From: Vulcanimicrobiaceae bacterium | GTDB lineage: Bacteria > Vulcanimicrobiota > Vulcanimicrobiia > Vulcanimicrobiales > Vulcanimicrobiaceae | Assembly: GCA_035650875.1 (NCBI GenBank) | Contig: DASRGU010000013.1 | Location: 14,495 to 78,494, forward strand | Length of the DNA: 64,000 nt | Reading direction: 5' to 3' | In this document: one piece after another, positions 1 to 64,000 of the stretch | How positions within the stretch are numbered: position 1 is the stretch's first letter | How the letters are laid out: every line of letters begins with the position of its first letter | Notes under the pieces: generated by a model | Told to the model about the DNA's origin: nothing | Seen by the model: only the letters and a program-made list of their open reading frames with translations | Databases searched by the model: none | Translations under genes and position numbers: made by a program

Positions 1-795
1 GGCGAGGACCGCGATCATCCCCGGCCGCATCTGCGGAAATTGGCCGACGAGCTCCGCGACCTGCTCGTAGTTGGTGCGCACGCGATCGAGGTCTTCCGGC
101 GTGACGCTCGAGAGATTGCGATACACCTGCTTGTCGAGCATCAGCTCTTCGCGGCCCTGCGGCCACACGCGCCACGAGTCGTTGTCGATGACGTCGGCGA
201 TGACGAGCTGGCCTTTCCCTTCGCCGCTGGCGAGGCGGCCGAACTCGATCTTGAGGTCGACGAGCAAGGCGTTGTGACGGCGCCAGGCGTGGGCGAGGAT
301 CTCGTACGTGATCCGCGCCAGCTCGGTGATCGTTCCGACCTCTTGCGGCGACGCGATGCCGTTCGCGACGATCGCGTCGGGATCGATCTCCGGGTCGTGG
401 TTCGCATCGTCCTTGAGAAAGAATTCGATCATCCGCGGAACGAGCAGCGCGCCGCGCTGCATCCCCGGACGCCGGCGCACGAGCGAGCCGGCCGCGACGC
501 CGCGGATGACGACTTCGAGCGGGATCATCTGCGCGCGGCGGACGAGCATCTCGTTGTCGTCGTCGTCCTCGCCGCCGTTCAGGTAGTGCGTCGGCAGCCC
601 GCACAAGTTCAGCAGCCGGAAGACGCGCGCCGTCGTCTGCGCCGCGAGCCTGCCTTTGCCGGGCATCTCGTCACGCCGCGCGCCGTCGCCGGCCGTGATC
701 GCGTCCATCTGCTTGACGATCGCGACATCCGGCTGCCCCTCCAGCTCGAAAAGAACTTTGGTCTTGCCGCGAGCGATCTCCAGCCCTTTTTTCAT
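1..795 (-). CDS. purC: SAICAR synthetase PurC, PAICS-like; frame stays open to the left window edge (possible PurC-PurE fusion), partial
   Basis: Manual translation from ATG at 795 (ATGA overlap with purB stop): MKKGLEIARGKTKVLF...DAITAGDG...GKGRLAAQTTARVFRLLN...MIPLEVVIR...DVIDNDSWRVW...DKQVYR; continues ...PQMRPGMIAVLA with no stop. Confidence 0.9.
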   Translation of the reverse strand, partial: MKKGLEIARGKTKVLFELEGQPDVAIVKQMDAITAGDGARRDEMPGKGRLAAQTTARVFRLLNLCGLPTHYLNGGEDDDDNEMLVRRAQMIPLEVVIRGVAAGSLVRRRPGMQRGALLVPRMIEFFLKDDANHDPEIDPDAIVANGIASPQEVGTITELARITYEILAHAWRRHNALLVDLKIEFGRLASGEGKGQLVIADVIDNDSWRVWPQGREELMLDKQVYRNLSSVTPEDLDRVRTNYEQVAELVGQFPQMRPGMIAVLA

Positions 796-2189
796 GCTTT
801 CTCTACTGTATCGCGGATGCGTTTCGCGAGCCTGCGGGCGCGCTGCGGGGCGTCGCCGACGTGGCCGGTCGGGTCGAGGCGCTCGCGCACTTCGGCCGGG
901 TCGACCCAGCGAGCGATCCGTTCGTCGTCGGCGAGCAGGCGGGCGAGCGGGTTCGACTCGCCGTTCGCGAGCGCGTCGTACGCGTGCATCGCGCTCTCGC
1001 GGATCACCTCGTGCAGCTCCTGGCGGTTGGCGCCGCGCTTCGCGGCTTCCATCAGAATCGCTTCCGTTCCGGAGAACGGACCGTAGGTCCGCAGGTTCTC
1101 CGCGATGCGGCGCTCGTCCACGCGCATGCCGTCGACGATCTTCTTCGCGAGCGAGAGGATTTCGTCCGCGCAGAGCAGCGCTTCGGGAAGGATCGTGCGG
1201 CGGTTCGCGCTGTCGTCGAGCGTGCGTTCGAGCAGGTTCGTCGCGGCGTTTTGCCACGCGACGTCGGCGTACGCGGGCAGGAGGCGCGCGAGCGAGTCGA
1301 TGCGCTCGGCCATGACGGGATTGCGCTTGAACGGCATCGCGCTCGAACCGACTTGTTTCGCGCCGAACGGCTCGGCGAGATCGCCGAAGGCGGGGCTCGC
1401 GAGGACGCGCACGTCGAAGGCGAACTTCGAAAGCGACGCGCCGAGCCCGGCGAGCGTCGAGAGCAGCAGGTAGTCGAGCTTGCGCGGATACGTCTGCGTC
1501 GCGACGTCGCGCGCCTGCAGACCGAAGTGCGAGAGCACGTCGGCTTCCTGGTCCTCCGGCGTCACGCCGGTGCCGGCCAGCAGCCGCGCGTACGAGGCCG
1601 ACGTGCCGACCGCGCCGCGAATGCCCTTCGCCGTGAGCTGCTCGCGCGCCGCGAACAGCATGGCGCGGTCGATGAGCAAATCTTGCGCGTACACGGCGAG
1701 ACGATAGCCCAGCGTCGTCGGCTCGGCGGGCTGCAGGTGCGTGTAGCCCATGCACACGAGGTCGGCGTGGCGCTCGATGCGCGCCGCGAACGCCACGAGC
1801 ACGTCGTCGAGCCCGGCGGCGATCTGCTCGAGCGCCAGGCGCAGCCGGAACGTCTCGACCGTGTCCTCCACGTCCATCGACGTCGCGCCGAGATGGATCT
1901 TCCCGCCGCCGACGGTCGCCTGTCTCGCGTAGACGCGAATCTCCGCCATGAGATCGTGCCCGATCTCGCGTTCGATCTCGAGCGCCGCATCGATGTCGAT
2001 CGCGTCGGCATGCGCGCGCAGATCGTCGAGCTCCGCCTGCGAGACGAGCCCCGCGCGCCGCTGCGCGTCCGCGAGCGCGACCCACACGGCGCGCCACAGC
2101 TTGCGGCGACCACGCTCGGAGAACAGCTCGCGCATCGCCGGCCGGCCGTAGCGCCACGAGAACGGCGAGGCGTAGGTGGTGTCGTTCAC
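792..2189 (-). CDS. purB: Adenylosuccinate lyase
   Basis: GSSAMPFKRNP signature, GYTHLQPAEPTT, adjacent to purC. Confidence 0.95.
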   Translation of the reverse strand: MNDTTYASPFSWRYGRPAMRELFSERGRRKLWRAVWVALADAQRRAGLVSQAELDDLRAHADAIDIDAALEIEREIGHDLMAEIRVYARQATVGGGKIHLGATSMDVEDTVETFRLRLALEQIAAGLDDVLVAFAARIERHADLVCMGYTHLQPAEPTTLGYRLAVYAQDLLIDRAMLFAAREQLTAKGIRGAVGTSASYARLLAGTGVTPEDQEADVLSHFGLQARDVATQTYPRKLDYLLLSTLAGLGASLSKFAFDVRVLASPAFGDLAEPFGAKQVGSSAMPFKRNPVMAERIDSLARLLPAYADVAWQNAATNLLERTLDDSANRRTILPEALLCADEILSLAKKIVDGMRVDERRIAENLRTYGPFSGTEAILMEAAKRGANRQELHEVIRESAMHAYDALANGESNPLARLLADDERIARWVDPAEVRERLDPTGHVGDAPQRARRLAKRIRDTVEKA

Positions 2190-2263
2190 GATCCGGCGCG
2201 TCCGCTTCGCGCCTGCACGGGGATCGGCCTCGACGAGAAACGTCTCAGCGGCCCGGCCTGCCG

Positions 2264-3136
2264 CTAGAAGCCGTAACCGGTGGTCGTCTCCTGCACCGCG
2301 ATGAGCGAGAGGAAATTGTTCGCGCCGTTCACGGCATACAGCTCGTAGGTCGCCGGCGAGGACGGCGCACCGACGGAGACCTCGGCCGGCGTCGGCTCGA
2401 CGTACGCCTGTGCGGTGAAGGTCAAGGGCGACGACGGCTGGGTGGGCAGGAGGCTCGGGCCGGTCGCTTGGTTGACGACGGCCGTCGTCCCCGACGGCTT
2501 TGCGATCGGCACCGACGTCTCGCCCGGGATCGGCGTGTCTCCGCTCGCGCTGAGATAGCCGAACGTGAGGGGCTCACCCTCGGCGACGTTGTGGGCGACG
2601 GCCTGGATCCCGGCCGGGACGGCGGCGAAGTCTGGCTCGGCGAAGACGTAGAGCGCGGACGTGGCGGTGCCGCGGCCGCCGAGAACGACGGTCAGCCGCG
2701 AGCCGGTCGTCGAGGCGGGCGGCGACAGCACCGTATACGCGATCGGCGCCTCGCCGAAGTACGGGCCGGGCGCGGTCGCGCACTCGCTCCCGGGCGCGGT
2801 TCCCGCAGTCGGCGCGTAGACGCTGATCACGTGCGCGCTTCCGTTGCCGCCGCTCACCGCGTACAGGGCGCTGGCGTGAGAATACGCGACCGAACTTCCC
2901 GTGTACGCGAGCGGCAGCTGGTCAACGCACACATCCACGCTGGCGTAGCCGACCGACCCCTGCACGAACCGGATCAGCGCCGAGCCCGTTCCGGCCGGGA
3001 CGTTCGACCCCGAGCCGCCGCCGGCGTTGTTCGGCGGACCCGCGTACGGCAGCGAGGTTCCGCCGACCGCGCAGCCGCCGAGCGCGACCGCGAGCAGCGC
3101 GCAGAGCGACGGACGGGCGTGACGGCGGCGCATCAC
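2264..3136 (-). CDS. Secreted lipoprotein, DUF4397-like
   Basis: Signal/lipobox-like LGGC; ALIRFVQGSVGYASVDVCVD resembles the DUF4397 N-terminus. Confidence 0.55.
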   Translation of the reverse strand: MMRRRHARPSLCALLAVALGGCAVGGTSLPYAGPPNNAGGGSGSNVPAGTGSALIRFVQGSVGYASVDVCVDQLPLAYTGSSVAYSHASALYAVSGGNGSAHVISVYAPTAGTAPGSECATAPGPYFGEAPIAYTVLSPPASTTGSRLTVVLGGRGTATSALYVFAEPDFAAVPAGIQAVAHNVAEGEPLTFGYLSASGDTPIPGETSVPIAKPSGTTAVVNQATGPSLLPTQPSSPLTFTAQAYVEPTPAEVSVGAPSSPATYELYAVNGANNFLSLIAVQETTTGYGF

Positions 3137-3176
3137 GGTCGCCTTGGATCGCGCGAGAAACGACTCCTTTGGTTCG

Positions 3177-4163
3177 TCAGCGGGACGGAGCGAGCCGCGC
3201 GACGTCGGCGGTCAGCAGCTCGATCATCGCGCGCGGGTCCTCGAACCGGCCGGTGACGACCGCCTCGAAGCCCCGCACGGCCGCTTCGTAGCCGTAGCGC
3301 GCCCGCCGTTCCCCGAGCCGCCGCGCGATCGGCCGCAGGATGCGCTCGCGCCAGCGATGCCGGGGCGGCAGATCGCCCCCGCCGGGCCGCGCCAGCTCCC
3401 ACAGCAGCGCGAACTCGTTGGCGAGCGCGCTGGCGAGCGGCACCGCCGCGCCGCGCGGGTCGTTCGCGAAGAGATCGAAGGCGATCGCGAGCGCTTCGGA
3501 CGGACGTCCTTCGATCACCGCCGCGGCATACTGCCACGCCTTCGGGTCTTCGACGCTCAGACTTTCGCGCTCGAGGTCCGCGACGGTGATCGTGCCGCCG
3601 GCGAGCGCGAGCTTCTCGAGATCGTTGCGGATCGCGCCGAGGTCGCCTTCGCTCTCCGCGAGCATCGCGACGACGCGCGGCTGCGCCTTCGCGCCAAGCC
3701 GCTCGAGCGTCTCGCGCACGAACCGCTCGCGCACTTCGGCGTTCGGCGTGGTGTCGATGCGCAGCGCCTTGCGCCCCGCGAGCTGGCCGAACGGCTCGGG
3801 CTTCGTCTTCTTCGCCGGCGGAAAGAGGTCTTCGAGCACCAGCGTGTTGCCCGCCGGGACGTTCTCCGCCGCGGCCCACAGATCGCGCCGCGGCTGCGCG
3901 CGCATGCGCTGGCAGTTCCGAACGACGACGACGCGGCGCTCGGCGAGGAACGGCATCGCCGTCACCGCGTCGCCGACGACGCGCCCGATCGCATCGCTCT
4001 CCGGGCCCTCGATGACGTCGCAGTTCAGCGCGCGCATGTCCTCGGGCAGCAGACGATCGAGCACGACGTCGAGCGCGCGCTGCGCGAGGATGGCATCCTC
4101 GCCCTCGATCACCACGAGCGCGTCGATCTTCGGCTCGCGATCGAGGAAGTCGTAGAATCTCAC
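3177..4163 (-). CDS. holA: DNA polymerase III delta subunit
   Basis: GTG start overlapping mtnA stop; IEGEDAILAQRALD, AMPFLAERRVVVVRN, DLGAIRNDLEKLAL motifs. Confidence 0.88.
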   Translation of the reverse strand: MRFYDFLDREPKIDALVVIEGEDAILAQRALDVVLDRLLPEDMRALNCDVIEGPESDAIGRVVGDAVTAMPFLAERRVVVVRNCQRMRAQPRRDLWAAAENVPAGNTLVLEDLFPPAKKTKPEPFGQLAGRKALRIDTTPNAEVRERFVRETLERLGAKAQPRVVAMLAESEGDLGAIRNDLEKLALAGGTITVADLERESLSVEDPKAWQYAAAVIEGRPSEALAIAFDLFANDPRGAAVPLASALANEFALLWELARPGGGDLPPRHRWRERILRPIARRLGERRARYGYEAAVRGFEAVVTGRFEDPRAMIELLTADVARLAPSR

Positions 4164-5149
4164 GGTGCCGGCGCGAGAAACAGCTTCGGGCGCGTCTCGA
4201 GATCGGGGATCGAGTCGGCGTAGGGCGGTGCGATCACGCCGTACTCGGTGATGAAGCCGGTGACGAGGCGCGCCGGCGTCACGTCGAAGGCGGGATTGTA
4301 GACGGGATCGTCGGGGGCGATGCGCACTTCGTCGGGGTTGCGCTCCTCGATCGGGATCTCGTCGCCGGACTCCAGCGCGAAGTCGAACGTCGAACGCGGC
4401 GCGGCGACGTAGAACGGGATGCCGAGGTGCGCGGCGATGATCGCGACGCCGTACGTGCCGATCTTGTTCGCGGTGTCGCCGTTGCGTGCGATGCGGTCGG
4501 CGCCGACGACGACGGCGCGGACGTCGCGCCGGCGCATCGTGATCGCGGCCGCGCTGTCGACGATGAGCGTGCACGGCACGCCCGCTTCGCGCAGCTCGAA
4601 CATGGTGAGGCGCGCGCCCTGCAGCAGCGGGCGCGTCTCGTCGACGAACACGTGCAGCGCCTTCCCGGCCCGGTGCGCCGCGACGAAGCAGCCCAGCGCG
4701 GTGCCGTCGCCGCCGGTCGCGATCGGCCCGGTGTTGCAGTGCGTGAGCACGTTGCCGCTCGCCGGAAAGAGCGCGACGGACGCCTCGCCGATGCGGCGGT
4801 CGACCTCGCGCTGCTCGTCGTGGATGCGCTGCGCCTCGCCGAGCTCGTCGCCGGGCACGGCGAGGATGCGGTCCACCGCCCAGGCCAGATTCACGGCGGT
4901 CGGCCGGGCCGCGCGGATGCGCGCGGCGGCGGCCTCATAGGCGGGCCGGTCGGCACGCAGCCGCTGTGCGACGAGCGCGACGCCGTACGCGCCGAAGATG
5001 CCGATCGCCGGCGCGCCGCGCACCGCGAGCGTCGCGATCGCCTCGACGATCTCGTCGACCGACGAAGCGCGCGCGCGAACGACGGAGCGCGGAAGCGCCC
5101 GCTGATCGACGTAACCGACGGCGTCGCCGTCGAACCAAACCGAATCCAC
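4160..5149 (-). CDS. mtnA: S-methyl-5-thioribose-1-phosphate isomerase
   Basis: VRGAPAIG, LTHCNTG, DETRPLLQGARLT, VGADRIARNGDTANKIGTY, NPAFDVTP. Confidence 0.95.
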   Translation of the reverse strand: MDSVWFDGDAVGYVDQRALPRSVVRARASSVDEIVEAIATLAVRGAPAIGIFGAYGVALVAQRLRADRPAYEAAAARIRAARPTAVNLAWAVDRILAVPGDELGEAQRIHDEQREVDRRIGEASVALFPASGNVLTHCNTGPIATGGDGTALGCFVAAHRAGKALHVFVDETRPLLQGARLTMFELREAGVPCTLIVDSAAAITMRRRDVRAVVVGADRIARNGDTANKIGTYGVAIIAAHLGIPFYVAAPRSTFDFALESGDEIPIEERNPDEVRIAPDDPVYNPAFDVTPARLVTGFITEYGVIAPPYADSIPDLETRPKLFLAPAP

Positions 5150-5176
5150 GGCCCGCGGATTCGGCGGGAGCGACTG

Positions 5177-5491
5177 TTAGGCCCGCACCGCCTGCATCGC
5201 CGAGTAGCAGCTCCTGCAGTACACCGGGCGGTCGCCGCGCGGGCGGAACGGCACCGTGGTCGCGCTCTCGCATTGCGCGCACACGGCGTCGAACATCTCG
5301 CGCAGCCCCGCGGTCGACGTCGGTATGACCCCGAGCCCGGCGGAGCGCTGCGCCTTGCGCGCGCTGCGGCACTCGCGGCAACGCTGCGGCTCGTTTTCGA
5401 AGCCCTTCTCGGCGTAGAACATCTGGTCTCGCACCGTGAAGTCGAACGTGGCGGCGCAGTCTTTGCAGATCAAAAGCTTGTTTTCGTACAC
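5177..5491 (-). CDS. Double zinc-ribbon protein (CxxC-x17-CxxC domain family)
   Basis: GTG start with GAGGT SD; CKDC..FY.EKGFENEPQRCREC and CAQC..VPFRPRGDRPVYCRSC. Confidence 0.9.
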   Translation of the reverse strand: MYENKLLICKDCAATFDFTVRDQMFYAEKGFENEPQRCRECRSARKAQRSAGLGVIPTSTAGLREMFDAVCAQCESATTVPFRPRGDRPVYCRSCYSAMQAVRA

Positions 5492-5664
5492 CGACCTCGA
5501 CCGGGCGACATACGACGCCCGGCCCCCATGGGACTTGGACGGAAAAACCCGCGCCGGCCGAAGACCGACGTCGGTACCCGCGAGTATACGGGAGAGGCGT
5601 GTTCTTGGCAACGGGGCAGCGAAAGCGTCGAGGAGCGCCCGCCGCCCCGGCGAATCGGCCCTGC

Positions 5665-6411
5665 ATGAAAGCGGGTGTCGTCGCGATTCTCGTCGCTTTC
5701 GCGTGCGCGGCAGCCGGGCAGCCGGCGCGCGCCCAACTGTTTCCGCCCTCACCGCCGGCGTCGATCGCGCCGTGCATGAGGCAGATGGCGCTGACGACGG
5801 TCGACGGAAATCCGAACGCTGCGATCCTGCGCATCGGGTACTGGACGCTGCCGCTCGCCGGCGACGTCCGCGTCTACGGGCACGACGTCATGTGGCACGC
5901 GACGCTTCACAACGGTGCAACGGCCGTGCAGCCTTTTCGGCCGCGCAATGCGCTCGAAGCGTCGGTCGAGCTGCACGCGCCCGGGCCCATCGAAGGCGTC
6001 GAGTTCACGCCGAGCGGCGCCTCGTGCACGCTGCATGCGGGACTCCGGCGGCCCACCATGTTCGACGGCGAGGCCGTACAGCGCCCGATCGTCGTTGCGA
6101 CGGATCCCGCGCCGGTCGCTCCGCCGTCATGTGCAAATCCGTATGCGTCGGTGCGCGTCGTGCGGGCGGCAGAGCCCGTGGCGCCGCCGATGGCGCGCCA
6201 GCAGGGGATCGCCGGCGACGTCACGGTGGCGCTCGCCGTCGACCGAACCGGCACCGTGACGTACGAGCAAATCCTGAGCTCACCGTCGGTCATCTTGAAC
6301 GCTGCGGGCGTCAACAGCGCGCGTACGTCGAAATTCTCACCAGCGGTCTTCCGCTGCGTGCCGGTGGACAACGGCTATGTCTTCGCTGCGGCCTTCGTGT
6401 CGGGCAGCTGA
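5665..6411 (+). CDS. Secreted protein with C-terminal TonB domain
   Basis: Signal peptide MKAGVVAILVAFACA; PPMARQQGIAGDVTVALAVDRTG...KFSPA TonB_C pattern. Confidence 0.75.
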   Translation: MKAGVVAILVAFACAAAGQPARAQLFPPSPPASIAPCMRQMALTTVDGNPNAAILRIGYWTLPLAGDVRVYGHDVMWHATLHNGATAVQPFRPRNALEASVELHAPGPIEGVEFTPSGASCTLHAGLRRPTMFDGEAVQRPIVVATDPAPVAPPSCANPYASVRVVRAAEPVAPPMARQQGIAGDVTVALAVDRTGTVTYEQILSSPSVILNAAGVNSARTSKFSPAVFRCVPVDNGYVFAAAFVSGS

Positions 6412-6426
6412 AGATCGAAGGCCGGG

Positions 6427-6921
6427 CTAGCGAAAGCCCATCCGGCCGGCGACTTCGCGGCGCGGCTCGATCATCGCGACGGTCGCGGCCGCGACGGCGG
6501 CGTCGTAGCCTTTGTCGCCGCGCGCGGGGTCGGCGCGCTCTTCCGCTTGTGCGCGGTTGTCGGTGGTCAGAACGCCGAAACCGATGGGTATTCCGCTGGC
6601 GAGCTGGACGTCCATGATCCCGCGCGCGCACTCGCCGGCGACAAAGTCGAAGTGCGGCGTCTCACCGCGGATCACGACGCCGAGCGCGACTACGCCGTCG
6701 AGCTTCCCAGTCGCGAGCAGTCGGCGTGCCGCGAGCGGCAGCTCGAAGCAGCCGGGAACGCGGAACGTCTCGATCGCATCGGGATCGATCCCGCAGTCGA
6801 CCAGGCCGCGGCGCGCGCCGTCCTCGAGCCAGGCCGCGAGATCGGCGTAGAAGTCGGCGACGACGATCGCGAAGCGCTTCCCGGAAGCGTCGGGAAGCGC
6901 GTGCCGCTTGTCGGTCTTCAT
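6427..6921 (-). CDS. ribH: 6,7-dimethyl-8-ribityllumazine synthase
   Basis: [31 protein letters not shown]; ATGA overlap with ribBA stop. Confidence 0.95.
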
Positions 6922-8339
6922 TCCGCTCCGGCGGGATTCGGCGCGCCGAACATGTGCCCCATCTTCTCCCGCTTCGTCTCCATGTAGTACGCATTGTACG
7001 GTGTGGGAGCGATCTGGATCGCGACGCGCTCTTTGATCGTCAGCCCGTACCCCTCGAGGCCGGCGATCTTCTTCGGGTTGTTGGTGAGAAGCCGCATCTC
7101 GCGCACGCCGAGATCGTGCAGGATCTGCGAACCGATGCCGTAGTCGCGTTTGTCGGCGGGAAGGCCGAGCAGCACGTTGGCCTCGACCGTGTCGGCCCCG
7201 GCATCCTGCAGCGCGTACGCTTTCAGCTTGTTGGCGAGCCCGATCCCGCGGCCTTCCTGGTGGAGATACAGGAACACGCCGCGGCCTTCGCGCGCGATCG
7301 CCGCCATCGCAGCGTCCCTCTGCGGCCCGCAGTCGCAGCGCAGCGAGTGCAGCGCATCGCCGGTGAGACATTCGCTGTGGACGCGCACGAGAACGTCCTT
7401 TCCCTCACCGATGTCGCCCATCACGAGCGCGACGTGCGCGATCTTCTCCTTGTCGGTCGTCGTCTCGTACGCGACGCCGCGAAAGACGCCGTACCCAGTC
7501 GGCAGCGAGAATTCCGCGATTCGCGCGACGAGCTTCTCGTGCCGCATGCGGTACGCGATCAAGTCTTTGACCGTGATCATCCGCAAACCGTGCTTCTCGG
7601 AGAACTCTTTGAGGCCGTCGCGGCGCATCATCGTGCCGTCGTCCGCCATGATCTCGCAGATCACGCCGGCGGGATACAGCCCCGCGAGTCGCGCCAGATC
7701 GACCGCAGCTTCGGTTTGACCCGCGCGCACGAGCACACCGCCTTCGCGCGCGCGCAGCGGAAACGTGTGCCCGGGCCGCAGGAAGTCGGCCGGCCCGCAG
7801 TTCGGGTCGACGAGCGCCTTGATCGTATTCGCGCGATCGTGCGCGGAAATGCCCGTGGTGACCCGCCCGCGCGCCTCGACTGAGACCGAGAACGCCGTCC
7901 CGAGCGGGGCGGTGTTGTCGTTGACCATGTTCGGGATCTGCAGTTCGTCCAGCCGCTCGGACGTCATCGGGACGCAGATCAGCCCCCCGGCCTCCTTGCG
8001 CATGAAGTTGATCGCCTCGGGCGTCACCTTGACAGCTGCCATGACGAGGTCGCCCTCGTTCTCCCGATCCTCGTCGTCGAGGACGATCACCATCTGCCCG
8101 TCACGGATCGCCGCGATCGCCGACTCGATGGAGTCCATCCGCACCCGCTCGGCATCTTGGCCGGCCAGCGTAGGAAGCACCGCGGCGAGTGCCTTGACCG
8201 TGCGGTAGGTCGGCTCCCGCCGCCCGCTCCGAAGCAGCGAGATCGCGGACTCCGTAAGGCCGGAGCGCTGCGCCACTTGCGCTGCCGTTAGGCCCGCACC
8301 CGCCATCGCCGCCTGAAGCTCGTCCGCGAACCGTTCCAT
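6918..8339 (-). CDS. ribBA: XRE helix-turn-helix fused to bifunctional DHBP synthase/GTP cyclohydrolase II
   Basis: N-terminal about 65 aa [35 protein letters not shown], in frame with [13 protein letters not shown]...[10 protein letters not shown]...CDCG...QEGRGIGL. Confidence 0.92.
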
Positions 8340-8345
8340 ACGACA

Positions 8346-8374
8346 AGCCTCTCGCATGGCTTTGCAGATGTCAA
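8346..8374 (-). promoter_or_regulatory. Putative sigma70 promoter of HTH-ribBA (TTGACA-17-GAGGCT), possibly leaderless
   Basis: Perfect TTGACA at 8374-8369; weak -10 at 8351-8346 ending 7 nt before ATG 8339; no SD. Confidence 0.4.
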
Positions 8375-8530
8375 GGCGATATACTATAGGCACCAGCCTT
8401 TTCGTCGCGGTAGCTTGCTTCAGGACGGCGGCCCCGCTGGTGCCGCGAGGCGTTCGAGCCCGCACCCTGGGGTCGTCGTCCCGCAGCCCGCGCGGGGCTC
8501 GCGAGGCGGGCGTCGGAGTAGCGTCGGGAT

Positions 8531-9592
8531 ATGGAGGATAACACAGGCGGAGCTGGCGACGGTTCAACCACCGAGCCGCCCGGGCAGCAATCTCGTCCCA
8601 GAAGGCCAGACCCCGCGACGATCTGGCTCGCGATTGCTCCCGCAATCGTGTTGACGGTATTCCCGCACCTGTGGCCTCTGGTGAAGGTTGCGATGCTGGA
8701 GGCGCTTGTTTGGAGTAGCGTCCACTGGCTATTTACTGCAGTGCGACCGCTCTACGCACTGAGTCTTCCAAAGAAAACGTGGATTCATATCGGCGTGGCC
8801 CTCGCCGCGTTTTATCCGTTATTGCTCGCCGTCAACGCCGCCAACCGTGTTGATACAGGAGCGCAAGGCACCAATGGTACAGGTTCGCCGTTCCTGCAAG
8901 GCGCCGCCGGGACAAGTTCGCCGTCTCCGAAACCCCGCACAGGGCGACAGACGGGCCACGGCCCCTCAAGGCCTACGTCGAAGCAGACGACCCAAGTAGC
9001 GTCAGCCGCTCCGACCCCGCAGCAGCGCCCGAAGATTGTAGTTATAGTCGCGACGCCGGTACCAACCCCTCGGCCAACGCCGACGCCGCACGTTACCGCA
9101 ACGCCGCATCCAACGCCGTCGCCGACGCCGACTCCGATAGCAGTCACGTTCCCAAGCGTTAGTGCGGAGTTTCAGCCTAATGCGCCGGGCACGCCGCCGG
9201 GTCGTGTAACGTTTCGGGTGGGTTATCAAATCGGCAACAGGACCGGTGGCGATATTGACGTCAAGCAATGCAGCGTGGCAACGACGTCGTTGGCGAGCGT
9301 CTCAATCGCTGATGCGGAGCAATATGTCCGAACCGGTTTTCGGTCAGAGAAGGCGGCGGGGCTCTGCCGTGCGAGTCCGTTCGTCACCGTCCCGTTTGGT
9401 ACGAACGGTATAGAGTACGTTGCGAACGGCAATATGTCGCAGGAAGATTATGCGAAGATTCAGGACCGCACCTCAACCTTTTACTATGCTGGCGAAATAA
9501 CGATCCGCGTCCCGAACGGCCGGACGAGAGTCTTTCCGATATGCGGTCGCAGCACGGGCAGCGCGGAAGTGTTTCTCTGCAATAAGGAGTAG
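8531..9592 (+). CDS. Hypothetical membrane-anchored protein with Pro/Thr-rich linker (IS cargo)
   Basis: N-terminal hydrophobic segments, [25 protein letters not shown] linker, beta-rich C-terminal domain; more AT-rich codons than flanks. Confidence 0.65.
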
Positions 9593-9597
9593 CTAAA

Positions 9598-9756
9598 TTG
9601 GACGACGATCCCGAAAGATCGATGGAGCGATTCGAGGACCTTGGTCGCCGCGTTTTTCGCGTGACCAAAGAGGACCTAGCGCACGTCGAAGAATCCGACG
9701 ACGAAACCGCAGTCGAGGAATCCGAAACGACCGAGATCGTGGAGGGCGAGGACTAG
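9598..9756 (+). CDS. Small acidic protein (IS cargo)
   Basis: (L)DDDPERSMERFEDLGRRVFRVTKEDLAHVEESDDETAVEESETTEIVEGED*; below the ORF-track cutoff; alternative ATG at 9622. Confidence 0.45.
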   Translation: MDDDPERSMERFEDLGRRVFRVTKEDLAHVEESDDETAVEESETTEIVEGED

Positions 9757-9773
9757 ATGGCGACAATAGCGCC

Positions 9774-10457
9774 GTGAGCGTCCGAGCGTCTCGTCGCGCT
9801 GCGCGAGTACGGGCGTGGCTACGCGATTGGTCTACGGTCGGGGGGCTGATAGCGTTCGTCATCGCTATGGCGTTCAATGTGCTTTCAGCTCGCGATTCGG
9901 CGATCTCGGCTGAAGCATCTGCTCGGTCGGCAGCCGCGACAGAAGAGTCTGTACGCATTGAGAGCGCACCAGCCCTGACATTGCGATGTGTGGCTGGAGT
10001 TCGAGGTAATGCCGATTACGAGATACTCATCGGCTGGCCTGGGTGGCCTCTAAAGCGCTCGGTCCAAAAGTTTGAACATAGCCCGTTTCGTGAGTTCGAT
10101 TACGAGACGTGTACGCTCAGTAATTTTGGAAGATTACCAGCGCTGAATGTTCGCGTGTCGTTTAAGGCAGCGCTTTCCAAAGCGCCAGCCGACAGGTTTT
10201 CGAGGCCGGGTGCTGCTGCGGAGGCGGTCGAGACTTACGACGCCGAGATTGATGGCGTCGGAGCGCAGTCGAGCGTTACGATTTGGATTCACAACGAATC
10301 TCAGAAGACCCAAGCGATAATCTATCCGGACCCCATCGCGCATTTCAAGGTGCCCCCGAACGACGCGGAGGTGACATATTCGTTGCCCCTCTCGTTCGAG
10401 ATACCGGTCGTTCTTCGCCCTGCTCGCGCGCAGGCGCCGCCTACGGAGAAAAACTAG
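9774..10457 (+). CDS. Hypothetical protein with one N-terminal TM helix (IS cargo)
   Basis: 227-aa ORF, WSTVGGLIAFVIAMAFNVL helix followed by a soluble domain; stop overlaps the transposase stop. Confidence 0.6.
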   Translation: MSVRASRRAARVRAWLRDWSTVGGLIAFVIAMAFNVLSARDSAISAEASARSAAATEESVRIESAPALTLRCVAGVRGNADYEILIGWPGWPLKRSVQKFEHSPFREFDYETCTLSNFGRLPALNVRVSFKAALSKAPADRFSRPGAAAEAVETYDAEIDGVGAQSSVTIWIHNESQKTQAIIYPDPIAHFKVPPNDAEVTYSLPLSFEIPVVLRPARAQAPPTEKN

Positions 10458-11498
10458 ATGCGGTCGCTTGTGCCGGGAATCGGCTGCGCGTTCATCGCGG
10501 CGCGACGGGCTTCGGCGCGGGCCGCACGGCCGGGACGCAAGCGCCAACGGGGATGCGAGGTCGTGAGCGCGGCATACGTCAGGCGCTTGCCGTCCGCGCC
10601 TTTCAGCGTCTCCACGAACCGGCCCGCGTCGTTGTCCTCGCGAGCGTTGAAGCGGAATACCTGCTCGTCCAAGTATGCGTCAAGGTGGAACGGACGAACC
10701 GCGATATACGTCCCGTGCAGAGTGCGCTTCACGCACGACCAGAAGTTTTCGATGGTGTTCGTGTGAACGCGACCGTTGACGTAGGCCACCGAATGGTCGA
10801 TGAAATCGTGAACGAAATCACGGTCCGTTTGCCGATAGGAGCGCAGCGCGTCGGTGTAGAGCGTGGAGCCCGGCAGGACGTTCTCGTAAATCTTCGGGAT
10901 CAGCGAGGACGCCCGATGATTCGGGACGACCATCGCGCGGGCCTGAGACGGCTTCCCGTCGCGCCCGCGCTGCACCATCCCGAACACCGTCGTCTTACCG
11001 GCGGCAGGGCCACCGATGGGGACGTTCTTGCCGACCGCGTTCACGCGCGTAGGCAAATGCTGGTGCTTACCGCCCACGAACGTCTCGTCCGCTTCGACCT
11101 CACCGGCGAGCGGCATGAGGGATTCGGCTTTCATCGCGAGACGGATGCGGTGGAACATGAACCACGCCGTTTTCTGCGTGACGCCGAGCGCGCGAGCGAG
11201 TTCGTGCGAGCTGGTGCCGTTCTTGGTATTCGCGAGCAGCCAGAAGGCCGGGAGCCACTTAGTAAACGGAATCGGCGAGTCCTCAAAGATCGTGCCGACC
11301 TTGACGCTAAACTGCCGTTTGCACTCCTTGCAGCGCCACTCGGCGCGTCGGAATCGCCTGAACGGACGCCGATCCGCAGCCCTTGCGGGGGCAAGCAACG
11401 CCGTTGGGCCAGCGCCACCGGACCGCGTAGGCGTGGGCGCGATCCGGGTCCGAAAAGTAGGTGACGGCTTCGAGGAGGGTGGTCGGCGTCCGGTCCAT
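10454..11498 (-). pseudogene. IS1595-family DDE transposase, frameshifted near 11339
   Basis: N-terminal Zn ribbon (WPNGVACPRKGCGS) in one frame; WRCKECKRQFSVKVGTIFEDS...EADETFVGG...LYTDALRSY...HTNTIENFW in another. Confidence 0.9.
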
Positions 11499-11744
11499 GC
11501 TCCAACGCTATACCGAGGGTGTGCCTGCTGGGTGGCACTCTTTTGTGCCTCAAGTATATCGTCCTGGCAGATGTCAAGCAGCTCTTTAACGGGCGAAATG
11601 ATAAGCAGCCGAGCGAGCGACGTGAACCACAGCCCGACGTCTCGGTCCAACTATGGACGGAATCTGCTCGAGTCGACGTCGGAACCGCTCGCCAATGGCC
11701 TAGTCGCGGCCCTTCTGACGTCGGCGCGACCGAAAAGCCCGTCG

Positions 11745-12230
11745 TCAGGCGGCAGCGCGGACTTTCTTTTTGGGACGCGATTCTGCAGCTTTCGGCGGTC
11801 TGCCACCCTTTAGCCCATTCGCACGCGACGCTGCCGCCCGCGCCGGCGACGTACGCGCGGCTAATAAGCGTGCCGCTATCGTCGCCAGCGCATCGCCGGC
11901 CACTGCCTCAAAGAGCGTCTCGACGCGCGCGCCCATGTCCGCTTTGTCTGACCAGACGGAAAAGCCGGATTTTTGCGCCCTAAGGTCGCCGAGCAGTCCC
12001 GCCGGCGCTTTATTGATTCCCGGGAGCTTGCTCCGCGGGACGATCAGCGTCCCGCCGGTGGAGAGCTTGACGATTATTGCGTCACCCTTCGCGTCGAAGA
12101 ACGCACTCACGATTCGGGTCGCGGTCTTCGCTCGCGACCGAGCTTCTGCAACGGCCGCTCGGATTTCAGCGTCAGTCGTTCGGATTCGGGCGGGCTTCAC
12201 AATTTTCGGTTTTGCAGCATTCTTGCTCAT
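11745..12230 (-). CDS. DUF2442 domain protein (putative antitoxin)
   Basis: IIVKLSTGGTLIVP...LWSD-like core, C-terminal SPARAAASRANGLKGGRP; ATGA overlap with DUF4160 gene. Confidence 0.75.
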   Translation of the reverse strand: MSKNAAKPKIVKPARIRTTDAEIRAAVAEARSRAKTATRIVSAFFDAKGDAIIVKLSTGGTLIVPRSKLPGINKAPAGLLGDLRAQKSGFSVWSDKADMGARVETLFEAVAGDALATIAARLLAARTSPARAAASRANGLKGGRPPKAAESRPKKKVRAAA

Positions 12231-12487
12231 GATGGACGGCTGTTCTCCCATAGCTCCAGCAGATCGTCGTAGCCGGCGGCCGCAGCACGCAGAGCTTTCC
12301 GCACGTCGTTCGCCTTCACGTGCGGGTCCGCTTTATGCTGTTCCGAGAGGCGGATGGAACGATCCGCCAGCAGCTCGATATCGACGTCGCCCTCGTTGAA
12401 GTGGGCATGAACGTGCGGTATTGAGGCGCCGGCATGGTCGCCGGAGTAGCATTGGAACCTGACGCCGCGAACGTTCTTCGATCCCAT
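12227..12487 (-). CDS. DUF4160 domain protein (putative toxin)
   Basis: GVRFQCYSGDHAGASIPHVHAHF...LLELWE. Confidence 0.8.
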   Translation of the reverse strand: MGSKNVRGVRFQCYSGDHAGASIPHVHAHFNEGDVDIELLADRSIRLSEQHKADPHVKANDVRKALRAAAAGYDDLLELWENSRPS

Positions 12488-12762
12488 CGGCTACTGCATT
12501 GTAACCCAGCGCCAGGTTTTCGTCTAGCCCGTTTGCGCACACGGCCGGCGGCGCGTTACCCGGTTCCATCGAGGTCGACGGCTGGGGGCCAATCTTCAGC
12601 CCGCAGTCCCTCTAGACACCACGGGCGGATCATCGATCCCTCGTAAGGTGGGTTCAGCGGCCTTCCCGCCGGCTGCCGATGATCGCCGCCGCAAGTCCCG
12701 ATCGCGCTTTGGATGCGTTCGGTCGTTTCGGGCCGAGGCAGAAGCGCAGCGGCGCTGGCCCT

Positions 12763-13548
12763 TTAGTCCGTCGGTACGTAGCCGAGTCGTCGCTCGAACT
12801 GCGCTCGCGACGCGCAGTTTTCGTCGATCTGAGCGCTACACAGAATCGTAGGAAACGACGCGGTCGTCGTCGCGGCGATGCGCGCCCACAGTAGCGCAGC
12901 GAACGGATCCTCTCGCTGCAACGAAACGTAAATACTGCGCTGCGTCGGCGATGAGACGCGGTATTTCGCCATGAGCCGGTTTCGGCAGAACGTCGAAGGC
13001 TTCGCGTAGAAGCACCCGAGCCAGCCACGCGAGTCATTTTTCGCATACGAGATAGGCGCGGCATGGAAGCGGCGGTACGTCACCATGTTCCCGTCGACAA
13101 GCCCGATTCCGGTGACGCGCAAGGTCACGCGGTACGGCGGCTGCCATCCCGAGGCGAAGCGGTCGACCGCGCTCTTCCGGATCGCTATTACGTAACGACC
13201 TAAAGGCAGCTGTAGTTCGGCTCCGAGGTCCATGACGAGCGTTTGCCGCGGCCGTAAGCTGCCGAACAAGACGCGCCGAACGTCGACCGAGTACAGCCGA
13301 TCATCGTGCAGCTCGCTCCGCAGGTTCTGCAGGATATCGGCGTCGATCAGTGCGTCAGACGCAAAGGCGACTTCCGGCGGCTCGAGTTTGTCGACCATGT
13401 TCGGACTTCCGTGCGGGATAACGGGCTGATTCAGAAACGCGTTGCGCGCATCGTCCCTGCACAGCACCGTGCCGACGACGGACGCGATGAGCAGTAGCGA
13501 CAGAACGGCGCCCTGCATGGCTCGACACCCCGCCCCGTTCATGAACAC
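12763..13548 (-). CDS. Hypothetical secreted protein
   Basis: 261-aa ORF with a hydrophobic N-terminus; no family recognised. Confidence 0.5.
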   Translation of the reverse strand: MFMNGAGCRAMQGAVLSLLLIASVVGTVLCRDDARNAFLNQPVIPHGSPNMVDKLEPPEVAFASDALIDADILQNLRSELHDDRLYSVDVRRVLFGSLRPRQTLVMDLGAELQLPLGRYVIAIRKSAVDRFASGWQPPYRVTLRVTGIGLVDGNMVTYRRFHAAPISYAKNDSRGWLGCFYAKPSTFCRNRLMAKYRVSSPTQRSIYVSLQREDPFAALLWARIAATTTASFPTILCSAQIDENCASRAQFERRLGYVPTD

Positions 13549-13650
13549 ACGTGCCGCAGTCTAGCGATCGTCATGCGAGCTTTGGTACTCGCGACAAGTC
13601 TCAGCTTCTTTCGCAGTGGCTTCACGTGCGTCGCAACTTTGCTATAACGG

Positions 13651-13679
13651 TTGTCGAACACGCGTTCGCATGCTACAAT
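13651..13679 (+). promoter_or_regulatory. Putative sigma70 promoter TTGTCG-17-TACAAT
   Basis: Near-consensus boxes with 17-bp spacer upstream of ORF 13756. Confidence 0.5.
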
Positions 13680-13755
13680 ACTCACATACAAACTCAGCGG
13701 CTCGGCCGGTGTTAGCGCACCGACCGAGCCCGTCAAGCGATGGGAGTATCCACCG

Positions 13756-14094
13756 ATGACATTTCCGTTGTTCTTCGGCTGCGCGCCGAGACTCCTCGAC
13801 GATCCGGAGTTCCGCGCCAAGCGCGTTCGGCGGGATCCCGCTGGCGATGCCGAGGACGTCGTAGCCGACGTCCCCGATCGCGCGCTTTGGGTGCAGTTCG
13901 GGTTCACCGAAGAGGAAGCGCGCGAGTGGCGCGCAGCGGCGAGTCCGCGCTTCACGCCCTTCACCGCGGCGACGTGGCGCTTCGAAGGCTTCGGCCCCAG
14001 CGACGCCGCGTTGTGGAGCCAAGTATACTGCGATCCGATGCTCGCGCGGCAACGCCGTAACCGCGGCTACGCCGACCCGTTCATCACCGACTGA
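13756..14094 (+). CDS. Hypothetical protein
   Basis: ATG preceded by GGGAG; Trp-rich WxxxGF repeats. Confidence 0.55.
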   Translation: MTFPLFFGCAPRLLDDPEFRAKRVRRDPAGDAEDVVADVPDRALWVQFGFTEEEAREWRAAASPRFTPFTAATWRFEGFGPSDAALWSQVYCDPMLARQRRNRGYADPFITD

Positions 14095-14142
14095 TCGCAG
14101 CGACGGCGCACGAGCGCGCGCTCGTGCGCCGGTGAGCGTTCC

Positions 14143-14604
14143 TTACGAGCCGCAGTAGGCGGTGAAGGCAGCCGTCACGTCGGGAGCGGGCGACATGCTT
14201 TGCGGACGCGAGTACGTGATGCGGGTCGTGCCGCCGCCGGTGCCTTCGTCGATGATGAGCTGGTGGAACGTCGTGCCGTTCAGCGTCATCTCGAGCTCGT
14301 GCGCCGGCTTGCCGGCGCACGTGATGTCGCGGTCGACGGTCGGGTGCACGTTGTTCCCCGCCATGTTCTTGTGCACGGCGGCCACGACGTCGCCGTAGAC
14401 GACATCGGTCGAATTGAGCGCCGAGACGTTCTGGTCGCCCTTTTGCCACGATTCCGCCGAGCGCGGCGACGTGGGCGACGGCGTCGCCGTCACGGTGTGG
14501 TTCCAGCCGGCCGGCCCGGTGAACGGCTTTGGCGCCGCGCCGGCGGCGAAGGGCGCGAGCAAGGCGGCGAAAGCGACCGCCGCGGTAAGGTAGGGCGTAC
14601 GCAT
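14143..14604 (-). CDS. Hypothetical secreted protein
   Basis: Signal peptide MRTPYLTAAVAFAALLAPFAAGA; PsbP/DcrB-like look, unconfirmed. Confidence 0.7.
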   Translation of the reverse strand: MRTPYLTAAVAFAALLAPFAAGAAPKPFTGPAGWNHTVTATPSPTSPRSAESWQKGDQNVSALNSTDVVYGDVVAAVHKNMAGNNVHPTVDRDITCAGKPAHELEMTLNGTTFHQLIIDEGTGGGTTRITYSRPQSMSPAPDVTAAFTAYCGS

Positions 14605-14723
14605 CCTCGCCCTAGCGTACCGGGCGATCTTCGCCGGAGCAAGATGCAGCGGCCAAACAAGCGGTCTGCCTGCGGTTTCGACGCTCTCTGGACAGATCAC
14701 GATATATCGTGTAGTATCGCGAC

Positions 14724-15332
14724 ATGATGAGTCAGGTGATTCGCCGGGGTGTCTTCTTCCGGCACGGTCACGAGCATTTCGGGCACGAGCACGGGCCGCA
14801 CGAGCGCCACCGCCACGCGCGGCACCACGGGCCGGGGAGCGAGTGGATGCGCGGCTGGGAAGGCGCGTTCTGGGGCGGCTTCGGCCGCGGCCCGGGGCGT
14901 CGCGCGCGCCGCGGTGACGTGAAGTACCTCGTCCTCGAGCTGCTCGCCGAGGGGCCGAAGCACGGCTATGAGATCATCCGCGCGATCGAGGAGCGGCGCG
15001 GCGTTCGCCCGAGCGCGGGCTCGGTCTATCCGACGCTGCAGATGCTCGAGGACGGAGGTTTCGTCAGCGCCGAGCAGGTCGACGGCAAGCGTGTCTACAC
15101 GATCACGGAAGCCGGCCGGGCAATGCTGAACGAACGCGCGACCGATCCGGACGACGACGCCGAGACCGACGAGCTCGACGTCCGCCATCTCGTGCGGCAG
15201 TCCGCATTCAAGCTCTTTGCCGCGATTGCGGGCGCCCGCGGCAGCGACGACGCGACGCTCGGCAAGATCCGCGCCGTGCTGGACCGTGCGCGCAAAGAGG
15301 TCTACGCGATCCTCGCCAGCGACGAGACGTAG
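14724..15332 (+). CDS. PadR family transcriptional regulator
   Basis: RARRGDVKYLVLELLAEGPKHGYEII, PSAGSVYPTLQMLED. Confidence 0.92.
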   Translation: MMSQVIRRGVFFRHGHEHFGHEHGPHERHRHARHHGPGSEWMRGWEGAFWGGFGRGPGRRARRGDVKYLVLELLAEGPKHGYEIIRAIEERRGVRPSAGSVYPTLQMLEDGGFVSAEQVDGKRVYTITEAGRAMLNERATDPDDDAETDELDVRHLVRQSAFKLFAAIAGARGSDDATLGKIRAVLDRARKEVYAILASDET

Positions 15333-15344
15333 CTCCCAGCGACG

Positions 15345-16814
15345 TCAGCCTGCGCCCGTCGTTCCTCGGCCGGCGTGCTGCTCGATCGCGGCGACCACGT
15401 CGCGCGCCGCGCGCAGCACCTGCGGCAACGGTTCCGCACCGTACCCCACGACGAAGCCGCGACAATCGGTGCGCTCGATGCAGAACGCCGAGAGCGGTTG
15501 GAGGCGAATGCCGCGCGCCACGAGCGTCTTCGCGACGGCGACGTCGTCGAACTCCGGCGGCCCGACGAGAGAAACGTTCAACCCGCCGCTCCCCGCGGAC
15601 AGCGTGAAACCGGCGCGCGCGAGCGGCTTCTGGAGCAGCGCGATCAGCGCGCGCCGCCGCTCGCCGTACGCGGCGGTCATGCGGTGCACGTGCCGTGCGT
15701 AGTGTCCTGCGGCGATGAACTCCGCGAGCGTCGCCTGCACGTGCTGGTTCATGCCGAGCGTCGCAAGCACGCGCGCGAGCGCGAAGCTCTTCGCGAGATG
15801 CCGCGGCACGATGAGGTACCCGACGCGCAACCCGGGGGCGAGCGTCTTGCTGAACGAGCCCACGTACAGCACGCGCTCGTCGCGGTCGATGCTCTGCAGC
15901 GCGGGAAGCGGCCGTTCGTCGTACCAGAACTCGCTGTCGTAGTCGTCCTCGAGGACGTACGCGTCGTGTTCGCGCGCCCACGTCAGCAGCGCGTCGCGTC
16001 GCTTGCGGCTCATCCGCACACCGAGCGGAAACTGGTGCGACGGCGTGACGTAGGCGAGGCTCGCGCGCCCCGCGTGTCGGACGTCGACGCCGTCGGCATC
16101 GACGCGCGCGGGGATCAGCCGCATCCCCCACGCTTCGAGCCCGCTGCGCGCGAACTGATAGCACGGGTCTTCGACGACGACGCGGTCGCCCTCGGACAAG
16201 AGCACGTCCGCGGCGAGCCGCAACGCCGCCTGCGTCCCCTCGACGACGATCACGCGATCGGGGTCGGCACTCACGCCGCGCAATTGCTGCACGTGCTGAA
16301 CGATCGCCCGGCGCAGGTCCGGATCGCCTTGCGCGTCGCGATAGCCCCAATAGGTCGGCGTGAGCTTGCGGCGCGCGATGCGCAGCCACGCGCTGAAGGG
16401 AAACTCCGCGACGTCGGGGATCCCGCCGCGCAGCGGACCTTCGCCGAGCGTCCCTTCGAGCCGATCTTCCGCCGCGGCGAAGCGCTTCGCACGCGCGGGC
16501 AGCGACCGCGGCTCACGACTCGCCGCGGCCGGCGGCTTCACGACGCCCGCCGCGATGAACGTTCCGGCGCCGACGCGGGCTTCGAGGTATCCCTCGGCGA
16601 CGAGCTGCTGGATCGCCGTCGCGATCGTGTTCCGCGAAAGGCCCAGCCGCTGCGCGAGATCGCGCTGCGGGAGCAGCCGCGTCGCCGGCTGATACAGGCC
16701 CGATTCGATCGCCTCGCGCAGGCGGCGCGCGACCTGGCGGACCAGCGGCTCGGCGGAGTCGCGATCCGGGAAGAGCGGTTCGAGGTCGCCCGGCGTGCGC
16801 GCACCCATCGGCAT
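15345..16814 (-). CDS. GntR/MocR family PLP-dependent regulator
   Basis: wHTH LLPQRDLAQRLGLSRNT; YVTPSHQFPLG, EDDYDSEF, GSFSKTLAPGLRVG. Confidence 0.92.
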   Translation of the reverse strand: MPMGARTPGDLEPLFPDRDSAEPLVRQVARRLREAIESGLYQPATRLLPQRDLAQRLGLSRNTIATAIQQLVAEGYLEARVGAGTFIAAGVVKPPAAASREPRSLPARAKRFAAAEDRLEGTLGEGPLRGGIPDVAEFPFSAWLRIARRKLTPTYWGYRDAQGDPDLRRAIVQHVQQLRGVSADPDRVIVVEGTQAALRLAADVLLSEGDRVVVEDPCYQFARSGLEAWGMRLIPARVDADGVDVRHAGRASLAYVTPSHQFPLGVRMSRKRRDALLTWAREHDAYVLEDDYDSEFWYDERPLPALQSIDRDERVLYVGSFSKTLAPGLRVGYLIVPRHLAKSFALARVLATLGMNQHVQATLAEFIAAGHYARHVHRMTAAYGERRRALIALLQKPLARAGFTLSAGSGGLNVSLVGPPEFDDVAVAKTLVARGIRLQPLSAFCIERTDCRGFVVGYGAEPLPQVLRAARDVVAAIEQHAGRGTTGAG

Positions 16815-16858
16815 GCGCTTCTCAGGCGTACGCCGAGGGGCCCTGCGAAGGACCGTCC

Positions 16859-17920
16859 TTAGTTCGGCACCTCGCACGACTCGAAGGCGAAGCTGTAGAC
16901 CGCCGTGCCGGGCGCCGCGGGCGCCAACCGCAGATCGTGCGAACCCATCTTTGCGTTCATGATGAGCTCGTACGCGCGGGGCGCGTCGACGGTCACGTAC
17001 GAGGCGCCGCCGTCGTCGTAATGCACGTCCGAGCCGGCATCGGCTTTCGGAACCGGCGCCCCGTCCTCGGTCACCGCGACGCGCACGCTGCCGCCCTTCG
17101 GCGGCGCCAGAACGCCGACGAGCTGCGTCGCGTGGTACCGAAGCACGAGCGCCGCCGGCACCGCGCCCGCCACCGCCGCCTCACCGTCCATGCGCCACGT
17201 GCCCGCGAGGTAGACCGCGCCGTCCGTGTACGGACCGCCCGGATCGGCATACACGGCGTTGCGCCGCACATCTCCGGCCGGCGCATCGGCGATCTTCGTG
17301 TGCTCGAGCAGAACTTCGGGCGTGCGTGGATAGCAGCGCGCGCCGGGCTTCGTGTAGTCGTCCTGCGGCAGGAGCGCCATGACGGGCGGAAGCGTGAGCT
17401 TCGGGTTACCCGCCTTCAAGAGGCTCTGGATCATGAGCTCCGTCTCCTGATACGGCCCTTCTCCGACCACTGTGTGCACGAGCCGCCCGTCGCGGTCGAA
17501 CAAGAACTCTTCCGGCCAGCCGTCCGTGCCGTAGCGGTTCCAGATCGCGTTGTCCGCATCCACCACGACCGGCCACGCGATTCCGAGCCGCTGCGTCGCC
17601 TCGCGCACGTTTCCGACGTTCCCGGAGAACCCGAACTCGGGCGTGTGGACGCCGATGATCTCCAAGCCGTCGTCGTGATAGCGCTGGTACCACGCCTTCA
17701 GATACGGGAGCGTGCGCAAGCAGTTGATGCACGTGTACTCCCAAAAATCGACGAGAACGACCTTGCCGCTCAAGTCGAGCGGCCGTACGGGCCGGCCGAT
17801 CCAGCCTGTGCCGTCGGTGAACGGCGGGATGCCGTAGCTTCCCGGCTTCGGCGGTCCCGGCGCGATGGTGAGCAGCAGCAGAGCGACCGCGAGGATCCGT
17901 CCGAAGAATTGCACGCGCAC
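16859..17920 (-). CDS. Redoxin domain protein (DipZ C-terminal-like)
   Basis: VVLVDFWEYTCINCLRTLP, IGVHTPEF, GEGPY. Confidence 0.85.
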   Translation of the reverse strand: MRVQFFGRILAVALLLLTIAPGPPKPGSYGIPPFTDGTGWIGRPVRPLDLSGKVVLVDFWEYTCINCLRTLPYLKAWYQRYHDDGLEIIGVHTPEFGFSGNVGNVREATQRLGIAWPVVVDADNAIWNRYGTDGWPEEFLFDRDGRLVHTVVGEGPYQETELMIQSLLKAGNPKLTLPPVMALLPQDDYTKPGARCYPRTPEVLLEHTKIADAPAGDVRRNAVYADPGGPYTDGAVYLAGTWRMDGEAAVAGAVPAALVLRYHATQLVGVLAPPKGGSVRVAVTEDGAPVPKADAGSDVHYDDGGASYVTVDAPRAYELIMNAKMGSHDLRLAPAAPGTAVYSFAFESCEVPN

Positions 17921-18068
17921 GATACGTCAAGGCCCCACTGAGAACGAGCGGGCCGCCGCTGCGAGCGGCGGCTCCTCGCCTCAGTGTAGCACCGCACGGC
18001 CCGGCCAGACAGGGCCGCTCCGGCACCGGGCGGTGGTTCCAATCCGCTCGCCGCGGCGACCGGCCCGG

Positions 18069-18515
18069 TCAGCTCCCGCCCAGCGCGGCGCGCAGCGGCT
18101 CGGGAATGCGCGTCGCGCGCAGCGTCGTGCGGTCCACGGCTGCGAGGACGAGCGTCGCCGCGACGAGGAGCGTTCCGTCGTCGCGTTCGACGCGGAACGC
18201 GAACGTCAGCGACGAGCCGCCGATTTTTTCGAGCGTGGCGGTCGTCACCAGCTCATCGTCGAGCTTCGCGGGTGCGCGGTACTCGCACTCGAAGCGCACG
18301 CGGGCGATCCAGACGCCGAACTGGTCGGCGATCGCGTCGTACGTCCAGCCGATCGCGCGGAAGAACTCCGTCTCCGCCGCTTCGATGAAGCGCGAGTAGT
18401 TCGCGTGGTAGACGATGCCCATCATGTCGAGATCGCGCCAGCGCACGCGCTCCCGCACGGCCGGTCCCACGCGCAACGGCGCCTCCGCGTGCGCTGCGCG
18501 CTCGCGGCTGCTCAC
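18069..18515 (-). CDS. Acyl-CoA thioesterase (YbgC/4HBT family)
   Basis: VRWRDLDMMGIVYHANYSRFIEAA, EYRAPAKLDD; GTGA overlap with ribE stop. Confidence 0.88.
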   Translation of the reverse strand: MSSRERAAHAEAPLRVGPAVRERVRWRDLDMMGIVYHANYSRFIEAAETEFFRAIGWTYDAIADQFGVWIARVRFECEYRAPAKLDDELVTTATLEKIGGSSLTFAFRVERDDGTLLVAATLVLAAVDRTTLRATRIPEPLRAALGGS

Positions 18516-19126
18516 GCGCGAGCCGCGCGCGCGTACGCCTCGAGCGCGCCCTGTGCGTAGCGGGCGACGGGATCGACTTCGATGTTCACGCGGTCGCCGC
18601 CGTTTTTCGTGCCGAGCGTCGTCCGCCGCGCGGTCTCCGGGATGAGCGCGATGCTGAAGCGACCGTCGTCCGCCGCCGCGACGGTCAGGCTGACGCCGTC
18701 GACCGCGACGTAGCCTTTTTCGACGATGAACGGCGCGAGCGCGGGCGGCAGTTCGACGTGCAGCCGGAATCCTTGCCCCTCCGGTTCCTTCGCGAGAACT
18801 GCGGCGTTTGCGTCGACGTGTCCGTAGACGAGGTGGCCGCCGAGACGGTCGCCGAGCCGCAGCGACAGCTCGACGTTCAGCCGGTCGCCCGCATGCAACG
18901 TCTCGAACGCGGTGCGTGCGATCGTCTCCGGCACGACGTCGAAGCGCATCGTCCGCTCGTCGAATCCGACGACGGTGAGGCACACGCCGTTGACCGCGAC
19001 GGAGTCTCCGAGCGCGACACCATCGGCGATGGCGCCTGGCGCTTCGACGATCAGGGTCATGCCGCGCTCGCGATCGCCGTCGATCGTGGCGACGCGGCCG
19101 TCGTGCGCGATCAGGCCGGAGAACAC
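18512..19126 (-). CDS. ribE: Riboflavin synthase alpha chain
   Basis: (M)FSGLI N-terminus, GDSVAVNGVCLTV, GGHLVYGHVD, VDGVSLTV. Confidence 0.95.
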   Translation of the reverse strand: MFSGLIAHDGRVATIDGDRERGMTLIVEAPGAIADGVALGDSVAVNGVCLTVVGFDERTMRFDVVPETIARTAFETLHAGDRLNVELSLRLGDRLGGHLVYGHVDANAAVLAKEPEGQGFRLHVELPPALAPFIVEKGYVAVDGVSLTVAAADDGRFSIALIPETARRTTLGTKNGGDRVNIEVDPVARYAQGALEAYARAARA

Positions 19127-20235
19127 GTGGTGAGATCCGCGGAGAGCAGCATGTCGTCGCCGAGGCGTTCGCTGCGATCGAAGCGCCATCCGTTCACGGC
19201 CGCGACGTCCGCGCCGGCGAGCACCGGCACGGCGTCGTCTCCGCGCAGCAGCCTCGGCGCGATCAGCCACACGAGCCGCTGCACCAGATTGCCGGCCAGC
19301 AGCCTTCCGGCCAGCGTCGGGCCGCCCTCGCACAGCACGCTCGCGATCCCGCGCTCGCGCAGCGCGACGAGGGCCGCTTCGAGGTCCAGCGTCGCGGCAT
19401 CCGGCGCGCCCGCGTACACGACGTCCGCACGGCCTTCGAGCGCCGCGAAGCGGTCGCGCGCGGCGCCCGGCGCCAGCACGATCGTCGGCGCGTACGCGCC
19501 GAGCGGCGCGTCGTCCACCGTCCGCAGGACGGCGCTCTCCGGCGAGATCGGATCGCGCTCGCAAACGACGACGCGCACGTACGGCTTGCGACGCGAGCGA
19601 TGCGGACGCACGGTGAGCAGCGGATCGTCGACGCGAATCGTTCCCGCGCCGACCATCACGGCGTCGTGGTCCGCACGCAGGTCGCGGACGCGCTCGCGGG
19701 CGAGCGGGCCGGTGAGCCAATCCTGTTCGCCGCGGTGCGCCGAGACGTAGCCGTCGAGCGACATCGCCATCTTCAGCGTCACGTACGGGCGATCGTGCGC
19801 GATCGTCCAGCGGAAGCGCTCGATCAGCGCGCGCGACGCCGTGTCGTCGAGCACGTCGACCGCCACGCCGTTCTCGCGCAGCCGCGCCACGCCGCTCGCC
19901 GCCGTCTTCGGATTCGGGTCGAGCGCGCCGGCGACAACGCGCGCGACGCCGGCTTCGAGCAGCGCGTTCGTGCACGGCGGCGTGCGTCCGTGGTGGTTGC
20001 ACGGCTCCAGCGAGACGTACGCCGTCGCTCCGCGCGCGTCGTTCCCGCGCGTGCGCGCGTCGCGAAGCGCCTCGACTTCGGCGTGCGCCTCGCCGCGACG
20101 GCGATGCCATCCCTCGCCGAGCGTCACGCCGTCGCGCACGAGCACGCAGCCGACCGGCGGATTCGGCGCCGCGTCGGCGATCGCGCGCGACGCCAGCTCG
20201 ACGGCGCGCGCCAGGTACGTCGCGTCGACGCTTAC
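19111..20235 (-). CDS. ribD: Riboflavin biosynthesis deaminase/reductase; start codon uncertain
   Basis: PNPPVGCVLV, HAEVEAL, SLEPCNHHGRTPPC, KMAMSLDG, EGGPTLAG; the expected start position reads GTA (in-frame ATG upstream at 20316). Confidence 0.92.
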   Translation of the reverse strand, partial: VSVDATYLARAVELASRAIADAAPNPPVGCVLVRDGVTLGEGWHRRRGEAHAEVEALRDARTRGNDARGATAYVSLEPCNHHGRTPPCTNALLEAGVARVVAGALDPNPKTAASGVARLRENGVAVDVLDDTASRALIERFRWTIAHDRPYVTLKMAMSLDGYVSAHRGEQDWLTGPLARERVRDLRADHDAVMVGAGTIRVDDPLLTVRPHRSRRKPYVRVVVCERDPISPESAVLRTVDDAPLGAYAPTIVLAPGAARDRFAALEGRADVVYAGAPDAATLDLEAALVALRERGIASVLCEGGPTLAGRLLAGNLVQRLVWLIAPRLLRGDDAVPVLAGADVAAVNGWRFDRSERLGDDMLLSADLTTCSPA

Positions 20236-20513
20236 GGCTTCACCTCGACGCCCTTCCAGAAAGCGACGTACCCCTCGATGTTCTTCGCCGCGTCTTTCGC
20301 CTGCGGGTAGTACCACGCCGCGTCACGGTTCTGCGCGCCGTCGACCTCGACGGTGTAGTAGCTTGCGGTGCCCTTCCACGGGCAGACGCTGTGGGTGTCC
20401 GAAGCCCGGAAGAACTCGCGCTTCACCGCGTCGGGCGGGAAGTAGTGGTTGCCCTCGACGACTTCGGTGCGGTCGCTTTCGGCCAGGACGGCCCCGTTCC
20501 AGATCGCTTTCAT
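20232..20513 (-). CDS. DUF427 domain protein
   Basis: MKAIWNGAVLAESD, EGNHYFPP, CPWKGTASYY, AAWYYP. Confidence 0.92.
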   Translation of the reverse strand: MKAIWNGAVLAESDRTEVVEGNHYFPPDAVKREFFRASDTHSVCPWKGTASYYTVEVDGAQNRDAAWYYPQAKDAAKNIEGYVAFWKGVEVKP

Positions 20514-20556
20514 GCGACGTCATCGACCGGCCGACGAAATGGAATGGTTCCAGCGG

Positions 20557-21147
20557 TCAGTCCTCCGTCCGCGCGAGGACGACGAACCGGCGGACGCGGG
20601 CGCCGGCGGCCCGCACCGCGGCGGCCGCGTCCCCGAGCGTCGCGCCGGTCGTGCAGACGTCGTCGAGCAGCGTCACCTCGGCCGGGACGCTCGCGCCGCG
20701 GCGGATGCGGAAGCGGCCGCGGGCCAGCAGGCGGGCATGCCGGTTGCGGCCGGCCTGCGCGCCGCCCCGCTTCTCCAGCACGTCGGCGTACGGTGCGCGG
20801 CGCGCCGCGGCGAACCGGCGCGCCAGCTCGACGCTTTGGTCGAAGCCGCGCTGCGCCGCACGGGCCCGCGACGTCGGCACGGGGACGAGCACGCCGTCGA
20901 GCGGCGCGCGCTCCTCCAGCAGCGCCCCGAACGCATCGAGCGGATCGCGCTCGCCGCGCTTCATCGCGACGATCGCCTCGCGCAATGCGCCCTCGTAGGG
21001 CCCGAGCGCGAACGCCGGAACGCCCTCGAGCGCGAAGCTCAGCGCCTCGGTGGGATGCGGCTCGCAGCCGCGGCACAGCGCGGGCCCCGGCTCGCCGCAC
21101 GCCGCGCACGCGGACGGAAAGAGCCACGACCGAATCCAGTCCAGCAC
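20557..21147 (-). CDS. comF: ComF family phosphoribosyltransferase-like protein
   Basis: CAACG..LCRGC zinc finger, RGFDQS, LLDDVCTTGATL. Confidence 0.88.
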   Translation of the reverse strand: MLDWIRSWLFPSACAACGEPGPALCRGCEPHPTEALSFALEGVPAFALGPYEGALREAIVAMKRGERDPLDAFGALLEERAPLDGVLVPVPTSRARAAQRGFDQSVELARRFAAARRAPYADVLEKRGGAQAGRNRHARLLARGRFRIRRGASVPAEVTLLDDVCTTGATLGDAAAAVRAAGARVRRFVVLARTED

Positions 21148-21189
21148 ACCGCTCGTTCACGCCGCGACGCGGCCGCGGCAAGGGGCTCC

Positions 21190-22221
21190 CTACGCCGACG
21201 CGGCGTCGGGCTCGTTGGCGACGATCGCATCGGTCAGCGTCACGCCGTCGTCGACGCGATAGCGCTCGCCGACGATGGCGTCGCGAAGCGTCGCGCCGGA
21301 GCCGATCCGCGCGCCGTCCCACACGATCGCGCGCTCGAGGACCGCGCCGTCGCCGATCTCGACGTCGTCGCCGACGACGCTCGGTCCGGCGATCCGCACG
21401 CCGTGCCCGATCCGCACGCCTTCGCCGACGCGCACGTCGCCCTCGATGCGCGCGTCGGGCGGGACGGTGACGCTCGCCGGGACGCCGGTGGCGCGGGCGC
21501 CGTGAACGCGCACGCGTCCGCTCAGCACGTCCTCGTTCGCCGCGCGGTACTCGCCGGGCGTGCCGACGTCGCGCCAGTACGCGCCCGCGAGCTGCATCGC
21601 GTAGAACGGGAGCCCGTCGCGCAGCAGCTCGGGAAAAACCTGCTTGCCGAAATCGTAGAACGTGTTCGCCGGAATCCGCTCGAAGATCGCAGGCTCGAAG
21701 ACGTAGATGCCGGTGTTCGCGAGCTTCGAGCGCTCGGTGCCGCGCGCCGGCTTCTCTTGAAAACCCGTCACGCGGCCGTTCTCGTCGACGATCACGACGC
21801 CGTACTGCTCGACGTCCTCGACCTCGAGCAATCCGATCGTGGCGAGCGCGCGACGCTCCTTGTGAAAACGCACGAGCGAGGCGAGATCGGCGTCGGTCAG
21901 ATCGTCGCAGCCGACGACGACGAACGTGCCGTCGAACCAGCCCTCCATCTGCTTGAGCGCGCCCGCGCTTCCGGTCAGTTCCTTCTCGCGCAGGTACTCG
22001 AGCTTCACGCCGTAGCGGCTGCCGTCGCCGAACGTGCGCTCCACCTTCTCGGCGAGATAGAACACGTTGATCGCGATCTCGTCGTAGCCGAACGACGCCA
22101 GCCAGCGCATCACCTGACCGCTGATCGGCTCGCCCGCGACGGGGACGATCGGCTTCGGGACTTCCTTGGTGAGCGGATAGAGCCGCGTGCTCAGGCCGCC
22201 CGCGAGAATCATCGCGCGCAT
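21190..22221 (-). CDS. NDP-sugar synthase (mannose-1-phosphate guanylyltransferase-like)
   Basis: ILAGGLSTRLYPLT..PKP, EKP, WRDVGTP, C-terminal hexapeptide repeats. Confidence 0.9.
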   Translation of the reverse strand: MRAMILAGGLSTRLYPLTKEVPKPIVPVAGEPISGQVMRWLASFGYDEIAINVFYLAEKVERTFGDGSRYGVKLEYLREKELTGSAGALKQMEGWFDGTFVVVGCDDLTDADLASLVRFHKERRALATIGLLEVEDVEQYGVVIVDENGRVTGFQEKPARGTERSKLANTGIYVFEPAIFERIPANTFYDFGKQVFPELLRDGLPFYAMQLAGAYWRDVGTPGEYRAANEDVLSGRVRVHGARATGVPASVTVPPDARIEGDVRVGEGVRIGHGVRIAGPSVVGDDVEIGDGAVLERAIVWDGARIGSGATLRDAIVGERYRVDDGVTLTDAIVANEPDAASA

Positions 22222-22988
22222 CAGCTCTTGCTATTCCCGTGTTTCCGTTCGGCGAGCGCTTCGCCGAGCGCTGCGGCCGCGAAGCGGGGAAGCGCGAGCT
22301 GCCGGCGCCAGCGGCGCGGCTCCTTCGCGAGCCGGTAGGCCCACTCCAGCCCCGCTTTGCGGAAGGCGGCCGGCGCACGCGCGACGTTTCCCGCATACAC
22401 GTCGAGCGAGCCGCCGATGCCGATGCCGACGCCGCAGCCGCTCGCGGGCAGCCAGCGCGCGAGCCACAGCTCCTGCTTCGGCGATCCGAGCCCGGTGCAC
22501 AGCACGTTCGCACCGGAAGCACGGATCGCGTCCGCGACGCCTCCGCTCTCGGCGTCGCCGAAGTAGCCGTCGCGCGTGCCGACGATGGCCGCGCCGGGAT
22601 GCGCGCGCCGCAGCGCGTCCGCGGCGCGCTCCGCCGTATCGCGCGCACCGCCGAGCAGAAACAGCCGCACGTCGCCGCGCGCCGCCGAGCGTTGCGCGAG
22701 CGCGCCGACCAGCTCGACGCCGGTGACGCGCTCGCGCAGCGGTCCGCCGCGCAGCTTCGAGGCCAGCAGCAATCCCACGGTGTCGCACGTGACGAGCGCG
22801 GCGTCGTTCACGACGCGCGCGAACGCCGGGTGGCGCCGCGCCGCCATCACCATCTCGACACCGAGCGTGACGACGAGCGAAGGGCGCTCGCCGGCTGCGA
22901 GCGCGACGATGCGTTCCACCGCCTCCTCGCGCGTGACCGCGTCGACGCGGCAGCCGAGAACGGTGAACGCCCGGGACGATCCGATCAA
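22221..22988 (-). CDS. WecB/TagA/CpsF family glycosyltransferase
   Basis: TTG start overlapping dapA stop; RVTGVEL, GLGSPKQELW, GIGGSLD, GLEWAYRLAKEPRR. Confidence 0.9.
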   Translation of the reverse strand: MIGSSRAFTVLGCRVDAVTREEAVERIVALAAGERPSLVVTLGVEMVMAARRHPAFARVVNDAALVTCDTVGLLLASKLRGGPLRERVTGVELVGALAQRSAARGDVRLFLLGGARDTAERAADALRRAHPGAAIVGTRDGYFGDAESGGVADAIRASGANVLCTGLGSPKQELWLARWLPASGCGVGIGIGGSLDVYAGNVARAPAAFRKAGLEWAYRLAKEPRRWRRQLALPRFAAAALGEALAERKHGNSKS

Positions 22989-23869
22989 GGGCGGTACGGC
23001 GCGATCAGCGGCTCGAGCGTCGCCTTCAGCGCTTCGGGCATCGCGCCGAGCGGTGAGCGGCAGGCGCCGGTCTTGAAGCCCAGGGCGCTCATCACCCACT
23101 TCACGGGGATCGGGTTCGTCGTCTGGAACAGCGCGCTCACCAGCGGCGAAAGATCGCGATGGATGCGTGCCGCCGTGTCGACGTCGCCCGCGTCGAACGC
23201 CTCGGCCATCGCGCGCAGCTCGCGCCCGACGAGATGGCCCGCGACCGAGATCAGCCCGTAGCCGCCGATCGCGAGCGACGGCAGAAAGATGTAGTCGTCG
23301 CCGCACCAGAACGTCACGTCCTCGCGGGTCCGATCGCGGAGGATCGCGGTGAACTGGTTGACGTCGCCGGTCGATTCCTTGATGCCCGCGATCGTCGCGT
23401 GCCGCCGCGTCAGCTCGTGAAACATCGCGGGCGGCATGTTGACCGCGGTGCGGCCGGGGATGTTGTAGACGATCAACGGCAGCTGCGTGCACTCGGCGAT
23501 CGCGCCGAAGTGGGTGAGCATGCCGTCGGGCGTCGGCTTCACGTAGGCGGGGACCGTGGCGAGGATGCCGTCGACGCCGCACTCCGCCGCGCGCTTCGTC
23601 AGCTCCACCGAGTGCCGCGTGTTGTTCCCGCCCGTTCCGGCGATCACGGTGGCGCGATCGCCCAGCGCGCGTTTGATCTCCGCGAACAGCTTCAGCTTCT
23701 CGCCGGTCTCGAGCGCGTTGCCCTCGCCCGTCGAGCCCGCCACGACGACTCCGTCGTTCCCGCGTTCGACGAGGAACTCGGCGACGCGCACCGCTTCGGC
23801 GACGTCGATCTCGCCGCGCTCGTCGAACGGCGTGATCATCGCCGTGAGCATACGCCCCAGCGATCTCAT
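22985..23869 (-). CDS. dapA: 4-hydroxy-tetrahydrodipicolinate synthase
   Basis: TAMITPF, GSTGE, PAYVKP, YNIPGRT, GIKESTGD. Confidence 0.95.
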   Translation of the reverse strand: MRSLGRMLTAMITPFDERGEIDVAEAVRVAEFLVERGNDGVVVAGSTGEGNALETGEKLKLFAEIKRALGDRATVIAGTGGNNTRHSVELTKRAAECGVDGILATVPAYVKPTPDGMLTHFGAIAECTQLPLIVYNIPGRTAVNMPPAMFHELTRRHATIAGIKESTGDVNQFTAILRDRTREDVTFWCGDDYIFLPSLAIGGYGLISVAGHLVGRELRAMAEAFDAGDVDTAARIHRDLSPLVSALFQTTNPIPVKWVMSALGFKTGACRSPLGAMPEALKATLEPLIAPYRP

Positions 23870-25080
23870 CGCGCCACCGTGCTGCGGCCCAGCCGGAAGG
23901 CGTCGTGGAGCGCCTGCTCCGCGACCGTCGCCTGGTCGGCCGGGACGAGGATCGAGATCGTGATGTTCGAGTCGGTGGAGTGGATGATCTCGACGCCGGC
24001 TTGCGCGATCGTGCTCACGACGCGATACATCACGCCGGAGGTTCCGCGCATCCCTGCGCCGACGACCGAGATCTTCGCGCAGTGCGGGCGCATTCGCAAC
24101 GCCAAATTGAGATCGGCCAGCGCGGGCCGGATCGCCTCGGCGTGCTCGTCGTCGACGATGAAGAACACGCCGGCGTCGTTCACGTTCACCATGTCGATCG
24201 AGATGCCGCGCTCGGCGACCCGTGCGAGCACGTCGCGGTCCACGTCGGAGCGGTCCGTCTCCTGCGTCAGCCCCTGGATGATGCGGCAGAACGTGACGTC
24301 GGGGATGATGGCGACGCCGCTGACGGGACGGCTCGGATCGACCGGCGCGTCGTCGTCGACGGTCGTGCCGACGTTGCTGCGCAGCCCCTTGACGACGTAC
24401 GGCGTCTTCGTCGCGTGCGCCAGCTCCGCGGCCTTGCTGTGCATCACTTTCGCGCCGTTTCCGGCAAGCTCCACCATCTCGGCCTGCGTCACGCGGTCCA
24501 TCGCGTGCGCGCCGGCGATGCGGCGCGGATCGGCCGTCATCACGCCGGAGACGTCGGTGTAGATCTCGACCGAAGCCGCTTCGAGCGCGTCGCCGAGCGC
24601 GACCGCCGTCAGGTCGCTCCCGCCGCGCCCGAGCGTCGTGATCGCGCCGTCCCGCGTCCCGCCTTGAAACCCCGTCACGACCGGCACGACGCCCTCGTCG
24701 AGCAGCGCGCGCACCGGCGCCGGATCGATCTCGACGATCTCCGCGTCGCCGTAGCGGTCGTCGGTGCGGATCCCGGCCTGCAGTCCGGTCATCGCCTGCG
24801 CGGGCTGCCCGAGCGAGACGAGCAGCTCGGCGAAGACCGCGCACGCGATCATCTCGCCGCACGCGAGCAGCAGATCGCGGTTCGGCCCGCCGCGCGCGGG
24901 TCCGACGAGGCGCAGCAGCGAGTCGGTCGCGTACGGTTCCGGAGCGCGGCCGATCGCCGAGCAGACGACCACGACGCGGTCGCCGCGCCGCAGCGCTTCG
25001 AGCACGCGCGAGGCGGCGATCTCGCGCAGCTCCGGCGTCGCGAGCGAGGATCCGCCGAACTTCTGCACGACCACGCTCAC
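23866..25080 (-). CDS. lysC: Aspartate kinase
   Basis: VQKFGGSS, TLGRGGSDLTAV, YTDVSGVMTADPR, two ACT domains. Confidence 0.93.
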   Translation of the reverse strand: MSVVVQKFGGSSLATPELREIAASRVLEALRRGDRVVVVCSAIGRAPEPYATDSLLRLVGPARGGPNRDLLLACGEMIACAVFAELLVSLGQPAQAMTGLQAGIRTDDRYGDAEIVEIDPAPVRALLDEGVVPVVTGFQGGTRDGAITTLGRGGSDLTAVALGDALEAASVEIYTDVSGVMTADPRRIAGAHAMDRVTQAEMVELAGNGAKVMHSKAAELAHATKTPYVVKGLRSNVGTTVDDDAPVDPSRPVSGVAIIPDVTFCRIIQGLTQETDRSDVDRDVLARVAERGISIDMVNVNDAGVFFIVDDEHAEAIRPALADLNLALRMRPHCAKISVVGAGMRGTSGVMYRVVSTIAQAGVEIIHSTDSNITISILVPADQATVAEQALHDAFRLGRSTVAR

Positions 25081-26081
25081 CGCGCCGGCTCCTTCGCGAA
25101 GCGCCCGCGCGCGATCAACAGCTCGAGGATCTGCACGGCGTTGGTCGCCGCGCCTTTGCGGAGCTGATCGCCGACGACCCACATCTGGAAGCGCGTTCCG
25201 GTCGTGTCGTCCGACTCGACGCGCACGCGCGCGACGTGCACGAGATCGGTGTCCTCGACGTCGCGCGGCGTCACGATCCCGCGCTCGTGCAGCACGACGC
25301 CGGGCGCACGGCGCAGCGCGTCGTGCAGCTCGTCGACGCTCGTCGGGCGCGCCGTTTCGAGGAACACGGCCTCGCTGTGCGCGCGCCGCACCGGAACGCG
25401 AACCGTCGTAGCGGCGACGTGGAGGTCCGGGCGGTTCAGCATCTTGCGCGTCTCGGCGGCGACCTTCTGCTCTTCGCCGGTGTCGCCTTCGCCGTCGAAG
25501 CTGCCGACTTGCGGGACGACGTTGCGCAGGATCGGCGCCGCGAACGTGCCGTCCGGCGCTTCACCGTGCTCTTCGCGCTCGAGCGCGTCGAGGCCGGCTC
25601 GCCCCGCGCCGCTGACCGCCTGATACGTCGCCACGCGCACGCTGCGCAGCCCGACGGCGCGCTCGATCGGCGCGAGCGCGACGCACAGCACGATCGCCGT
25701 GCAGTTCGCGACCGGAAAGATGCGGTCGTCCTCGCCCACGGCGCCGGCGTTGACCTCGGGGACCACCAGCGGGATCCCGGGCGTCAGCCGGAACGTCGCG
25801 GAATTGTCGATGACGACGGCGCCCGCATCGACGAGCGCGCGGGCCAGCTCGGCGCTGGCGTCGTCGCTGGACGCGAAGAGCGCTACGTGAGGTCGATCGC
25901 CGGCGAGCCGCTCGCGCGTCGCCGCGAACACCGGGACCGTCTCGCCTCGAAACCGCACGCCTTCGGCGCGGTCGCGCGAGGCGTACGCGAGCAGCGCATC
26001 GACGCTCACATTCCGTTCCTCGAGCACGCGCAGGATCGCGCCGCCGACGACGCCGGTCGCGCCGATCACGGCGACCCTCAT
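25077..26081 (-). CDS. asd: Aspartate-semialdehyde dehydrogenase
   Basis: VIGATGVVG, IDNSATFR, PLVVPEVN, ANCT, YQAVSGAG, DQLRKGAATNAVQI. Confidence 0.95.
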   Translation of the reverse strand: MRVAVIGATGVVGGAILRVLEERNVSVDALLAYASRDRAEGVRFRGETVPVFAATRERLAGDRPHVALFASSDDASAELARALVDAGAVVIDNSATFRLTPGIPLVVPEVNAGAVGEDDRIFPVANCTAIVLCVALAPIERAVGLRSVRVATYQAVSGAGRAGLDALEREEHGEAPDGTFAAPILRNVVPQVGSFDGEGDTGEEQKVAAETRKMLNRPDLHVAATTVRVPVRRAHSEAVFLETARPTSVDELHDALRRAPGVVLHERGIVTPRDVEDTDLVHVARVRVESDDTTGTRFQMWVVGDQLRKGAATNAVQILELLIARGRFAKEPAR

Positions 26082-26821
26082 CGCGGCACCGCCTCGCGCG
26101 ACGCGCTCGCATCCAGGACGGCGTCGAGTCCGACGGTGAGCCCCGGCGGCATCGCGCGCACGGCGCGGACGGCGGCGACGATCCCCGGGCCGAAGGAGTC
26201 GCGCGAAAGCGTGTCGTGACGGATCGTCAGCGTCTCGCCGGTGCCGCCGAAGATCACTTCCTGGTGCGCGACGAGCCCCGGAAGGCGAACGCTGTGGATC
26301 GGCGGCGACGGTGCGCCGGTGCGCGCGACACGCTCGGCGGTGAGCCGCGCCGTCCCGCTCGGCGCGTCGCGCTTCGCGTCGTGGTGCAGCTCGACGATCT
26401 CGCAGCGCGGAAGCACGCGCGCCGCCTCCTCGGCGAAGCGCATCATCAGCAGGGCGCCGAACGAGAAGTTCGGCACGAGCAGCGCGGCGACGCCGCGCGC
26501 ACGCGCCTGCGCGTCGAGCGCGGCGCGGTCGTCGCCGCTCCAGCCCGTCGCGCCGATGACCGGAGCGACGCCCGCGTCGACGCACGCACGCGCGACGTCG
26601 AGCGTGACGGGCTGCACCGTGCAGTCGACGACGACGTCGAGACCGCGGGCGAGGAACGCGCGCAGGTCATCGTCGGTCACCACGCCGGAAGCGGCCGCTT
26701 CGCCGGCGCGGCGCGCGAACGCGGCCGCGAGCTGCAAGCCGGCGGCCGTTTCGATGGCGGAACAGGCGACGCGCCCTAGTCTCCCGAGCGCGCCGGCGAC
26801 GCCGACGCGCAGAATCGACAC
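26078..26821 (-). CDS. dapB: 4-hydroxy-tetrahydrodipicolinate reductase
   Basis: GVAGALGRLG, VIGATG, PNFSFG, ELHHDAKRDAPSGTA, HSVRLPGLVAHQEV. Confidence 0.95.
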   Translation of the reverse strand: MSILRVGVAGALGRLGRVACSAIETAAGLQLAAAFARRAGEAAASGVVTDDDLRAFLARGLDVVVDCTVQPVTLDVARACVDAGVAPVIGATGWSGDDRAALDAQARARGVAALLVPNFSFGALLMMRFAEEAARVLPRCEIVELHHDAKRDAPSGTARLTAERVARTGAPSPPIHSVRLPGLVAHQEVIFGGTGETLTIRHDTLSRDSFGPGIVAAVRAVRAMPPGLTVGLDAVLDASASREAVPR

Positions 26822-26829
26822 GGCGGCGG

Positions 26830-28995
26830 CTACACCTTTTCCAGCGGCGCGTATTTCAGCATGACCATCTTCTGCCCGACGTTCGGGAAGTTGATGGTCA
26901 GCAGCCCGTCGCCGCCGGCGCCGACCATGTCGACGACGGTGCCCTCGCCCCACTTCGGATGGCGCACCTTGTCGCCGGGTCCGAGCGACATGCCGACGCC
27001 CGCGCCGGCGTTCTCGTGGATCGAGACCTCGCGCCATCGGCCGCCGCCTGGGCGCGGGCCCGCGCCGCCGACCGGCGCGATCACCTCGACCGAGGGCATC
27101 TCCTCGATGAAGCGCGACTTCGGATGCGAGAACGTGTTGCCGAACAGCGTACGGCGCGCCGCGAACGACAGATACAGCCGGTCCATCGCGCGCGTCACGC
27201 CGACGTAGGCGAGACGGCGCTCTTCTTCCAGCTCCGTCATGTCGGTGAGCGCGCGCGTGTGCGGGAAGACGCCCTCTTCCAGACCGGTCAGGAAGACGAT
27301 CGGGAACTCGAGCCCCTTCGCCGCGTGCATCGTCATCAGCGTGACGAACGACGACTCGGGATCGAGCGTGTCGATGTCGCTGATGAGCGCGATGTTGGCG
27401 AGGAAGTCGTCGATCGTGTTGCCCTGCTCGGGGTTCTGCTCGAACTCGCGCGCGACGCCGATCAGCTCTTGCAGGTTCTCGATGCGCGCGCGTCCTTCGG
27501 CGGTCTCGTCGGCCTGCAGCTCGCGCAGGTAACCGGACTCCTCCATCACGGCGACGAGCAGATCGCTGACGCCCATCGTCTGCGCCTTGTCGCGCAGGTC
27601 GTTGATGAGCTCCGCGAAGCGCTCCAGCTCGCGCTGCTTCTTCGGCACCGCGCGCTTGAGCAGGTTCGAGTCGAAGACGGCCTGCCCGACCGAGACACCG
27701 CCCTGGTTCGCGGCTTCCAGCAGCGATGCGAGCGTCTGCTGCCCGATCGAACGGCGCGGAACGTTGACGATGCGGCGGAACGCGACCGCGTCGGACGGGT
27801 TCACGATGTAGCGCAGGTAGGACAGCATGTCCTTGACCTCGGTGCGCGCGTAGAAGCCGACGCCGCCGACGACCCGATACGGGATCCCCTCGGCGAGAAA
27901 GCCTTCTTCGAAGTAGCGCGACTGCGCGTTGGTGCGGTAGAGCACGAGAAAGTCGCGGTACGCGGCGCCTTCGCGCACGTGCTCCTTGATCTTCTCCATC
28001 ACGTAGCGCACTTCGGCGCGCTCGGACTCGGCCTGGAACGCGGTGATCGCGTCGCCGGCGGCGCGCTTCGTGAAGAGCTGCTTCGGATGGCGCGTATCGT
28101 TGTGCGCGACCAGCTCGTTCGCGGCGGTGAGGATCGTCTGCGTCGAGCGGTAGTTCTCTTCGAGCTTGAAGACCGTCGCGCCCGGGAAGTCCTCTTCGAA
28201 GCGCAGGATCATCCGGTAGTCGCTGCCGCGCCACGAGTAGATCGACTGATCGTCGTCGCCGACGACGGTGATGTTCCCGTGCTCCTTCGCGAGCGTCGCG
28301 ACGAGCTTGTACTGCGCGTAGTTGACGTCCTGATACTCGTCGACCAGGATGTACTTGAACTTCGTCTGGTAGCGCGCGCGCGCTTCTTCGTCTTGCTCGA
28401 GGAGCCTGATCGCGTTGGCGATCAGATCGTCGAAGTCGAGCCCGTTCGACTCGGCGAGACGGCGGTCGTACTCGCGGTAGACCTGCGCGAAGCGCTCGCC
28501 GGCGAACGACGGGTTCTTCTCTTCGTACTGGTCGGGCGTCCAGAGGTTGTTCTTGGCCTTGCTGATCTCGGCGAGCGCCGCGCCCGGGCCGATCTGCCGC
28601 TCGTCGAAGTCGAGGTCGGCGATGACGTCGCGGACGATCGCGCGCTGATCGGCGTCGTCCATGATCGCGAAGTTCGGCGCGATCCCGATCTTGCGGCCGT
28701 CGCGGCGCAGCATGCGCACGCACATCGCGTGGAAGGTGCCGACCCACAGGTCGCGCGCCGGCGCGCCGACCATGCGCTCGAGACGGGCTTTCATCTCGCC
28801 CGCCGCCTTGTTGGTGAAGGTGACGGCGAGGATCCGGTCGGGGAAAACCTTCTTCGTTTCGAGCAGGTACGCGATCCGGTGCGTGAGGACGCGGGTCTTG
28901 CCCGACCCGGCCCCGGCGAAGATCAGCACGGGGCCGTCAGTGTGCTCGACAGCCTCGCGCTGGACGTCGTTGAGGAGTTCGCTCTGCGCCAGCAT
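26830..28995 (-). CDS. pcrA: ATP-dependent DNA helicase PcrA/UvrD
   Basis: AGAGSGKTRVL, VDEYQDVN, EENYRST, MTMHAAKGLEF, EEERRLAYVGVTRA, C-terminal Tudor-like domain. Confidence 0.96.
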   Translation of the reverse strand: MLAQSELLNDVQREAVEHTDGPVLIFAGAGSGKTRVLTHRIAYLLETKKVFPDRILAVTFTNKAAGEMKARLERMVGAPARDLWVGTFHAMCVRMLRRDGRKIGIAPNFAIMDDADQRAIVRDVIADLDFDERQIGPGAALAEISKAKNNLWTPDQYEEKNPSFAGERFAQVYREYDRRLAESNGLDFDDLIANAIRLLEQDEEARARYQTKFKYILVDEYQDVNYAQYKLVATLAKEHGNITVVGDDDQSIYSWRGSDYRMILRFEEDFPGATVFKLEENYRSTQTILTAANELVAHNDTRHPKQLFTKRAAGDAITAFQAESERAEVRYVMEKIKEHVREGAAYRDFLVLYRTNAQSRYFEEGFLAEGIPYRVVGGVGFYARTEVKDMLSYLRYIVNPSDAVAFRRIVNVPRRSIGQQTLASLLEAANQGGVSVGQAVFDSNLLKRAVPKKQRELERFAELINDLRDKAQTMGVSDLLVAVMEESGYLRELQADETAEGRARIENLQELIGVAREFEQNPEQGNTIDDFLANIALISDIDTLDPESSFVTLMTMHAAKGLEFPIVFLTGLEEGVFPHTRALTDMTELEEERRLAYVGVTRAMDRLYLSFAARRTLFGNTFSHPKSRFIEEMPSVEVIAPVGGAGPRPGGGRWREVSIHENAGAGVGMSLGPGDKVRHPKWGEGTVVDMVGAGGDGLLTINFPNVGQKMVMLKYAPLEKV

Positions 28996-29095
28996 CAGGA
29001 CAATGTTCGCCGCGCAGGGCTCCGCGGCCTAGCGGCGCGCCGCGCCCGCTCCGCACAGGTGTTCGACGGAAGCGCGAGCGCGGAGATGTCGACTT

Positions 29096-30157
29096 CTATC
29101 GCACCAGACGCAGCGACGGCGCGAGACCGGCGATCGACGAGAGCGCGTTGGTGCTCATGACGTACGCGATCGTCGATTCGGCGCCCATGTTCGGGTTCAG
29201 GCCGTGCGCGTCGAGCCCGTCGCAGCAGCCACCGTCGCGCGCGAGCTCGACGCCCAGGCTGTTGTGCCCGAGGTACCACGCGTGCGCGACCTCGGCGGCG
29301 CCGCGCCAGCGCACGTCGCGGGTGAGCGCGTACGCCGCCAGCGAAGCGTCCACCATCGCCGCCGCCTCGAGCGGCTGCTGCGCGAAGCGCGCTTTCGTCC
29401 CGCCGCGCGGATACCAGCCGGCGCTTCCGACCGGAGCGAAGACGCCCCGCTCGATCGTCGTCGCCGCGAGAAACTCCAGCATGCGCAGGCCCTTCTCGAC
29501 GTAGCGCGCGTCGGTCAGGGTCTGTCCGGCGCGCAGCAGCGCTTCGGGCAGGCGGCCGAGGTCGTAGGTCATCACGTCCTCGCACCAGGCCCAATCGGGC
29601 GTCGCGTGCGCGTCGTACGCCGCGGCGATGGGGGCGGCGAGCGCGTCGATGGCCGCGCGGACGGCGTCCTCGTCGTCGGGGCGCGTTGCGGCGACGTGGA
29701 CGAGGCCGAGCACGGCGTACGCGTTCGACCGCAGGTAGCGCAACGCGGGCAGAATCGGCATCGAGCCGCGGCGCAGCCGCGACGCGACGGCGCGCCAGCT
29801 CGTGCGCGGGGCGTGGCGCTCGGCGTAGCCGAGGCCCCAGATCGCGCGGCCCACCGCGTCGGGCGTGCCGCGGTCGTCCTGCCAGCGCCGGTCGTAGCTC
29901 ATGAACCCGTGGAACCAGCCGCCGGGGAGCTGCGCGTCGTGCAGAAACGCGAGGTACGTGCTGACGAGCCGCGCCGCATCCGCCTCTGCGACCGGCTGCG
30001 CGCCCGCGTCGCACGCGACGATCAGCGCGCGGCCGACGTCGTCGGTGCAGTAGCCGCACGAGCGATTCGGGACGTCGAGAACGGCGTGCTGCACCACCCC
30101 GACGTCGTCGGTGAGCGTCATGAGATGGTCGATGCCCGACCAGCGGAGCGAACGCAT
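29096..30157 (-). CDS. GT4-associated (alpha/alpha)6 glycosidase-like protein
   Basis: GVVQHA..GYCTDDVGRAL, MTYDLGRLPEAL, QQPLEA, GCCDGL..NMGAEST; domain usually adjacent or fused to this GT4 subfamily. Confidence 0.75.
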   Translation of the reverse strand: MRSLRWSGIDHLMTLTDDVGVVQHAVLDVPNRSCGYCTDDVGRALIVACDAGAQPVAEADAARLVSTYLAFLHDAQLPGGWFHGFMSYDRRWQDDRGTPDAVGRAIWGLGYAERHAPRTSWRAVASRLRRGSMPILPALRYLRSNAYAVLGLVHVAATRPDDEDAVRAAIDALAAPIAAAYDAHATPDWAWCEDVMTYDLGRLPEALLRAGQTLTDARYVEKGLRMLEFLAATTIERGVFAPVGSAGWYPRGGTKARFAQQPLEAAAMVDASLAAYALTRDVRWRGAAEVAHAWYLGHNSLGVELARDGGCCDGLDAHGLNPNMGAESTIAYVMSTNALSSIAGLAPSLRLVR

Positions 30158-30171
30158 CGCGGACGCGCCGG

Positions 30172-31359
30172 TCAGGCCGGCGTGGCGAGCGCCTCGCGTC
30201 CGTGCGCGGGAAGCATGTCGGCGAAGACGGTGCCGTACGCATTCGCGACGTGCGGCCAGGTCATGCGCCGTCCGAACTTGTACGCGCGGCGCTCCGTCGC
30301 TTCGCGTAAGCCGGGATCGTCGAGGAGTGCGACGAGGGTCGTCGCGATCGCGGACGCGTCGCGGAACGGCACGAGGAAACCGCGCCCGTTCGCCAGCAGC
30401 TCTTCCGCGTACAGATATTCGGTCGAGACGACGGCCTTGCCGCAGCCGACCGCGTACGCGAGGGTGCCGCTCACGATCTGCCGCGGATTCAGGTACGGCG
30501 TGAGGTAGACGTCGGTCGCGGCGAGATAGCCGACGACTTCGTCGAACGACAGGTACTTGTCGACGAGGACGACGTTGTCGGAGAGACCGTTCGCCGCGAT
30601 CTCCGCCTCGAGCGCGCGGCGGTACGACTCGCCCTCGTTGCGGCGCACGACCGGGTGCGTCTGACCGAGGATCATGTAGAGCGCCTCGGGATGCGACTCG
30701 ACGACGGCCTGCATCGCTTCGATCGCGTACTCGAGCCCTTTGCCGCGGCTGATGAGCCCGAAGGTCGAGATGGTCATGCGATCGCCCAGACCGAGACGCC
30801 GCTTCGCTTCGCGCGTGTCGGTGAACGGCACGTCCGGGACGCCGTGGTGGATCACGCGGACTTTGTTCGGATCGACGCCGTACCGGTCGACGAGGATCTG
30901 GCGGCCGGTCTCGGAGAGCACGACGATCGCGCTCGACGTCGCGCACAGCGCGCGCGCGACGCGCAGATGCTGCGGCGACGGATCCGGCAGGACCGTATGC
31001 AGCGAGGTGATGACCGGTTTGCGCACGCCGGCGATGAGATCGACGATGCGCTCGCCGTCGTCGCCGCCGAAGAGACCGTACTCGTGCTGGATGTTGAGCG
31101 CGTCGCACGGCCACGCGTTCACGAGCTCGGCGACGCGCTGATACGACGCGTGATCGTTCTGCGACAAGCGCGCGACGACGCGGCTCGGGTAGACGCGGCC
31201 TCCGCCGCCCGGCTCGTCGATCGCGACGACGGAGCTGAAGGAACCGTACGCGGCGTCGTAGCTGTCGACGACGTCCTTCATGAACGTCGCGATCCCGCAT
31301 TCGCGTGGCGGGAACGATCCCAGAAACAGCATCCGAGGCGCTTGGCTGGTCAACGTCAT
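30172..31359 (-). CDS. Glycosyltransferase family 4
   Basis: SFPPRECGIATF, IQHEYGLFG, FGLISRGKGLEY, TPYLNPRQIVSGTLAYA. Confidence 0.92.
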   Translation of the reverse strand: MTLTSQAPRMLFLGSFPPRECGIATFMKDVVDSYDAAYGSFSSVVAIDEPGGGGRVYPSRVVARLSQNDHASYQRVAELVNAWPCDALNIQHEYGLFGGDDGERIVDLIAGVRKPVITSLHTVLPDPSPQHLRVARALCATSSAIVVLSETGRQILVDRYGVDPNKVRVIHHGVPDVPFTDTREAKRRLGLGDRMTISTFGLISRGKGLEYAIEAMQAVVESHPEALYMILGQTHPVVRRNEGESYRRALEAEIAANGLSDNVVLVDKYLSFDEVVGYLAATDVYLTPYLNPRQIVSGTLAYAVGCGKAVVSTEYLYAEELLANGRGFLVPFRDASAIATTLVALLDDPGLREATERRAYKFGRRMTWPHVANAYGTVFADMLPAHGREALATPA

Positions 31360-31723
31360 CCCCTTGTGGCGGCGCGGCGCGAAAGCGCCGAGCGACGTCT
31401 TCCGCGAGAGAGATAACCGAAAGGAATCACCTCTCTAGGAACACGGTCGCTTGTGCCTTGCGTTTCGTACCCCGACAACGCGCAGCGTTAACCGACGCTT
31501 GCCGTGTCGCGGACTCGGTCGCTCGGCGAGGCGAGCGTGTTCGTAATGCGCGCGCGTGAGCGCGGCGCGGTCGGACGTGCGCGTGCGAGCTGGCGCGCAC
31601 GGGACAGGGCGCGTACGAGTGGGCAGCGCGCGTCGACCGCGATCTGAACAGGGCGCACCGTACGGCGAGCCCGGCGTGCTCAGGGCGAGCGGGGCACGCG
31701 CTCCGTGAGCGGCCTAGCGCGCC

Positions 31724-32791
31724 CTATTGCTGGACGGCGATGCGAGCGTTTTCTTCGACGGCGGCGCCGGGGGCGATCGAGGCACCGTGGCCGATCACTG
31801 CTCCGTGCCCGACGCGTGCGCCGGCGCCCACGTGCGCCCGGCTCGCCACGATCGCGCATGCAAGATGCGCGCCGGCGTCCACCGTGACGTCGTCCCACAG
31901 GACGGAGTTCACGACCGTGGCGCCCGCCGCGACGGTGCAGCCGTCGCCGAGCACGCTGTACGGGCCGATGACCGCGGCCGGATCGATGCGGCAGCCGCGG
32001 CCGACGAAGACCGGCGGCCGAACCGCCGAGGCGGGGATGGTTTCCCGGCCGGGCCCGTCGACCTCGGGGGTGAGCCCGAGCGGCATCGCGCCGTCGAAGA
32101 TGTCGCGGTGCGCGGCGAGGTAGGCCTCCGGCTTGCCGAGATCGATCCAGTAGTCGTCGGTCGTGAACGCATAGAGCGGGCGCTCGCCCGCGATGAGCAG
32201 CGGAAAGGTCTCCCGCTCGATGGACACCGGGCGGCCGGCGGGGATCCGGTCGAGGACCTCACGTTCGAGCAGGTACGTCCCGGCGTTCACCTCGTCGGTC
32301 GGCGCTTCGTCGCGGGGCGGCTTCTCGACGAAGCGGCGAACGCGGCCCTGCTCGTCGTGGACCACGCAGCCGAAGGCGCTCGGGTCCTCGGCGCGGATGA
32401 GGTGCAGCGTCCCGATCCCGCCCTTCCGGCGGTGATACTCGAGCATCGCGCGCAGGTCGAGCGACGTCAGGACGTCGCCGTTGAGCACGAAGAACGGGCC
32501 GTCGATGTACCGTTCGACGTTCTTCAATGCGCCGGCCGTGCCGAGCGGCGTCTCTTCGATGACGAAGCGGAGGCGCAGACCCAGCGCGGAGCCGTCGCCG
32601 AAGTACGAGGTGATCGCCTCCGGGAGATAGCCGGCAGGCAGGATGACGTCGTCGATCCCCGCGTCCTTCAAACGGCGCAGCGTCCGCTCGAGGAACGGCA
32701 TGTTCATCACCGGGACCATGGGCTTCGGCGTCTCCAGAGTCAACGGCCGAAGCCGCGTCCCCTCACCGCCGACGAGAACGACAGCCTGCAC
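31724..32791 (-). CDS. NDP-sugar synthase (mannose-1-phosphate guanylyltransferase-like), second paralog
   Basis: VLVGGEGTRLRPLT..PKPM, PLGTAGA, NGDVLT, WIDLGKP, hexapeptide tail. Confidence 0.9.
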   Translation of the reverse strand: MQAVVLVGGEGTRLRPLTLETPKPMVPVMNMPFLERTLRRLKDAGIDDVILPAGYLPEAITSYFGDGSALGLRLRFVIEETPLGTAGALKNVERYIDGPFFVLNGDVLTSLDLRAMLEYHRRKGGIGTLHLIRAEDPSAFGCVVHDEQGRVRRFVEKPPRDEAPTDEVNAGTYLLEREVLDRIPAGRPVSIERETFPLLIAGERPLYAFTTDDYWIDLGKPEAYLAAHRDIFDGAMPLGLTPEVDGPGRETIPASAVRPPVFVGRGCRIDPAAVIGPYSVLGDGCTVAAGATVVNSVLWDDVTVDAGAHLACAIVASRAHVGAGARVGHGAVIGHGASIAPGAAVEENARIAVQQ

Positions 32792-32916
32792 GACGAAGCG
32801 TCTATCGGGCTTCGCCGCCACGGGGCCTGCCGAGTAGGCGCACCGACCCGAACACCCGTTTGCCGTGCCGTCGTGAAGGTCAGACTGTTGGCACACCGCT
32901 CTGCGACGATGACGGC

Positions 32917-33483
32917 ATGCGGGGGAGCAAGGGAGCTCGGTACGACTGGAACGAGGTGCAGCGGTTCCACGATCGCGGACACGGACGAGACGCGTGCGTC
33001 GAACAGTTCGGCTTTACGATCGGCGCCTGGTACAAGGCGATCCGGTTTCGCCGTTTGCGCGCGCCGCTTCAGCGACCGTCGGTCGATTGGGCTGCCGTTC
33101 AGGTGTACTACGATGGCGGGCACACGTACCGCGAATGCCGGGCTCGATTCGGCTTCGCCGCAGCCTCGTGGACGAAGGCCGTTCGCAGAGGCGCGCTCCG
33201 CGCTAGGCGTAACCGCTGGCCGCTGATGAAGGTCTTGGGACAAGCCAAGAACCGCCGCACCGTCAAACAACACCTCTTCGCTGCCGGCCTTCTCGAAAAC
33301 GTCTGTTCGGTATGCGGATTGTCCGAGTGGCAGGGGAAGCCGCTCGTGATTCAGCTGGACCACATTAACGGCGTGAGGAACGACCACCGGCTGGAGAACT
33401 TGCGCATGCTGTGCCCGAACTGTCACAGTCAAACCGACACATTTGCAGCGAGGAATAAGGCTCGGCGCGTACGAACCTTCTGA
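32917..33483 (+). CDS. HNH endonuclease with tandem N-terminal repeats
   Basis: CSVCG..LDHINGVRNDHRLENLRMLCPNCH; two DWxxVQxxxDxGH repeats. Confidence 0.9.
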   Translation: MRGSKGARYDWNEVQRFHDRGHGRDACVEQFGFTIGAWYKAIRFRRLRAPLQRPSVDWAAVQVYYDGGHTYRECRARFGFAAASWTKAVRRGALRARRNRWPLMKVLGQAKNRRTVKQHLFAAGLLENVCSVCGLSEWQGKPLVIQLDHINGVRNDHRLENLRMLCPNCHSQTDTFAARNKARRVRTF

Positions 33484-33489
33484 CGCCGA

Positions 33490-33563
33490 TCCCGGTTGAT
33501 GTAACGGCAACATGCCTCGCTCTGGACGAGGTCATCGAGGTTCGAATCCTTGACCGGGAGCCA
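33490..33563 (+). tRNA. tRNA-Gln (CUG)
   Basis: TCCCGGT/ACCGGGA acceptor stem, CCTCG-ctCTGga-CGAGG anticodon arm, GGTTCGAATCC, encoded CCA. Confidence 0.95.
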
Positions 33564-33564
33564 C

Positions 33565-33640
33565 GGCCCTATCGTCTAGAGGCCTAGGACGCCGCCCTCT
33601 CACGGCGGTAACACGGGTTCGAATCCCGTTGGGGCTACCA
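33565..33640 (+). tRNA. tRNA-Glu (CUC)
   Basis: GGCCCTA/TGGGGCT acceptor stem, CCGCC-ctCTCac-GGCGG anticodon arm, GGTTCGAATCC, encoded CCA. Confidence 0.95.
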
Positions 33641-33641
33641 C

Positions 33642-33668
33642 GAAAACCGCGCTACGGCGCGGTTTTTC
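33642..33668 (+). terminator. Intrinsic terminator after tRNA-Glu
   Basis: AAAACCGCGC-TACG-GCGCGGTTTTT hairpin with U-tract. Confidence 0.85.
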
Positions 33669-33932
33669 GTCACCTCTCGTTCGTGGTTCTACCCATTGTC
33701 TATCTCATTCGTAGACGCGATGCTCGGCGAGCGCGCGCCCGCACTTGGCAAGAGGATCGCGCGGCTTCCCTGCCGAGCGGGGCCCAATGCGCCGGCGGAG
33801 GTTGCTGCCGCGTCCTTCGCGCGAAATCTGCTTCACGATTCCATCCCTGCGTTTTCGCGGCGCGATGGGAGCACCACGTTGGCCGCTTGCTCCGCGGCGT
33901 TGCGGAGCGTGCTGTGCGAGGTGCCCTTCTGT

Positions 33933-34619
33933 TTACGCAACGTCTTGCATCGATGCGATCGCTGCGGCAAAGGCCGCGGGCCGCAGGATGCCGACGCCGT
34001 GCGGAGCGTTCGGCTCGACGATCACTCGTCCCGCGACGGCTGCGCGCGCAAAGCGCGCCGCACTCCAGACGATTGGTACGTCCCAGCCCCCGACGATGAA
34101 GGTGATCGGGACACGAATTGCGCGAACGTCGGCGAGCACGTCGTGGCCGATCAGCGCCCGCGTCGTGACGTTGCGCATCGCCGGCGCGGGCCCGCGCGCT
34201 TCGATCGCGCACGCGACGTCCGGTTCGCATACGCGGTCGATCGGCGCCCGCACGGCACCCGGCGGGATCACCATGCCGGGGATGAGAGAGATGCGGGCAA
34301 CGGCCCCGGCCAGCCCGCGCATTGCAAACGTACAACTTCCGGCGACCACTCCGGCGATGGAATCTCCGAGTTGCGCTGCGGCAGCCAACACCAGGTACCC
34401 GCCGAGCGAATCGCCGACCAGGACGGTGGACGGCCCCGCTTTGCGCGCGGCAGCAACGATGCCGCCGACGGCGGACGCGAAATCAAACGGCTCATCGCGG
34501 CGCACGCCGTGCCCGGGTAAGTCATCGGCAATCACCCGGACGGAGTCCGGTAATATCCGCTCGAGCGGCATCCATGTCGCGCCGTTTACGGCCGCGCCGT
34601 GGACGGCGATTACTCGCAC
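33933..34619 (-). CDS. Alpha/beta hydrolase
   Basis: VHGAAVNGATW, DLPGHG, GDSLGG nucleophile elbow. Confidence 0.85.
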   Translation of the reverse strand: MRVIAVHGAAVNGATWMPLERILPDSVRVIADDLPGHGVRRDEPFDFASAVGGIVAAARKAGPSTVLVGDSLGGYLVLAAAAQLGDSIAGVVAGSCTFAMRGLAGAVARISLIPGMVIPPGAVRAPIDRVCEPDVACAIEARGPAPAMRNVTTRALIGHDVLADVRAIRVPITFIVGGWDVPIVWSAARFARAAVAGRVIVEPNAPHGVGILRPAAFAAAIASMQDVA

Positions 34620-34623
34620 CGTA

Positions 34624-35235
34624 TTAGCGGCGCGGTAGGAGCACCAAGTCGGCCGCCGCCTCAGCGTCTTTGAGGAGCGTCCTTCGCGAGACGCCCATTT
34701 GCGCACGCATCGTCAGACCGCGCGCAAGGTCGAGCACCTGGCTTGCGCGTGCGGCGACCGGAAAGTCCGATGGGATCTCTCCCGCGCTGATCCCACTTTG
34801 GAAACGGCGCTCGACGAGCGCCACGGCGCCGACGGCGGCGTTGCGGACGAACTGCCGGACCTCTGCGTCATCCACCAGCGGCGCGACGCACATGAGAAGG
34901 CACCCCGAGGCGCTTCCTTTCTCGGTCGCGCTCGTGACGTTGAACCTCAGAAATCCTGCGAGCGAGTCGCGCAGAGTCGCCGGCGCCAGGAGCGCGTGTG
35001 CAGCGAGAGCGCCTTTCGTCTCGGCGTACGCCTTGAGAACACGCAGAAAAATCGTCCGCTTGTCCCCGAAGATGGAGTACAGGCTCGGCCGTCCCACGCC
35101 CATTCCGTCGACGAGATCGTCGATCGTTACGCCGTCATAGCCTTTCAGCCAGAACACCTGGGTCGCTTTTTCAAGCGCGGCGTTCTCATCGAAGCTGCGG
35201 GGGCGTCCACGCGGCCTCACCGACTTTTGAATCAT
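34624..35235 (-). CDS. TetR/AcrR family regulator
   Basis: RPRGRPRSFDENAALEKATQVFWLKGYDG. Confidence 0.92.
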   Translation of the reverse strand: MIQKSVRPRGRPRSFDENAALEKATQVFWLKGYDGVTIDDLVDGMGVGRPSLYSIFGDKRTIFLRVLKAYAETKGALAAHALLAPATLRDSLAGFLRFNVTSATEKGSASGCLLMCVAPLVDDAEVRQFVRNAAVGAVALVERRFQSGISAGEIPSDFPVAARASQVLDLARGLTMRAQMGVSRRTLLKDAEAAADLVLLPRR

Positions 35236-35360
35236 TTCGTTCTAAAATCCTTGCACTCGGCCATCCAATCCATTATAGTACGGAAAAGTTCGAAATTGAC
35301 AAGCTGACCGCACTTGCGGGCCTTCCGGTCCGAACCCAACTTCTGCACCACGGAGCACAC

Positions 35361-36353
35361 ATGAACGACTCGACCGCGCTCATCACCGGCGCCACTTCCG
35401 GGCTCGGGCGTGCGGCTGCCGGCTTACTTGCCGCCGAGGGCTACCGCGAGGTCATCGTCACCGGGCGCAGTCTGCCGCGGATACGACAAACCGTCGTCGA
35501 GCTCGCCGCTCGGACCAAGGCGGACGTCTTCACGCCGCTCGTGCTGGATCTCGACTCGCCGTCCAGCGTTCAGTCCGCCCTCGACGAACTGGTCCAGCGG
35601 GCTCGGCCGATCGACTTCCTCCTGCTCAATGCCGGGCTGGTCCCTGGCAAGGCGCGCGTCATCACGGCGGCGGGCGTCGAGGCGGCTCAGGCCCCGCTGA
35701 TCGGCCATCATCAGCTCACTGTCGGTTTGCTCCGCGCCAACCTGCTGAGCCCCAACGCGCGCATCGTTATCGCGGGGGCGGAGCCTGCCCGCGGGGGCGT
35801 GCCGATGTTCAAGTACACCGACGTGCCTGCGTTCGCCGCAAAGTACTTCCGTGGTGACCGAGCCGCCGCCATCGAAGCCCTGATTCGCAACGGCCCGAAC
35901 GTGAAGTACGTCGCCAACACGACGTATGCCGACGCGAAACTCATCATCGCTTGGTGGGTCGCGGAACTGGCGCGCCGGCTGCCCTCCGGCATGGCCGTGT
36001 ATGCTGTCTCGCCCGGTGCCGCAACCGACACTCAGGCGGTGCGAAACGTCAGCCCGGCGTTGAGATATCTGTTTATCCCGCTTGTAAACCTCATTCCCGG
36101 AATGAACCAGACGCCGGAGACAGCGGCTCGCCGGTACCTCCAAGCATTGCAGTTCGGAACCGATGTCTCTGGGCAATTCTTCGCCTCGGCTCAAGGAAAG
36201 TTCACCGGGCCGGTGGAGGCGCAGCGCCAGCCGCACCTCCACGATCGCGCCAGCCAAGAAGCCGCGTGGCGGGCCGTCGTCAAGGTCGCCGGCGTCGACT
36301 ACTCTCGTCCGTCCTTGAGCGCGGTGCCGTCAAGGGACGGTGGTCACAGCTGA
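35361..36353 (+). CDS. SDR family oxidoreductase (WWOX/retinol dehydrogenase-like)
   Basis: TGATSGLG, LLNAG, YADAK; divergent from TetR. Confidence 0.85.
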   Translation: MNDSTALITGATSGLGRAAAGLLAAEGYREVIVTGRSLPRIRQTVVELAARTKADVFTPLVLDLDSPSSVQSALDELVQRARPIDFLLLNAGLVPGKARVITAAGVEAAQAPLIGHHQLTVGLLRANLLSPNARIVIAGAEPARGGVPMFKYTDVPAFAAKYFRGDRAAAIEALIRNGPNVKYVANTTYADAKLIIAWWVAELARRLPSGMAVYAVSPGAATDTQAVRNVSPALRYLFIPLVNLIPGMNQTPETAARRYLQALQFGTDVSGQFFASAQGKFTGPVEAQRQPHLHDRASQEAAWRAVVKVAGVDYSRPSLSAVPSRDGGHS

Positions 36354-36559
36354 CGTCATTCCGGCGCCACACAACCTAGATGCGAAGGGGACAATTCGAC
36401 CGCACTCATTTCCGACCGAGCCGCGGTGCGTTGCGTGGGACGGGCTTCGTCGCTAGGCGTGTGCGGCCGGCGTAATGGAAATCATGTCACCGGGCCCACG
36501 AGATCGCCGAAGGCCCAGGGCGCAGCCGGCACCGTCTCTTACGGGCGTGTTGTTGCTCG

Positions 36560-36904
36560 TCAGCCGCCGTACCGATGTTTGTAGCCTTGCGGCTCGTTCG
36601 CCGCGAAGACAAGGCGTCCGTCGATGGAGCAATCGACGCGCCGGCAGACGACTTCATAGTACGGCCCGAGGTCGAAGAAGATCGCATAGTGCTGGACGCC
36701 GAGCGGATCGTCGCCATGCTTCCGGATCCACCTCGTGCATTCACGCAGCAACGGACTGGAGTCCCACCTGACCAGCGTGTCGTACGCGGCTCGAATCGGG
36801 GTGAAGTTCAAGGACGGCCGATACGTGCACTTGTACACTTCGACGTCGCCAAAGACGATCTCGATGCTGCCGATCGCATCGTCGGGGCGGCGATAGTACT
36901 CCAT
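36560..36904 (-). CDS. Hypothetical protein
   Basis: Globular-looking ORF MEYYRRPDD...HYAIFFDLGPYYEVVCR; start uncertain. Confidence 0.5.
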   Translation of the reverse strand: MEYYRRPDDAIGSIEIVFGDVEVYKCTYRPSLNFTPIRAAYDTLVRWDSSPLLRECTRWIRKHGDDPLGVQHYAIFFDLGPYYEVVCRRVDCSIDGRLVFAANEPQGYKHRYGG

Positions 36905-37114
36905 CGATAGACGCCGGTCTTGGAAGCGCGGTCCGTCTGCGAGCGAAGTTGATGGCACCGGCAACGCCGAGAGAATCGTAGGCGGACGCGACAACAGCAT
37001 CTTCAGCGGCCCTTTGCCCTTCCCGACGACCGTCCTGCGCGCAGGCCGGCATATCGCGGAGTTGCGACTCTCGACCCCGTTCGACGCCGTCGAACAAGGC
37101 GGGTGACCTCTACT

Positions 37115-37133
37115 GAGAGGTGATTATCAATAG
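37115..37133. promoter_or_regulatory. Possible Fur-family box
   Basis: Reverse strand CTATTGATAATCACCTCTC contains the TTGATAATCA core. Confidence 0.35.
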
Positions 37134-37205
37134 CTGGCCGAATGGACCTGGGCCAGCGATTGGGAGAGCCATGTCCATCACACGTTATGCCGGCACGTCA
37201 GCGCC

Positions 37206-37559
37206 GTGAGCGAATTTCGGGTCATCGTCGGGCTTCGCCTCGACCGCGCGGAGTACTATCTCGGCTTCGACGCGACCGGACCCGGCAACGCCGACTATCG
37301 GACCGTGCGCGGGATGCTCTCGGACCACCTCGCGGAGCTCGAATCCCAGGCGAAGGCGCTGCGCTCGGTCCTCGCCACAGCGGATCCCGAGGCCGCTGAG
37401 CGGCTCCTTCAAGACGGCGTGCACGTTCAGGTTTCGGAAGTGGTGCTGCGGCCGCGCGTATCGTCGGCGGAGTTTCTGCCTCGCCTGCGGGAAGTCGCCG
37501 GTGACCGCGCATCGCTCGACGCGCCGCCCGCCGACGACACGAGCACATTGGGCCCGTAG
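37206..37559 (+). CDS. Hypothetical protein
   Basis: 117-aa ORF with host-like codon usage. Confidence 0.55.
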   Translation: MSEFRVIVGLRLDRAEYYLGFDATGPGNADYRTVRGMLSDHLAELESQAKALRSVLATADPEAAERLLQDGVHVQVSEVVLRPRVSSAEFLPRLREVAGDRASLDAPPADDTSTLGP

Positions 37560-37567
37560 GCGGCTCC

Positions 37568-38026
37568 TCAGCGGCCGTTCGTCCGTGCGGGCGAGCGTGC
37601 GCGGCGTTTCCGCCCGCACTCCGCGCACGTGCCGTAGATCGTGACGTCGTGGCTGGTCGCGCGGAAGCCGCGGGGCAGCGATCCCTTCACCTCGGTCGAG
37701 CAGTTGTCGATCTCGAAGACGCGTTCGCAATCGCTGCACAGGAAGTGGTGGTGGTGCGCTTTGTCCGCGCGCTCGTACATCACGACCCGGCCCGGCAGTT
37801 CGACCGTCTGCAGCAGCCCGTCATCGAGCAGCGCGCGCAGCGATCGGTAGACCGTTGCCATCCCGAGCCCCGCGCTGGCCGCCTGCGCCTGCTCGAGGAT
37901 ATCCTCGGCCGACAGCGGTTGCGTCGCCCGTTCGAATACGTCGCGGATGGCTCGCTTCTGCCGAGTATCACGCACCGCCGGAGGCATCGTCATCCCGCCC
38001 GCTTCGACGGCCCCGTACGTGGACAC
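37568..38026 (-). CDS. Fur family regulator (Zur/Fur-like)
   Basis: TRQKRAI, GMATVYRSL, HHHHFLCSDC, HDVTIYGTCAEC. Confidence 0.92.
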   Translation of the reverse strand: MSTYGAVEAGGMTMPPAVRDTRQKRAIRDVFERATQPLSAEDILEQAQAASAGLGMATVYRSLRALLDDGLLQTVELPGRVVMYERADKAHHHHFLCSDCERVFEIDNCSTEVKGSLPRGFRATSHDVTIYGTCAECGRKRRARSPARTNGR

Positions 38027-38096
38027 CGCTCGGCCCGCGTATCACCCCGTCGCGCCGAACCGCCCGCGGGGTCGTTCCCGCGGGCGGTCGCTCGAC

Positions 38097-38300
38097 TTAC
38101 GCGGCCAACGTCATCACGAGCAGTGTGCCGCCGGCGATGACGATGAAGTCCGGTCCGCCGAGATCGAGCGCGCGCTGCGCGCGACCTCGGCGTCCGAGCG
38201 AGCTCGCACCGGCAACGGCACGGCGCGAGGCCCGTGCGGCGCCCGCGATCGCGATCAGCGTGCAGCTCATCCCGGCGGCGATGGCGAGCAGCATCCCCAC
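38097..38300 (-). CDS. Small putative membrane protein
   Basis: AGGAG SD; two hydrophobic segments. Confidence 0.3.
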   Translation of the reverse strand: MGMLLAIAAGMSCTLIAIAGAARASRRAVAGASSLGRRGRAQRALDLGGPDFIVIAGGTLLVMTLAA

Positions 38301-38336
38301 TCCTGCCAGCAGAATGCCGTTGCCGAGCGGAGGACA

Positions 38337-38369
38337 ATTATCGATACTTGAGAATCATTTATCGATAAT
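38337..38369. promoter_or_regulatory. Fur/Zur-type operator upstream of the ABC substrate-binding gene
   Basis: Perfect 10-bp inverted repeat ATTATCGATA-13-TATCGATAAT enclosing TTGAGAATCATT; AT-rich island in GC-rich DNA. Confidence 0.65.
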
Positions 38370-39243
38370 GAAACGGTCGGCCGTCTTGAGTCTCCCGCTC
38401 GCCGGGCTGCTCGCGCGAGCGGCGTGCGCGGACGCGCCGCTGCCCGTGGTCGCGGCCGAGGACATGTGGGGAAGCATCGCGGCGCAGCTCGGCGGCGCAC
38501 GCGCGGCCGTGACCAGCATCGTGACCGACCCGAACGCCGACCCGCACGACTACGAAGCGACCGTCGCCACCGCCCGAGCGTTCGCACAGGCCCGCTACGT
38601 CATCCTCAACGGCGCCGGATACGACGCCTGGGCGCAGCACCTCGTTGCCGGCGATGCGTCCCGCGTCCAAAAGGTGCTCACCGTCGCCGACGTCGTGGAC
38701 CGGGCGCCCGGAGCCAACCCGCATTTTTGGTACGATCCGGCGTACGTCGAACGTGTGGCGGACCGCATCGCCGAAGATCTCGCGCGCCTCGATCCGCCCG
38801 GCGCGGCGTATTACCGCAGCCGGCGGGCCGCCCTGCGTCGCGCGCTGGAGCCGTATCACGCGCGCATCCGCGCTATCCGTGCGTTCGCCGCGGGGCTGCC
38901 GGTCGGAGCGACGGAGACGGTCTTCGTCTACCTCGCCGCCGCGCTCGGCCTGCGCCTGATCTCCCCGCCGGCGTTCATGGAGGCGATCAACGACGGCACC
39001 GAGCCGCCGATGGATGCGGTCGTCGCGATGATGCATCAGATCGCCGAGCGGCGCATTCGCCTCCTCGCGTACAACGTGCAGACCGTCACGGCGGTCACGA
39101 CGAACCTGCGGCGTCTCGCGGCGGAGCACGGCGTGCCGGTGGTCGGAATCTCGGAGACGATCGTCCCCCCCGGCGCGACGTTCCAGCGCTGGCAATCGGC
39201 GCAGCTCGACGAGATCCGCGCGGCGCTGCGACGCGCGGCGTGA
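38368..39243 (+). CDS. znuA: Zn/Mn ABC transporter substrate-binding protein
   Basis: DPHDYE, NPHFWYDP; cluster A-I binding protein. Confidence 0.88.
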   Translation: MKRSAVLSLPLAGLLARAACADAPLPVVAAEDMWGSIAAQLGGARAAVTSIVTDPNADPHDYEATVATARAFAQARYVILNGAGYDAWAQHLVAGDASRVQKVLTVADVVDRAPGANPHFWYDPAYVERVADRIAEDLARLDPPGAAYYRSRRAALRRALEPYHARIRAIRAFAAGLPVGATETVFVYLAAALGLRLISPPAFMEAINDGTEPPMDAVVAMMHQIAERRIRLLAYNVQTVTAVTTNLRRLAAEHGVPVVGISETIVPPGATFQRWQSAQLDEIRAALRRAA

Positions 39244-39941
39244 CGTCCTTGGTGGCCTTCCGAGACGCCGGCGTGGCGTATGCCGGACGCTGGGTCTGGC
39301 GCGGTGCGACGTTCTCCGTGGCACCCGGCGAGTTCGTCGCGGTGATCGGTCCGAACGGCGCGGGCAAGACGACGCTGCTCAAGGCCGCGCTGGGCGCGAT
39401 CGCCCCGACCGAAGGCAGCGTGCTGATCGACGGCGCGCCGCCGAGACGCGGAACGGTACGGATCGGCTATGCGCCGCAGATTCGTCCCGTCGCCGAGACC
39501 GGCGGTATCCGGAGCAGCGACGTCGTCCGGTTCGGCGTCGACGGGCACCGCTGGGGCTTGCCCCTTCCCGGTCGCCGGAGCAGCGTTGCGCGAGAGCGGG
39601 TCGACGAAGCGCTCGCGAGCGTCGGGGCGACGGCGTACGCGTCGCGCCGCACCGGCGAACTGTCGGGCGGCGAGCTGCAGCGTGTGATGCTCGCGCAGGC
39701 GCTCGTGCGCCGGCCCCGCCTGCTCGTGCTCGACGAGCCCGTCGCGAACCTGGACCTCGCAAGCCGCGCGGAGTTCATCGCGCTCGTCGCCGGGCTCGCC
39801 CGCGACGGCGGCGTCGCGGTGCTGTTCGTGACGCACGACCTCTACGGGCTGCGGCCGTCGCTGGACGGCGTCGTGCGCGTCGCGGGCGGCCGGGTCGACA
39901 CGGGCCCGCCCGAGGCGCTCCTGCCCGGTGACGCGCCGTGA
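39240..39941 (+). CDS. znuC: Metal ABC transporter ATP-binding protein
   Basis: GPNGAGKTT, LSGGELQR, LDEP. Confidence 0.9.
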   Translation: MTSLVAFRDAGVAYAGRWVWRGATFSVAPGEFVAVIGPNGAGKTTLLKAALGAIAPTEGSVLIDGAPPRRGTVRIGYAPQIRPVAETGGIRSSDVVRFGVDGHRWGLPLPGRRSSVARERVDEALASVGATAYASRRTGELSGGELQRVMLAQALVRRPRLLVLDEPVANLDLASRAEFIALVAGLARDGGVAVLFVTHDLYGLRPSLDGVVRVAGGRVDTGPPEALLPGDAP

Positions 39942-40852
39942 CGGCGGCCGCCGCGCACCTGCTGCATCCCCTCGGCGCGATGTTCGCCTACCCGTTCTTC
40001 CGCCATGCGTTCGTCGCGGGCACCGTCGTCGCCATCGCAGCCGGCGCCGTGGGCTATTTCGTGGTGCTGCGCGGGCTCGCGTTCGCCGCGCACGCCCTCT
40101 CGCACGTCGGCTTCGCAGGCGCTGCGGGTGCCGTGGTCATCGGGATCCCGGCGGTCGACGGGCTGCTCGCGTTCACGGGCGCGGGCGCCGTGGCGATGGG
40201 ACTGTTGGGGGATCGCCTCCGCGGGCGCGACGTCTCCATCGGAATCGTCCTGGCCTGGACGCTCGGCCTCGGGGTCCTCTTCATGTCGCTGTACCACGGC
40301 AACGCGACGGGCGCGTACGCGTTGCTCTTCGGAGAGATCCTCGGCGTGAGCCCCGCGAGCCTCATCGTCACGACGGTGGCGTCGGTCGCGGCGCTCGCGG
40401 CGCTTGCGGTTGCCTACCGTCCGCTGCTCTACGCGTCGATCGACCCCGACGGGGCGTTCGTCAGCGGCGTGCCGGTGCGGATCGTCGGCGTGGTGTTCAT
40501 GCTCGTGCTCGCGATCGCCGTTTCGGCGGCGGCGCAGGTGGTCGGCGTGCTGCTGATCTTCACGCTGCTCGTGGCGCCTGCCGCGGTCGCGGATCGCCTC
40601 ACGGCGCGGCCGCTCCTCGCGATCCTCCTGGCCGTCGTCTGCGCGCTGGGATTCACGTGGGCGGGGCTCGTGTGCGCCTTCTTCGTGCCGTTCCCGGTGA
40701 GCTTCTTCATCACTTCGTTCGCGTTCGGCACCTACGTCGTCGTGCGGTGTCTGCCGCAACCACGCTTCGCTTTCAACGCAAGGAAACTCCCATGGCCACG
40801 CTTTCGGCGCCGCCGGAACAGCGGGACGCACGCGTCCCGGTCACCGTTCTAA
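39938..40852 (+). CDS. znuB: Metal ABC transporter permease
   Basis: GYFVVLRGLAFAAHALSHVGFAG, QVVGVLLIFTLLVAPA; tail overlaps the next gene by 61 nt. Confidence 0.88.
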   Translation: MTAAAAHLLHPLGAMFAYPFFRHAFVAGTVVAIAAGAVGYFVVLRGLAFAAHALSHVGFAGAAGAVVIGIPAVDGLLAFTGAGAVAMGLLGDRLRGRDVSIGIVLAWTLGLGVLFMSLYHGNATGAYALLFGEILGVSPASLIVTTVASVAALAALAVAYRPLLYASIDPDGAFVSGVPVRIVGVVFMLVLAIAVSAAAQVVGVLLIFTLLVAPAAVADRLTARPLLAILLAVVCALGFTWAGLVCAFFVPFPVSFFITSFAFGTYVVVRCLPQPRFAFNARKLPWPRFRRRRNSGTHASRSPF

Positions 40853-41073
40853 CCGGCTTTCTCGCCTCTGGAAAGACGACGCTGCTCAATCGCATCCTGA
40901 CCGAGAATCACGGGAAGCGCATCGCCGTGATCGAGAACGAGTTCGTCGAGATCGGAATCGATCACGGGCTCGTCGTCGGCGCCGACGAGGAGATCTTCGA
41001 GATGAACAACGGGTGCATCTGCTGCACCGTGCGCGGCGACCTCATCCGCATCATCGGCGATCTCATGCGGCGG
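40792..41073 (+). pseudogene. COG0523/CobW-family GTPase, N-terminal fragment only
   Basis: AAGGA SD; VPVTVLTGFLASGKTT, ENEFVE, NNGCICCTVRGDL, then homology stops. Confidence 0.85.
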
Positions 41074-41269
41074 CAATCTGCTCGCGTCCGCTTCGACGGA
41101 CGGTGCGCTCGCGATCTGGGAGCCGTCGGTGAAGAACGAACCGGTCGAGTCGCTCGATCCCGACGACGTGACGGTCGCCGCGCTTGCCTGCACGCTCGGC
41201 GACGACCTGCTCGTCGGCCGGCAGGACGGCCGGGTCACCGCCTGGGACGCTCTTCACGCTTGCCGCTGA
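41072..41269 (+). pseudogene. WD40-repeat protein C-terminal remnant
   Basis: Shifted frame: GNLLASASTDGALAIWEP...LLVGRQDGRVTAWD...*. Confidence 0.65.
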
Positions 41270-41320
41270 CGCCGGCCGCGTCGCAAAGGGGGTACAACCC
41301 GAACGGGGGATCCGGAGGGC

Positions 41321-41674
41321 ATGGGTATGCGCGAGCATCACGTTCACGACACGCACGATCACGAGCACGGCGATGCGTGCGGACACACGGCGGTGCAGCA
41401 CGAGGGGCACACCGACTACCTGCACGAGGGCCATCTCCACCATGCGCACGAGGGCCACGTCGACGAGCACAACGTTGCGGTCACGACGCACAATCCCAAC
41501 GCCTGCGAGGCCGGCCACGCCTGCGCCGGCCACGACGCCGCGCACGCGCACGGCGAAGGTTGCGGGCATCAAGCCGTGCCGCACGGCGACCACGTCGATT
41601 ACCTGGTGTCAGGGCACCTGCACCGGCAGCACGAGCGGCACTGCGACGACCACGGACGCCTCACCCCAGCGTAG
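41321..41674 (+). CDS. His-rich putative metal-binding protein with duplicated HG..CGH..DY..GHLH motif
   Basis: GGAGG SD; two internal repeats. Confidence 0.8.
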   Translation: MGMREHHVHDTHDHEHGDACGHTAVQHEGHTDYLHEGHLHHAHEGHVDEHNVAVTTHNPNACEAGHACAGHDAAHAHGEGCGHQAVPHGDHVDYLVSGHLHRQHERHCDDHGRLTPA

Positions 41675-42084
41675 CCGGCGCCGGAACATCATGCCATCGA
41701 GCGATCGTCCGGCGCGCGCAGCCCGAGTGGAGCTGCGCCGAGCGTAGCGCGTCGTCGCTGTTCAGCATCTCGTGCGCACGTTCGCGATCGCGTCGTTGCG
41801 AGCGATCGCGGTCATCGCTTCGGTCACCCGGCGCGTGATTCTCCCTCCGGCACCGTGGCTGAATCTGCCGGTCATCGCGCCCACGGCGGCGACGGACGCC
41901 TCACGAGGTCGCCGTGGAGTCACGCTCAAGCTGGCGGAGCTCGGGTGGAAGCGTCACGCGCTCGCCGTCCTCCACCTCAGCATCGTACGGGAGGCGAGAG
42001 GACTTGTCTAGGACATAAGCTCGCCGGAAACGAGCGGCGCCCGCGCAAGAGCCGCTCGCGCGTCACGACGTTCTGCCCATCCGC

Positions 42085-42492
42085 TTATGCGCGCCGCTGC
42101 TCTCTGAAGATCACGCGGTACGAGCTCTCCTCGGTGCGGGTTCCCGAACGGAAGAGACCTACGACGATGTCCTGCACGACGGTATCCCATTGCGCGCCGG
42201 CCCAGTCGTCACGCGCTGCCCATTCGGTGACGACGCAGAGGTCAGTCGTGTCGAGGCCCTGCAAAATCGTCGCCCGATGAAACCCGGGCAGCCTCGTCAA
42301 GGCGTCATCAATCTTTGAGCGGAATTCGCGGAGAATCTCGTCGCCGGGGACCGCCTCGCCCGCGACGATGAGCGTGTGGACGAAGCCATTCCCTACGGCA
42401 TCGTCGCCTGCGGTCTGGTGCATTCTCGGAAGTTCGCGTCTCGCCACAGCCGCTCCGGCCGGTCGCGCATCCATGTGCGCGCAAAGATTCAT
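42085..42492 (-). CDS. ABM-like (dimeric alpha+beta barrel) protein; start uncertain
   Basis: PGFHRATILQGLD..LCVVTEWAARDDW. Confidence 0.55.
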   Translation of the reverse strand: MNLCAHMDARPAGAAVARRELPRMHQTAGDDAVGNGFVHTLIVAGEAVPGDEILREFRSKIDDALTRLPGFHRATILQGLDTTDLCVVTEWAARDDWAGAQWDTVVQDIVVGLFRSGTRTEESSYRVIFREQRRA

Positions 42493-42580
42493 CGGGTCTC
42501 CGGGCGCGATATGCGGCGCCCGCGCAAGAGCACGCGCGCCGTGAATTTCGTTCGGCGATCGCACGCGCCGTGCGCGGAAG

Positions 42581-43375
42581 CTAGCCGAAGCGAAAACCCG
42601 AGATCGGCTTGCCCATGGCGTGCCCGGAGAAGGCAACTTCGCCCGCTTCGCCGGGCGCCGCGCCGGCGGCGACCATGAGCGGCAGCAGATGCTCCTCGCG
42701 CGGATGTGCGCTCCGCGCGCCCGGCGCGCGCGACCAATCGGTGAGCGAACCCTCTCGCGTCCGGGGATCCGTCATCGCGCCGCGCAGCCACGCATCGAAC
42801 GCTTCCGCGCCGGGGTCGGTTCGGTCGCCGCCGAGCGCAAAGCCGCGCATGTTGTGATAGCTCTGGCCGCTGCCGATGATCAAGACGCGCTCGTCGCGCA
42901 ACGGCTTGAGCGCGCGACCAACGGCGAGATGCGTTTCGGGATCCAGGCCGCGCTGGAGCGACAGCTGCACGACCGGAATGTCTGCGGCCGGAAACATGAC
43001 TTTCATCGGCACGAACACACCGTGGTCCCAGCCGCGACGAACGTCCTCGCCGCTTTCGATCCCAGCCTTGTGCAGCAGGTCGCGCAGTTCCGAGGCGAGC
43101 GCCGGGGCGCCCGGCGCCGGCCACTGCAACTGATACATCGCCTCGGGAAAACCGCCGTAATCGAACAGCAGGGGCGGCGCCGCGCCGGCGTTGACGGTCG
43201 GCCGATCCTCTTCCCAGTGCCCGGAGACGACGACGATCGCGCGTGGCCGCTCGGGCAGGGTGCTCGCGAATGCTCGCAGGTATTCCTCGAGCCCGCTCCA
43301 CGCATCGCGCATGGGACCCGGCGGAAGGAAGAAGCACGGGCCGCCCCCGTGGTTGATGAAGTACGTTGGCATCAT
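42581..43375 (-). CDS. Class III extradiol dioxygenase (DODA/YgiD-like)
   Basis: FINHGGGP, VSGHWE, RGWDHGVFVP, GSGQSYHN, AHPREEHLLPL. Confidence 0.9.
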   Translation of the reverse strand: MMPTYFINHGGGPCFFLPPGPMRDAWSGLEEYLRAFASTLPERPRAIVVVSGHWEEDRPTVNAGAAPPLLFDYGGFPEAMYQLQWPAPGAPALASELRDLLHKAGIESGEDVRRGWDHGVFVPMKVMFPAADIPVVQLSLQRGLDPETHLAVGRALKPLRDERVLIIGSGQSYHNMRGFALGGDRTDPGAEAFDAWLRGAMTDPRTREGSLTDWSRAPGARSAHPREEHLLPLMVAAGAAPGEAGEVAFSGHAMGKPISGFRFG

Positions 43376-43547
43376 GCGGCGTATCTCGGTCCGACGAACG
43401 CGCGATGGTCGTAGGCGACGACGATCCGCAAGACGCTTCCGCTTCCTCCGTCGACAAACCCGTTCCGTTTGGCGACAGCTCCGTGAAGGGCGTTTACCGT
43501 CACGAGGGGACCGGCGCGAGGGCTCCGTCGCTCGCGGTCGCGTGCGG

Positions 43548-44141
43548 TCACGGCGAAGGCGTTTTCCGCCGAGGGCGGGACCCCGACCCAAGCGCCGCGA
43601 TGTGGTCGAAGCCCTCACGCACGATCTCGACGAGGTCGCGTTGCTGCGCCTCGTCGAGCCAGCGGCTGAAGGCGACGTAGAACACCGCGACCGCTACGTC
43701 GGCATTCAAACTCGCCTCGGGTTCCGGCATGCCTCGGCGCCGCATCGCTTCGGCGAGAGCACGCGTCAGCGCCGCGCGCTTTGCGTGATCGCGCTCTTGC
43801 AGCTCCGGGTGCGCGGCGATGATGGCCCTCCGCTCCCGGGCAAGGTCGCGCCGGCCGCGCATGTGGCCGGCGATGGTTTCGACGGCAATCCGCATGGCAT
43901 CCATCGCGGAGCCGCCCTTCGGAAGGCTGTCGAGGGCGCGTACCAGCTCGGCCTCGAGGAAGGCGGCGCCGCCGAATAGGACCTCGCGCTTGTCGGCATA
44001 GTGCCGAAAGAACGTCCGCTCGGTGAGCCCTGCGCGCGCCGAAATCTCGGCAACGGTCGTTCGATCGTAGCCTTGATCCCGGAAGAGCTCGTAGGCCGCC
44101 TGCTCCAGGCGGCCGCGCGCGTCAGGCTGCCATCGGCCCAC
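43548..44141 (-). CDS. TetR/AcrR family regulator
   Basis: GRWQPDARGRLEQAAYELF, GLTERTFFRHYADKREVLF. Confidence 0.92.
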   Translation of the reverse strand: MGRWQPDARGRLEQAAYELFRDQGYDRTTVAEISARAGLTERTFFRHYADKREVLFGGAAFLEAELVRALDSLPKGGSAMDAMRIAVETIAGHMRGRRDLARERRAIIAAHPELQERDHAKRAALTRALAEAMRRRGMPEPEASLNADVAVAVFYVAFSRWLDEAQQRDLVEIVREGFDHIAALGSGSRPRRKTPSP

Positions 44142-44220
44142 ATCGTTATCATACATGATGACAGCGCCTGACATGCGTGCTATAGCGATGTCAGTAACTG
44201 TCGTCACGAAGGGAGCGAGG

Positions 44221-45126
44221 ATGCGCGTTTTCCTCACCGGCTCGACCGGATGGGTCGGGTCCGCCGTCGCCGAGGAGCTCAAAGGCGCGGGCCATACCGT
44301 CATCGGGCTGGCACGCTCGGATGCGAGCGCCGCGGCCCTCGAGCGCGCCGGGGTCGCGGTTCACCGTGGGAGTCTCGAAGACGTCGAGAGCCTCCGCGCC
44401 GGCGCCGCCGCGGCAGACGCGGTGATTCACACGGCGTTCAACCATGACTTCTCTCGCTTCGCCGACAATGCTGAGGTCGAGCGTCGCGCGATCGCAGCAT
44501 TGGCTGCGCCGCTCGAGGGCAGCGCGCGACCGTTGATCGTCACGTCGGGAATGGCCCTGATTGCGCCGGGCCGGATCGTGACGGAGGACGATGTGCGCGA
44601 TGCGACGTCCGTGCCGTTTCCGCGCGACCCGGAGACCGTCGCAGCAGCCGCAGCGTCCCGCGGCGTGCGCGTGTCCGTCGTTCGGCTTCCGCCGTCGGTC
44701 CACGGTGCCGGCGAGCAGCATGGCTTTCTTCCGAGGGTCATCGCGGCCGCCCGCGAGCACGGCGCGTCCGCGTACATCGCGGACGGAAGCAATCGCTGGT
44801 CCGGGGTGCACCGGCAGGATGCGGCGCGCGTATTTCGCCTCGCGCTCGAACGAGCCGCCGACCGCGCGATCTATCACGCGAGCGCGGACGAGGGCGTGCC
44901 GTTCCGCGACATCGCGGCGACGATCGCACGCCGCCTACACGTGCCGGTCGTCAGCAAAGACGGCGCTGACGTAGATGCGCATTTCGGCTGGTTCGCCCGC
45001 TTTGCGGCGATCGATGCGCCGGCGTCGAGCGCGAAAACACGGCGTACGCTCGGGTGGCATCCGACGCACCCGTCGCTGCTCGATGACCTCGAGGACGACT
45101 CGTACTACGTCTCGCGCGCCGCGTAA
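44221..45126 (+). CDS. NAD-dependent epimerase/dehydratase family oxidoreductase
   Basis: MRVFLTGSTGWVG, IHTAFNHDF, VHRQDAA; divergent from TetR. Confidence 0.9.
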   Translation: MRVFLTGSTGWVGSAVAEELKGAGHTVIGLARSDASAAALERAGVAVHRGSLEDVESLRAGAAAADAVIHTAFNHDFSRFADNAEVERRAIAALAAPLEGSARPLIVTSGMALIAPGRIVTEDDVRDATSVPFPRDPETVAAAAASRGVRVSVVRLPPSVHGAGEQHGFLPRVIAAAREHGASAYIADGSNRWSGVHRQDAARVFRLALERAADRAIYHASADEGVPFRDIAATIARRLHVPVVSKDGADVDAHFGWFARFAAIDAPASSAKTRRTLGWHPTHPSLLDDLEDDSYYVSRAA

Positions 45127-45204
45127 GCCGGCCACGGCGCGGCGCCTGAGGATCCGACATCGATGGACCCGCACGACGCTGCGTCGCTGCCGCGAGGGCC
45201 CGCG

Positions 45205-45426
45205 CTACGTTTCGGCGTCGTCGACGGGTTCGAGGTAGACGGCGGAGATGTTGGCCAGCAGACGCTGGTCACCGTCCCGGAGGTCGTAGCGCGGATCGGA
45301 TCCATGCAGGTGGACGGCGACGACCTCGAACTCGTGAGCGGCGGTGAATCTCCCGAGGCGGTTCGTCATGGGGATCGCGAGCCGCACGCGATCCCCAAGG
45401 CCGATGTGCCGCGGTACGAACGTCAC
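45205..45426 (-). CDS. Small hypothetical protein (SH3-like pattern)
   Basis: GTG start overlapping the HdeD stop (GTGA); IGLGDRVRL...FEVVAV. Confidence 0.5.
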   Translation of the reverse strand: MTFVPRHIGLGDRVRLAIPMTNRLGRFTAAHEFEVVAVHLHGSDPRYDLRDGDQRLLANISAVYLEPVDDAET

Positions 45427-45995
45427 GCCGTGACGCGACGGGCGTTCAGCTCGGACCCCGCATTTTTCAGACGGAACGCGAGCATGGCGAGCGCGACCGC
45501 GCCGAGCGTCGCGTACCACCCGATCGTGTAGACGAGCGCGAGGACGCCGATGTCGGGGCGAACGAGCAGCGCGAAGCCGAAGGCGACCGTGATCACGCCC
45601 AAGAGCCCGAGCCAGAACTCACCCCGAACGACGTTCCGCAATGTGATCGCCGCGGCGACTTGGAGCAATCCCGTCGAAACGAGCCACACGGAGAACATGT
45701 ACGCAAGGGCGAGCGGGGCGAGACCTGGTTCGGCGAGCATGATGATTCCCAAGACGCCTTGGGCGAAGCCCATGATGAGCAGCGCCCACCAGCTTCCGCG
45801 GCCGGCGAAACCGACGCCCGCGGCGATCGCACTGGCTCCGCTGACGAGCAGCAGAGCACCGACCGTGTACACCAGTGCGACGGTCATCCATCCGGGCGAC
45901 GCGAACGCGAGAACCGCGACGGCGGCGGCTGCGACCGCGCGGACGAGGAACGTCCACCACCGGCTCGTGACGTTTTCGACGACGTGGTCGAGCAT
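45423..45995 (-). CDS. HdeD/DUF308 membrane protein
   Basis: RWWTFLVRAV, six hydrophobic segments. Confidence 0.85.
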   Translation of the reverse strand: MLDHVVENVTSRWWTFLVRAVAAAAVAVLAFASPGWMTVALVYTVGALLLVSGASAIAAGVGFAGRGSWWALLIMGFAQGVLGIIMLAEPGLAPLALAYMFSVWLVSTGLLQVAAAITLRNVVRGEFWLGLLGVITVAFGFALLVRPDIGVLALVYTIGWYATLGAVALAMLAFRLKNAGSELNARRVTA

Positions 45996-46051
45996 GGCTA
46001 GTTGTTTCCGGCCGGTGCGGGCTTGCGGTTCTCGGAAACCGCTTCGTCGAG

Positions 46052-46405
46052 GTGTTTCAGCGCGTCGCGGACGCGTGCCGCGGCGGCGGTCGCCGCAGCG
46101 TGCATCTCGGCTACTATTCTTGGCTCGAGCAAGGCCGCGAGCTGCTGACGCTGCCGAACTTCGAGCGGCTCTGGCGGACGCACGAAGTGCGCTGCCGCCC
46201 CGCGCCCAAGGAGTACTTTCGGTCCGAGCCGTGGCGGCTGCGGCATCCGGTCGCCGGAGCGCTCGACATGCACCGGCTCGCCTTCAGCGTGCCGACCGCG
46301 CTCCATCGCGAGATCGTCGTGTACAGCGCGGCGGACGAAGCCACGTTTTCGCGGCTGGAGCGACTGGCGGGTCGAAGCGGCGTCGGCGCCCTGCTCCGCG
46401 AGTAG
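46052..46405 (+). pseudogene. MmyB-type XRE regulator remnant with internal deletion
   Basis: YYSWLEQGRE directly joined to PNFERLWRTHEV...RHPVAGAL...VVYSAADEAT. Confidence 0.6.
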
Positions 46406-46629
46406 GCGTCCAGCCGCGACAACGGCCCCGGCTGGAACCGCGCCGATTCGAAACCGCTTGAGGCGGCCACTCCACTTGAATTGCAGGAAAACCACCTAAC
46501 TGCGCGGCTTTCTCTTCGTTAAGCGCGACGTCGGAAGGCGTCTCGCGGCACGATGCCGACCGTTGCACGCTCAGCGATCGGTCGACCGACGCTCATCATG
46601 CGGTTCGCTCGGAATGGGAGGTTCACGTC

Positions 46630-47343
46630 GTGACGGAGGACCCGCGCAAACTGGCCCGGCTGATCGGCGCGCTGTACGCATACATCATGATCGCGGCGAT
46701 GTTCGCCGAAGCGTTCGTCAGAGACAGATTGGTCGTGGCCGGCAACCCCGCCGCTACCGCGCAACGGATCTCTTCCTCCGAAACGCTCTGGCGGTGGGGC
46801 GTGGCAGCGAACGTTTCGACGACGCTGTGCGACGTTGCGGTGGCCGCGTTGCTGTACGTCCTGCTTCGGCCGGCCGGTCGTACCATGTCATGCACAGCCG
46901 CATTTTTCCGGCTCGCATATGCGGCGGCGATGGCGGCGAATGCGGCTTTTCTGGCGGCTCCCCTGTGGCTTCTCCGGAATACGACAGACACGTCGGCGGC
47001 GGATTTGTCCCGGGCTCAGTCGCTCGTCACGTACTCGCTCCGCCTGCAGGGGGCGGGATTCGACGTCGCGCTCGTGTTGTTCGGGGCGCACCTCGTGCTC
47101 GTCGGACTGCTGATCGCCCGCTCGACATTTCTTCCAACCTGGTTGGGGGCGGCCATCGCCGTTGCGGGCGGCTGCTACCTCGCGAACAGCTTCATCGGTT
47201 TCGTCGCTCCCGCGGCGGCATCGAACCTGTTCCCCTGGATTCTGCTTCCCGGACTCTTCGCCGAGGGCGCCCTGACGCTCTGGCTATTGATCACAGGCGT
47301 CAGCGCGCAGCGCTGGAATCTCGCAAACCGCGCATACGACTAG
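46630..47343 (+). CDS. DUF4386 membrane protein
   Basis: ARLIGALY, LVVAGNPAATAQRI, GALTLWLLITGV. Confidence 0.8.
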   Translation: MTEDPRKLARLIGALYAYIMIAAMFAEAFVRDRLVVAGNPAATAQRISSSETLWRWGVAANVSTTLCDVAVAALLYVLLRPAGRTMSCTAAFFRLAYAAAMAANAAFLAAPLWLLRNTTDTSAADLSRAQSLVTYSLRLQGAGFDVALVLFGAHLVLVGLLIARSTFLPTWLGAAIAVAGGCYLANSFIGFVAPAAASNLFPWILLPGLFAEGALTLWLLITGVSAQRWNLANRAYD

Positions 47344-47406
47344 CGACGCCGCCGAACTGGACTGAGCCGTCCCGCTCGTACGGTCGGCGCCGCGGAACGA
47401 CGCCAT

Positions 47407-47703
47407 CTACGGCGACGCCGGCGTTTGCGATCCCGAGTCCGCCGCGTGGGCGCGCGCTTCGCGCAGCGCCCGTTCGATCGGCCATTCGGAGATGGCGAAC
47501 ATGATGCCGAGGACGAGGTTCAGCGGAGAAATCAGCATGAGCAGTCCGAGTGGCGCGGGATACCCGGCCTTCGCGGCGACGCGCGTGCTCACACCCGCCG
47601 CGACGACCGCCGTCGCGGCCAGGGCCGCGATCGCCGGCGGCGGCATCCGCCGGCGCCCCCAGCGCTCGGCTTCGTCATCGTGGTCGCGCTTCTTCCGTCC
47701 CAT
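47407..47703 (-). CDS. Small membrane protein
   Basis: AKAGYPAPLGLLMLISPLNLV...FAISEWP. Confidence 0.55.
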   Translation of the reverse strand: MGRKKRDHDDEAERWGRRRMPPPAIAALAATAVVAAGVSTRVAAKAGYPAPLGLLMLISPLNLVLGIMFAISEWPIERALREARAHAADSGSQTPASP

Positions 47704-47939
47704 CACCGCGGGATACCGGCATTGTCGGCCGCTGTTTCGGGCCGCGCCCGGCTCGTGCATCGCACCGCGCGTCCTCATTGCGCCAAGGCCGGTATACGGG
47801 GCATCTCCAATGCGAAACGATTCTACGCCGACGCCATCGGGCTTCGCCCGGGTGCAATGGTACGCTCGCGGAGCGTGCCCCGCCGCCCCCTCGTGGAAAG
47901 CCCTGCTCGCGTCCCGTCTCGGTCTCGGCGAAGCGCGCG

Positions 47940-48785
47940 CTACGCCACGATGCGAACGGCGAGCATCGCCACGTCGTCGCGGAACACGCCGCCGGTGTAG
48001 TCCTCCAGCTCGTCCATCAGGGCGGCGACGATCGAGCTCGGCGGCTCGTCGCGGAGCATTTCGGCGGCGGCGACGAGCCGATCCATGCCGAAGAGGTCTC
48101 CGTGCGGGGAGCGCGCTTCCGTCACGCCGTCCGTCGTCGCCAGCAGCAGCGTTCCGGGGACGACCTCGGCCAGCCGCTGCTTGAAGAGATGGTGCTGATC
48201 GTCGAACACGCCGATGAGCGGCGCGGTCGGCGGCAGCCGGCGGGGCGGCGCGTGCGGCTCGATGAGGATGACCGGCTCATGTCCCGCGGAGGCGTACATG
48301 ATCGCCTGCCGGCTCTTGTCGACGATTGCGAAGAAGACGCTCGCGAACGACTCCGTCCGTTCGAAAGCGTTGTTTTCCAAATACGCGCGGTCGAGCGAGC
48401 GCAGCACACGCTCCGGTGTGAGCCCTTCGGAGGCGAAGCAGCGAAGACCGTATTTCACCAGCGCCGCATGGATCGCGGCCTGCGCGCCCTTACCGGCGAT
48501 ATCGGCGATCGACAAGGCAGCATCGCCATTGTCGAAGTGATACACGTCGACGATGTCGCCGCCGATCGCTCCGTGCGCGAGGCGATACGCCGTCGCGTAC
48601 TCGAGACCGTCGATGTGATGCGCCGGCGGCGCGAACAGATGCTCGATGAGCACCTGCGCCGCCGCGCGATCCGCCCGGCTGAACGGAGCGCGCGACTCGG
48701 ACTCCGAGAGCGCGAGTTGCTCCGCCGGCGTCGGCGTCGGCTCGGTGGCGAACGGGCTGGTGAAGGACGAGCGGGGATCGGACAC
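47940..48785 (-). CDS. PP2C/SpoIIE-family serine phosphatase; start uncertain
   Basis: IGGDIVD, IADIAGKG, SAGHEP, TDGVTEAR, DDVAML. Confidence 0.9.
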   Translation of the reverse strand: MSDPRSSFTSPFATEPTPTPAEQLALSESESRAPFSRADRAAAQVLIEHLFAPPAHHIDGLEYATAYRLAHGAIGGDIVDVYHFDNGDAALSIADIAGKGAQAAIHAALVKYGLRCFASEGLTPERVLRSLDRAYLENNAFERTESFASVFFAIVDKSRQAIMYASAGHEPVILIEPHAPPRRLPPTAPLIGVFDDQHHLFKQRLAEVVPGTLLLATTDGVTEARSPHGDLFGMDRLVAAAEMLRDEPPSSIVAALMDELEDYTGGVFRDDVAMLAVRIVA

Positions 48786-49082
48786 GGGACGGGCACCCAC
48801 GGAAAGCGGCGCCGGGACGAATTGTCCCGGCAAGCAGACAGACGCGCGAGGCGACGAACGAGACCGTCCGCCGCCCGAGCGCGTGACCTCGCGGATTAGC
48901 CGCCGGGCCCGCACCCTGCTCCCTCCACACGATTCAACTTTGGTAAAGATCGCCGATCTCGCGTCGCGAGCAAGAAGCTGACGTCGCCGGCCAATCCGAC
49001 TCGTCGCCGCGGTCGCGCAGGCGCACGAACGAGCGGCGAAGAGAGCGTGGTACTCCGGCCGGTCTTGCGCGTTCGCGGGCCG

Positions 49083-49715
49083 TTACGCGTCTTGCCGTCC
49101 GAGATTCGTCCGCCGGACGCGGAAGAAGTCGCCGTCCTGGATCTCGGTACCGCGCGCTTCGGCTCGCCGCTCCGCCGGCAGGACGCCGTAGCGCGGAATG
49201 TGCTTCGAGCAGTGGATGTAGGCCTCGTGCACCGTGACCTCGACCCAGTGCTCGAGCGGCGATTGCCCCTTCAGGTTGGCGTGCACGAGCGGCTCGCCGT
49301 CCTCGTACGCCGACGGATCGTGGAACAGACGGACGGCGCCGTTGACGTGCAGGCCGACGCGCGCGCCCGTGAAGTCGACGAACAGCAGGCCGATGTGCGC
49401 GTTCTCCGTCATGTTGCCCAGACTGGCCATGACGCCGTTGCCGCGATACTCGGGATAGAGCAGCGTCTTCTCGTCGACGACGCGCACGAATCCGACGCGG
49501 CCCGCGCGCAGCGTCGCGTCGCAGTTCCCTTCGGCGTCGGCGGTGGCGACGAACATCACGTCACGCTGCGCGATGAACGCGCGCATCTGCTCGTTGATGT
49601 GATCGAGCACCTGGTTCGCGTAAAACTGCTCCGCCCGCTTCGCCGTACCCATGCGGGATTGCAGGGACCGCTCACCGCGCGATCCTCGGCTCGACTCCGT
49701 TCGTGTTTCGATCAC
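49083..49715 (-). CDS. Pyridoxamine 5'-phosphate oxidase-like FMN-binding protein
   Basis: MFVATADAEG, YPEYRGNGVMASLGNM, EAYIHCSKHIP. Confidence 0.88.
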   Translation of the reverse strand: MIETRTESSRGSRGERSLQSRMGTAKRAEQFYANQVLDHINEQMRAFIAQRDVMFVATADAEGNCDATLRAGRVGFVRVVDEKTLLYPEYRGNGVMASLGNMTENAHIGLLFVDFTGARVGLHVNGAVRLFHDPSAYEDGEPLVHANLKGQSPLEHWVEVTVHEAYIHCSKHIPRYGVLPAERRAEARGTEIQDGDFFRVRRTNLGRQDA

Positions 49716-49920
49716 GATCCCTCACAACTGTGACCCGGCGCATCCTTGCCCGAGTTCGGTTGTATCATTCGGTCGTCCGCACGTGAACGGGTGTGACAGG
49801 ATCTTTACACCTGTACGACGTCGCGCTCGTCTCGCGGTCGGCGCGTGACAAGTCGGCTCGACTTCGGTGCGCGGCACCCGCGACCGAGTCTTCAGCAGCA
49901 AGGCACGGGATGTGAAGCGA

Positions 49921-49955
49921 CGCCGGAGCTGCTTGCGCCGCAAGCCGCTCCGGCG
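49921..49955. terminator. Strong hairpin 20 nt downstream of the S9 peptidase operon
   Basis: CGCCGGAGC/GCTCCGGCG outer stem plus GCTTGC/GCAAGC inner stem; no clear U-tract. Confidence 0.4.
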
Positions 49956-49974
49956 AGTCTCCATCAGCCGCGCC

Positions 49975-51945
49975 CTAGGACCGGAAGTTCTGTGCGAACC
50001 AGTCGACCCAGCGGCGCGCGACGTCTTCCATGTGCAGCGGGTCGGCCGGAAAGTGCCCGTTGACCGGATAGATCAGCAGCTGCACCGGAGCTCCCGCCGC
50101 GCGCAGACTGTGGTAGAACTCGTACGACGTCGGCGTCGGCACGCGCTGGTCGCCGGCGTCGCTGACGATCAGCGTGCGCGTCTTGACGTTCGCCCAGTAG
50201 GTCTGCGGCGACTGTTCGATCGTCGTCCGCATCGCCGCTGCGTCGTTCCACGGATCGCCGCCGATGAGGATGTTCGCGTACGAGTCGATGTCGCCGATCG
50301 TCGCGACGTTCTCGAGCGAGTCGACGGCGGCGCCGTCGAACGCCGCGCGCCAGCGCGTATCGTGCGTGATCATCCACGACGTCATCCAGCCGCCCGCCGA
50401 CCATCCCGAGACACCGATGCGCGTCGTGTCGACGTGATAGCGCTTTTCGACGAGAGCGACCGACTCGAGGATGTCGCGCCCGGCGATCGACGCCGGGTGC
50501 TTGATCGACGTCGCGATGCCGCGTGCGCCGAGGCTGTTGCTGCCGCGGTAGTTCGGCTCGAGAACGAGCCAACCCCGCGCCGCCATCAGCTCCGGGACGC
50601 CGAGAAAGTCGAACCCGACGGATGACGCTCCGGTCGGGCCGCCGTGGATGTAGAGCACCATCGGATAGCGCTTCGCGCGATCGAAGCCGACGGGTTCGGT
50701 CACGACGGCATCGAGCGGGATCCCGTCCGGGCTCGTCCACGCGATCGTTCGCCGTGTACCCATCGGGTGCCGCGCGAACGCCGCATTCGAGTTCGTGAGC
50801 GCCGTGAGCCGGCTCGCGTGCGGCGCGAGCACGTACACCTCGGAAGGATCGTGCTCGGTGACGCCCGCGAACGCGAGGCTGCCGTTGCGCGCCGTCGAGA
50901 ACTCGACGTAATTCGCGTCGACGTCTCCGAACGGAAGCGGCTTGAACGAGCCGCCGCGCAGCACGTACCCGCGTCCACGCGTGCCGTCGCCGGCCGAGAT
51001 CACGACCGCTCCGCTCGCGTCGAACGCCGGCGGATCCGCGCTGCGATCGAGCCGCGCGCCGACGTCGACCGGGTGCGCGCCGTCCGCCGCAGCGACGATC
51101 ACGTCGTTCTGCAGCTGGGCGATACGGTTCGGCCCGAGGTACGCGACGCGCGCGCCGGCGCGGTCGTACACGGGGTCCATCGTCCCCGGCCCGGCGAAGA
51201 AGCGCACCGCGCCGCTCGGGACGACGGCGTACGCCGCTCGCGTACGCCCGTAGAAGTTGAACGATCCGTCCGGGTTCCACGTGAACGCGATCGCGCGGCC
51301 GTCGGGCCGCCACACGAGCTTGCTCGTCGGCGCGACGCCCCACGTCCCGTGGGTGAGCCGCTTCGCCTTTTTCGGATCGTCGCCGACGATCCAGATGTGC
51401 GCCGGGATCACCGCGCTGCGGGCCGTAAACGGCTGCTCCGTGATGACGAAGCCGTCGTCGTGCGCTTCGATGGCCTTCTTGTTCGGCGCGGTGTCGAGGG
51501 TGACGTACGCGATCCGCTTCCCGTGCGGGCTCCACGCGTAGATGGTGATGCCGTTCTCGGCCGCGGTCGCGGGTCGCGCTTCGCCCCCGTTCATCGGCAG
51601 CACGTAGACTTGCGCTTTCTTCTTCTCGTCGAGGCTGACGAACGCGAGCCGGTCGCCCGAGGGCGACCACCGCGGCGCGCTGACCATCGCGCGATCGACC
51701 GTCAACGCGCGCTTCGCATGCGTCGCGACGTCGATCACCACGAGCTCGGGCTTCGGATGATTCGCCGTGTAGTCGTTGCGCGTCTCCACGGCGGCGACGT
51801 AACGGCCGTCCGGCGAGAGCTGCGGGTCGGAATACCGGACGATCGTCCGAAGGTCGCTCAACGCGAGAGGAGCCGGCGCCCGGGCGGCGCCGAGCAACGC
51901 GACGGCGGCGATCATCGGAACGGCATGACGCAGCAGCGTCCTCAC
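49975..51945 (-). CDS. S9 family peptidase (secreted)
   Basis: GTGA overlap; PD40/beta-propeller repeats; IHGGP, GWSAGG, DQRV, GHF catalytic motifs. Confidence 0.9.
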   Translation of the reverse strand: MRTLLRHAVPMIAAVALLGAARAPAPLALSDLRTIVRYSDPQLSPDGRYVAAVETRNDYTANHPKPELVVIDVATHAKRALTVDRAMVSAPRWSPSGDRLAFVSLDEKKKAQVYVLPMNGGEARPATAAENGITIYAWSPHGKRIAYVTLDTAPNKKAIEAHDDGFVITEQPFTARSAVIPAHIWIVGDDPKKAKRLTHGTWGVAPTSKLVWRPDGRAIAFTWNPDGSFNFYGRTRAAYAVVPSGAVRFFAGPGTMDPVYDRAGARVAYLGPNRIAQLQNDVIVAAADGAHPVDVGARLDRSADPPAFDASGAVVISAGDGTRGRGYVLRGGSFKPLPFGDVDANYVEFSTARNGSLAFAGVTEHDPSEVYVLAPHASRLTALTNSNAAFARHPMGTRRTIAWTSPDGIPLDAVVTEPVGFDRAKRYPMVLYIHGGPTGASSVGFDFLGVPELMAARGWLVLEPNYRGSNSLGARGIATSIKHPASIAGRDILESVALVEKRYHVDTTRIGVSGWSAGGWMTSWMITHDTRWRAAFDGAAVDSLENVATIGDIDSYANILIGGDPWNDAAAMRTTIEQSPQTYWANVKTRTLIVSDAGDQRVPTPTSYEFYHSLRAAGAPVQLLIYPVNGHFPADPLHMEDVARRWVDWFAQNFRS

Positions 51946-53984
51946 TTCAGCCACCTCTCGAACCATCCGGCCCACGCTTTCATGATGCTCTCGCGCGCGA
52001 CCGGATCGCTCGGGAAGTGTCCCTCGCGCGGCCACGCCATGAACTCCACGGTCTTTCCGTTGTCGTGCAGCGCCCGGTACAGCTCGAACGACTGCGTGAT
52101 GGGTACGCGCTGATCGCCGATGTCGCTGAGGATCAGCAACGGCGTCGCGATGTGCGAGGCGTACGTCAGCGGCGACTCCTCGTCGAAGAACTGCTTTCCG
52201 GTCTTCGTCCACGGCGTCGCGCCGCCCAAGAAGGTCGACGTGAACTCCTCGTTGATGTCGGAGAGGACGGCTTGTTCGAACCAGTTGTCGACGCCGGCAC
52301 CGGACACGGCGGCGCGCCAGAAGTGCGCGTGTCCGACGAGCCAGGAGGTTTGCAGACCGCCGCCCGACCAGCCGCCCACGCCGATCCGCGACCGATCGAT
52401 GATCCCCATCGCCTCCACGGCCTGGACGCCCCGCAGATTGTCTCTGCCCGGTCCGCTGGCGACGTGCGGAACGATCGCTTGGAGAAACGCGTCGCCGGCG
52501 TTGTCGCTCCCCCGGTAGTTCGGCTCGAGGACGAGATAGCCGTGCGCGGCGAGCACTTGGACGAGCCCGCTGTCGTACCGATTGAAGTCCCACGTGGACG
52601 TGGACACCGGGCCGCCGTGGATGTTCAGCACGAGCGGGTACGTCCTGCCCGGTTTGAACCCGATCGGATACGTCAGCACGCCGTCGACCGTCAGTCCGTC
52701 GCTCTGCCACGTGATCGCTTCGCGCTTCGCGAGCGCGTAGCCCGAGAGCCACGCGTTTTCGTGCGTGAGCTGCTGCGGCGCCCCGCCGCCGCGCACGACG
52801 TAGATGTCGCCCGGATCGGTGCGGCTGACGCCGACGAACGCCATCGTTCCGTTCGACGCGATCGACACGGGCTCGGCCACGTCGACGTCGCCGAGATCGA
52901 CACGCTGCGACGAACCGTCCGCGGCGAGCCTCCACATCACGGACCGCACGCCGTCGTGCGCGCCGACGTAGAGCGCCTTGTCGTCCGGCGCCCAGCGCGT
53001 CCAAGCGACGTTCCGGTCGATGCCCTTTCCGCTCACGATCTCCGCGCCGCCGGCGAGCGAACGTACGCTCACGTCGTGCTGAAGGAAGGCGCTGCCGTGG
53101 CGCGGCCAGCTCAGCGCGATCTTCGTCCCGTCGTGCGACAACGTCCCGCCCGTATCGGGACCGTTCGCGATCGGCACCATCGCTCCGGACACGACGTCGA
53201 TGCGGTCGGTCTGCGCTTTCGAAAGATGGGCGAGCAGCGCATCGGGCCCCATCGTGGCGACGATCGTCTTCCCGTCCGGCGTGTATTGGAGCTCCGAGAA
53301 GTAGTCTGCGACGGACGCTTTCCCGGTCGTCAGCCGCTTCGGCTTGGAGCCATCCGCCTGCACCGTCCACACCGCGACCGGGACGGTCTCTTCGCGGGTG
53401 AGATAATGCTCGTCCGTCACGTAAAAGGCGGGGACATAGCCTTTGGGCTTCGGCGGCTTCGGCAGATCGCGCGCGGCGAAGGCGAAGCCCCCGCCGTCGG
53501 GACGCCACGCGAAGTCCGAGACGCCCGCCTTCACCGAGGTGACTTGCAGCGCGTCGCCGCCGTCCATGGGCAGCACGAAGATCTCCGGCGGTTTGTCGCG
53601 TTCCGGCGAAGCGAGGAACGCAAGCCGGTCGCCGTTCGGCGACCAGCGAATCTCGCTGATTCCGTGCCGGTCGTGAGTCAGCGCGCGTACCGAGCCGTTC
53701 GCGACGTCGACGAGCTCGATCTCGGTCGCTCGTTCGTCGGCCTTGTAGTCGCCGTGCGTGCGCACGTAGGCGACGCGCGTGCCGTCCGGCGCGATCTGCG
53801 CGTCCTCGATGCCGGCGAGGTTGCGCAGCGCCTCGAACGTGAGCGGCTTGAGCGTCGCCGCGGCCGGCGACGGCGTCGCCGTGACGGGCGCGGCCGCAGG
53901 CGCAGCGACCGGCAGGCTGAGGCACGCGACCGCCGACGCGCATGCCGCGGCGCGAGTGGCCGCCGAAGCACGAACTCCGTTCAT
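51942..53984 (-). CDS. S9 family peptidase (secreted), paralog
   Basis: Signal peptide; IHGGP, GWSGGG, DQRV, GHF. Confidence 0.9.
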   Translation of the reverse strand: MNGVRASAATRAAACASAVACLSLPVAAPAAAPVTATPSPAAATLKPLTFEALRNLAGIEDAQIAPDGTRVAYVRTHGDYKADERATEIELVDVANGSVRALTHDRHGISEIRWSPNGDRLAFLASPERDKPPEIFVLPMDGGDALQVTSVKAGVSDFAWRPDGGGFAFAARDLPKPPKPKGYVPAFYVTDEHYLTREETVPVAVWTVQADGSKPKRLTTGKASVADYFSELQYTPDGKTIVATMGPDALLAHLSKAQTDRIDVVSGAMVPIANGPDTGGTLSHDGTKIALSWPRHGSAFLQHDVSVRSLAGGAEIVSGKGIDRNVAWTRWAPDDKALYVGAHDGVRSVMWRLAADGSSQRVDLGDVDVAEPVSIASNGTMAFVGVSRTDPGDIYVVRGGGAPQQLTHENAWLSGYALAKREAITWQSDGLTVDGVLTYPIGFKPGRTYPLVLNIHGGPVSTSTWDFNRYDSGLVQVLAAHGYLVLEPNYRGSDNAGDAFLQAIVPHVASGPGRDNLRGVQAVEAMGIIDRSRIGVGGWSGGGLQTSWLVGHAHFWRAAVSGAGVDNWFEQAVLSDINEEFTSTFLGGATPWTKTGKQFFDEESPLTYASHIATPLLILSDIGDQRVPITQSFELYRALHDNGKTVEFMAWPREGHFPSDPVARESIMKAWAGWFERWLK

Positions 53985-53986
53985 GG

Positions 53987-56896
53987 TTACCGTCCGATCT
54001 GCAGCGAGTAGATCAGGCGATAGACCGCCGGACCGATGTTGCCCGATTCGATGATGCCCAGGTTCCCGACACCGATCCCGTGCGACCCGTTCACCAACGG
54101 CACCGGGATGCCGCCGAAGAAGTTGAAGTACGGCTGCGCGTACACTTGGGTGATGTTGTAGCCCGAGAGCTGCAGCGCACCCGTCTTGCCGATCTGCTGG
54201 CGGATCGTGCCCTGCCACACGACGAACGGCGGGTTGTTGTACGAGTTGTTGGGGCCGTAATACGTCATGCCGAGATTCGCATACAGACCCTTGCGCGTCT
54301 TGTAGTTGAGCTCCGCGTACCCTTGGGAGTACGGAACGCGTCCCGCGAGGGCGTTGACGTCCTCGACGCCGTTGAAGCCGATGCCGGTCGGCTGGAAATT
54401 GATCAGCGGAACGACGGCGAGGTTCGTGGTGTACGGCCCCGAGCTCGTCGCGTACAGCGAGTTCGGGATGTCGTACGCGAACGCGCGCATCAGCGAGCCC
54501 TGGACGCGAAAGCCCACGCCGACGATCGGATCGTCCACGACCTGCGCCTCGACGCCCTCGTAGCGTGCGTGTCCGAGATTCGCCGTCTCGGTGATGTACA
54601 GCGGCGCGGTCTGGCCGATCGCCCCGCCGCTCGTCGCCGTGTACGTGCCCTTCTGGTACGTCTCGTCGAGGAACATGTTGCGCAAGTTCGTCAGGTACAC
54701 GTCCGCGCTCGCGGAGATCCGCGCCGCGAGCCGCCGGTCGATGCCGAGATCGTAGCCGAACGCCGTCTCCGGGCTGATGTTGCCGTTGTTCACGTTCTCG
54801 GTGTAGTACGTCGGCGCACCCGGGATGTTGGGGACCGGCGCGCCTGCGGGCGCCGAGAGCAGGCTGATGTACGGCGGCGCGATGGACGCACCGGCGCTGA
54901 AACGGATCGCCGTGTCGGGGTTGGGACGCGCCAACAGCGCGAACCGCGGCGCGTCGAAGTGGTGCGAGGAATCGGCGAACGTCGCACCGCCGTTGCCCGA
55001 GTAATGGCTGGAGTAGTTGATGAGGTACTCCGCGAGCGTGGCGGAGACGTTCTTCGCCAGCGCGATCTGCGCTTCGCCCTTGATCGTCGTGAACTGCTGG
55101 CCCGAGCCGGGCGAAAGCTGGTACGCGTTGATCGCGTCGAGCGGCGCGTCGAGGAACTCCGTCGACTCGTGGTTCGACTGGTCGAACGAGATCGAGTACA
55201 TGTTGTCGCCGGCGGGCCGGTCGACCTCGAACGAATAGCCGTGCGAGTGGTCTTGATTCAGCTGCAGGTTCGGGTCGCCGCCCGTGCCTCCGATCGTGAC
55301 CTTCTGTCCGTTGAAGTACGTCATCGTCGCCGGCGGCCCGGCCGTTCCGTTGGGGAGGTTGCAGCCGCCGGCCGGCGTGGCGATGTCGCCCAGCGGGCAG
55401 AGCGGCACGCCGCCCCACGTCGCGAGCGTCATCGTCGACTCGCCGGGCGAGGTCGTCAGATCGGTCTCGTAGCTGCTGTAGATGCGCCCGAGAAACGTGT
55501 ACGGACCGATGCCGGTACGCAGCTCGGCTTGATACAAACCGGTCTGCGAGCTCGTCGTCGACATCAGCCCCGCGTTGTCGTCGAACACCGGGTTCGCGCC
55601 CGCCCCGACCGATCCCGTATAGCCCGGCGGAGGCACGAAGTCGAAGAACTGAATCCCCAGCCCGGTGAACGCCGCCAAGCTCGTCGAATTGCTGTCGTAC
55701 ACGGCCTGACCGCCCAGGAAGCTCATCGTCAGCGCGGTCTGCTGCGAAAAGTTCACGCGAATCTTCGCCAGCTCGCTGTCCTGGTGGAACCCGGTGTTGA
55801 GCGCGTTGCAGCAGAAGTACAGCGGCTGCGAAAGCCGGATCTCGCCGGGGTATCCGGCGTATTGCGGCGTGTTCGCCGGCACGAACGTCGTCGTGGGACC
55901 CGCGATCTGGCGGCCGTTGATCGTGTACGGCGCCGCGCCGAGATAGTCGAACGTCGTGGTCGAGCTCGGCACCATGAAGTTGTCGAGCGGCCCGGTCGTT
56001 CCGTCGGTCGCGAGCGCGAACGCGTAGTCGACGACGTGTCCGGGCAGCGAGCCCGTCGCGCGCGCCGTGGTCGTGATCCCGCCGTACTCGTCCGAGCCGA
56101 TGTTGAACGACTCGTGCGGCGTGCGGGTGGGCTGGAGCGTGATGTAGTTCACCGTACCGTTGATCGCGGAGTTGATCTCGGTCGCGAACGAACCCGGCCC
56201 CTTGACGACCTCGACGTCCTGCAGCACGCCCGGATTGATGAGGATCGGGTTGTACTCTCCCGTCGCGCCGATCGAGATCGGATGGCCGTCGATGAGCGAC
56301 TCGGTCTCGTACGGGAGGCCGCCGCGGATCATGACCGCCTGCGTCGTCCCCTGCGAAGCACCGTTCTGCTCCAGATGCGTCGTGATGATGCCGGGCGTCT
56401 CGTTCAGGATGTCGACGAGCTGCGGCTGGCCTTGGTCGACGAACGCCTGCGCGGTGACCACCGCGACCGACGACGGCGTCGTGTTGATCTGCGAGCGGCC
56501 GTTGACCGTCGCGGACGTTTGACCGATGACCCGCAGCGAGGTGAACGACGACTGCGCCATCGTCACGCGCAGCGAGACGGGCGCACCGGCGACGACGGCG
56601 ATGCCGGCGACGCGCGCGGTGTCGAAGCCGCTTCGCGTAACGACCACCGTGTAGACGCCGGGGGCGATGCCGGTTAAGGTGAAGGTTCCATCGCTCGCGC
56701 TGCGCGCTCCGGCGCGGCTGCCTTCGAGCGAGATCTGGGCGTTTGCGACGGGTTTGCCGTTCTGATCCACGACGGTGCCGCTGACCGCGCCTGCCGTGAC
56801 CGCATTCCCCCCTGCGTTCTGCGCTTGTGCACCGGCGAGTATCGGGCAGCCCACCCACGCGAGTCCCAACAGAAGTGAGAAAGCGAGTGGCTTCAA
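53987..56896 (-). CDS. TonB-dependent receptor with carboxypeptidase-regulatory-like N-domain
   Basis: Signal peptide, VSGTVVDQNGKPVANA, plug LIDGHP...VEVVKGPGS, NGNISPETAFGYDLG. Confidence 0.88.
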   Translation of the reverse strand: MKPLAFSLLLGLAWVGCPILAGAQAQNAGGNAVTAGAVSGTVVDQNGKPVANAQISLEGSRAGARSASDGTFTLTGIAPGVYTVVVTRSGFDTARVAGIAVVAGAPVSLRVTMAQSSFTSLRVIGQTSATVNGRSQINTTPSSVAVVTAQAFVDQGQPQLVDILNETPGIITTHLEQNGASQGTTQAVMIRGGLPYETESLIDGHPISIGATGEYNPILINPGVLQDVEVVKGPGSFATEINSAINGTVNYITLQPTRTPHESFNIGSDEYGGITTTARATGSLPGHVVDYAFALATDGTTGPLDNFMVPSSTTTFDYLGAAPYTINGRQIAGPTTTFVPANTPQYAGYPGEIRLSQPLYFCCNALNTGFHQDSELAKIRVNFSQQTALTMSFLGGQAVYDSNSTSLAAFTGLGIQFFDFVPPPGYTGSVGAGANPVFDDNAGLMSTTSSQTGLYQAELRTGIGPYTFLGRIYSSYETDLTTSPGESTMTLATWGGVPLCPLGDIATPAGGCNLPNGTAGPPATMTYFNGQKVTIGGTGGDPNLQLNQDHSHGYSFEVDRPAGDNMYSISFDQSNHESTEFLDAPLDAINAYQLSPGSGQQFTTIKGEAQIALAKNVSATLAEYLINYSSHYSGNGGATFADSSHHFDAPRFALLARPNPDTAIRFSAGASIAPPYISLLSAPAGAPVPNIPGAPTYYTENVNNGNISPETAFGYDLGIDRRLAARISASADVYLTNLRNMFLDETYQKGTYTATSGGAIGQTAPLYITETANLGHARYEGVEAQVVDDPIVGVGFRVQGSLMRAFAYDIPNSLYATSSGPYTTNLAVVPLINFQPTGIGFNGVEDVNALAGRVPYSQGYAELNYKTRKGLYANLGMTYYGPNNSYNNPPFVVWQGTIRQQIGKTGALQLSGYNITQVYAQPYFNFFGGIPVPLVNGSHGIGVGNLGIIESGNIGPAVYRLIYSLQIGR

Positions 56897-57200
56897 AGCA
56901 ACCTCGAGCTCGTCAGTTTTCTTGCGAGAGCACGGAACGCTGTGAAACGGAATTTCGCCGGACTCCTAGAAGACCGGACGCGTTCCTGCTCCGCGTCGCG
57001 GATTCGGCGACGGTGACAGGCTGTCCCCCCTCATACCGCTCCTCGCGTTCGCGGCGCGGCGCGAGCAGCTCACGGCCGCCGGCAGCTGTGCGTCCTCGCC
57101 TCAGCTGCGGCAGGGAGCGCGCGCATGCGCTCGTAACGGCATCATGCAGCGCCGGCGCGGTCGCGCGCCGGATCGGCGAACGCGGTTTGAGAGGCACGGC

Positions 57201-57617
57201 ATGAAAAACGAAGCCATCATCGGCGGCATCACGATCGGCGGCCAGCCCTCGCGGGACGAGCTGCGGTCGGGCCGATTCGCGCACGTCGTCAACATCCGCG
57301 CCGCGGGTGAAGAGGGGAACGATTCGGAATCGGCGCTCGCGGGCAGCGACGTCGGCTACACGCACGTTCCGTGGACGATCGACAGCGTGACCGGCGACGA
57401 CATCGACCGCATCGAACGAGCGGTCACGGACGCGAACGGTGCCGTTCTCGTCCATTGAGCGGGCGGCACGCGGGCCGCGGTCGCGGCCGCCGTCATCCAG
57501 GCAAAGCGTGAAGGCACCGGCGAGCGCGGCGCGATGAAGGCCGCCGCCGACGCGGGGTTCCCGGTCGAACGAACGCCGTACGGCGACTTCATCCGGCGGT
57601 ACTTCGCCGGGCGGTAG
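57201..57617 (+). CDS. DUF442/PTP-like sulfurtransferase-phosphatase with in-frame TGA (probable selenocysteine, codon 86)
   Basis: IGGQPS..VVNIR..YTHVP..VLVH-TGA-AGGTRA completes an HCx5R loop; frame continues 52 codons to TAG at 57615-57617. Confidence 0.85.
57462..57494 (+). promoter_or_regulatory. Putative bacterial SECIS element
   Basis: GGCGGC/GCCGUC lower stem, ACGCG bulge, GGCCGC/GCGGCC upper stem, GGUC apical loop starting 20 nt after UGA. Confidence 0.65.
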
Positions 57618-57655
57618 AAACGCGTCGAGCCGCACGCGCGCAGCGCGCGACGTCG

Positions 57656-57979
57656 TTACCGGCGAGGTCCGGAGATCAACACGCGCTGCGCGACGATGAG
57701 AATCAGCAGGAACGCGATCCCGGCGAGCGGCACGGCATATGCAGGACCGCGAGCCGGCCCTGCGTCCGCGGACCGCACGAGCGCAACACTGAACGCGACC
57801 GCGATGCACGGCAACACCAGGATGAAGCCGCGCGGGCCGTACGTGACGTCGCCGGTGTCGCCGCCCCAGCGCGTCGGAATGCGGGGCGGCAAGCGGCGCC
57901 ACGCGCGAAACGTCGTCACGAGGAGCGCGGCGAGCGCAGCCGCCTGAATCGCGAACAGCGCCTCCACCAGGTCGCGCAT
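57656..57979 (-). CDS. DUF1648-like membrane protein
   Basis: [21 protein letters not shown], three hydrophobic segments. Confidence 0.7.
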
Positions 57980-58041
57980 GCAGACATCATAGCACGGCCG
58001 GGCGCGCCGGGTTGGAGCGGCGTCGCAACGAAGGGGCCGCA

Positions 58042-60558
58042 ATGACGCTGCTGGAGCGCGCCGCGCTCGTCGAGCGCATCGCCGGGGTGGCGCGAAGCGT
58101 CGCGCTCGTTTCGCTGCACGCCCCTCCCGGCTACGGGAAGACGATCGTGCTCGATGCGGTCGCCGGGCGCCTCGGCGCCGAGGTCGCGCGCTACGACGCC
58201 GCGCCGTGGGACGCGAACGTCTTCGTCGAGCCGCTCGTCGAGGCGGTACGCACGGCTCGCCCGGACTTCGGCCGGGCGACGCTCGCGCTCGCGGCGCTAG
58301 GCGCCGAGCCGCAGCGGATCGGCGCGACGTTCGCGGCCGACCTGCGTCACGTCACCGAGCCGCTCACGATCGCAGTCGACGACGCGCACCTGCTGGGCGA
58401 GGCGTTCGCCGCGTTCGTCGACGCACTCGTTCCGCGACTTCCGCGGCACGTGCATCTTCTCGTCGCATCGCGCGGCGCGCCGGGGTTCGCGCTCGCCGAG
58501 ATGGTCGCACGCGAGCGCGCCGCGGCGTTCGGATCCGACGATCTGCGCTTCGATTCCGCCGACGCGGCCACGCTGGCGGCGGCGTGCGGCTCGCGGCTGA
58601 ACGAGCGCGAGATCGAGCTGCTCGTGCAGCGCACCGAAGGCTGGCCGGCTGGGATCGCCGTGGCGCTGCGCACCGGCGTGCGGACGATTCCAAGCGCCCG
58701 CGCGTCGTACGACGCGGCCTCCGCATTCCTCGCCGAGCACCTGGCGCGCAACTTCTCCGCGGACGAGATCGCGGTGCTCGAGCGTGTTTCCGTCTACGAG
58801 CTCGTCGACGAAGCGGTGCTCGGCACGCTCGGCGATCCGGCGGCGCGCGCGCACCTGCGCGCGATCGCTCGCCGCGGCGACATGGTCTCCGAAACCGCGC
58901 ACGGCGCGTACCGCGTTCATCCGATGCTGCGCGACGTGGTCCTCGCGCGTCTGCGGCGCGAGCGGGGCGAGGCGGCCGTCGAAGATGCGCATGCCGCTGC
59001 GGCGCGTCTGGCCGCGCGACGACGCGCGCTGGGCGCCACGATCCACCACTTGCGTCTCGCGAAGCGACCGGCCCTGACGCGCGCATTGCTGCGCGAGCTG
59101 GGCGCCGTCGCGGTTGCCGCGGGATACGGAGACGACGTCGCAGCACTCGGGGCGCAGCTCGCGCCGCGCGAGTCCGGCGACGACGCGCTCGTCGCGTATC
59201 TGGTCGCTCTCGCCGAGAAGCGCAGCGGCGCACCGGCCCGCGAGCGTTTCGTCGAAGCGTCGGCCGCCGCCGATGCCGGATCCGAGGCATCGATCGCGTT
59301 CCTCGCCCGGCTCGAGATCGCCGAAAACGACCTCGGCCGCGGACGTGCGCTCGCGCGCGGCCAGACCGACGAGCTGCTGCGACGCGCGCAGTCGCTCGGA
59401 CCCGCTGCCGTCGCGTCCGCCACGCTGCGCGCCGCGTGGGCCGACGTACTCGACGGCGCTTTCGAGAGCGCGTTGCACCGCATCGCCGCCGTCGCGTTGA
59501 CGGCCGATCCGCTCGAGCGCTGGTTCGTCGCGCCGATGACGGCGTACGCATACACCGCGCTCGGGCGGTTCGACGACGCCGAACGCGAGATGCACTTGCT
59601 GCTGGACGCGCTCGCCGAGACCGACGCGCTGGGCCTGCGCGTTCACGCCCTCGTCTGGGCGGTCCGTCTGGCCCTGCTGCGCGGCGACACCGAATCCGCC
59701 TGGGGCGGCGCGCTGGAGCTGCTCGCCGCGCCGGTCGCCGACGGACGCGGCGCCTCCGCCGCGCATGCGATCGCGATCGCCGAGGCGGCAACGCACGCGG
59801 GCGATGCGGCGATCGCCGAACGCTATGCCGCGCAGGCGTCGCGCGACGCCGCGTCGGCGTGGTACGTCGGCGACGTGGAGCGCATTCCGGCGCAGGCGGC
59901 GGGTCTTCGCGCCCGCGCGGCGTTCCTGCGCGGCGACGTGCGGCATGCGCTGGCGATCGCGCGCGCCGCCGCGCCGGACGCGCCTGCGCCGCAGCGCGCC
60001 TTGCTCGCGGCGGAATCCGCGGCGTATGCGGCGCTCGGCGGCGGCGACGTCCGCGGCGCCGTCGCATCCGCGCGCGAGGCGCACGCCTCGGCGCTCGCGC
60101 GCGACGCCGCCGACGCGACGGCGCTGCACGACGCCGCGCAGCTCGTCGACGCGCTCGCCGCGCGCGACGCGGGCGCGCGGGCCGAGCTCGCCATCGGCGG
60201 TCCGTTTGCCGCGCTGCTGCGCCGCCGAGCGCCGCTGCGCGCTGCGACGAGCGCGGCGAACGGCGTGCGGTTCGAAGCGGCGCTGCTCGCGCGCGCGCTC
60301 GGGGCGGCGGGCGATCGAACCGCCACGCCGCACGCCGGCGCACTTCTCGAGCCGCTCACGCCGCGCGAGCACGAGATCCTCGAGCTTCTCGCCGGCGGCC
60401 TCACGAACAAAGAGATCGCGCAACGTCTCGTCGTCAGCCCTCGCACCGTCGAGACGCACGTCGCACGCGTGCTCGGAAAGCTCGGCGTCACGTCGCGCTC
60501 GCGGGCGATCGCGAAAGCCCTCGCGACGGGACTCATCGCACGAATCGCGCCGGCGTAG
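58042..60558 (+). CDS. MalT-like LuxR family regulator (AAA + TPR + HTH)
   Basis: [44 protein letters not shown]. Confidence 0.9.
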
Positions 60559-60628
60559 CGTCCGGCGCCGGCGCGTCGAGCCGACGCCGCACCGGCGGTC
60601 GTGTGAAACGTGCGGAACGACGGCCGGC

Positions 60629-61765
60629 TCAGCCGGCGGCAAACGGCCGGACGTAGCGGTCCAGCGCGGCGAGGAACTGCGTCGGGTCGGTGTAGCAGGC
60701 GAAATGGCCGCCGTCGATCGCGACGAACCGCTTCGCCGGCGCGCGCAGCGACGCGAGCCACGCCTTCGCGGCGGGGAGCGACGTGATGTGATCGTCGCGT
60801 CCGTCGATCACGAACACGGGGATCGCGAAGTCGCGGCTCTGCGCGCGCGCGTCGAACGCGCTGATCGCCGGCCAGAGCTTCGGCCCGCTGAAGGCGCCGG
60901 CGTTCGTCCACGCGACGACGAAGGGATCGGTGCGGGCGTCCGGGCGGTTCATGAAGTCGCGCTCGCGCTGCAGGTACGCGCGGTCGGAGGCGGGCCAGCG
61001 CCAGCGATTCGTCGCCGCGAGACGCCGCGCGTCGCTCGGCGGCAGCGACTGGGCCGCGTCGAGCGCCTTCAGGGCCGCAACGTCGTGCGCGGCCTGCATT
61101 CGCCGGCGTGCATAGCGCTCGCGCTCGTCGAGCGAGAGCTTCCAGCTCACGGGCTGGCCGGTGCCGACGTAGGCCGAAAAGACGTCCGGCCGCTCGAGCG
61201 CCGCGCGCATCCCGAGCACGCAGCCGAACGATTGGCCGACGAGGAGCACGTTCCGTTTCCCGAGCCGCCGCCGCGCATGCTCGGCGACTTCGATCGCATC
61301 ACGCGTCATCCGCGGCACGCTGACGTCCGGCGTCGCCGTGCCGTTTCGCTCGAACGTCCTGCCGGCGCCCCGCTGGTCCCAGTTGACGACGGTGTAGCGT
61401 CGCTCCCAGGGCGCGAACTCCGCGAGAAACGGCGACTGCGCCTCCGCGGGACCGCCGTGCAGGAACACGATCGCCGGATTGGAGACGTCGTCGCCGCGAA
61501 TCGAGATCCACTGATCGATGCCGCCGATGCGAACGAATCCGCTCTCCGCGATCGCCCGCCCAGCCGCCGCTCGCGCCGGGCGTCGTATCGCGCACGCGGC
61601 GGCGGCGACGGACGCTGCGGCCGCACAGAGAAATCCGGCCCGACCGTACCGTCGCGAGCCGTACGCGCACTCCGGCGCGGAGCGCGGCGCTCGCGACTCG
61701 CAGTTCGTCACTCGCGCGCGGATCGTCACCAGCTCATCGTAGCCGCCTACGAATCGCGCTGTCAA
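60629..61765 (-). CDS. Alpha/beta hydrolase (proline iminopeptidase-like); start uncertain
   Basis: FVRIGGIDQWISIRG, FLHGGP, WDQRGAGRT, GQSFG, GGH. Confidence 0.85.
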   Translation of the reverse strand: MTARFVGGYDELVTIRARVTNCESRAPRSAPECAYGSRRYGRAGFLCAAAASVAAAACAIRRPARAAAGRAIAESGFVRIGGIDQWISIRGDDVSNPAIVFLHGGPAEAQSPFLAEFAPWERRYTVVNWDQRGAGRTFERNGTATPDVSVPRMTRDAIEVAEHARRRLGKRNVLLVGQSFGCVLGMRAALERPDVFSAYVGTGQPVSWKLSLDERERYARRRMQAAHDVAALKALDAAQSLPPSDARRLAATNRWRWPASDRAYLQRERDFMNRPDARTDPFVVAWTNAGAFSGPKLWPAISAFDARAQSRDFAIPVFVIDGRDDHITSLPAAKAWLASLRAPAKRFVAIDGGHFACYTDPTQFLAALDRYVRPFAAG

Positions 61766-61856
61766 CTATTTCGTTAGTATTAGTGCGGGATCGACGCCTT
61801 CGCGTGTCGTCGGCGCGCGACGGAGCGGCCGCGGCGGCCGCTCCGCGCGTCGAAGG

Positions 61857-62285
61857 TCATCCCGCCCGGAAGCGGCCCAGCGACCCGTCTTTCCGGTCGC
61901 GTGCCTCCGCGACGACGCCGGCGTTCGGGATGCGCGCCTGGCTGACCGTGCAGTCCGGACACGCGTGATGCCCCGGCGGGCAGTAGCAGGGCGGGACGGG
62001 CGTCGGCTTGGGCGTCGCCGCCGACACCGCTTGCAGCGCGTGCGTCGAGTTCGCCGACATGCAGGCGATGTCGGAACACATGTGGTGCGGGATGGGCGGA
62101 CAGGAGCAAGGGTTCGGCGTCGGCGTCGCCGCGGCGTTGGTCACCGCGGCGGGCGCGCGCACCGCCGACTGGAGCGCCGTCGGCGGCAAGGTCGACGAGC
62201 CGGGCGTCGTCCCGTTGCCGCACGCGCTGAGCGCCAGTGAAGCAATCGCGGCAACGAACGCCGGCATTGCGAAGCGAAGTTTCAT
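61857..62285 (-). CDS. Lipoprotein with two CxCPPxHHxC motifs
   Basis: Lipobox LSAC; CSCPPIPHHMCSDIAC and CYCPPGHHACPDC. Confidence 0.75.
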   Translation of the reverse strand: MKLRFAMPAFVAAIASLALSACGNGTTPGSSTLPPTALQSAVRAPAAVTNAAATPTPNPCSCPPIPHHMCSDIACMSANSTHALQAVSAATPKPTPVPPCYCPPGHHACPDCTVSQARIPNAGVVAEARDRKDGSLGRFRAG

Positions 62286-62401
62286 CGATCACACCCTTTG
62301 TGAACGCGCGCGCCCGTGCGGGCGAGAAGACGCCGGTCGAGCGCGGCGCGGTTCACTTCGCATCCCGCGGCGCCGTGCCCCCTGGGGATGAGGACGCCGG
62401 C

Positions 62402-63229
62402 TCACGCGCAATCGAAAACGCGCCGCGCGAGGGCGTCGACGATCTCCGCGGCGTCGCCCGGGCGTTCCAGCGGGATGAAATGCCCGGCAGGCAGCGTGCG
62501 CAGCGTCGAACCTGCGATGCCGTCGTGCAGCAGGCGCGCGATCGCCGCGAAGTCGCCGACATCCGCATCGCCGGTCACGATCTCCGCCGGTACGGCGACG
62601 CGGTCCAGCCGCTCGAGGGTCGGACCGATCCGGCGCAGCGACTGATTCGGTTTCCGGTCGCGCGTTCGAGCGCGCGCGGCGTGCACGTAGTCGCGAATCT
62701 CCGCAGAGACGACGGACGCGTCGCGGCCGTGCAGCAGCCAGAAGTCGACGTCGGCCTCGAACGCCGCCTGCTCGCCGCGCTCCGCGCGGATTCGGGCCAT
62801 GCGCGCAGCGAACTCCGACATCTCCGGTCCGTACGTCCAGCCGCCGGCGAACGCGGCGAAGAGTGCGATCGCCGCGGGGAGCTCGGGCTTTGCGACCGCA
62901 GCGTCCAGCACGGTCGATCCGCCGAGCGAGTTCCCGACGAGCACCGGACGGTGGAGGCCGAGCGCCTCGCACACCGCCGCGACGTCGTCGCAATCCGAGT
63001 ACGGCGATTCGGGGAGCGACGAGTCGCCGAAGCCGCGCTGGTCGATCGCGACGCACCGATAGCGCGCGCACAAGCGCGCGACCACCGGGCGCCACATCGC
63101 GCGATCTGCGCCGGCGGAATGCAGGAAAACGAGCGGCGCACCGTCGCCGCGCGTCTCGTACGCGATCTCACCGTGTTCGACCGGGACGCGCCCGACCGCC
63201 GCGTCCGCCGCGAGCGAAAGCTCCGTCAC
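62402..63229 (-). CDS. Alpha/beta hydrolase
   Basis: LVFLHS, DQRGFGDS, GNSLGG, GHF. Confidence 0.88.
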   Translation of the reverse strand: MTELSLAADAAVGRVPVEHGEIAYETRGDGAPLVFLHSAGADRAMWRPVVARLCARYRCVAIDQRGFGDSSLPESPYSDCDDVAAVCEALGLHRPVLVGNSLGGSTVLDAAVAKPELPAAIALFAAFAGGWTYGPEMSEFAARMARIRAERGEQAAFEADVDFWLLHGRDASVVSAEIRDYVHAARARTRDRKPNQSLRRIGPTLERLDRVAVPAEIVTGDADVGDFAAIARLLHDGIAGSTLRTLPAGHFIPLERPGDAAEIVDALARRVFDCA

Positions 63230-63310
63230 GGGGAGCGCTTCAGCCGCGCCGCGCGCACGGCCCTCCTCGTGCGAGGGACCGCGCGCGCGCGGTGCGGGAT
63301 ACTGCGGCCG

Positions 63311-63589
63311 ATGCTCTTCCTGATCGTCGAACGCTTCAAGTCCGGGCGCGAGCGCGCGATTCACGAGCGCTTCACGCGGCACGGCCGCCTCATGCCCGAC
63401 GGCGTCGCCTACCGTGCGAGCTGGATCGATCCCGCAAGCGCCCGCTGCTTCCAGATCGTCGAAGCCGTCTCGCGCGAGCGCGTCGAGGAGTGGACGAGGC
63501 GCTGGCACGACCTCATCGCGTTCGAGGTCATCCCGATCGAAGAGCCCGCGGAATACTGGGCGAGGATCGCCGGCGCCCCGCCGCCCTGA
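63311..63589 (+). CDS. DUF3303 domain protein
   Basis: MLFLIVERF, GRLMPDGV..ASWI, W..RW.DL..FEVIP. Confidence 0.85.
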   Translation: MLFLIVERFKSGRERAIHERFTRHGRLMPDGVAYRASWIDPASARCFQIVEAVSRERVEEWTRRWHDLIAFEVIPIEEPAEYWARIAGAPPP

Positions 63590-63642
63590 GAACGCGCTCG
63601 GCTACGGCGGGTGACGAAGCGAGCAATGCCGTACCATCGAGG

Positions 63643-64000
63643 ATGATCGGTCGTGCAGCGGTTCGAGCCGTCGCGGCTTTCGCTGCGGCCTTCGCGCTTG
63701 CGGCATGCGGCGGCGGCCGTGCGAGCGGGCCGCTCCGCGCCGTACCTGACGCGTCCGCGGTCCGGCACGCGCTCGTAAGCGCTCCGTCGAACGGCTGGTC
63801 GTCCGTGCCGCTCGTGCAGCCGGTCGCGACCGTCGGCGGAACGGTGGGCATCGCGGACGGCGTCTGGGTCTCGGACGCCGCCGCCGGCCTCGTGCAGGTC
63901 GTCACCGCGCGCGGCGCGGCGGCGTTCCCGGTGGCCGCGCCGCGGGTCTACGGGCTCGCGCCCGAGGCGCCGAACGGCGTCGTGTTCGCGACCGACGCCG
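63643..64000 (+). CDS. Lipoprotein, probable beta-propeller (Vgb/NHL-like), partial
   Basis: Manual translation MIGRAAVRAVAAFAAAFALAACGGG...DGVWVSD...; open to the window end. Confidence 0.6.
   Translation, partial: MIGRAAVRAVAAFAAAFALAACGGGRASGPLRAVPDASAVRHALVSAPSNGWSSVPLVQPVATVGGTVGIADGVWVSDAAAGLVQVVTARGAAAFPVAAPRVYGLAPEAPNGVVFATDA

Follow-up and report, generated by a model that had tools for sequence, protein, structure and literature searches.

In most bacteria, feedback control of the riboflavin (rib) genes is exerted by the FMN riboswitch, which is RNA-based and acts in a leader of about 150 nt; the bacterial riboflavin genes are a textbook case of riboswitch control. In other pathways, the bacterial proteins BirA, NadR and PutA combine catalytic activity with DNA binding by an N-terminal domain and repress genes of their own pathway, and their co-repressor logic is known (biotinyl-AMP, NAD, and proline or redox state, respectively). 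In Archaea, RbkR joins a riboflavin kinase to a winged HTH, and its operators at rib genes were predicted or shown (PMC5397151). RbkR is often autoregulated and provides protein-based control where the FMN riboswitch does not act (PMC5397151). The regulators of the XRE family are typically dimers that bind palindromes and regulate their own genes (PMC12565409). In the literature searched, no bacterial transcription factor dedicated to riboflavin genes was described, archaeal RbkR being the one precedent found, and no description of a fusion between an HTH and RibBA was found.

The protein analyzed here, HTH-RibBA, resembles RbkR in that a riboflavin-pathway enzyme is covalently joined to an N-terminal DNA-binding domain. 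In contrast to HTH-RibBA, a bacterial protein with an XRE-type HTH whose enzyme catalyzes the first step and does not bind the product, RbkR is an archaeal protein with a wHTH fold, a CTP-dependent kinase that catalyzes the last step and senses FMN/CTP. Further, RbkR regulons comprise most rib and transporter genes, whereas the predicted site of HTH-RibBA lies on ribBA-ribH only. The enzymes and DNA-binding folds of BirA, NadR and PutA are unrelated to those of HTH-RibBA. The XRE/Cro-cI repressors (434, phage immunity, HipB) share with it the HTH_3/HTH_31 domain, the helical bundle and the palindrome over their own -35. However, these repressors dimerize through a small C-terminal domain, a role that the large metabolic enzyme would take in HTH-RibBA. 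Unlike genes under riboswitch control, HTH-ribBA has no detectable FMN riboswitch, and its predicted transcript has no leader.

HTH domain fused to RibBA

We analyzed a stretch of 64 kb from a Vulcanimicrobiaceae bacterium (the window). It contains the following features of the ribBA-ribH operon.

6918..8339, minus strand: HTH-ribBA coding sequence, 473 aa, ATG at 8339-8337 and stop at 6920-6918 (ORF and translation)
8169..8339, minus strand: N-terminal XRE/Cro-type HTH, aa 1-57 (Pfam, AF2 and conservation)
8139..8168, minus strand: flexible linker, aa 58-67, about 10-12 aa in length (pLDDT and alignment)
8136..8138, minus strand: codon of the internal Met68 (MDSIESA), matching the start of an ordinary RibBA (alignment with PDB 4i14 from aa 66)
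7551..8126, minus strand: DHBP synthase (RibB) domain, aa 72-263 (PF00926, TIGR00506)
7023..7523, minus strand: GTP cyclohydrolase II (RibA) domain, aa 273-439 (PF00925, TIGR00505)
6427..6921, minus strand: ribH (lumazine synthase), second gene of the operon (TIGR00114, 138 bits; PF00885)

The earlier note had described an XRE HTH that runs in frame, without a stop, into RibBA, and this was confirmed using Pfam, NCBIfam, translation and gene calling. The ORF at 6918-8339 passes from the HTH into the enzyme without a stop codon, and the same start was obtained when genes were called independently on the source contig. The HTH matched HTH_3 (aa 10-56, 32.2 bits; cut-off 23) and HTH_31 (aa 3-55, 33.0 bits; cut-off 27). 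AF2 placed its helices at residues 2-15, 19-26, 30-38 (the recognition helix) and 45-54 with pLDDT 77-92, and the domain is confidently predicted to be a compact helical bundle with a helix 2-turn-helix 3 arrangement. Its similarity to the phage immunity repressor and the 434 repressor was weak, and that to any solved XRE/Cro-cI member was marginal (best E 0.0017). The linker had pLDDT below 55 (below 50 at aa 61-66), and indels and low conservation in the ortholog alignment indicated that its sequence and length vary.

The rest of the protein matched PF00926 over profile positions 1-191 of 191 (E 1e-89), PF00925 over positions 2-164 of 165 (E 1e-70) and the NCBIfam RibBA equivalog NF006803 (aa 63-465, 624.3 bits; cut-off 569). 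Further, M. tuberculosis RibA2 (PDB 4i14) aligned end to end with residues 66-464 (E 2e-141); an ordinary RibBA differs in that it starts at the position of Met68, without an HTH. The RibBA signatures, namely the HSEC...CDCG zinc site, EGRGIG, TNNP and one further motif, were invariant in an alignment of 86 sequences, and we presume that these residues are catalytic. The enzyme part is apparently an active bifunctional DHBP synthase/GTP cyclohydrolase II. The start of ribH overlaps the ribBA stop (ATGA).

The spread of this domain architecture, which the earlier note had proposed to examine, was assessed in protein clusters and in genomic loci. The best 120 relatives of the window protein were all 450-508 aa long, and 113 of them had HTH Pfam matches. 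A further 120 clusters, grouped about a divergent member, had the fused length with the exception of P0274, an N-terminally truncated gene call, and nearly all of them had HTH matches. Taken together, the 240 listed clusters (from NCBI, JGI, ENA and Logan) were all close to the fused length, almost every one with HTH Pfam matches. In 80 of 80 independent metagenome loci of Eremiobacterota/Vulcanimicrobiota, the HTH continued in frame into the DHBPS domain. The homologous start codon was ATG or GTG in 75 of these loci, and an in-frame stop was usually found 24-33 nt upstream of it. Orthologs without an HTH, or with a separately encoded one, had been named as evidence against the fusion; none was found among the 80 loci, and the fusion stands. 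Among 20 diverse orthologs, 21 positions of the HTH were invariant, including AIS-LR-G-R-P of the recognition helix, and dN/dS was about 0.21 for the HTH compared with 0.15 for the DHBPS domain; the HTH is thus under purifying selection.

The HTH codons were covered by metatranscriptome contigs, one of which spans the HTH to DHBPS (L145 5121-5407), with the qualification that such libraries can contain DNA, as is probably the case for run X2. There is virtually no chance that the fusion arose from faulty assembly or annotation, or from a stop codon lost recently and locally: such origins are refuted by the in-frame architecture in 80 independent contigs and the fused length in 240 listed clusters, and one RNA contig spans the HTH-DHBPS junction. 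Judged from these comparisons, the fusion is genuine and ancient, and not a local lost stop.

Outside the clade, a search of representative proteins yielded no full-length HTH fusion, and the HTH was present in none of the 150 best RibBA representatives of other lineages; the set was clustered at 50% and hides the clade behind an unfused representative, and is thus weak evidence on spread. P0226, a candidate for an out-of-clade fusion, was rejected as a eukaryote-type RibA-RibB with a low-complexity spacer. When the GTDB genome collection was scanned with the full protein, the HTH was found, among the matches listed, in L002-L004 only. The matches were mostly ordinary RibBA and therefore served as 77 unfused control loci rather than as a survey of spread; the HTH was absent from all 77. 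L065, L069 and L017, whose matches started at residues 28-49, were on inspection ordinary RibBA. Within the clade, tblastn of about 600 kb of DNA, also beside the extra copies of the palindrome described below, detected no stand-alone HTH paralogues. Because the upstream neighbors vary, the ribBA locus has no other conserved regulator gene.

The earlier note had also suggested that the internal Met could yield an isoform without the HTH. The Met68 codon was ATG in 33 of the 39 loci that have a MDSIESA-type motif, and the near subclade had an SD-like GGAG together with ATG at the old RibBA start. Most of the other 19 complete loci had PFD, with Phe at the position of Met68. The suggestion is therefore compatible with most of the window's subclade, but an isoform starting at this codon is not general, because the other large subclade has Phe at position 68.

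A conserved palindrome on the ribBA promoter

Comparison of the orthologous promoters defined three elements upstream of HTH-ribBA in the window.

8360..8375, minus strand: predicted operator, the 16-bp imperfect palindrome CTTGACA-TC-TGCAAAG (comparative)
8369..8374, minus strand: -35 hexamer TTGACA, perfect, within the left half-site (sequence and conservation)
8346..8351, minus strand: -10-like hexamer GAGGCT, separated from the -35 by 17 nt and from the ATG by 6 nt (comparative)

The palindrome, with the 16-bp family consensus CTTGACA-WY-TGTWAAG, was found in 76 of 76 distinct orthologous promoters, where 11 of its positions were at least 92% conserved. The TGT and AA of the right half were conserved like the -35 hexamer (92-100%), and the flanking DNA was unalignable. 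Between 5 and 7 of the 7 symmetric positions paired in 73 of 75 sites, and the centers of the half-sites were 9 bp apart, about one helical turn. The distance from the end of the palindrome to the start codon was 19-24 nt in 68 of the 76 promoters. The site in the window, whose right half has TGC where the consensus has TGT, scored 23.9 bits with the PWM, the median over ribBA sites being 28 bits. No match of at least 18 bits was detected in 837 kb around the 77 unfused ribBA genes of other phyla, and the strong matches beyond the ribBA sites in 620 kb of clade DNA were IS junction copies only. These copies were considered as members of a regulon and rejected, as they are IS junctions that share a locus-specific central dinucleotide. 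The conserved palindrome is restricted to HTH-bearing ribBA genes. A conserved palindrome on its own promoter is what an autoregulator would predict, and such a role is supported by these promoter comparisons.

The earlier note had pointed to a different element, a 5-8-5 inverted repeat (AAGCC 8345-8349, GGCTT 8358-8362). This short repeat is present in the sequence; it falls in the stretch from the operator end to the -10 that is unconserved in orthologous promoters, and a regulatory role for it was not upheld. The conserved element is the 16-mer at 8360-8375 over the -35.

These findings bear on the idea that the HTH is a conserved appendage without a role in transcription, namely a protein-protein or nucleoid-tethering module, or a fusion leftover needed for a leaderless start codon. 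The enzyme part alone equals an ordinary RibBA, and with the GGAG and ATG at the old start in the near subclade, an HTH-less enzyme may be produced as well. However, purifying selection on the HTH, the invariant residues of the recognition helix and the occurrence of a palindrome of matching symmetry together with the HTH in 76 of 76 promoters, compared with 0 of 77 controls, speak against the appendage, to which we give a very slim chance.

The -10-like hexamer follows the pattern nAnnCT, with A at position 2 in 63 of 73 promoters and T at position 6 in 70 of 73, and is weak by the E. coli consensus; a generic scan of the promoter for sigma-70 sites and terminators, which uses an E. coli-type consensus, gave no match. 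The gap between this hexamer and the start codon was 6-9 nt in 66 of 73 promoters, which makes it probable that the ribBA mRNA is leaderless. In L133, the palindrome lies about 165 nt upstream of the start codon, and the transcript of this locus would therefore not be leaderless. The most 5' RNA fragments started at +8 and +25, from sparse contigs that are too few for calling a transcription start site, and none of the few metatranscriptome fragments crossed the start codon from upstream.

The earlier note had found no FMN riboswitch upstream of either rib block. A scan of the 64-kb window with RF00050 agreed with this, detecting none at the gathering score or at E<=1, and none was detected in 12 fused loci. 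The further proposal that the protein replaces the riboswitch is in keeping with the result for the window but is unproven, because 11 unfused ribBA loci of other phyla likewise had no FMN riboswitch within 6 kb. The second rib block of the window consists of two genes.

19111 to ~20250, minus strand: ribD
18512 to ~19110, minus strand: ribE

The ribD-ribE pair stands behind comF-like and DUF427 genes, and no operator was found before the comF-like, DUF427, ribD or ribE genes in the window or in L162. HTH-RibBA would therefore not control the whole riboflavin pathway.

An IS1595-family element in the palindrome

The palindrome of the window is interrupted at its center by a mobile element, which re-forms it at both ends.

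8369..11569, no strand assigned: IS1595-family element, about 3.2 kb, lower GC, in the center of the operator (TIR, junctions and transposase)
11563..11578, minus strand: distal junction copy of the 16-mer, CTTGACA-TC-TGCCAGG (PWM 13.7 bits)

An IS1595-family element was also found at the operator center in about a quarter of the loci. The element in the window lies between two copies of the dinucleotide TC (8367-8368, 11570-11571). Target duplications of the IS1595 family are usually 8 bp, in contrast to the apparent 2 bp here; an alternative reading is a duplication of the entire 16-mer. The terminal inverted repeat of 35 nt (8359-8393 / 11545-11579) is 74% complementary. The ends of the IS (TGYCARG...) mimic the operator half-sites, so that the 16-mer is re-formed at each junction, and the -35 hexamer of the window is provided by the outermost 7 bp of the IS. 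The distal copy lies about 65 nt upstream of the start of the transposase gene (NF033547, 183.5 bits; cut-off 75; PF12762), which in the window is split over two reading frames. Both the IS arm and the transposase gene were present in 8 loci and neither in 34; 4 loci were mixed. The arm 5' of the -35, AGTATATC, was rejected as part of the operator or as an UP element, since it is the IS end and tracks the IS1595 transposase. Because the palindrome is the insertion site and the IS ends mimic it, a second protein, the transposase, probably recognizes the palindrome too.

The palindrome could on this evidence be mainly a feature of the mobile element, that is, an insertion hot spot for the transposase that mimics an IR-IR junction; the -35 and IS activity would then account for its conservation, and the HTH would have another function. 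The IS ends are identical to the operator half-sites, the insertion point is precisely the 2-bp center, junction copies within one locus have the same locus-specific spacer, and the IS arm co-occurs with the transposase gene. However, 34 loci that comprise 2.5 kb or more upstream of ribBA had the full palindrome but neither an IS arm nor a transposase, and if the TGTNAAG half had no host function, it would be expected to erode as the flanks have done. Further, a purely mobile origin leaves the fixed distance to the start codon and the restriction to HTH-bearing ribBA genes unexplained. We consider this explanation quite improbable. The two roles are also compatible, as the IS may exploit a host operator.

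Proposed autoregulation of ribBA-ribH

We regard it as reasonably likely that HTH-RibBA, besides being a bifunctional enzyme, represses its own ribBA-ribH operon. DHBP synthase domains form homodimers, a state established in RibB of E. coli and RibA2 of M. tuberculosis, so that a RibBA dimer would expose two HTH heads, each on a flexible linker of about 12 residues. Each head would bind one half-site of CTTGACA-NN-TGTNAAG. The predicted operator would span the -35 hexamer together with the adjoining half of the spacer, with its center near -30 if, as is probable, the transcript begins at the start codon, and HTH-RibBA bound at this position should exclude RNA polymerase. By such negative autoregulation, RibBA and RibH would stay at a set level. 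That the HTH binds DNA, and that the effect is repression rather than activation, we infer from the conserved domain and the placement of its predicted site; control of this binding by a ligand, which the earlier note had suggested for a substrate or product, is speculative, the candidates being GTP, ribulose-5-phosphate, a product of the pathway or a flavin.

Alternatively, the HTH may bind the palindrome but activate the promoter, or switch between activation and repression with a ligand. Activation from a site in contact with the -35 is known for some XRE/cI-type proteins, and with a weak -10 a helper could be useful. On the other hand, a site centered near -30 over the -35 and spacer is placed as is usual for repression by occlusion, activators normally binding at sites with centers at -41 or further upstream, and the perfect TTGACA argues against a need for activation. 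Activation, alone or in part, thus seems very improbable.

Beyond simple repression, HTH-RibBA, the first committed enzyme of the pathway, may be a repressor that senses its own substrate or a flavin, as a bacterial and phylum-wide counterpart of RbkR, with an operator co-opted by the IS1595-family element such that insertion rebuilds two operators, one controlling ribBA and the other the transposase promoter. We put this extended form of the autoregulatory reading forward tentatively and think it unlikely.

If HTH-RibBA represses its own operon, it would be a concrete protein-based alternative to an RNA switch, conserved across the poorly known soil phylum Eremiobacterota/Vulcanimicrobiota (formerly WPS-2), and a first-step enzyme would be added to the few enzymes that also act as repressors. 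The predicted module is compact, consisting of a 16-bp operator and a 57-aa HTH, with dimerization supplied by the enzyme. The IS at the operator center would provide a clean natural case of a mobile element that targets and regenerates a regulatory site. The predicted operator is precisely defined and a cultured species, Vulcanimicrobium alpinum, exists, which makes tests of the proposed autoregulation feasible.

Conservation of the HTH-RibBA fusion

The ribBA gene of the window encodes an XRE-type helix-turn-helix (HTH) domain in frame with DHBP synthase (DHBPS) and GTP cyclohydrolase II.

Features of HTH-ribBA and the adjoining gene
ATG 8339 to stop 6918, minus strand: HTH-ribBA ORF, 473 aa
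aa 10-56: HTH_3 (Pfam, above curated cut-off)
aa 3-55: HTH_31 (Pfam, above curated cut-off)
aa 72-263: DHBP synthase domain (Pfam, full-length)
aa 273-439: GTP cyclohydrolase II domain (Pfam, full-length)
6427-6921: ribH, in an ATGA overlap with the stop of the upstream HTH-ribBA

The protein passed the NCBIfam RibBA equivalog (624 bits; cut-off 569) over aa 63-465, and the Mycobacterium tuberculosis RibBA structure 4i14 aligned to it from aa 66 on. Thus, approximately 65 N-terminal residues are additional to RibBA, as the earlier note had claimed. AlphaFold2 folded the HTH into four helices (aa 2-54, pLDDT 77-92), and the linker to the enzyme (aa 57-68) was of low confidence. By family, the enzyme part belongs to RibBA and the head to XRE. 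The contig comes from a soil metagenome, and relatives carry the names Candidatus Eremiobacterota/Vulcanimicrobiota, with the cultured Vulcanimicrobium alpinum among them.

The best 120 relatives of the window protein were 75-95% identical to it and all 450-508 aa long, and 113 of them had Pfam matches to the HTH. A second search with the divergent locus L155 as query returned at least another 120 clusters of the fused length, except P0274, with HTH matches in nearly all of those listed. When metagenomes were scanned with the N-terminal domain as the sole query, the HTH ran in frame into DHBPS in 80 of 80 independent loci, which rules out the alternative in the earlier note that a local lost stop created the fusion. 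The homologous first codon was ATG or GTG in 75 of these 80 loci, usually with an in-frame stop 24-33 nt upstream. Among 20 diverse members, 21 positions of the 75-aa N-terminal region were invariant, including those of the recognition helix A-I-S-x-x-R-x-G-x-R-x-P. Pairwise dN/dS was roughly 0.21 for the HTH versus 0.15 for the start of DHBPS, with dS near saturation. Outside the clade, no HTH fusion was detected among the best 150 representatives at 50% identity, and the HTH was absent from all 77 ribBA loci fetched from other phyla (three inspected directly); fusions may exist beyond these two samples. We concluded that the fusion is ancient and not a local accident.

Public gene calls often begin at a later Met: the V. 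alpinum entry (P0024) is 460 aa, many entries are 459-461 aa, and P0274, on the same contig as L155, is an N-terminally truncated call of 409 aa. Because the real start is a GTG or lies 11 codons upstream, such calls drop helix 1 or the entire HTH, and the fusion is therefore under-reported in database architectures.

A predicted operator at the ribBA promoter

When the sequences preceding the start codon were aligned for 76 distinct loci, the 16-mer CTTGACA-(A/T)(C/T)-TGT(T/A)AAG was present in all 76; 11 of its positions were at least 92% conserved and the surrounding DNA was unalignable. Two loci were apparent exceptions. L158 has a degenerate copy, ATTAACAGTTGTAAAC, nearer the start codon than the copy picked by the script, and in L133, the only such locus, an inserted leader places operator and promoter approximately 165 nt before the start codon (4795-5000). 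TTGACA, a perfect -35 hexamer, lies in the left half of the 16-mer. In reverse complement the right half, TGTNAAG, reads as the left CTTNACA; the two halves are equally conserved, which promoter function alone would not explain.

Promoter elements of ribBA in the window
8360-8375: predicted operator
8369-8374: -35
8346-8351: -10-like hexamer GAGGCT

The distance from the 16-mer to the start codon was 19-24 nt in 68 of 76 loci. A -10-like hexamer, nAnnCT (e.g., TAGGCT, GAGTCT), followed the -35 after 16-18 nt; in 66 of 73 loci, 6-9 nt separated its end from the start codon. The -10 of the window is weak by Escherichia coli standards, and a generic promoter scan of the window did not call the ribBA promoter; the assignment is based on the comparative pattern across loci. 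The 5-8-5 inverted repeat described in the earlier note (8345-8362) is present, but in a part of the promoter, between operator and -10, that is not conserved.

This geometry predicts a leaderless mRNA starting at the HTH start codon, a pattern to which L133 is an exception, so that the HTH would be translated and no space would be left for a riboswitch. The window itself was matched in a single run, of DNA. Peat and permafrost metatranscriptome contigs matched two related loci exactly (L093 and L145) and covered HTH codons, and one L145 contig (5121-5407) ran from the HTH into DHBPS. The most 5' fragments began at +8 (L093) and +25 (L145), and none of the few fragments at these loci crossed the start codon from upstream. 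The fragments agree with the predicted start and are too few for a map of transcription start sites.

Neither the window, even with a threshold of E<=1, nor any of 12 fused loci yielded an FMN riboswitch. This absence does not by itself establish that the HTH replaced riboswitch control, because 11 unfused control loci also had none within 6 kb. The ribD-ribE block (18512-20560, minus strand) lies behind genes for a comF-like phosphoribosyltransferase and DUF427 (NTP_transf_9), whose stop overlaps the likely ribD start; this four-gene order recurs in L162. The block has no riboswitch and, in the window and L162, no operator; the predicted control is therefore local.

An HTH-less isoform from the internal Met68 is possible in some lineages but is not a conserved feature: within the window's subclade the codon is ATG at 33 of 39 loci, whereas the other large subclade has Phe (PFD...). 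In 27 of the 39 near-subclade loci the internal ATG follows an SD-like GGAG at a distance of 4-7 nt, as in GAGCGGAGCACC-ATG of L086, L088 and L090; the window has a weaker form, GAGCGGGTGCGG-ATG. Since the ATG is often preceded by GGAG, the linker appears to be a translated former 5' UTR, whose ribosome-binding site would now be read as the conserved linker 'ERS'. In the near subclade, GGAG and the internal ATG may still allow the isoform.

A weight matrix built from 75 operator sites scored them at a median of 28 bits and the window site at 23.9 bits. In 837 kb around the 77 unfused ribBA genes there was no match of at least 18 bits and none at a promoter, and strong matches in 620 kb of clade DNA were otherwise confined to junction copies of an insertion sequence (IS). 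These scans indicate that the palindrome occurs exactly where the HTH occurs. Further, no other regulator gene was conserved near ribBA, where upstream neighbors vary among loci, and no HTH paralogue was found in approximately 600 kb of clade DNA.

The ribBA coding sequence itself contains an operator-like 16-mer, CATGGCAGCTGTCAAG (8028-8043, minus strand; 11-13 bits with 2 mismatches), at conserved VMAA(V/E)KV codons; its presence is probably due to chance.

An IS1595-family element at the operator

In about a quarter of the loci, including the window, an IS1595-family element lies at the operator.

Features of the element in the window
8369-11569: IS1595-family element, ~3.2 kb, lower GC, 35-nt terminal inverted repeat
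8360-8375 and 11563-11578: junction 16-mers
10454-11498, minus strand: split transposase gene, two frames

The element, which carries an IS1595 transposase and two passenger ORFs of unknown kind, occupies the exact 2-bp center of the ribBA operator. Because the tips of the element mimic the half-sites, each junction re-forms the 16-mer (minus strand: CTTGACA-TC-[TGCCAGGACGATATACTTGAGGCAC ... 3.2 kb ... GTGCCTATAGTATATCGCCTTGACA]-TC-TGCAAAG); the ribBA -35 of the window is now provided by the IS end. Related loci have the same arrangement, some in tandem arrays (L086, L090, L103), and the extra 16-mers of other loci share the central dinucleotide specific to their locus (CC, GC, AC).

This position, with tips that copy the half-sites, raised the alternative that the palindrome is an IS target. 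The AGTATATC arm beside the -35 tracked the transposase (both in 8 loci, neither in 34, mixed in 4). However, the 34 IS-free loci keep the full palindrome, and its conservation thus requires a host function. Roles as IS target and host operator are compatible.

In the window transposase, a stop ends the Zn-ribbon N-terminus (MDRTPTTLLEAV..., 11498-11307) after 63 aa, and a different frame encodes the DDE part (10454-11398); the transposase is an intact single ORF of 330-350 aa in L086, L090 and L111. The split may reflect a pseudogene, an error of sequencing or programmed frameshifting. Just past the junction palindrome, the IS sequence (A/G)(T/C)GATATACT forms a -10-like (extended) box oriented toward the transposase gene (window 11545-11562; L103 1879-1895); a GTGCC-N8-GGCAC hairpin and an SD come next. 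A protein that binds the junction 16-mer, whichever it is, would be positioned on the transposase promoter.

GC content was 55-64% at ~8550-13800 versus 68-73% elsewhere in the window. Because the low-GC stretch reaches past the IS, to ~13.8 kb, further foreign DNA between ribE and ribBA is suggested. The gene content of this gap differs by genome, with three solute-binding proteins in L162.

Predicted autoregulation of ribBA-ribH

We consider it moderately probable that the HTH-RibBA enzyme acts as repressor of its own ribBA-ribH operon. DHBP synthase forms homodimers, as established for RibB and RibA2, and the two HTH heads of such a dimer, on flexible linkers, could fit half-sites with centers 9 bp apart. 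Repression by exclusion of RNA polymerase classically uses a site near -30 that covers the -35 hexamer; the operator, centered near -30 and covering the -35, would keep RNA polymerase off. Self-repression is proposed because the dimer would fit the half-sites and the operator covers the -35. Modulation of this DNA binding by a ligand (GTP, ribulose-5-phosphate, a product or a flavin) is speculative.

BirA, NadR and PutA are bacterial enzyme-repressors, which HTH-RibBA resembles in its predicted function. A further functional parallel is RbkR of archaea (PMC5397151), in which a riboflavin kinase joined to a wHTH represses rib genes. HTH-RibBA falls outside all four families, since it differs from them in enzyme as well as in DNA-binding fold, and no description of the fusion was found in the literature searched. 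The fusion is real, conserved and easily tested; its role as a self-repressor is a prediction from sequence, for which the minimal model would be plain negative autoregulation of the entry enzyme of the pathway.

Follow-up and report, generated by a model that had tools for sequence, protein, structure and literature searches.

The 64,000-nucleotide stretch of DNA analyzed here, referred to below as the window, derives from an uncultured soil bacterium of the phylum Eremiobacterota. On its forward strand a reading frame opens with an ATG at 57201, carries a single in-frame TGA in the context VLVH-*-AGGTRAAV, and then runs on for 52 more sense codons to a TAG at 57615–57617, so that the read-through product is a protein of 138 amino acids (Table 1). 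Both the position of the TGA, at the catalytic cysteine of an active-site loop, and the length of the open frame beyond it had been proposed in the initial annotation of this DNA; we reproduced the coordinates and the context, the codon aligns with the cysteine of DUF442 proteins, and translation gave the same 52 codons and the same 138-residue product. We take 57201 as the start in preference to an upstream ATG at 57144 because the MKNEA N terminus that it encodes is conserved across the homologues, all of which have it. The protein is without any cysteine, and the predicted selenocysteine (Sec) at position 86 would be its sole chalcogen nucleophile.

Gene callers report only 57201–57458 as coding (85 amino acids), as had been expected of automated annotation, and the NCBI annotation gives this shorter product the label "sulfur transferase domain-containing protein." The 85-residue database product is an annotation artefact, and such a protein would have neither the active-site loop nor the three helices of the C terminus.

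Table 1. Features of the predicted selenoprotein gene in the window
Feature	Position	Strand	Basis or detail
Possible Shine-Dalgarno sequence GAGAGG	57189..57194	+	6 nt before the ATG; by sequence inspection only
Complete selenoprotein CDS (predicted)	57201..57617	+	138 codons including Sec86, plus TAG; translation, MKNEA N terminus, dN/dS, PF04273
Active-site loop codons H85-U86-A-G-G-T-R91-A92 (C/U-x4-R)	57453..57476	+	Homologue alignments; AF2 model of a Cys homologue
UGA read as Sec (predicted), codon 86	57456..57458	+	Catalytic Cys position, loop H-U-A-G-G-T-R-A
Whole two-stem hairpin	57462..57494	+	Lower stem 57462–57467:57489–57494; 5-nt 5' internal loop 57468–57472
Conserved SECIS core (putative)	57473..57488	+	Stem 57473–57478:57483–57488, 6 bp here, 5 inner pairs universal

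The window comes from a metagenome assembly, and a sequencing or assembly error at 57458, or a nonsense mutation specific to the strain, would also produce a TGA at this place. In comparisons made at the level of assembled contigs, a Logan assembly produced independently from this sample showed 0 differences from the window sequence at a word depth of ~17x, and a contig of a second soil metagenome, diverged by 14 differences of which none falls within 57456–57458, retained the TGA. The same codon is TGA in 34 other genes, and the concern that it might be unique to one assembly is answered by the 60 homologous genes, 35 of which share it and which come from many genomes and metagenomes of Eremiobacterota. 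An error or private mutation has, in our estimation, a negligible probability, and the TGA, the frame, and the hairpin are confirmed at the coordinates listed in Table 1. A look-up of RNA-sequencing runs containing the gene listed none.

Alternation of UGA and cysteine codons among the homologues

Across the 60 homologous genes, collected from public genomes and metagenomes, the codon equivalent to the in-frame TGA is TGA in 35 and TGC or TGT in 25, and TAA or TAG in none. In every TGA form the frame remains open for about 50 more codons, with the motifs AGGTRAAVAAA...GTPY..F...YF conserved to the C terminus. The dN/dS ratio in these forms is ~0.24–0.26 after the UGA versus 0.33 before it, and in the Cys forms it lies at 0.29–0.35, so that purifying selection, of the kind seen in translated sequence, acts alike on the two sides of the UGA. 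On the tree the Sec and Cys forms are interleaved, with at least six switches, and one metagenome-assembled genome holds both. Conserved pairing of TGA and Cys codons in relatives, which the initial annotation had proposed looking for, is therefore present, together with the interleaving of the two forms and purifying selection downstream.

In protein databases the TGA forms appear in pieces. A protein search returned ~50 distinct 85-residue clusters that end in ...VL[IV]H, plus ~20 full-length Cys forms; the ~50 clusters are annotated as "sulfur transferase domain" or "DUF442 phosphohydrolase" stubs of 85 residues, and the downstream halves of some TGA forms are annotated as separate 50-residue ORFs. 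The subfamily is small and apparently restricted to Eremiobacterota, with 18 representatives at E <= 1e-10.

Were the UGA a genuine stop, the gene would be a pseudogene or would encode only an 85-residue N-terminal fragment, in agreement with the gene callers and the NCBI annotation. The search for a Sec pathway is also in keeping with this, since its machinery was not found: tblastn with E. coli SelA, SelB, and SelD gave no match in the 64-kb window or in ~250 kb of other Eremiobacterota loci, and ARAGORN detected no tRNA-Sec in the window and 60 loci. It is hard to reconcile a genuine stop, however, with the occurrence of TGA at the identical codon in 35 genes of divergent lineages that never use TAA or TAG there, or with ~50 open codons downstream at a dN/dS of ~0.26; the fragment itself would be missing three helices of a compact single-domain fold, and the active-site loop with them. 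We consider termination at this codon to be very improbable.

The gene might instead be split, with translation stopping at the UGA and restarting, and with the resulting 85- and 50-residue polypeptides assembling non-covalently. The codon next to the UGA is indeed ATG (TGA-ATG) in 11 of the 31 distinct TGA forms, and it is there that gene callers place the 50-residue ORF. In the window gene and the 19 other distinct TGA forms, however, the next codon is GCN (Ala) and there is no nearby start codon, and the methionine is a residue of the family motif that is present in Cys forms too (H-C-M-G-G-T-R). A break at this point would remove the catalytic residue, and it would leave unexplained a hairpin whose conservation is specific to the Sec forms (see below). 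We give a split gene very little chance, and return to the UGA as a codon for selenocysteine.

The hairpin downstream of the UGA

The UGA is followed by a two-stem hairpin with the apical tetraloop GGUC at 57479–57482, which starts 20 nt past the UGA. The predicted energy of the two-stem structure is −20.8 kcal/mol, and that of the upper stem-loop alone is −11.7 kcal/mol. Published limits for bacterial SECIS elements are a loop of 3–9 nt, a stem of at least 4 bp, a G among the first two loop nucleotides, a spacing of 16–37 nt, and an energy of <= −7.5 kcal/mol; with its 6-bp stem, GGUC loop, and 20-nt spacing, the hairpin falls within the bSECIS consensus model as quoted in PMC13188914. A single-sequence fold of 57450–57520 gave a z-score of −0.13, i.e. 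not above chance, and ~16% of random positions in the window, which has a GC content of 69%, pass this loose bacterial SECIS model. An Rfam scan of 57380–57580 returned chance-level matches only, with no bacterial SECIS model matched. Because the hairpin is not above chance in the single sequence, we draw its significance from the comparison of homologues only.

That comparison separates the two classes of gene. The five inner pairs of the core are formed in 155 of 155 cells across the 31 distinct TGA forms, where the GGUC loop is invariant; among the 19 aligned Cys forms pairing reaches 81.6% of cells, no more than in the shuffles, and 5 have the GGUC loop. The full 5-bp stem together with GGUC is thus found in 31/31 TGA forms versus 3/19 Cys forms (Fisher p = 2e-10, uncorrected for phylogeny). 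The codons for Ala-Ala-Val-Ala-Ala (GCN GCN GUN GCN GCN) by themselves dictate four of the five core pairs, which is why some Cys forms, the 3 of 19, have the same hairpin. Pair 21:30 (C57476 with G57485 in the window) joins two synonymous sites and in the 31 TGA forms is CG in 21, UA in 8, GC in 1, and UG in 1; the covariation score was matched by 0 of 500 shuffles for the TGA forms versus 101 of 500 for the Cys forms. The synonymous third positions of codons +7 and +8 do not vary in the TGA forms (0 bits), versus 0.91 and 1.17 bits in the Cys forms. These patterns in the alignments show that maintenance of the hairpin is specific to the Sec forms, with compensatory changes at synonymous sites.

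The lower stem behaves differently. Only 64.5% of its cells pair across the family, and for this reason we have ruled it out as a conserved feature in the present register. RNAalifold drew a small additional helix at 8–10:14–16. The description of the hairpin in the initial annotation therefore holds in part: both stems, the 4-nt loop beginning with G, and the 20-nt spacing are as it gave them, whereas it gave the two-stem hairpin too much weight. Covariation in relatives, which it had suggested examining, is found at pair 21:30, with none of the 500 shuffles reaching the score.

In the SECIS element of E. coli fdhF, G23 has been named as a site of SelB binding and U24 as another position of the loop that is conserved (PMC8659212). 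The hairpin of fdhF likewise sits within the coding sequence, immediately downstream of the UGA, and its GGUC tetraloop, whose G and U are the conserved positions, is identical to that found here. The two elements differ in that the loop starts 18 nt after the UGA in fdhF versus 20 nt in the present gene, in that the bulged U17 of fdhF has no obvious counterpart in the DUF442 gene, and in that the upper stem here is 5–6 bp long and G+C-rich and is accompanied by a lower stem that is not conserved. Because the GGUC loop is the same as that of fdhF, E. coli is perhaps worth trying first as a host for heterologous expression.

In the mechanism that we propose, the UGA would be decoded as selenocysteine during translation, as is standard for bacteria; the core of the mRNA hairpin directly downstream, with its GGUC loop, would serve as the bacterial SECIS element, and SelB, the Sec-specific elongation factor, would bind it and bring Sec-tRNA(Sec) to the ribosome. 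We infer that the residue inserted is selenocysteine and that the organism carries selA, selB, selC, and selD. That both of these points are deductions leaves some room for a recoding at this site in which read-through or a suppressor tRNA would place an ordinary amino acid (Cys, Trp, or Gly) at the UGA, with no Sec pathway involved. UGA is the commonest stop in the window, where it ends 18 of 41 confident ORFs, and several members of the family themselves end on TGA; it is a normal stop in both settings, and the genetic code is therefore not generally reassigned. Alternation with cysteine codons alone, combined with a hairpin at a fixed distance that has the GGUC loop of the fdhF type, is moreover the signature of SelB-dependent Sec insertion, and recoding to a standard amino acid appears very improbable. 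Taking all the evidence together, we consider it highly probable (roughly 0.87) that the gene encodes a 138-residue selenoprotein with a protein-tyrosine-phosphatase fold of the DUF442 (PF04273) branch.

Protein family, active site, and proposed function

With Cys put in place of Sec, the protein scores 35.1 bits against PF04273 (BLH_phosphatase/DUF442), above the cut-off of 26.1 (E = 1.7e-8). The scores for the TIGR01244 sulfur transferase subfamily (40.3 bits versus a cut-off of 85.85) and for NF040641 (bifunctional Blh; 41.3 bits versus 625) are below threshold, only the first 123 of the 423 profile positions of the latter being matched, and the rhodanese domain PF00581 gave no match at E <= 0.1. 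In a profile alignment the UGA falls on the cysteine of the DUF442 crystal structures 3gxg and 2f46 (HCLANYRA and YCRTGTRC). An AF2 model of P0001, a 70%-identical Cys homologue, has a pLDDT of 95.7 and places the loop between a strand (82–85) and a helix (90–104); the best structural matches of this model are the DUF442 structures 3gxh/3gxg and 2f46, with dual-specificity phosphatases next. The assignment to a sulfurtransferase/phosphatase-fold family, DUF442, made in the initial annotation agrees with the profile score and with these matches. The description of the loop as C-x5-R has to be corrected, as the actual sequence U-A-G-G-T-R is C/U-x4-R, one residue shorter than in protein-tyrosine phosphatases. 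The H-C-x5-R(S/T) signature of the classical PTP/DSP enzymes is accordingly absent, four residues separating the nucleophile from the arginine in all family members.

The Cys-type DUF442 domains, which include the Blh ST domain of Xylella/Agrobacterium, the DUF442 domain of Cupriavidus SQR, and the structures 3gxh and 2f46, share with the window protein the Pfam family, the PTP-like fold, and an active site made of a strand, a C-x4-R loop, and a helix, the UGA standing at the position of their essential cysteine. The present protein differs from them in having a predicted Sec for Cys, in its 17–40% identity, and in being a stand-alone protein of 138 residues that is neither fused to nor adjoining a persulfide dioxygenase or SQR. 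With the PTP and dual-specificity phosphatases SDP-1, TpbA, and DUSP23 it has in common the overall fold (TM ~0.7–0.8) and a nucleophile at the N-terminal end of the loop that follows the central strand, but their loop is C-x5-R as opposed to C-x4-R and the identity is 12–22%.

DUF442 domains have been found experimentally to be sulfurtransferases in which the active-site cysteine is essential, and the characterized Cys-type domains work through a cysteine persulfide (PMC5823870, PMC9163753). By analogy, the function that we slightly favor is that of a rhodanese-like sulfurtransferase, for which the odds seem a little better than even. Sec86 in the U-x4-R loop would accept a sulfane sulfur or selenium atom, forming an enzyme-Se-S(−) or Se-Se(−) adduct, and would then hand this atom on to a thiol, sulfite, cyanide, or another acceptor. 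The score below the TIGR01244 cut-off counts against this function, as do the gene neighborhoods, which are not conserved: clustering of the flanking ORFs across loci and inspection of six 20-kb contexts gave no recurrent gene partner, no sqr, pdo, or sel genes occurred in the neighborhoods inspected, and there is no dioxygenase gene near the window gene.

A true selenoprotein might instead have a different chemistry, as a phosphatase, an arsenate reductase, or a redox sensor, and not transfer sulfur or selenium at all. SDP-1, TpbA, and DUSP23 match the fold nearly as well as the DUF442 structures do, some of which were deposited as "putative phosphatase"; sulfur-oxidation genes are absent from the neighborhoods inspected, and Sec-containing arsenate reductases are already known. 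The C/U-x4-R loop is nevertheless that of DUF442 and rhodanese-type sulfurtransferases and not the C-x5-R loop of phosphatases, and all DUF442 domains tested biochemically are sulfurtransferases, so that we regard one of these other chemistries as possible but rather unlikely. Within the sulfurtransferase reading, a more specific role is conceivable, in which the family would be a dedicated selenium/sulfane carrier, with a Se-Se(−) or Se-S(−) adduct on its lone Sec, and not a helper in sulfide detoxification. It could, for example, feed SelD, and might be a principal reason why these bacteria of soil and peat retain the Sec machinery; we put this forward as speculation that is distinctly unlikely to hold in full.

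Relation to known selenoproteins

A 2026 catalogue describes 119 prokaryotic selenoprotein families (PMC13188914). The DUF442 family is absent from it, and its domain list has no PTP- or DSP-fold entry. Searches of the accessible literature returned no report tying DUF442 to selenoproteins or TIGR01244 to selenocysteine, and none of Sec use in Eremiobacterota, which were searched for also under the name WPS-2. The impression recorded in the initial annotation, that this is not a standard bacterial selenoprotein family, is consistent with the catalogue and with these searches. The same catalogue includes rhodanese-like selenoproteins (PF00581 forms 1–5), predicted to be sulfur/selenium carriers (PMC13188914). 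These resemble the present protein in having Sec for the catalytic Cys in a loop of the sulfurtransferase type, and they too were found by UGA/Cys pairing; they differ in having a non-homologous fold and in belonging to a different Pfam family.

If confirmed, the protein would be the first selenoprotein with a protein-tyrosine-phosphatase fold (PTP/DUF442), new to the 2026 catalogue, and the first sign of Sec use in Eremiobacterota, an abundant and mostly uncultured phylum of soil and peat. Confirmation would also correct a systematic annotation error, in which ~50 clusters stand as 85-residue stubs and others as orphan 50-residue ORFs. The natural Sec/Cys pairs, including the two forms within one genome, offer a clean system for studying the role of selenium in persulfide-type transfer.

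A TGA at 6409, considered as a second Sec candidate in the window, proved to be the ordinary stop of a TonB_C protein. In 378 kb of Eremiobacterota DNA scanned blindly for in-frame TGA codons that have a coding-like frame both before and after them and a hairpin with a G[GU]NN loop, the only hits were members of the DUF442 gene family studied here.

A UGA codon at the catalytic position of a DUF442 family

Translation of the gene at 57201-57617 located a single in-frame TGA at 57456-57458 (context VLVH-*-AGGTRAAV) followed by 52 sense codons before the TAG, at the same coordinates as in the initial annotation. When its stop is replaced by cysteine, the 138-aa product scores 35.1 bits with the Pfam model PF04273 (BLH_phosphatase/DUF442; cut-off 26.1), and its matches to TIGR01244 and the Blh N-terminal sulfurtransferase domain lie below threshold. 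A profile search of PDB sequences returned 3gxg/3gxh ('putative phosphatase (DUF442)', E = 5e-8), 2f46 and, more weakly, TpbA, and in the profile alignment the UGA/Cys column (codon 86) falls on the cysteine of HCLANYRA and YCRTGTRC. The Pfam score and this alignment to DUF442 structures uphold the suggested DUF442/PTP-like fold with UGA at the catalytic Cys; the motif itself needs correction from C-x5-R, as the loop is U-A-G-G-T-R, or C/U-x4-R. At the contig level, a Logan assembly made independently from the source sample agrees with the window at every position of 57100-57700, and a diverged contig assembled from another soil metagenome shows 14 differences from it, none at the TGA. Of 41 confident ORFs in the window 18 end in TGA, 15 in TAG and 8 in TAA, so that UGA is the most frequent terminal stop and the genetic code is not reassigned.

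Features of the window (coordinates are window positions)
Feature	Position	Strand	Remark
Adjacent tRNA-Gln(CTG) and tRNA-Glu(CTC)	33490-33640		the window has no other tRNA gene
Two tandem S9/Tricorn-like peptidases (656 and 680 aa) and a 969-aa CarboxypepD_reg + Plug outer-membrane receptor	51942-56896	-	immediately upstream of the DUF442 gene
Putative DUF442 selenoprotein gene	ATG 57201 to TAG 57615-57617	+	translation; 138 aa on read-through
Lower stem	57462-57467 : 57489-57494	+	pairing in window sequence
Upper stem	57473-57478 : 57483-57488	+	pairing in window sequence
Apical loop GGUC	57479-57482	+	first nucleotide 20 nt after the UGA
Small DUF1648-like membrane protein	57656-58042	-	downstream, convergent with the DUF442 gene
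848-aa MalT/LuxR-type (GerE) regulator	58012-60558	+	downstream

A protein search recovered some 50 separate clusters whose members are 85 aa long and end in ...VL[IV]H at exactly the TGA position, the truncation by automated annotation that had been predicted, together with about 20 full-length homologues (136-147 aa) carrying H-C-[AM]-G-[GA]-T-R-A; the named sources are Eremiobacterota (Ca. Elarobacter, Vulcanimicrobiaceae). When the homologous codon was read in the DNA of 19 species-representative genomes, 40 metagenome contigs and several long contigs, it was TGA in 35 genes, TGC/TGT in 25 and TAA/TAG in none, so the TGA is not confined to one assembly among Cys-only homologues, a case the initial annotation had allowed for. 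All TGA forms stay open in frame for about 50 further codons, with the motifs AGGTRAAVAAA...GTPY..F...YF and a real stop at the end, which in several of these homologous genes is itself TGA. On a neighbour-joining tree TGA and Cys forms intermix, having switched at least six times, and TGA forms occur even in a clade only ~40% identical to the window protein.

Nei-Gojobori dN/dS values for the TGA forms are ~0.33 before the UGA, 0.24 over the next 14 codons and 0.26 over the remainder (0.33, 0.29 and 0.35 for the same segments of the Cys forms), which indicates that the region after the UGA is translated. The AlphaFold2 model of P0001, a Cys homologue 70% identical to the window protein, is a compact single domain (pLDDT 95.7) with a strand at 82-85, the Cys86 loop, a helix at 90-104 and two further helices; judged by this model, an 85-aa product would be missing the catalytic loop and one third of the fold.

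The subfamily is small, with only 18 representatives among 1.84 billion reaching E <= 1e-10; about half of these are truncated to 85 residues, and residues 88-136 alone are matched by several 50-aa ORFs. When ATG directly follows the UGA, the C-terminal 50 residues are called as a separate small ORF (locus L066, 10259-10411; proteins P0118, P0140, P0175 and P0176), so that the two halves of the selenoprotein stand in public databases as if they were unrelated 'proteins'. The loop U-[AM]-[GA]-[GA]-[TM]-R is retained in all TGA forms, and some Cys forms (loci L005, L010 and L031) have a degenerate loop (H-C-M-L-A-M/A-R, H-C-M-A-G-L-R) without the consensus G-G-T; from these alignments the active site would seem to be under tighter constraint in Sec forms than in Cys forms. 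One MAG, JBOHTW01 (Vulcanimicrobiaceae TC-B2 bin.13), holds a TGA form and a TGC form together (L007 3001-3408 and L013 1190-1597), either natural Sec/Cys paralogues of one organism or a mixed bin.

A hairpin maintained where the codon is UGA

The two-stem structure after the UGA has an energy of -20.8 kcal/mol. The element satisfies all limits of the published bacterial SECIS model (stem of 4 bp or more, loop of 3-9 nt with a G within its first two positions, spacing of 16-37 nt, energy <=-7.5 kcal/mol; PMC13188914). The window hairpin is by itself unremarkable: its fold z-score against shuffles is -0.13, and in this window, at 69% GC, ~16% of randomly chosen positions satisfy the loose model.

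We aligned 31 distinct TGA forms without gaps (column 1 being the T of TGA), and 19 distinct Cys forms for comparison. In the TGA forms columns 19-23 : 28-32 are paired in 155/155 cells, and columns 24-27, the loop, read GGUC without exception. The codons of Ala-Ala-Val-Ala-Ala (GCN GCN GUN GCN GCN) fix four of the five core pairs, which leaves the synonymous third positions as the informative sites. Their pattern is the one expected of an RNA structure: columns 21 and 30 covary (CG 21, UA 8, GC 1, UG 1), and columns 24 and 27 show 0 bits in TGA forms versus 0.91 and 1.17 bits in Cys forms. At 18:33 the TGA forms have CG (9), GC (9) or GU (1), and 12 are unpaired. None of 500 shuffles equalled the covariation score, the check that the initial annotation had called for. 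In the Cys forms 81.6% of cells in the same columns are paired, a level no higher than expected from shuffles (pairing reached in 110/500, covariation in 101/500), and GGUC occurs in 5/19. The full stem with GGUC is present in 31/31 TGA forms versus 3/19 Cys forms (Fisher p = 2e-10, uncorrected for relatedness), a comparison that is partly independent because the two forms interleave on the tree. Maintenance of the hairpin is specific to genes with UGA at this codon. Of the two-stem SECIS proposed at 57462-57494, the structure is present and its upper stem-loop is kept throughout the TGA forms; the lower stem, only 64.5% paired across the family in the window register, was rejected as a conserved feature.

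The E. coli fdhF SECIS (read from NC_000913.3) shares the GGUC tetraloop, which begins 18 nt after its UGA as against 20 nt here. Its loop G23 and U24 are conserved, and U17 and G23 are the named SelB binding sites (PMC8659212); the bulged U17 is without an evident counterpart in the window hairpin. A blind scan of 378 kb of Eremiobacterota DNA for an in-frame TGA flanked on each side by a coding-like frame and followed by a hairpin of 5 bp or more whose G[GU]NN loop lies 16-29 nt downstream matched members of this DUF442 family only. On these sequence comparisons we consider the UGA at 57456-57458 to be decoded, almost certainly as Sec (probability about 0.87-0.9).

Column 15 (window 57470), which is the last base of the loop Thr codon, is G in 29/31 TGA forms (0.35 bits, versus a more variable 1.19 bits in Cys forms), a hint that RNA constraint extends 5' of the conserved stem beyond what a simple hairpin explains. 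The stretch 57452-57497, comprising the UGA and hairpin, is the gene's most nucleotide-conserved part across co-occurring strains; in two soil metagenomes it is the sole matching stretch for several otherwise unrelated contigs, some deeper in coverage than the window's own. A second Sec candidate, TGA 6409-6411, was rejected because a TonB_C-domain protein (5599-6411) normally terminates there; 191 open codons of coding-like composition follow this TGA, without a Pfam match.

Sec machinery and standing among selenoprotein families

No tRNA-Sec was found in the window or in 60 loci, and tblastn with the E. coli SelA, SelB and SelD proteins gave no match in the window and ~250 kb of other Eremiobacterota loci. 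The literature searched yielded no report of Sec use in Eremiobacterota, and no RNA run containing the gene was listed.

The initial annotation had asked for the novelty of the family to be checked, and it is new to the lists consulted: PF04273, TIGR01244 and any PTP-fold domain are absent from the 119 prokaryotic selenoprotein families and subfamilies tabulated with domain identifiers in a May 2026 review (PMC13188914), and the BSepDB paper does not mention a DUF442 family. The nearest entries in function are five rhodanese (PF00581) forms, whose fold is unrelated. No selenoprotein-specific NCBIfam model matches the window protein, and the literature searched, apart from supplementary candidate lists of large MAG screens, holds nothing joining DUF442 to selenoproteins or TIGR01244 to selenocysteine. 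That this is a genuine new selenoprotein family, systematically mis-annotated, is well supported. The mechanism is not new, being that of ordinary bacterial Sec insertion (UGA, a SECIS within the coding sequence, Sec for a catalytic Cys); the protein is of interest to selenium and sulfur biochemists and for Eremiobacterota biology.

Predicted chemistry and gene neighbourhood

Biochemically studied DUF442 domains are rhodanese-type sulfurtransferases dependent on the active-site Cys (PMC5823870, PMC9163753): the N-terminal domain of Blh shows both thiosulfate:cyanide and thiosulfate:GSH activity (PMC5823870), and the Cupriavidus SQR domain behaves in the same way, its function being abolished by C94S (PMC9163753). 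The window protein contains no Cys, so that Sec86 would be its sole chalcogen nucleophile; a carrier-type mechanism, passing through an enzyme-Se-S(-) adduct, would therefore fit better than dithiol redox. In contrast to Blh and SQR-DUF442, the window gene stands alone and its neighbours vary by lineage, and any substrate is accordingly inferred from family membership. We give a sulfurtransferase-type carrier about an even chance. The main alternative is phosphatase or arsenate-reductase chemistry; Foldseek ranks DUF442 structures first and dual-specificity phosphatases next.

The gene contexts inspected around family members contain no sqr, pdo or sel genes. The genes immediately upstream in the window look like a peptide-uptake cluster; this arrangement is not kept in other lineages and has no evident link to the selenoprotein. 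Downstream, the DUF1648-like and MalT/LuxR-type ORFs as listed overlap by ~30 nt.
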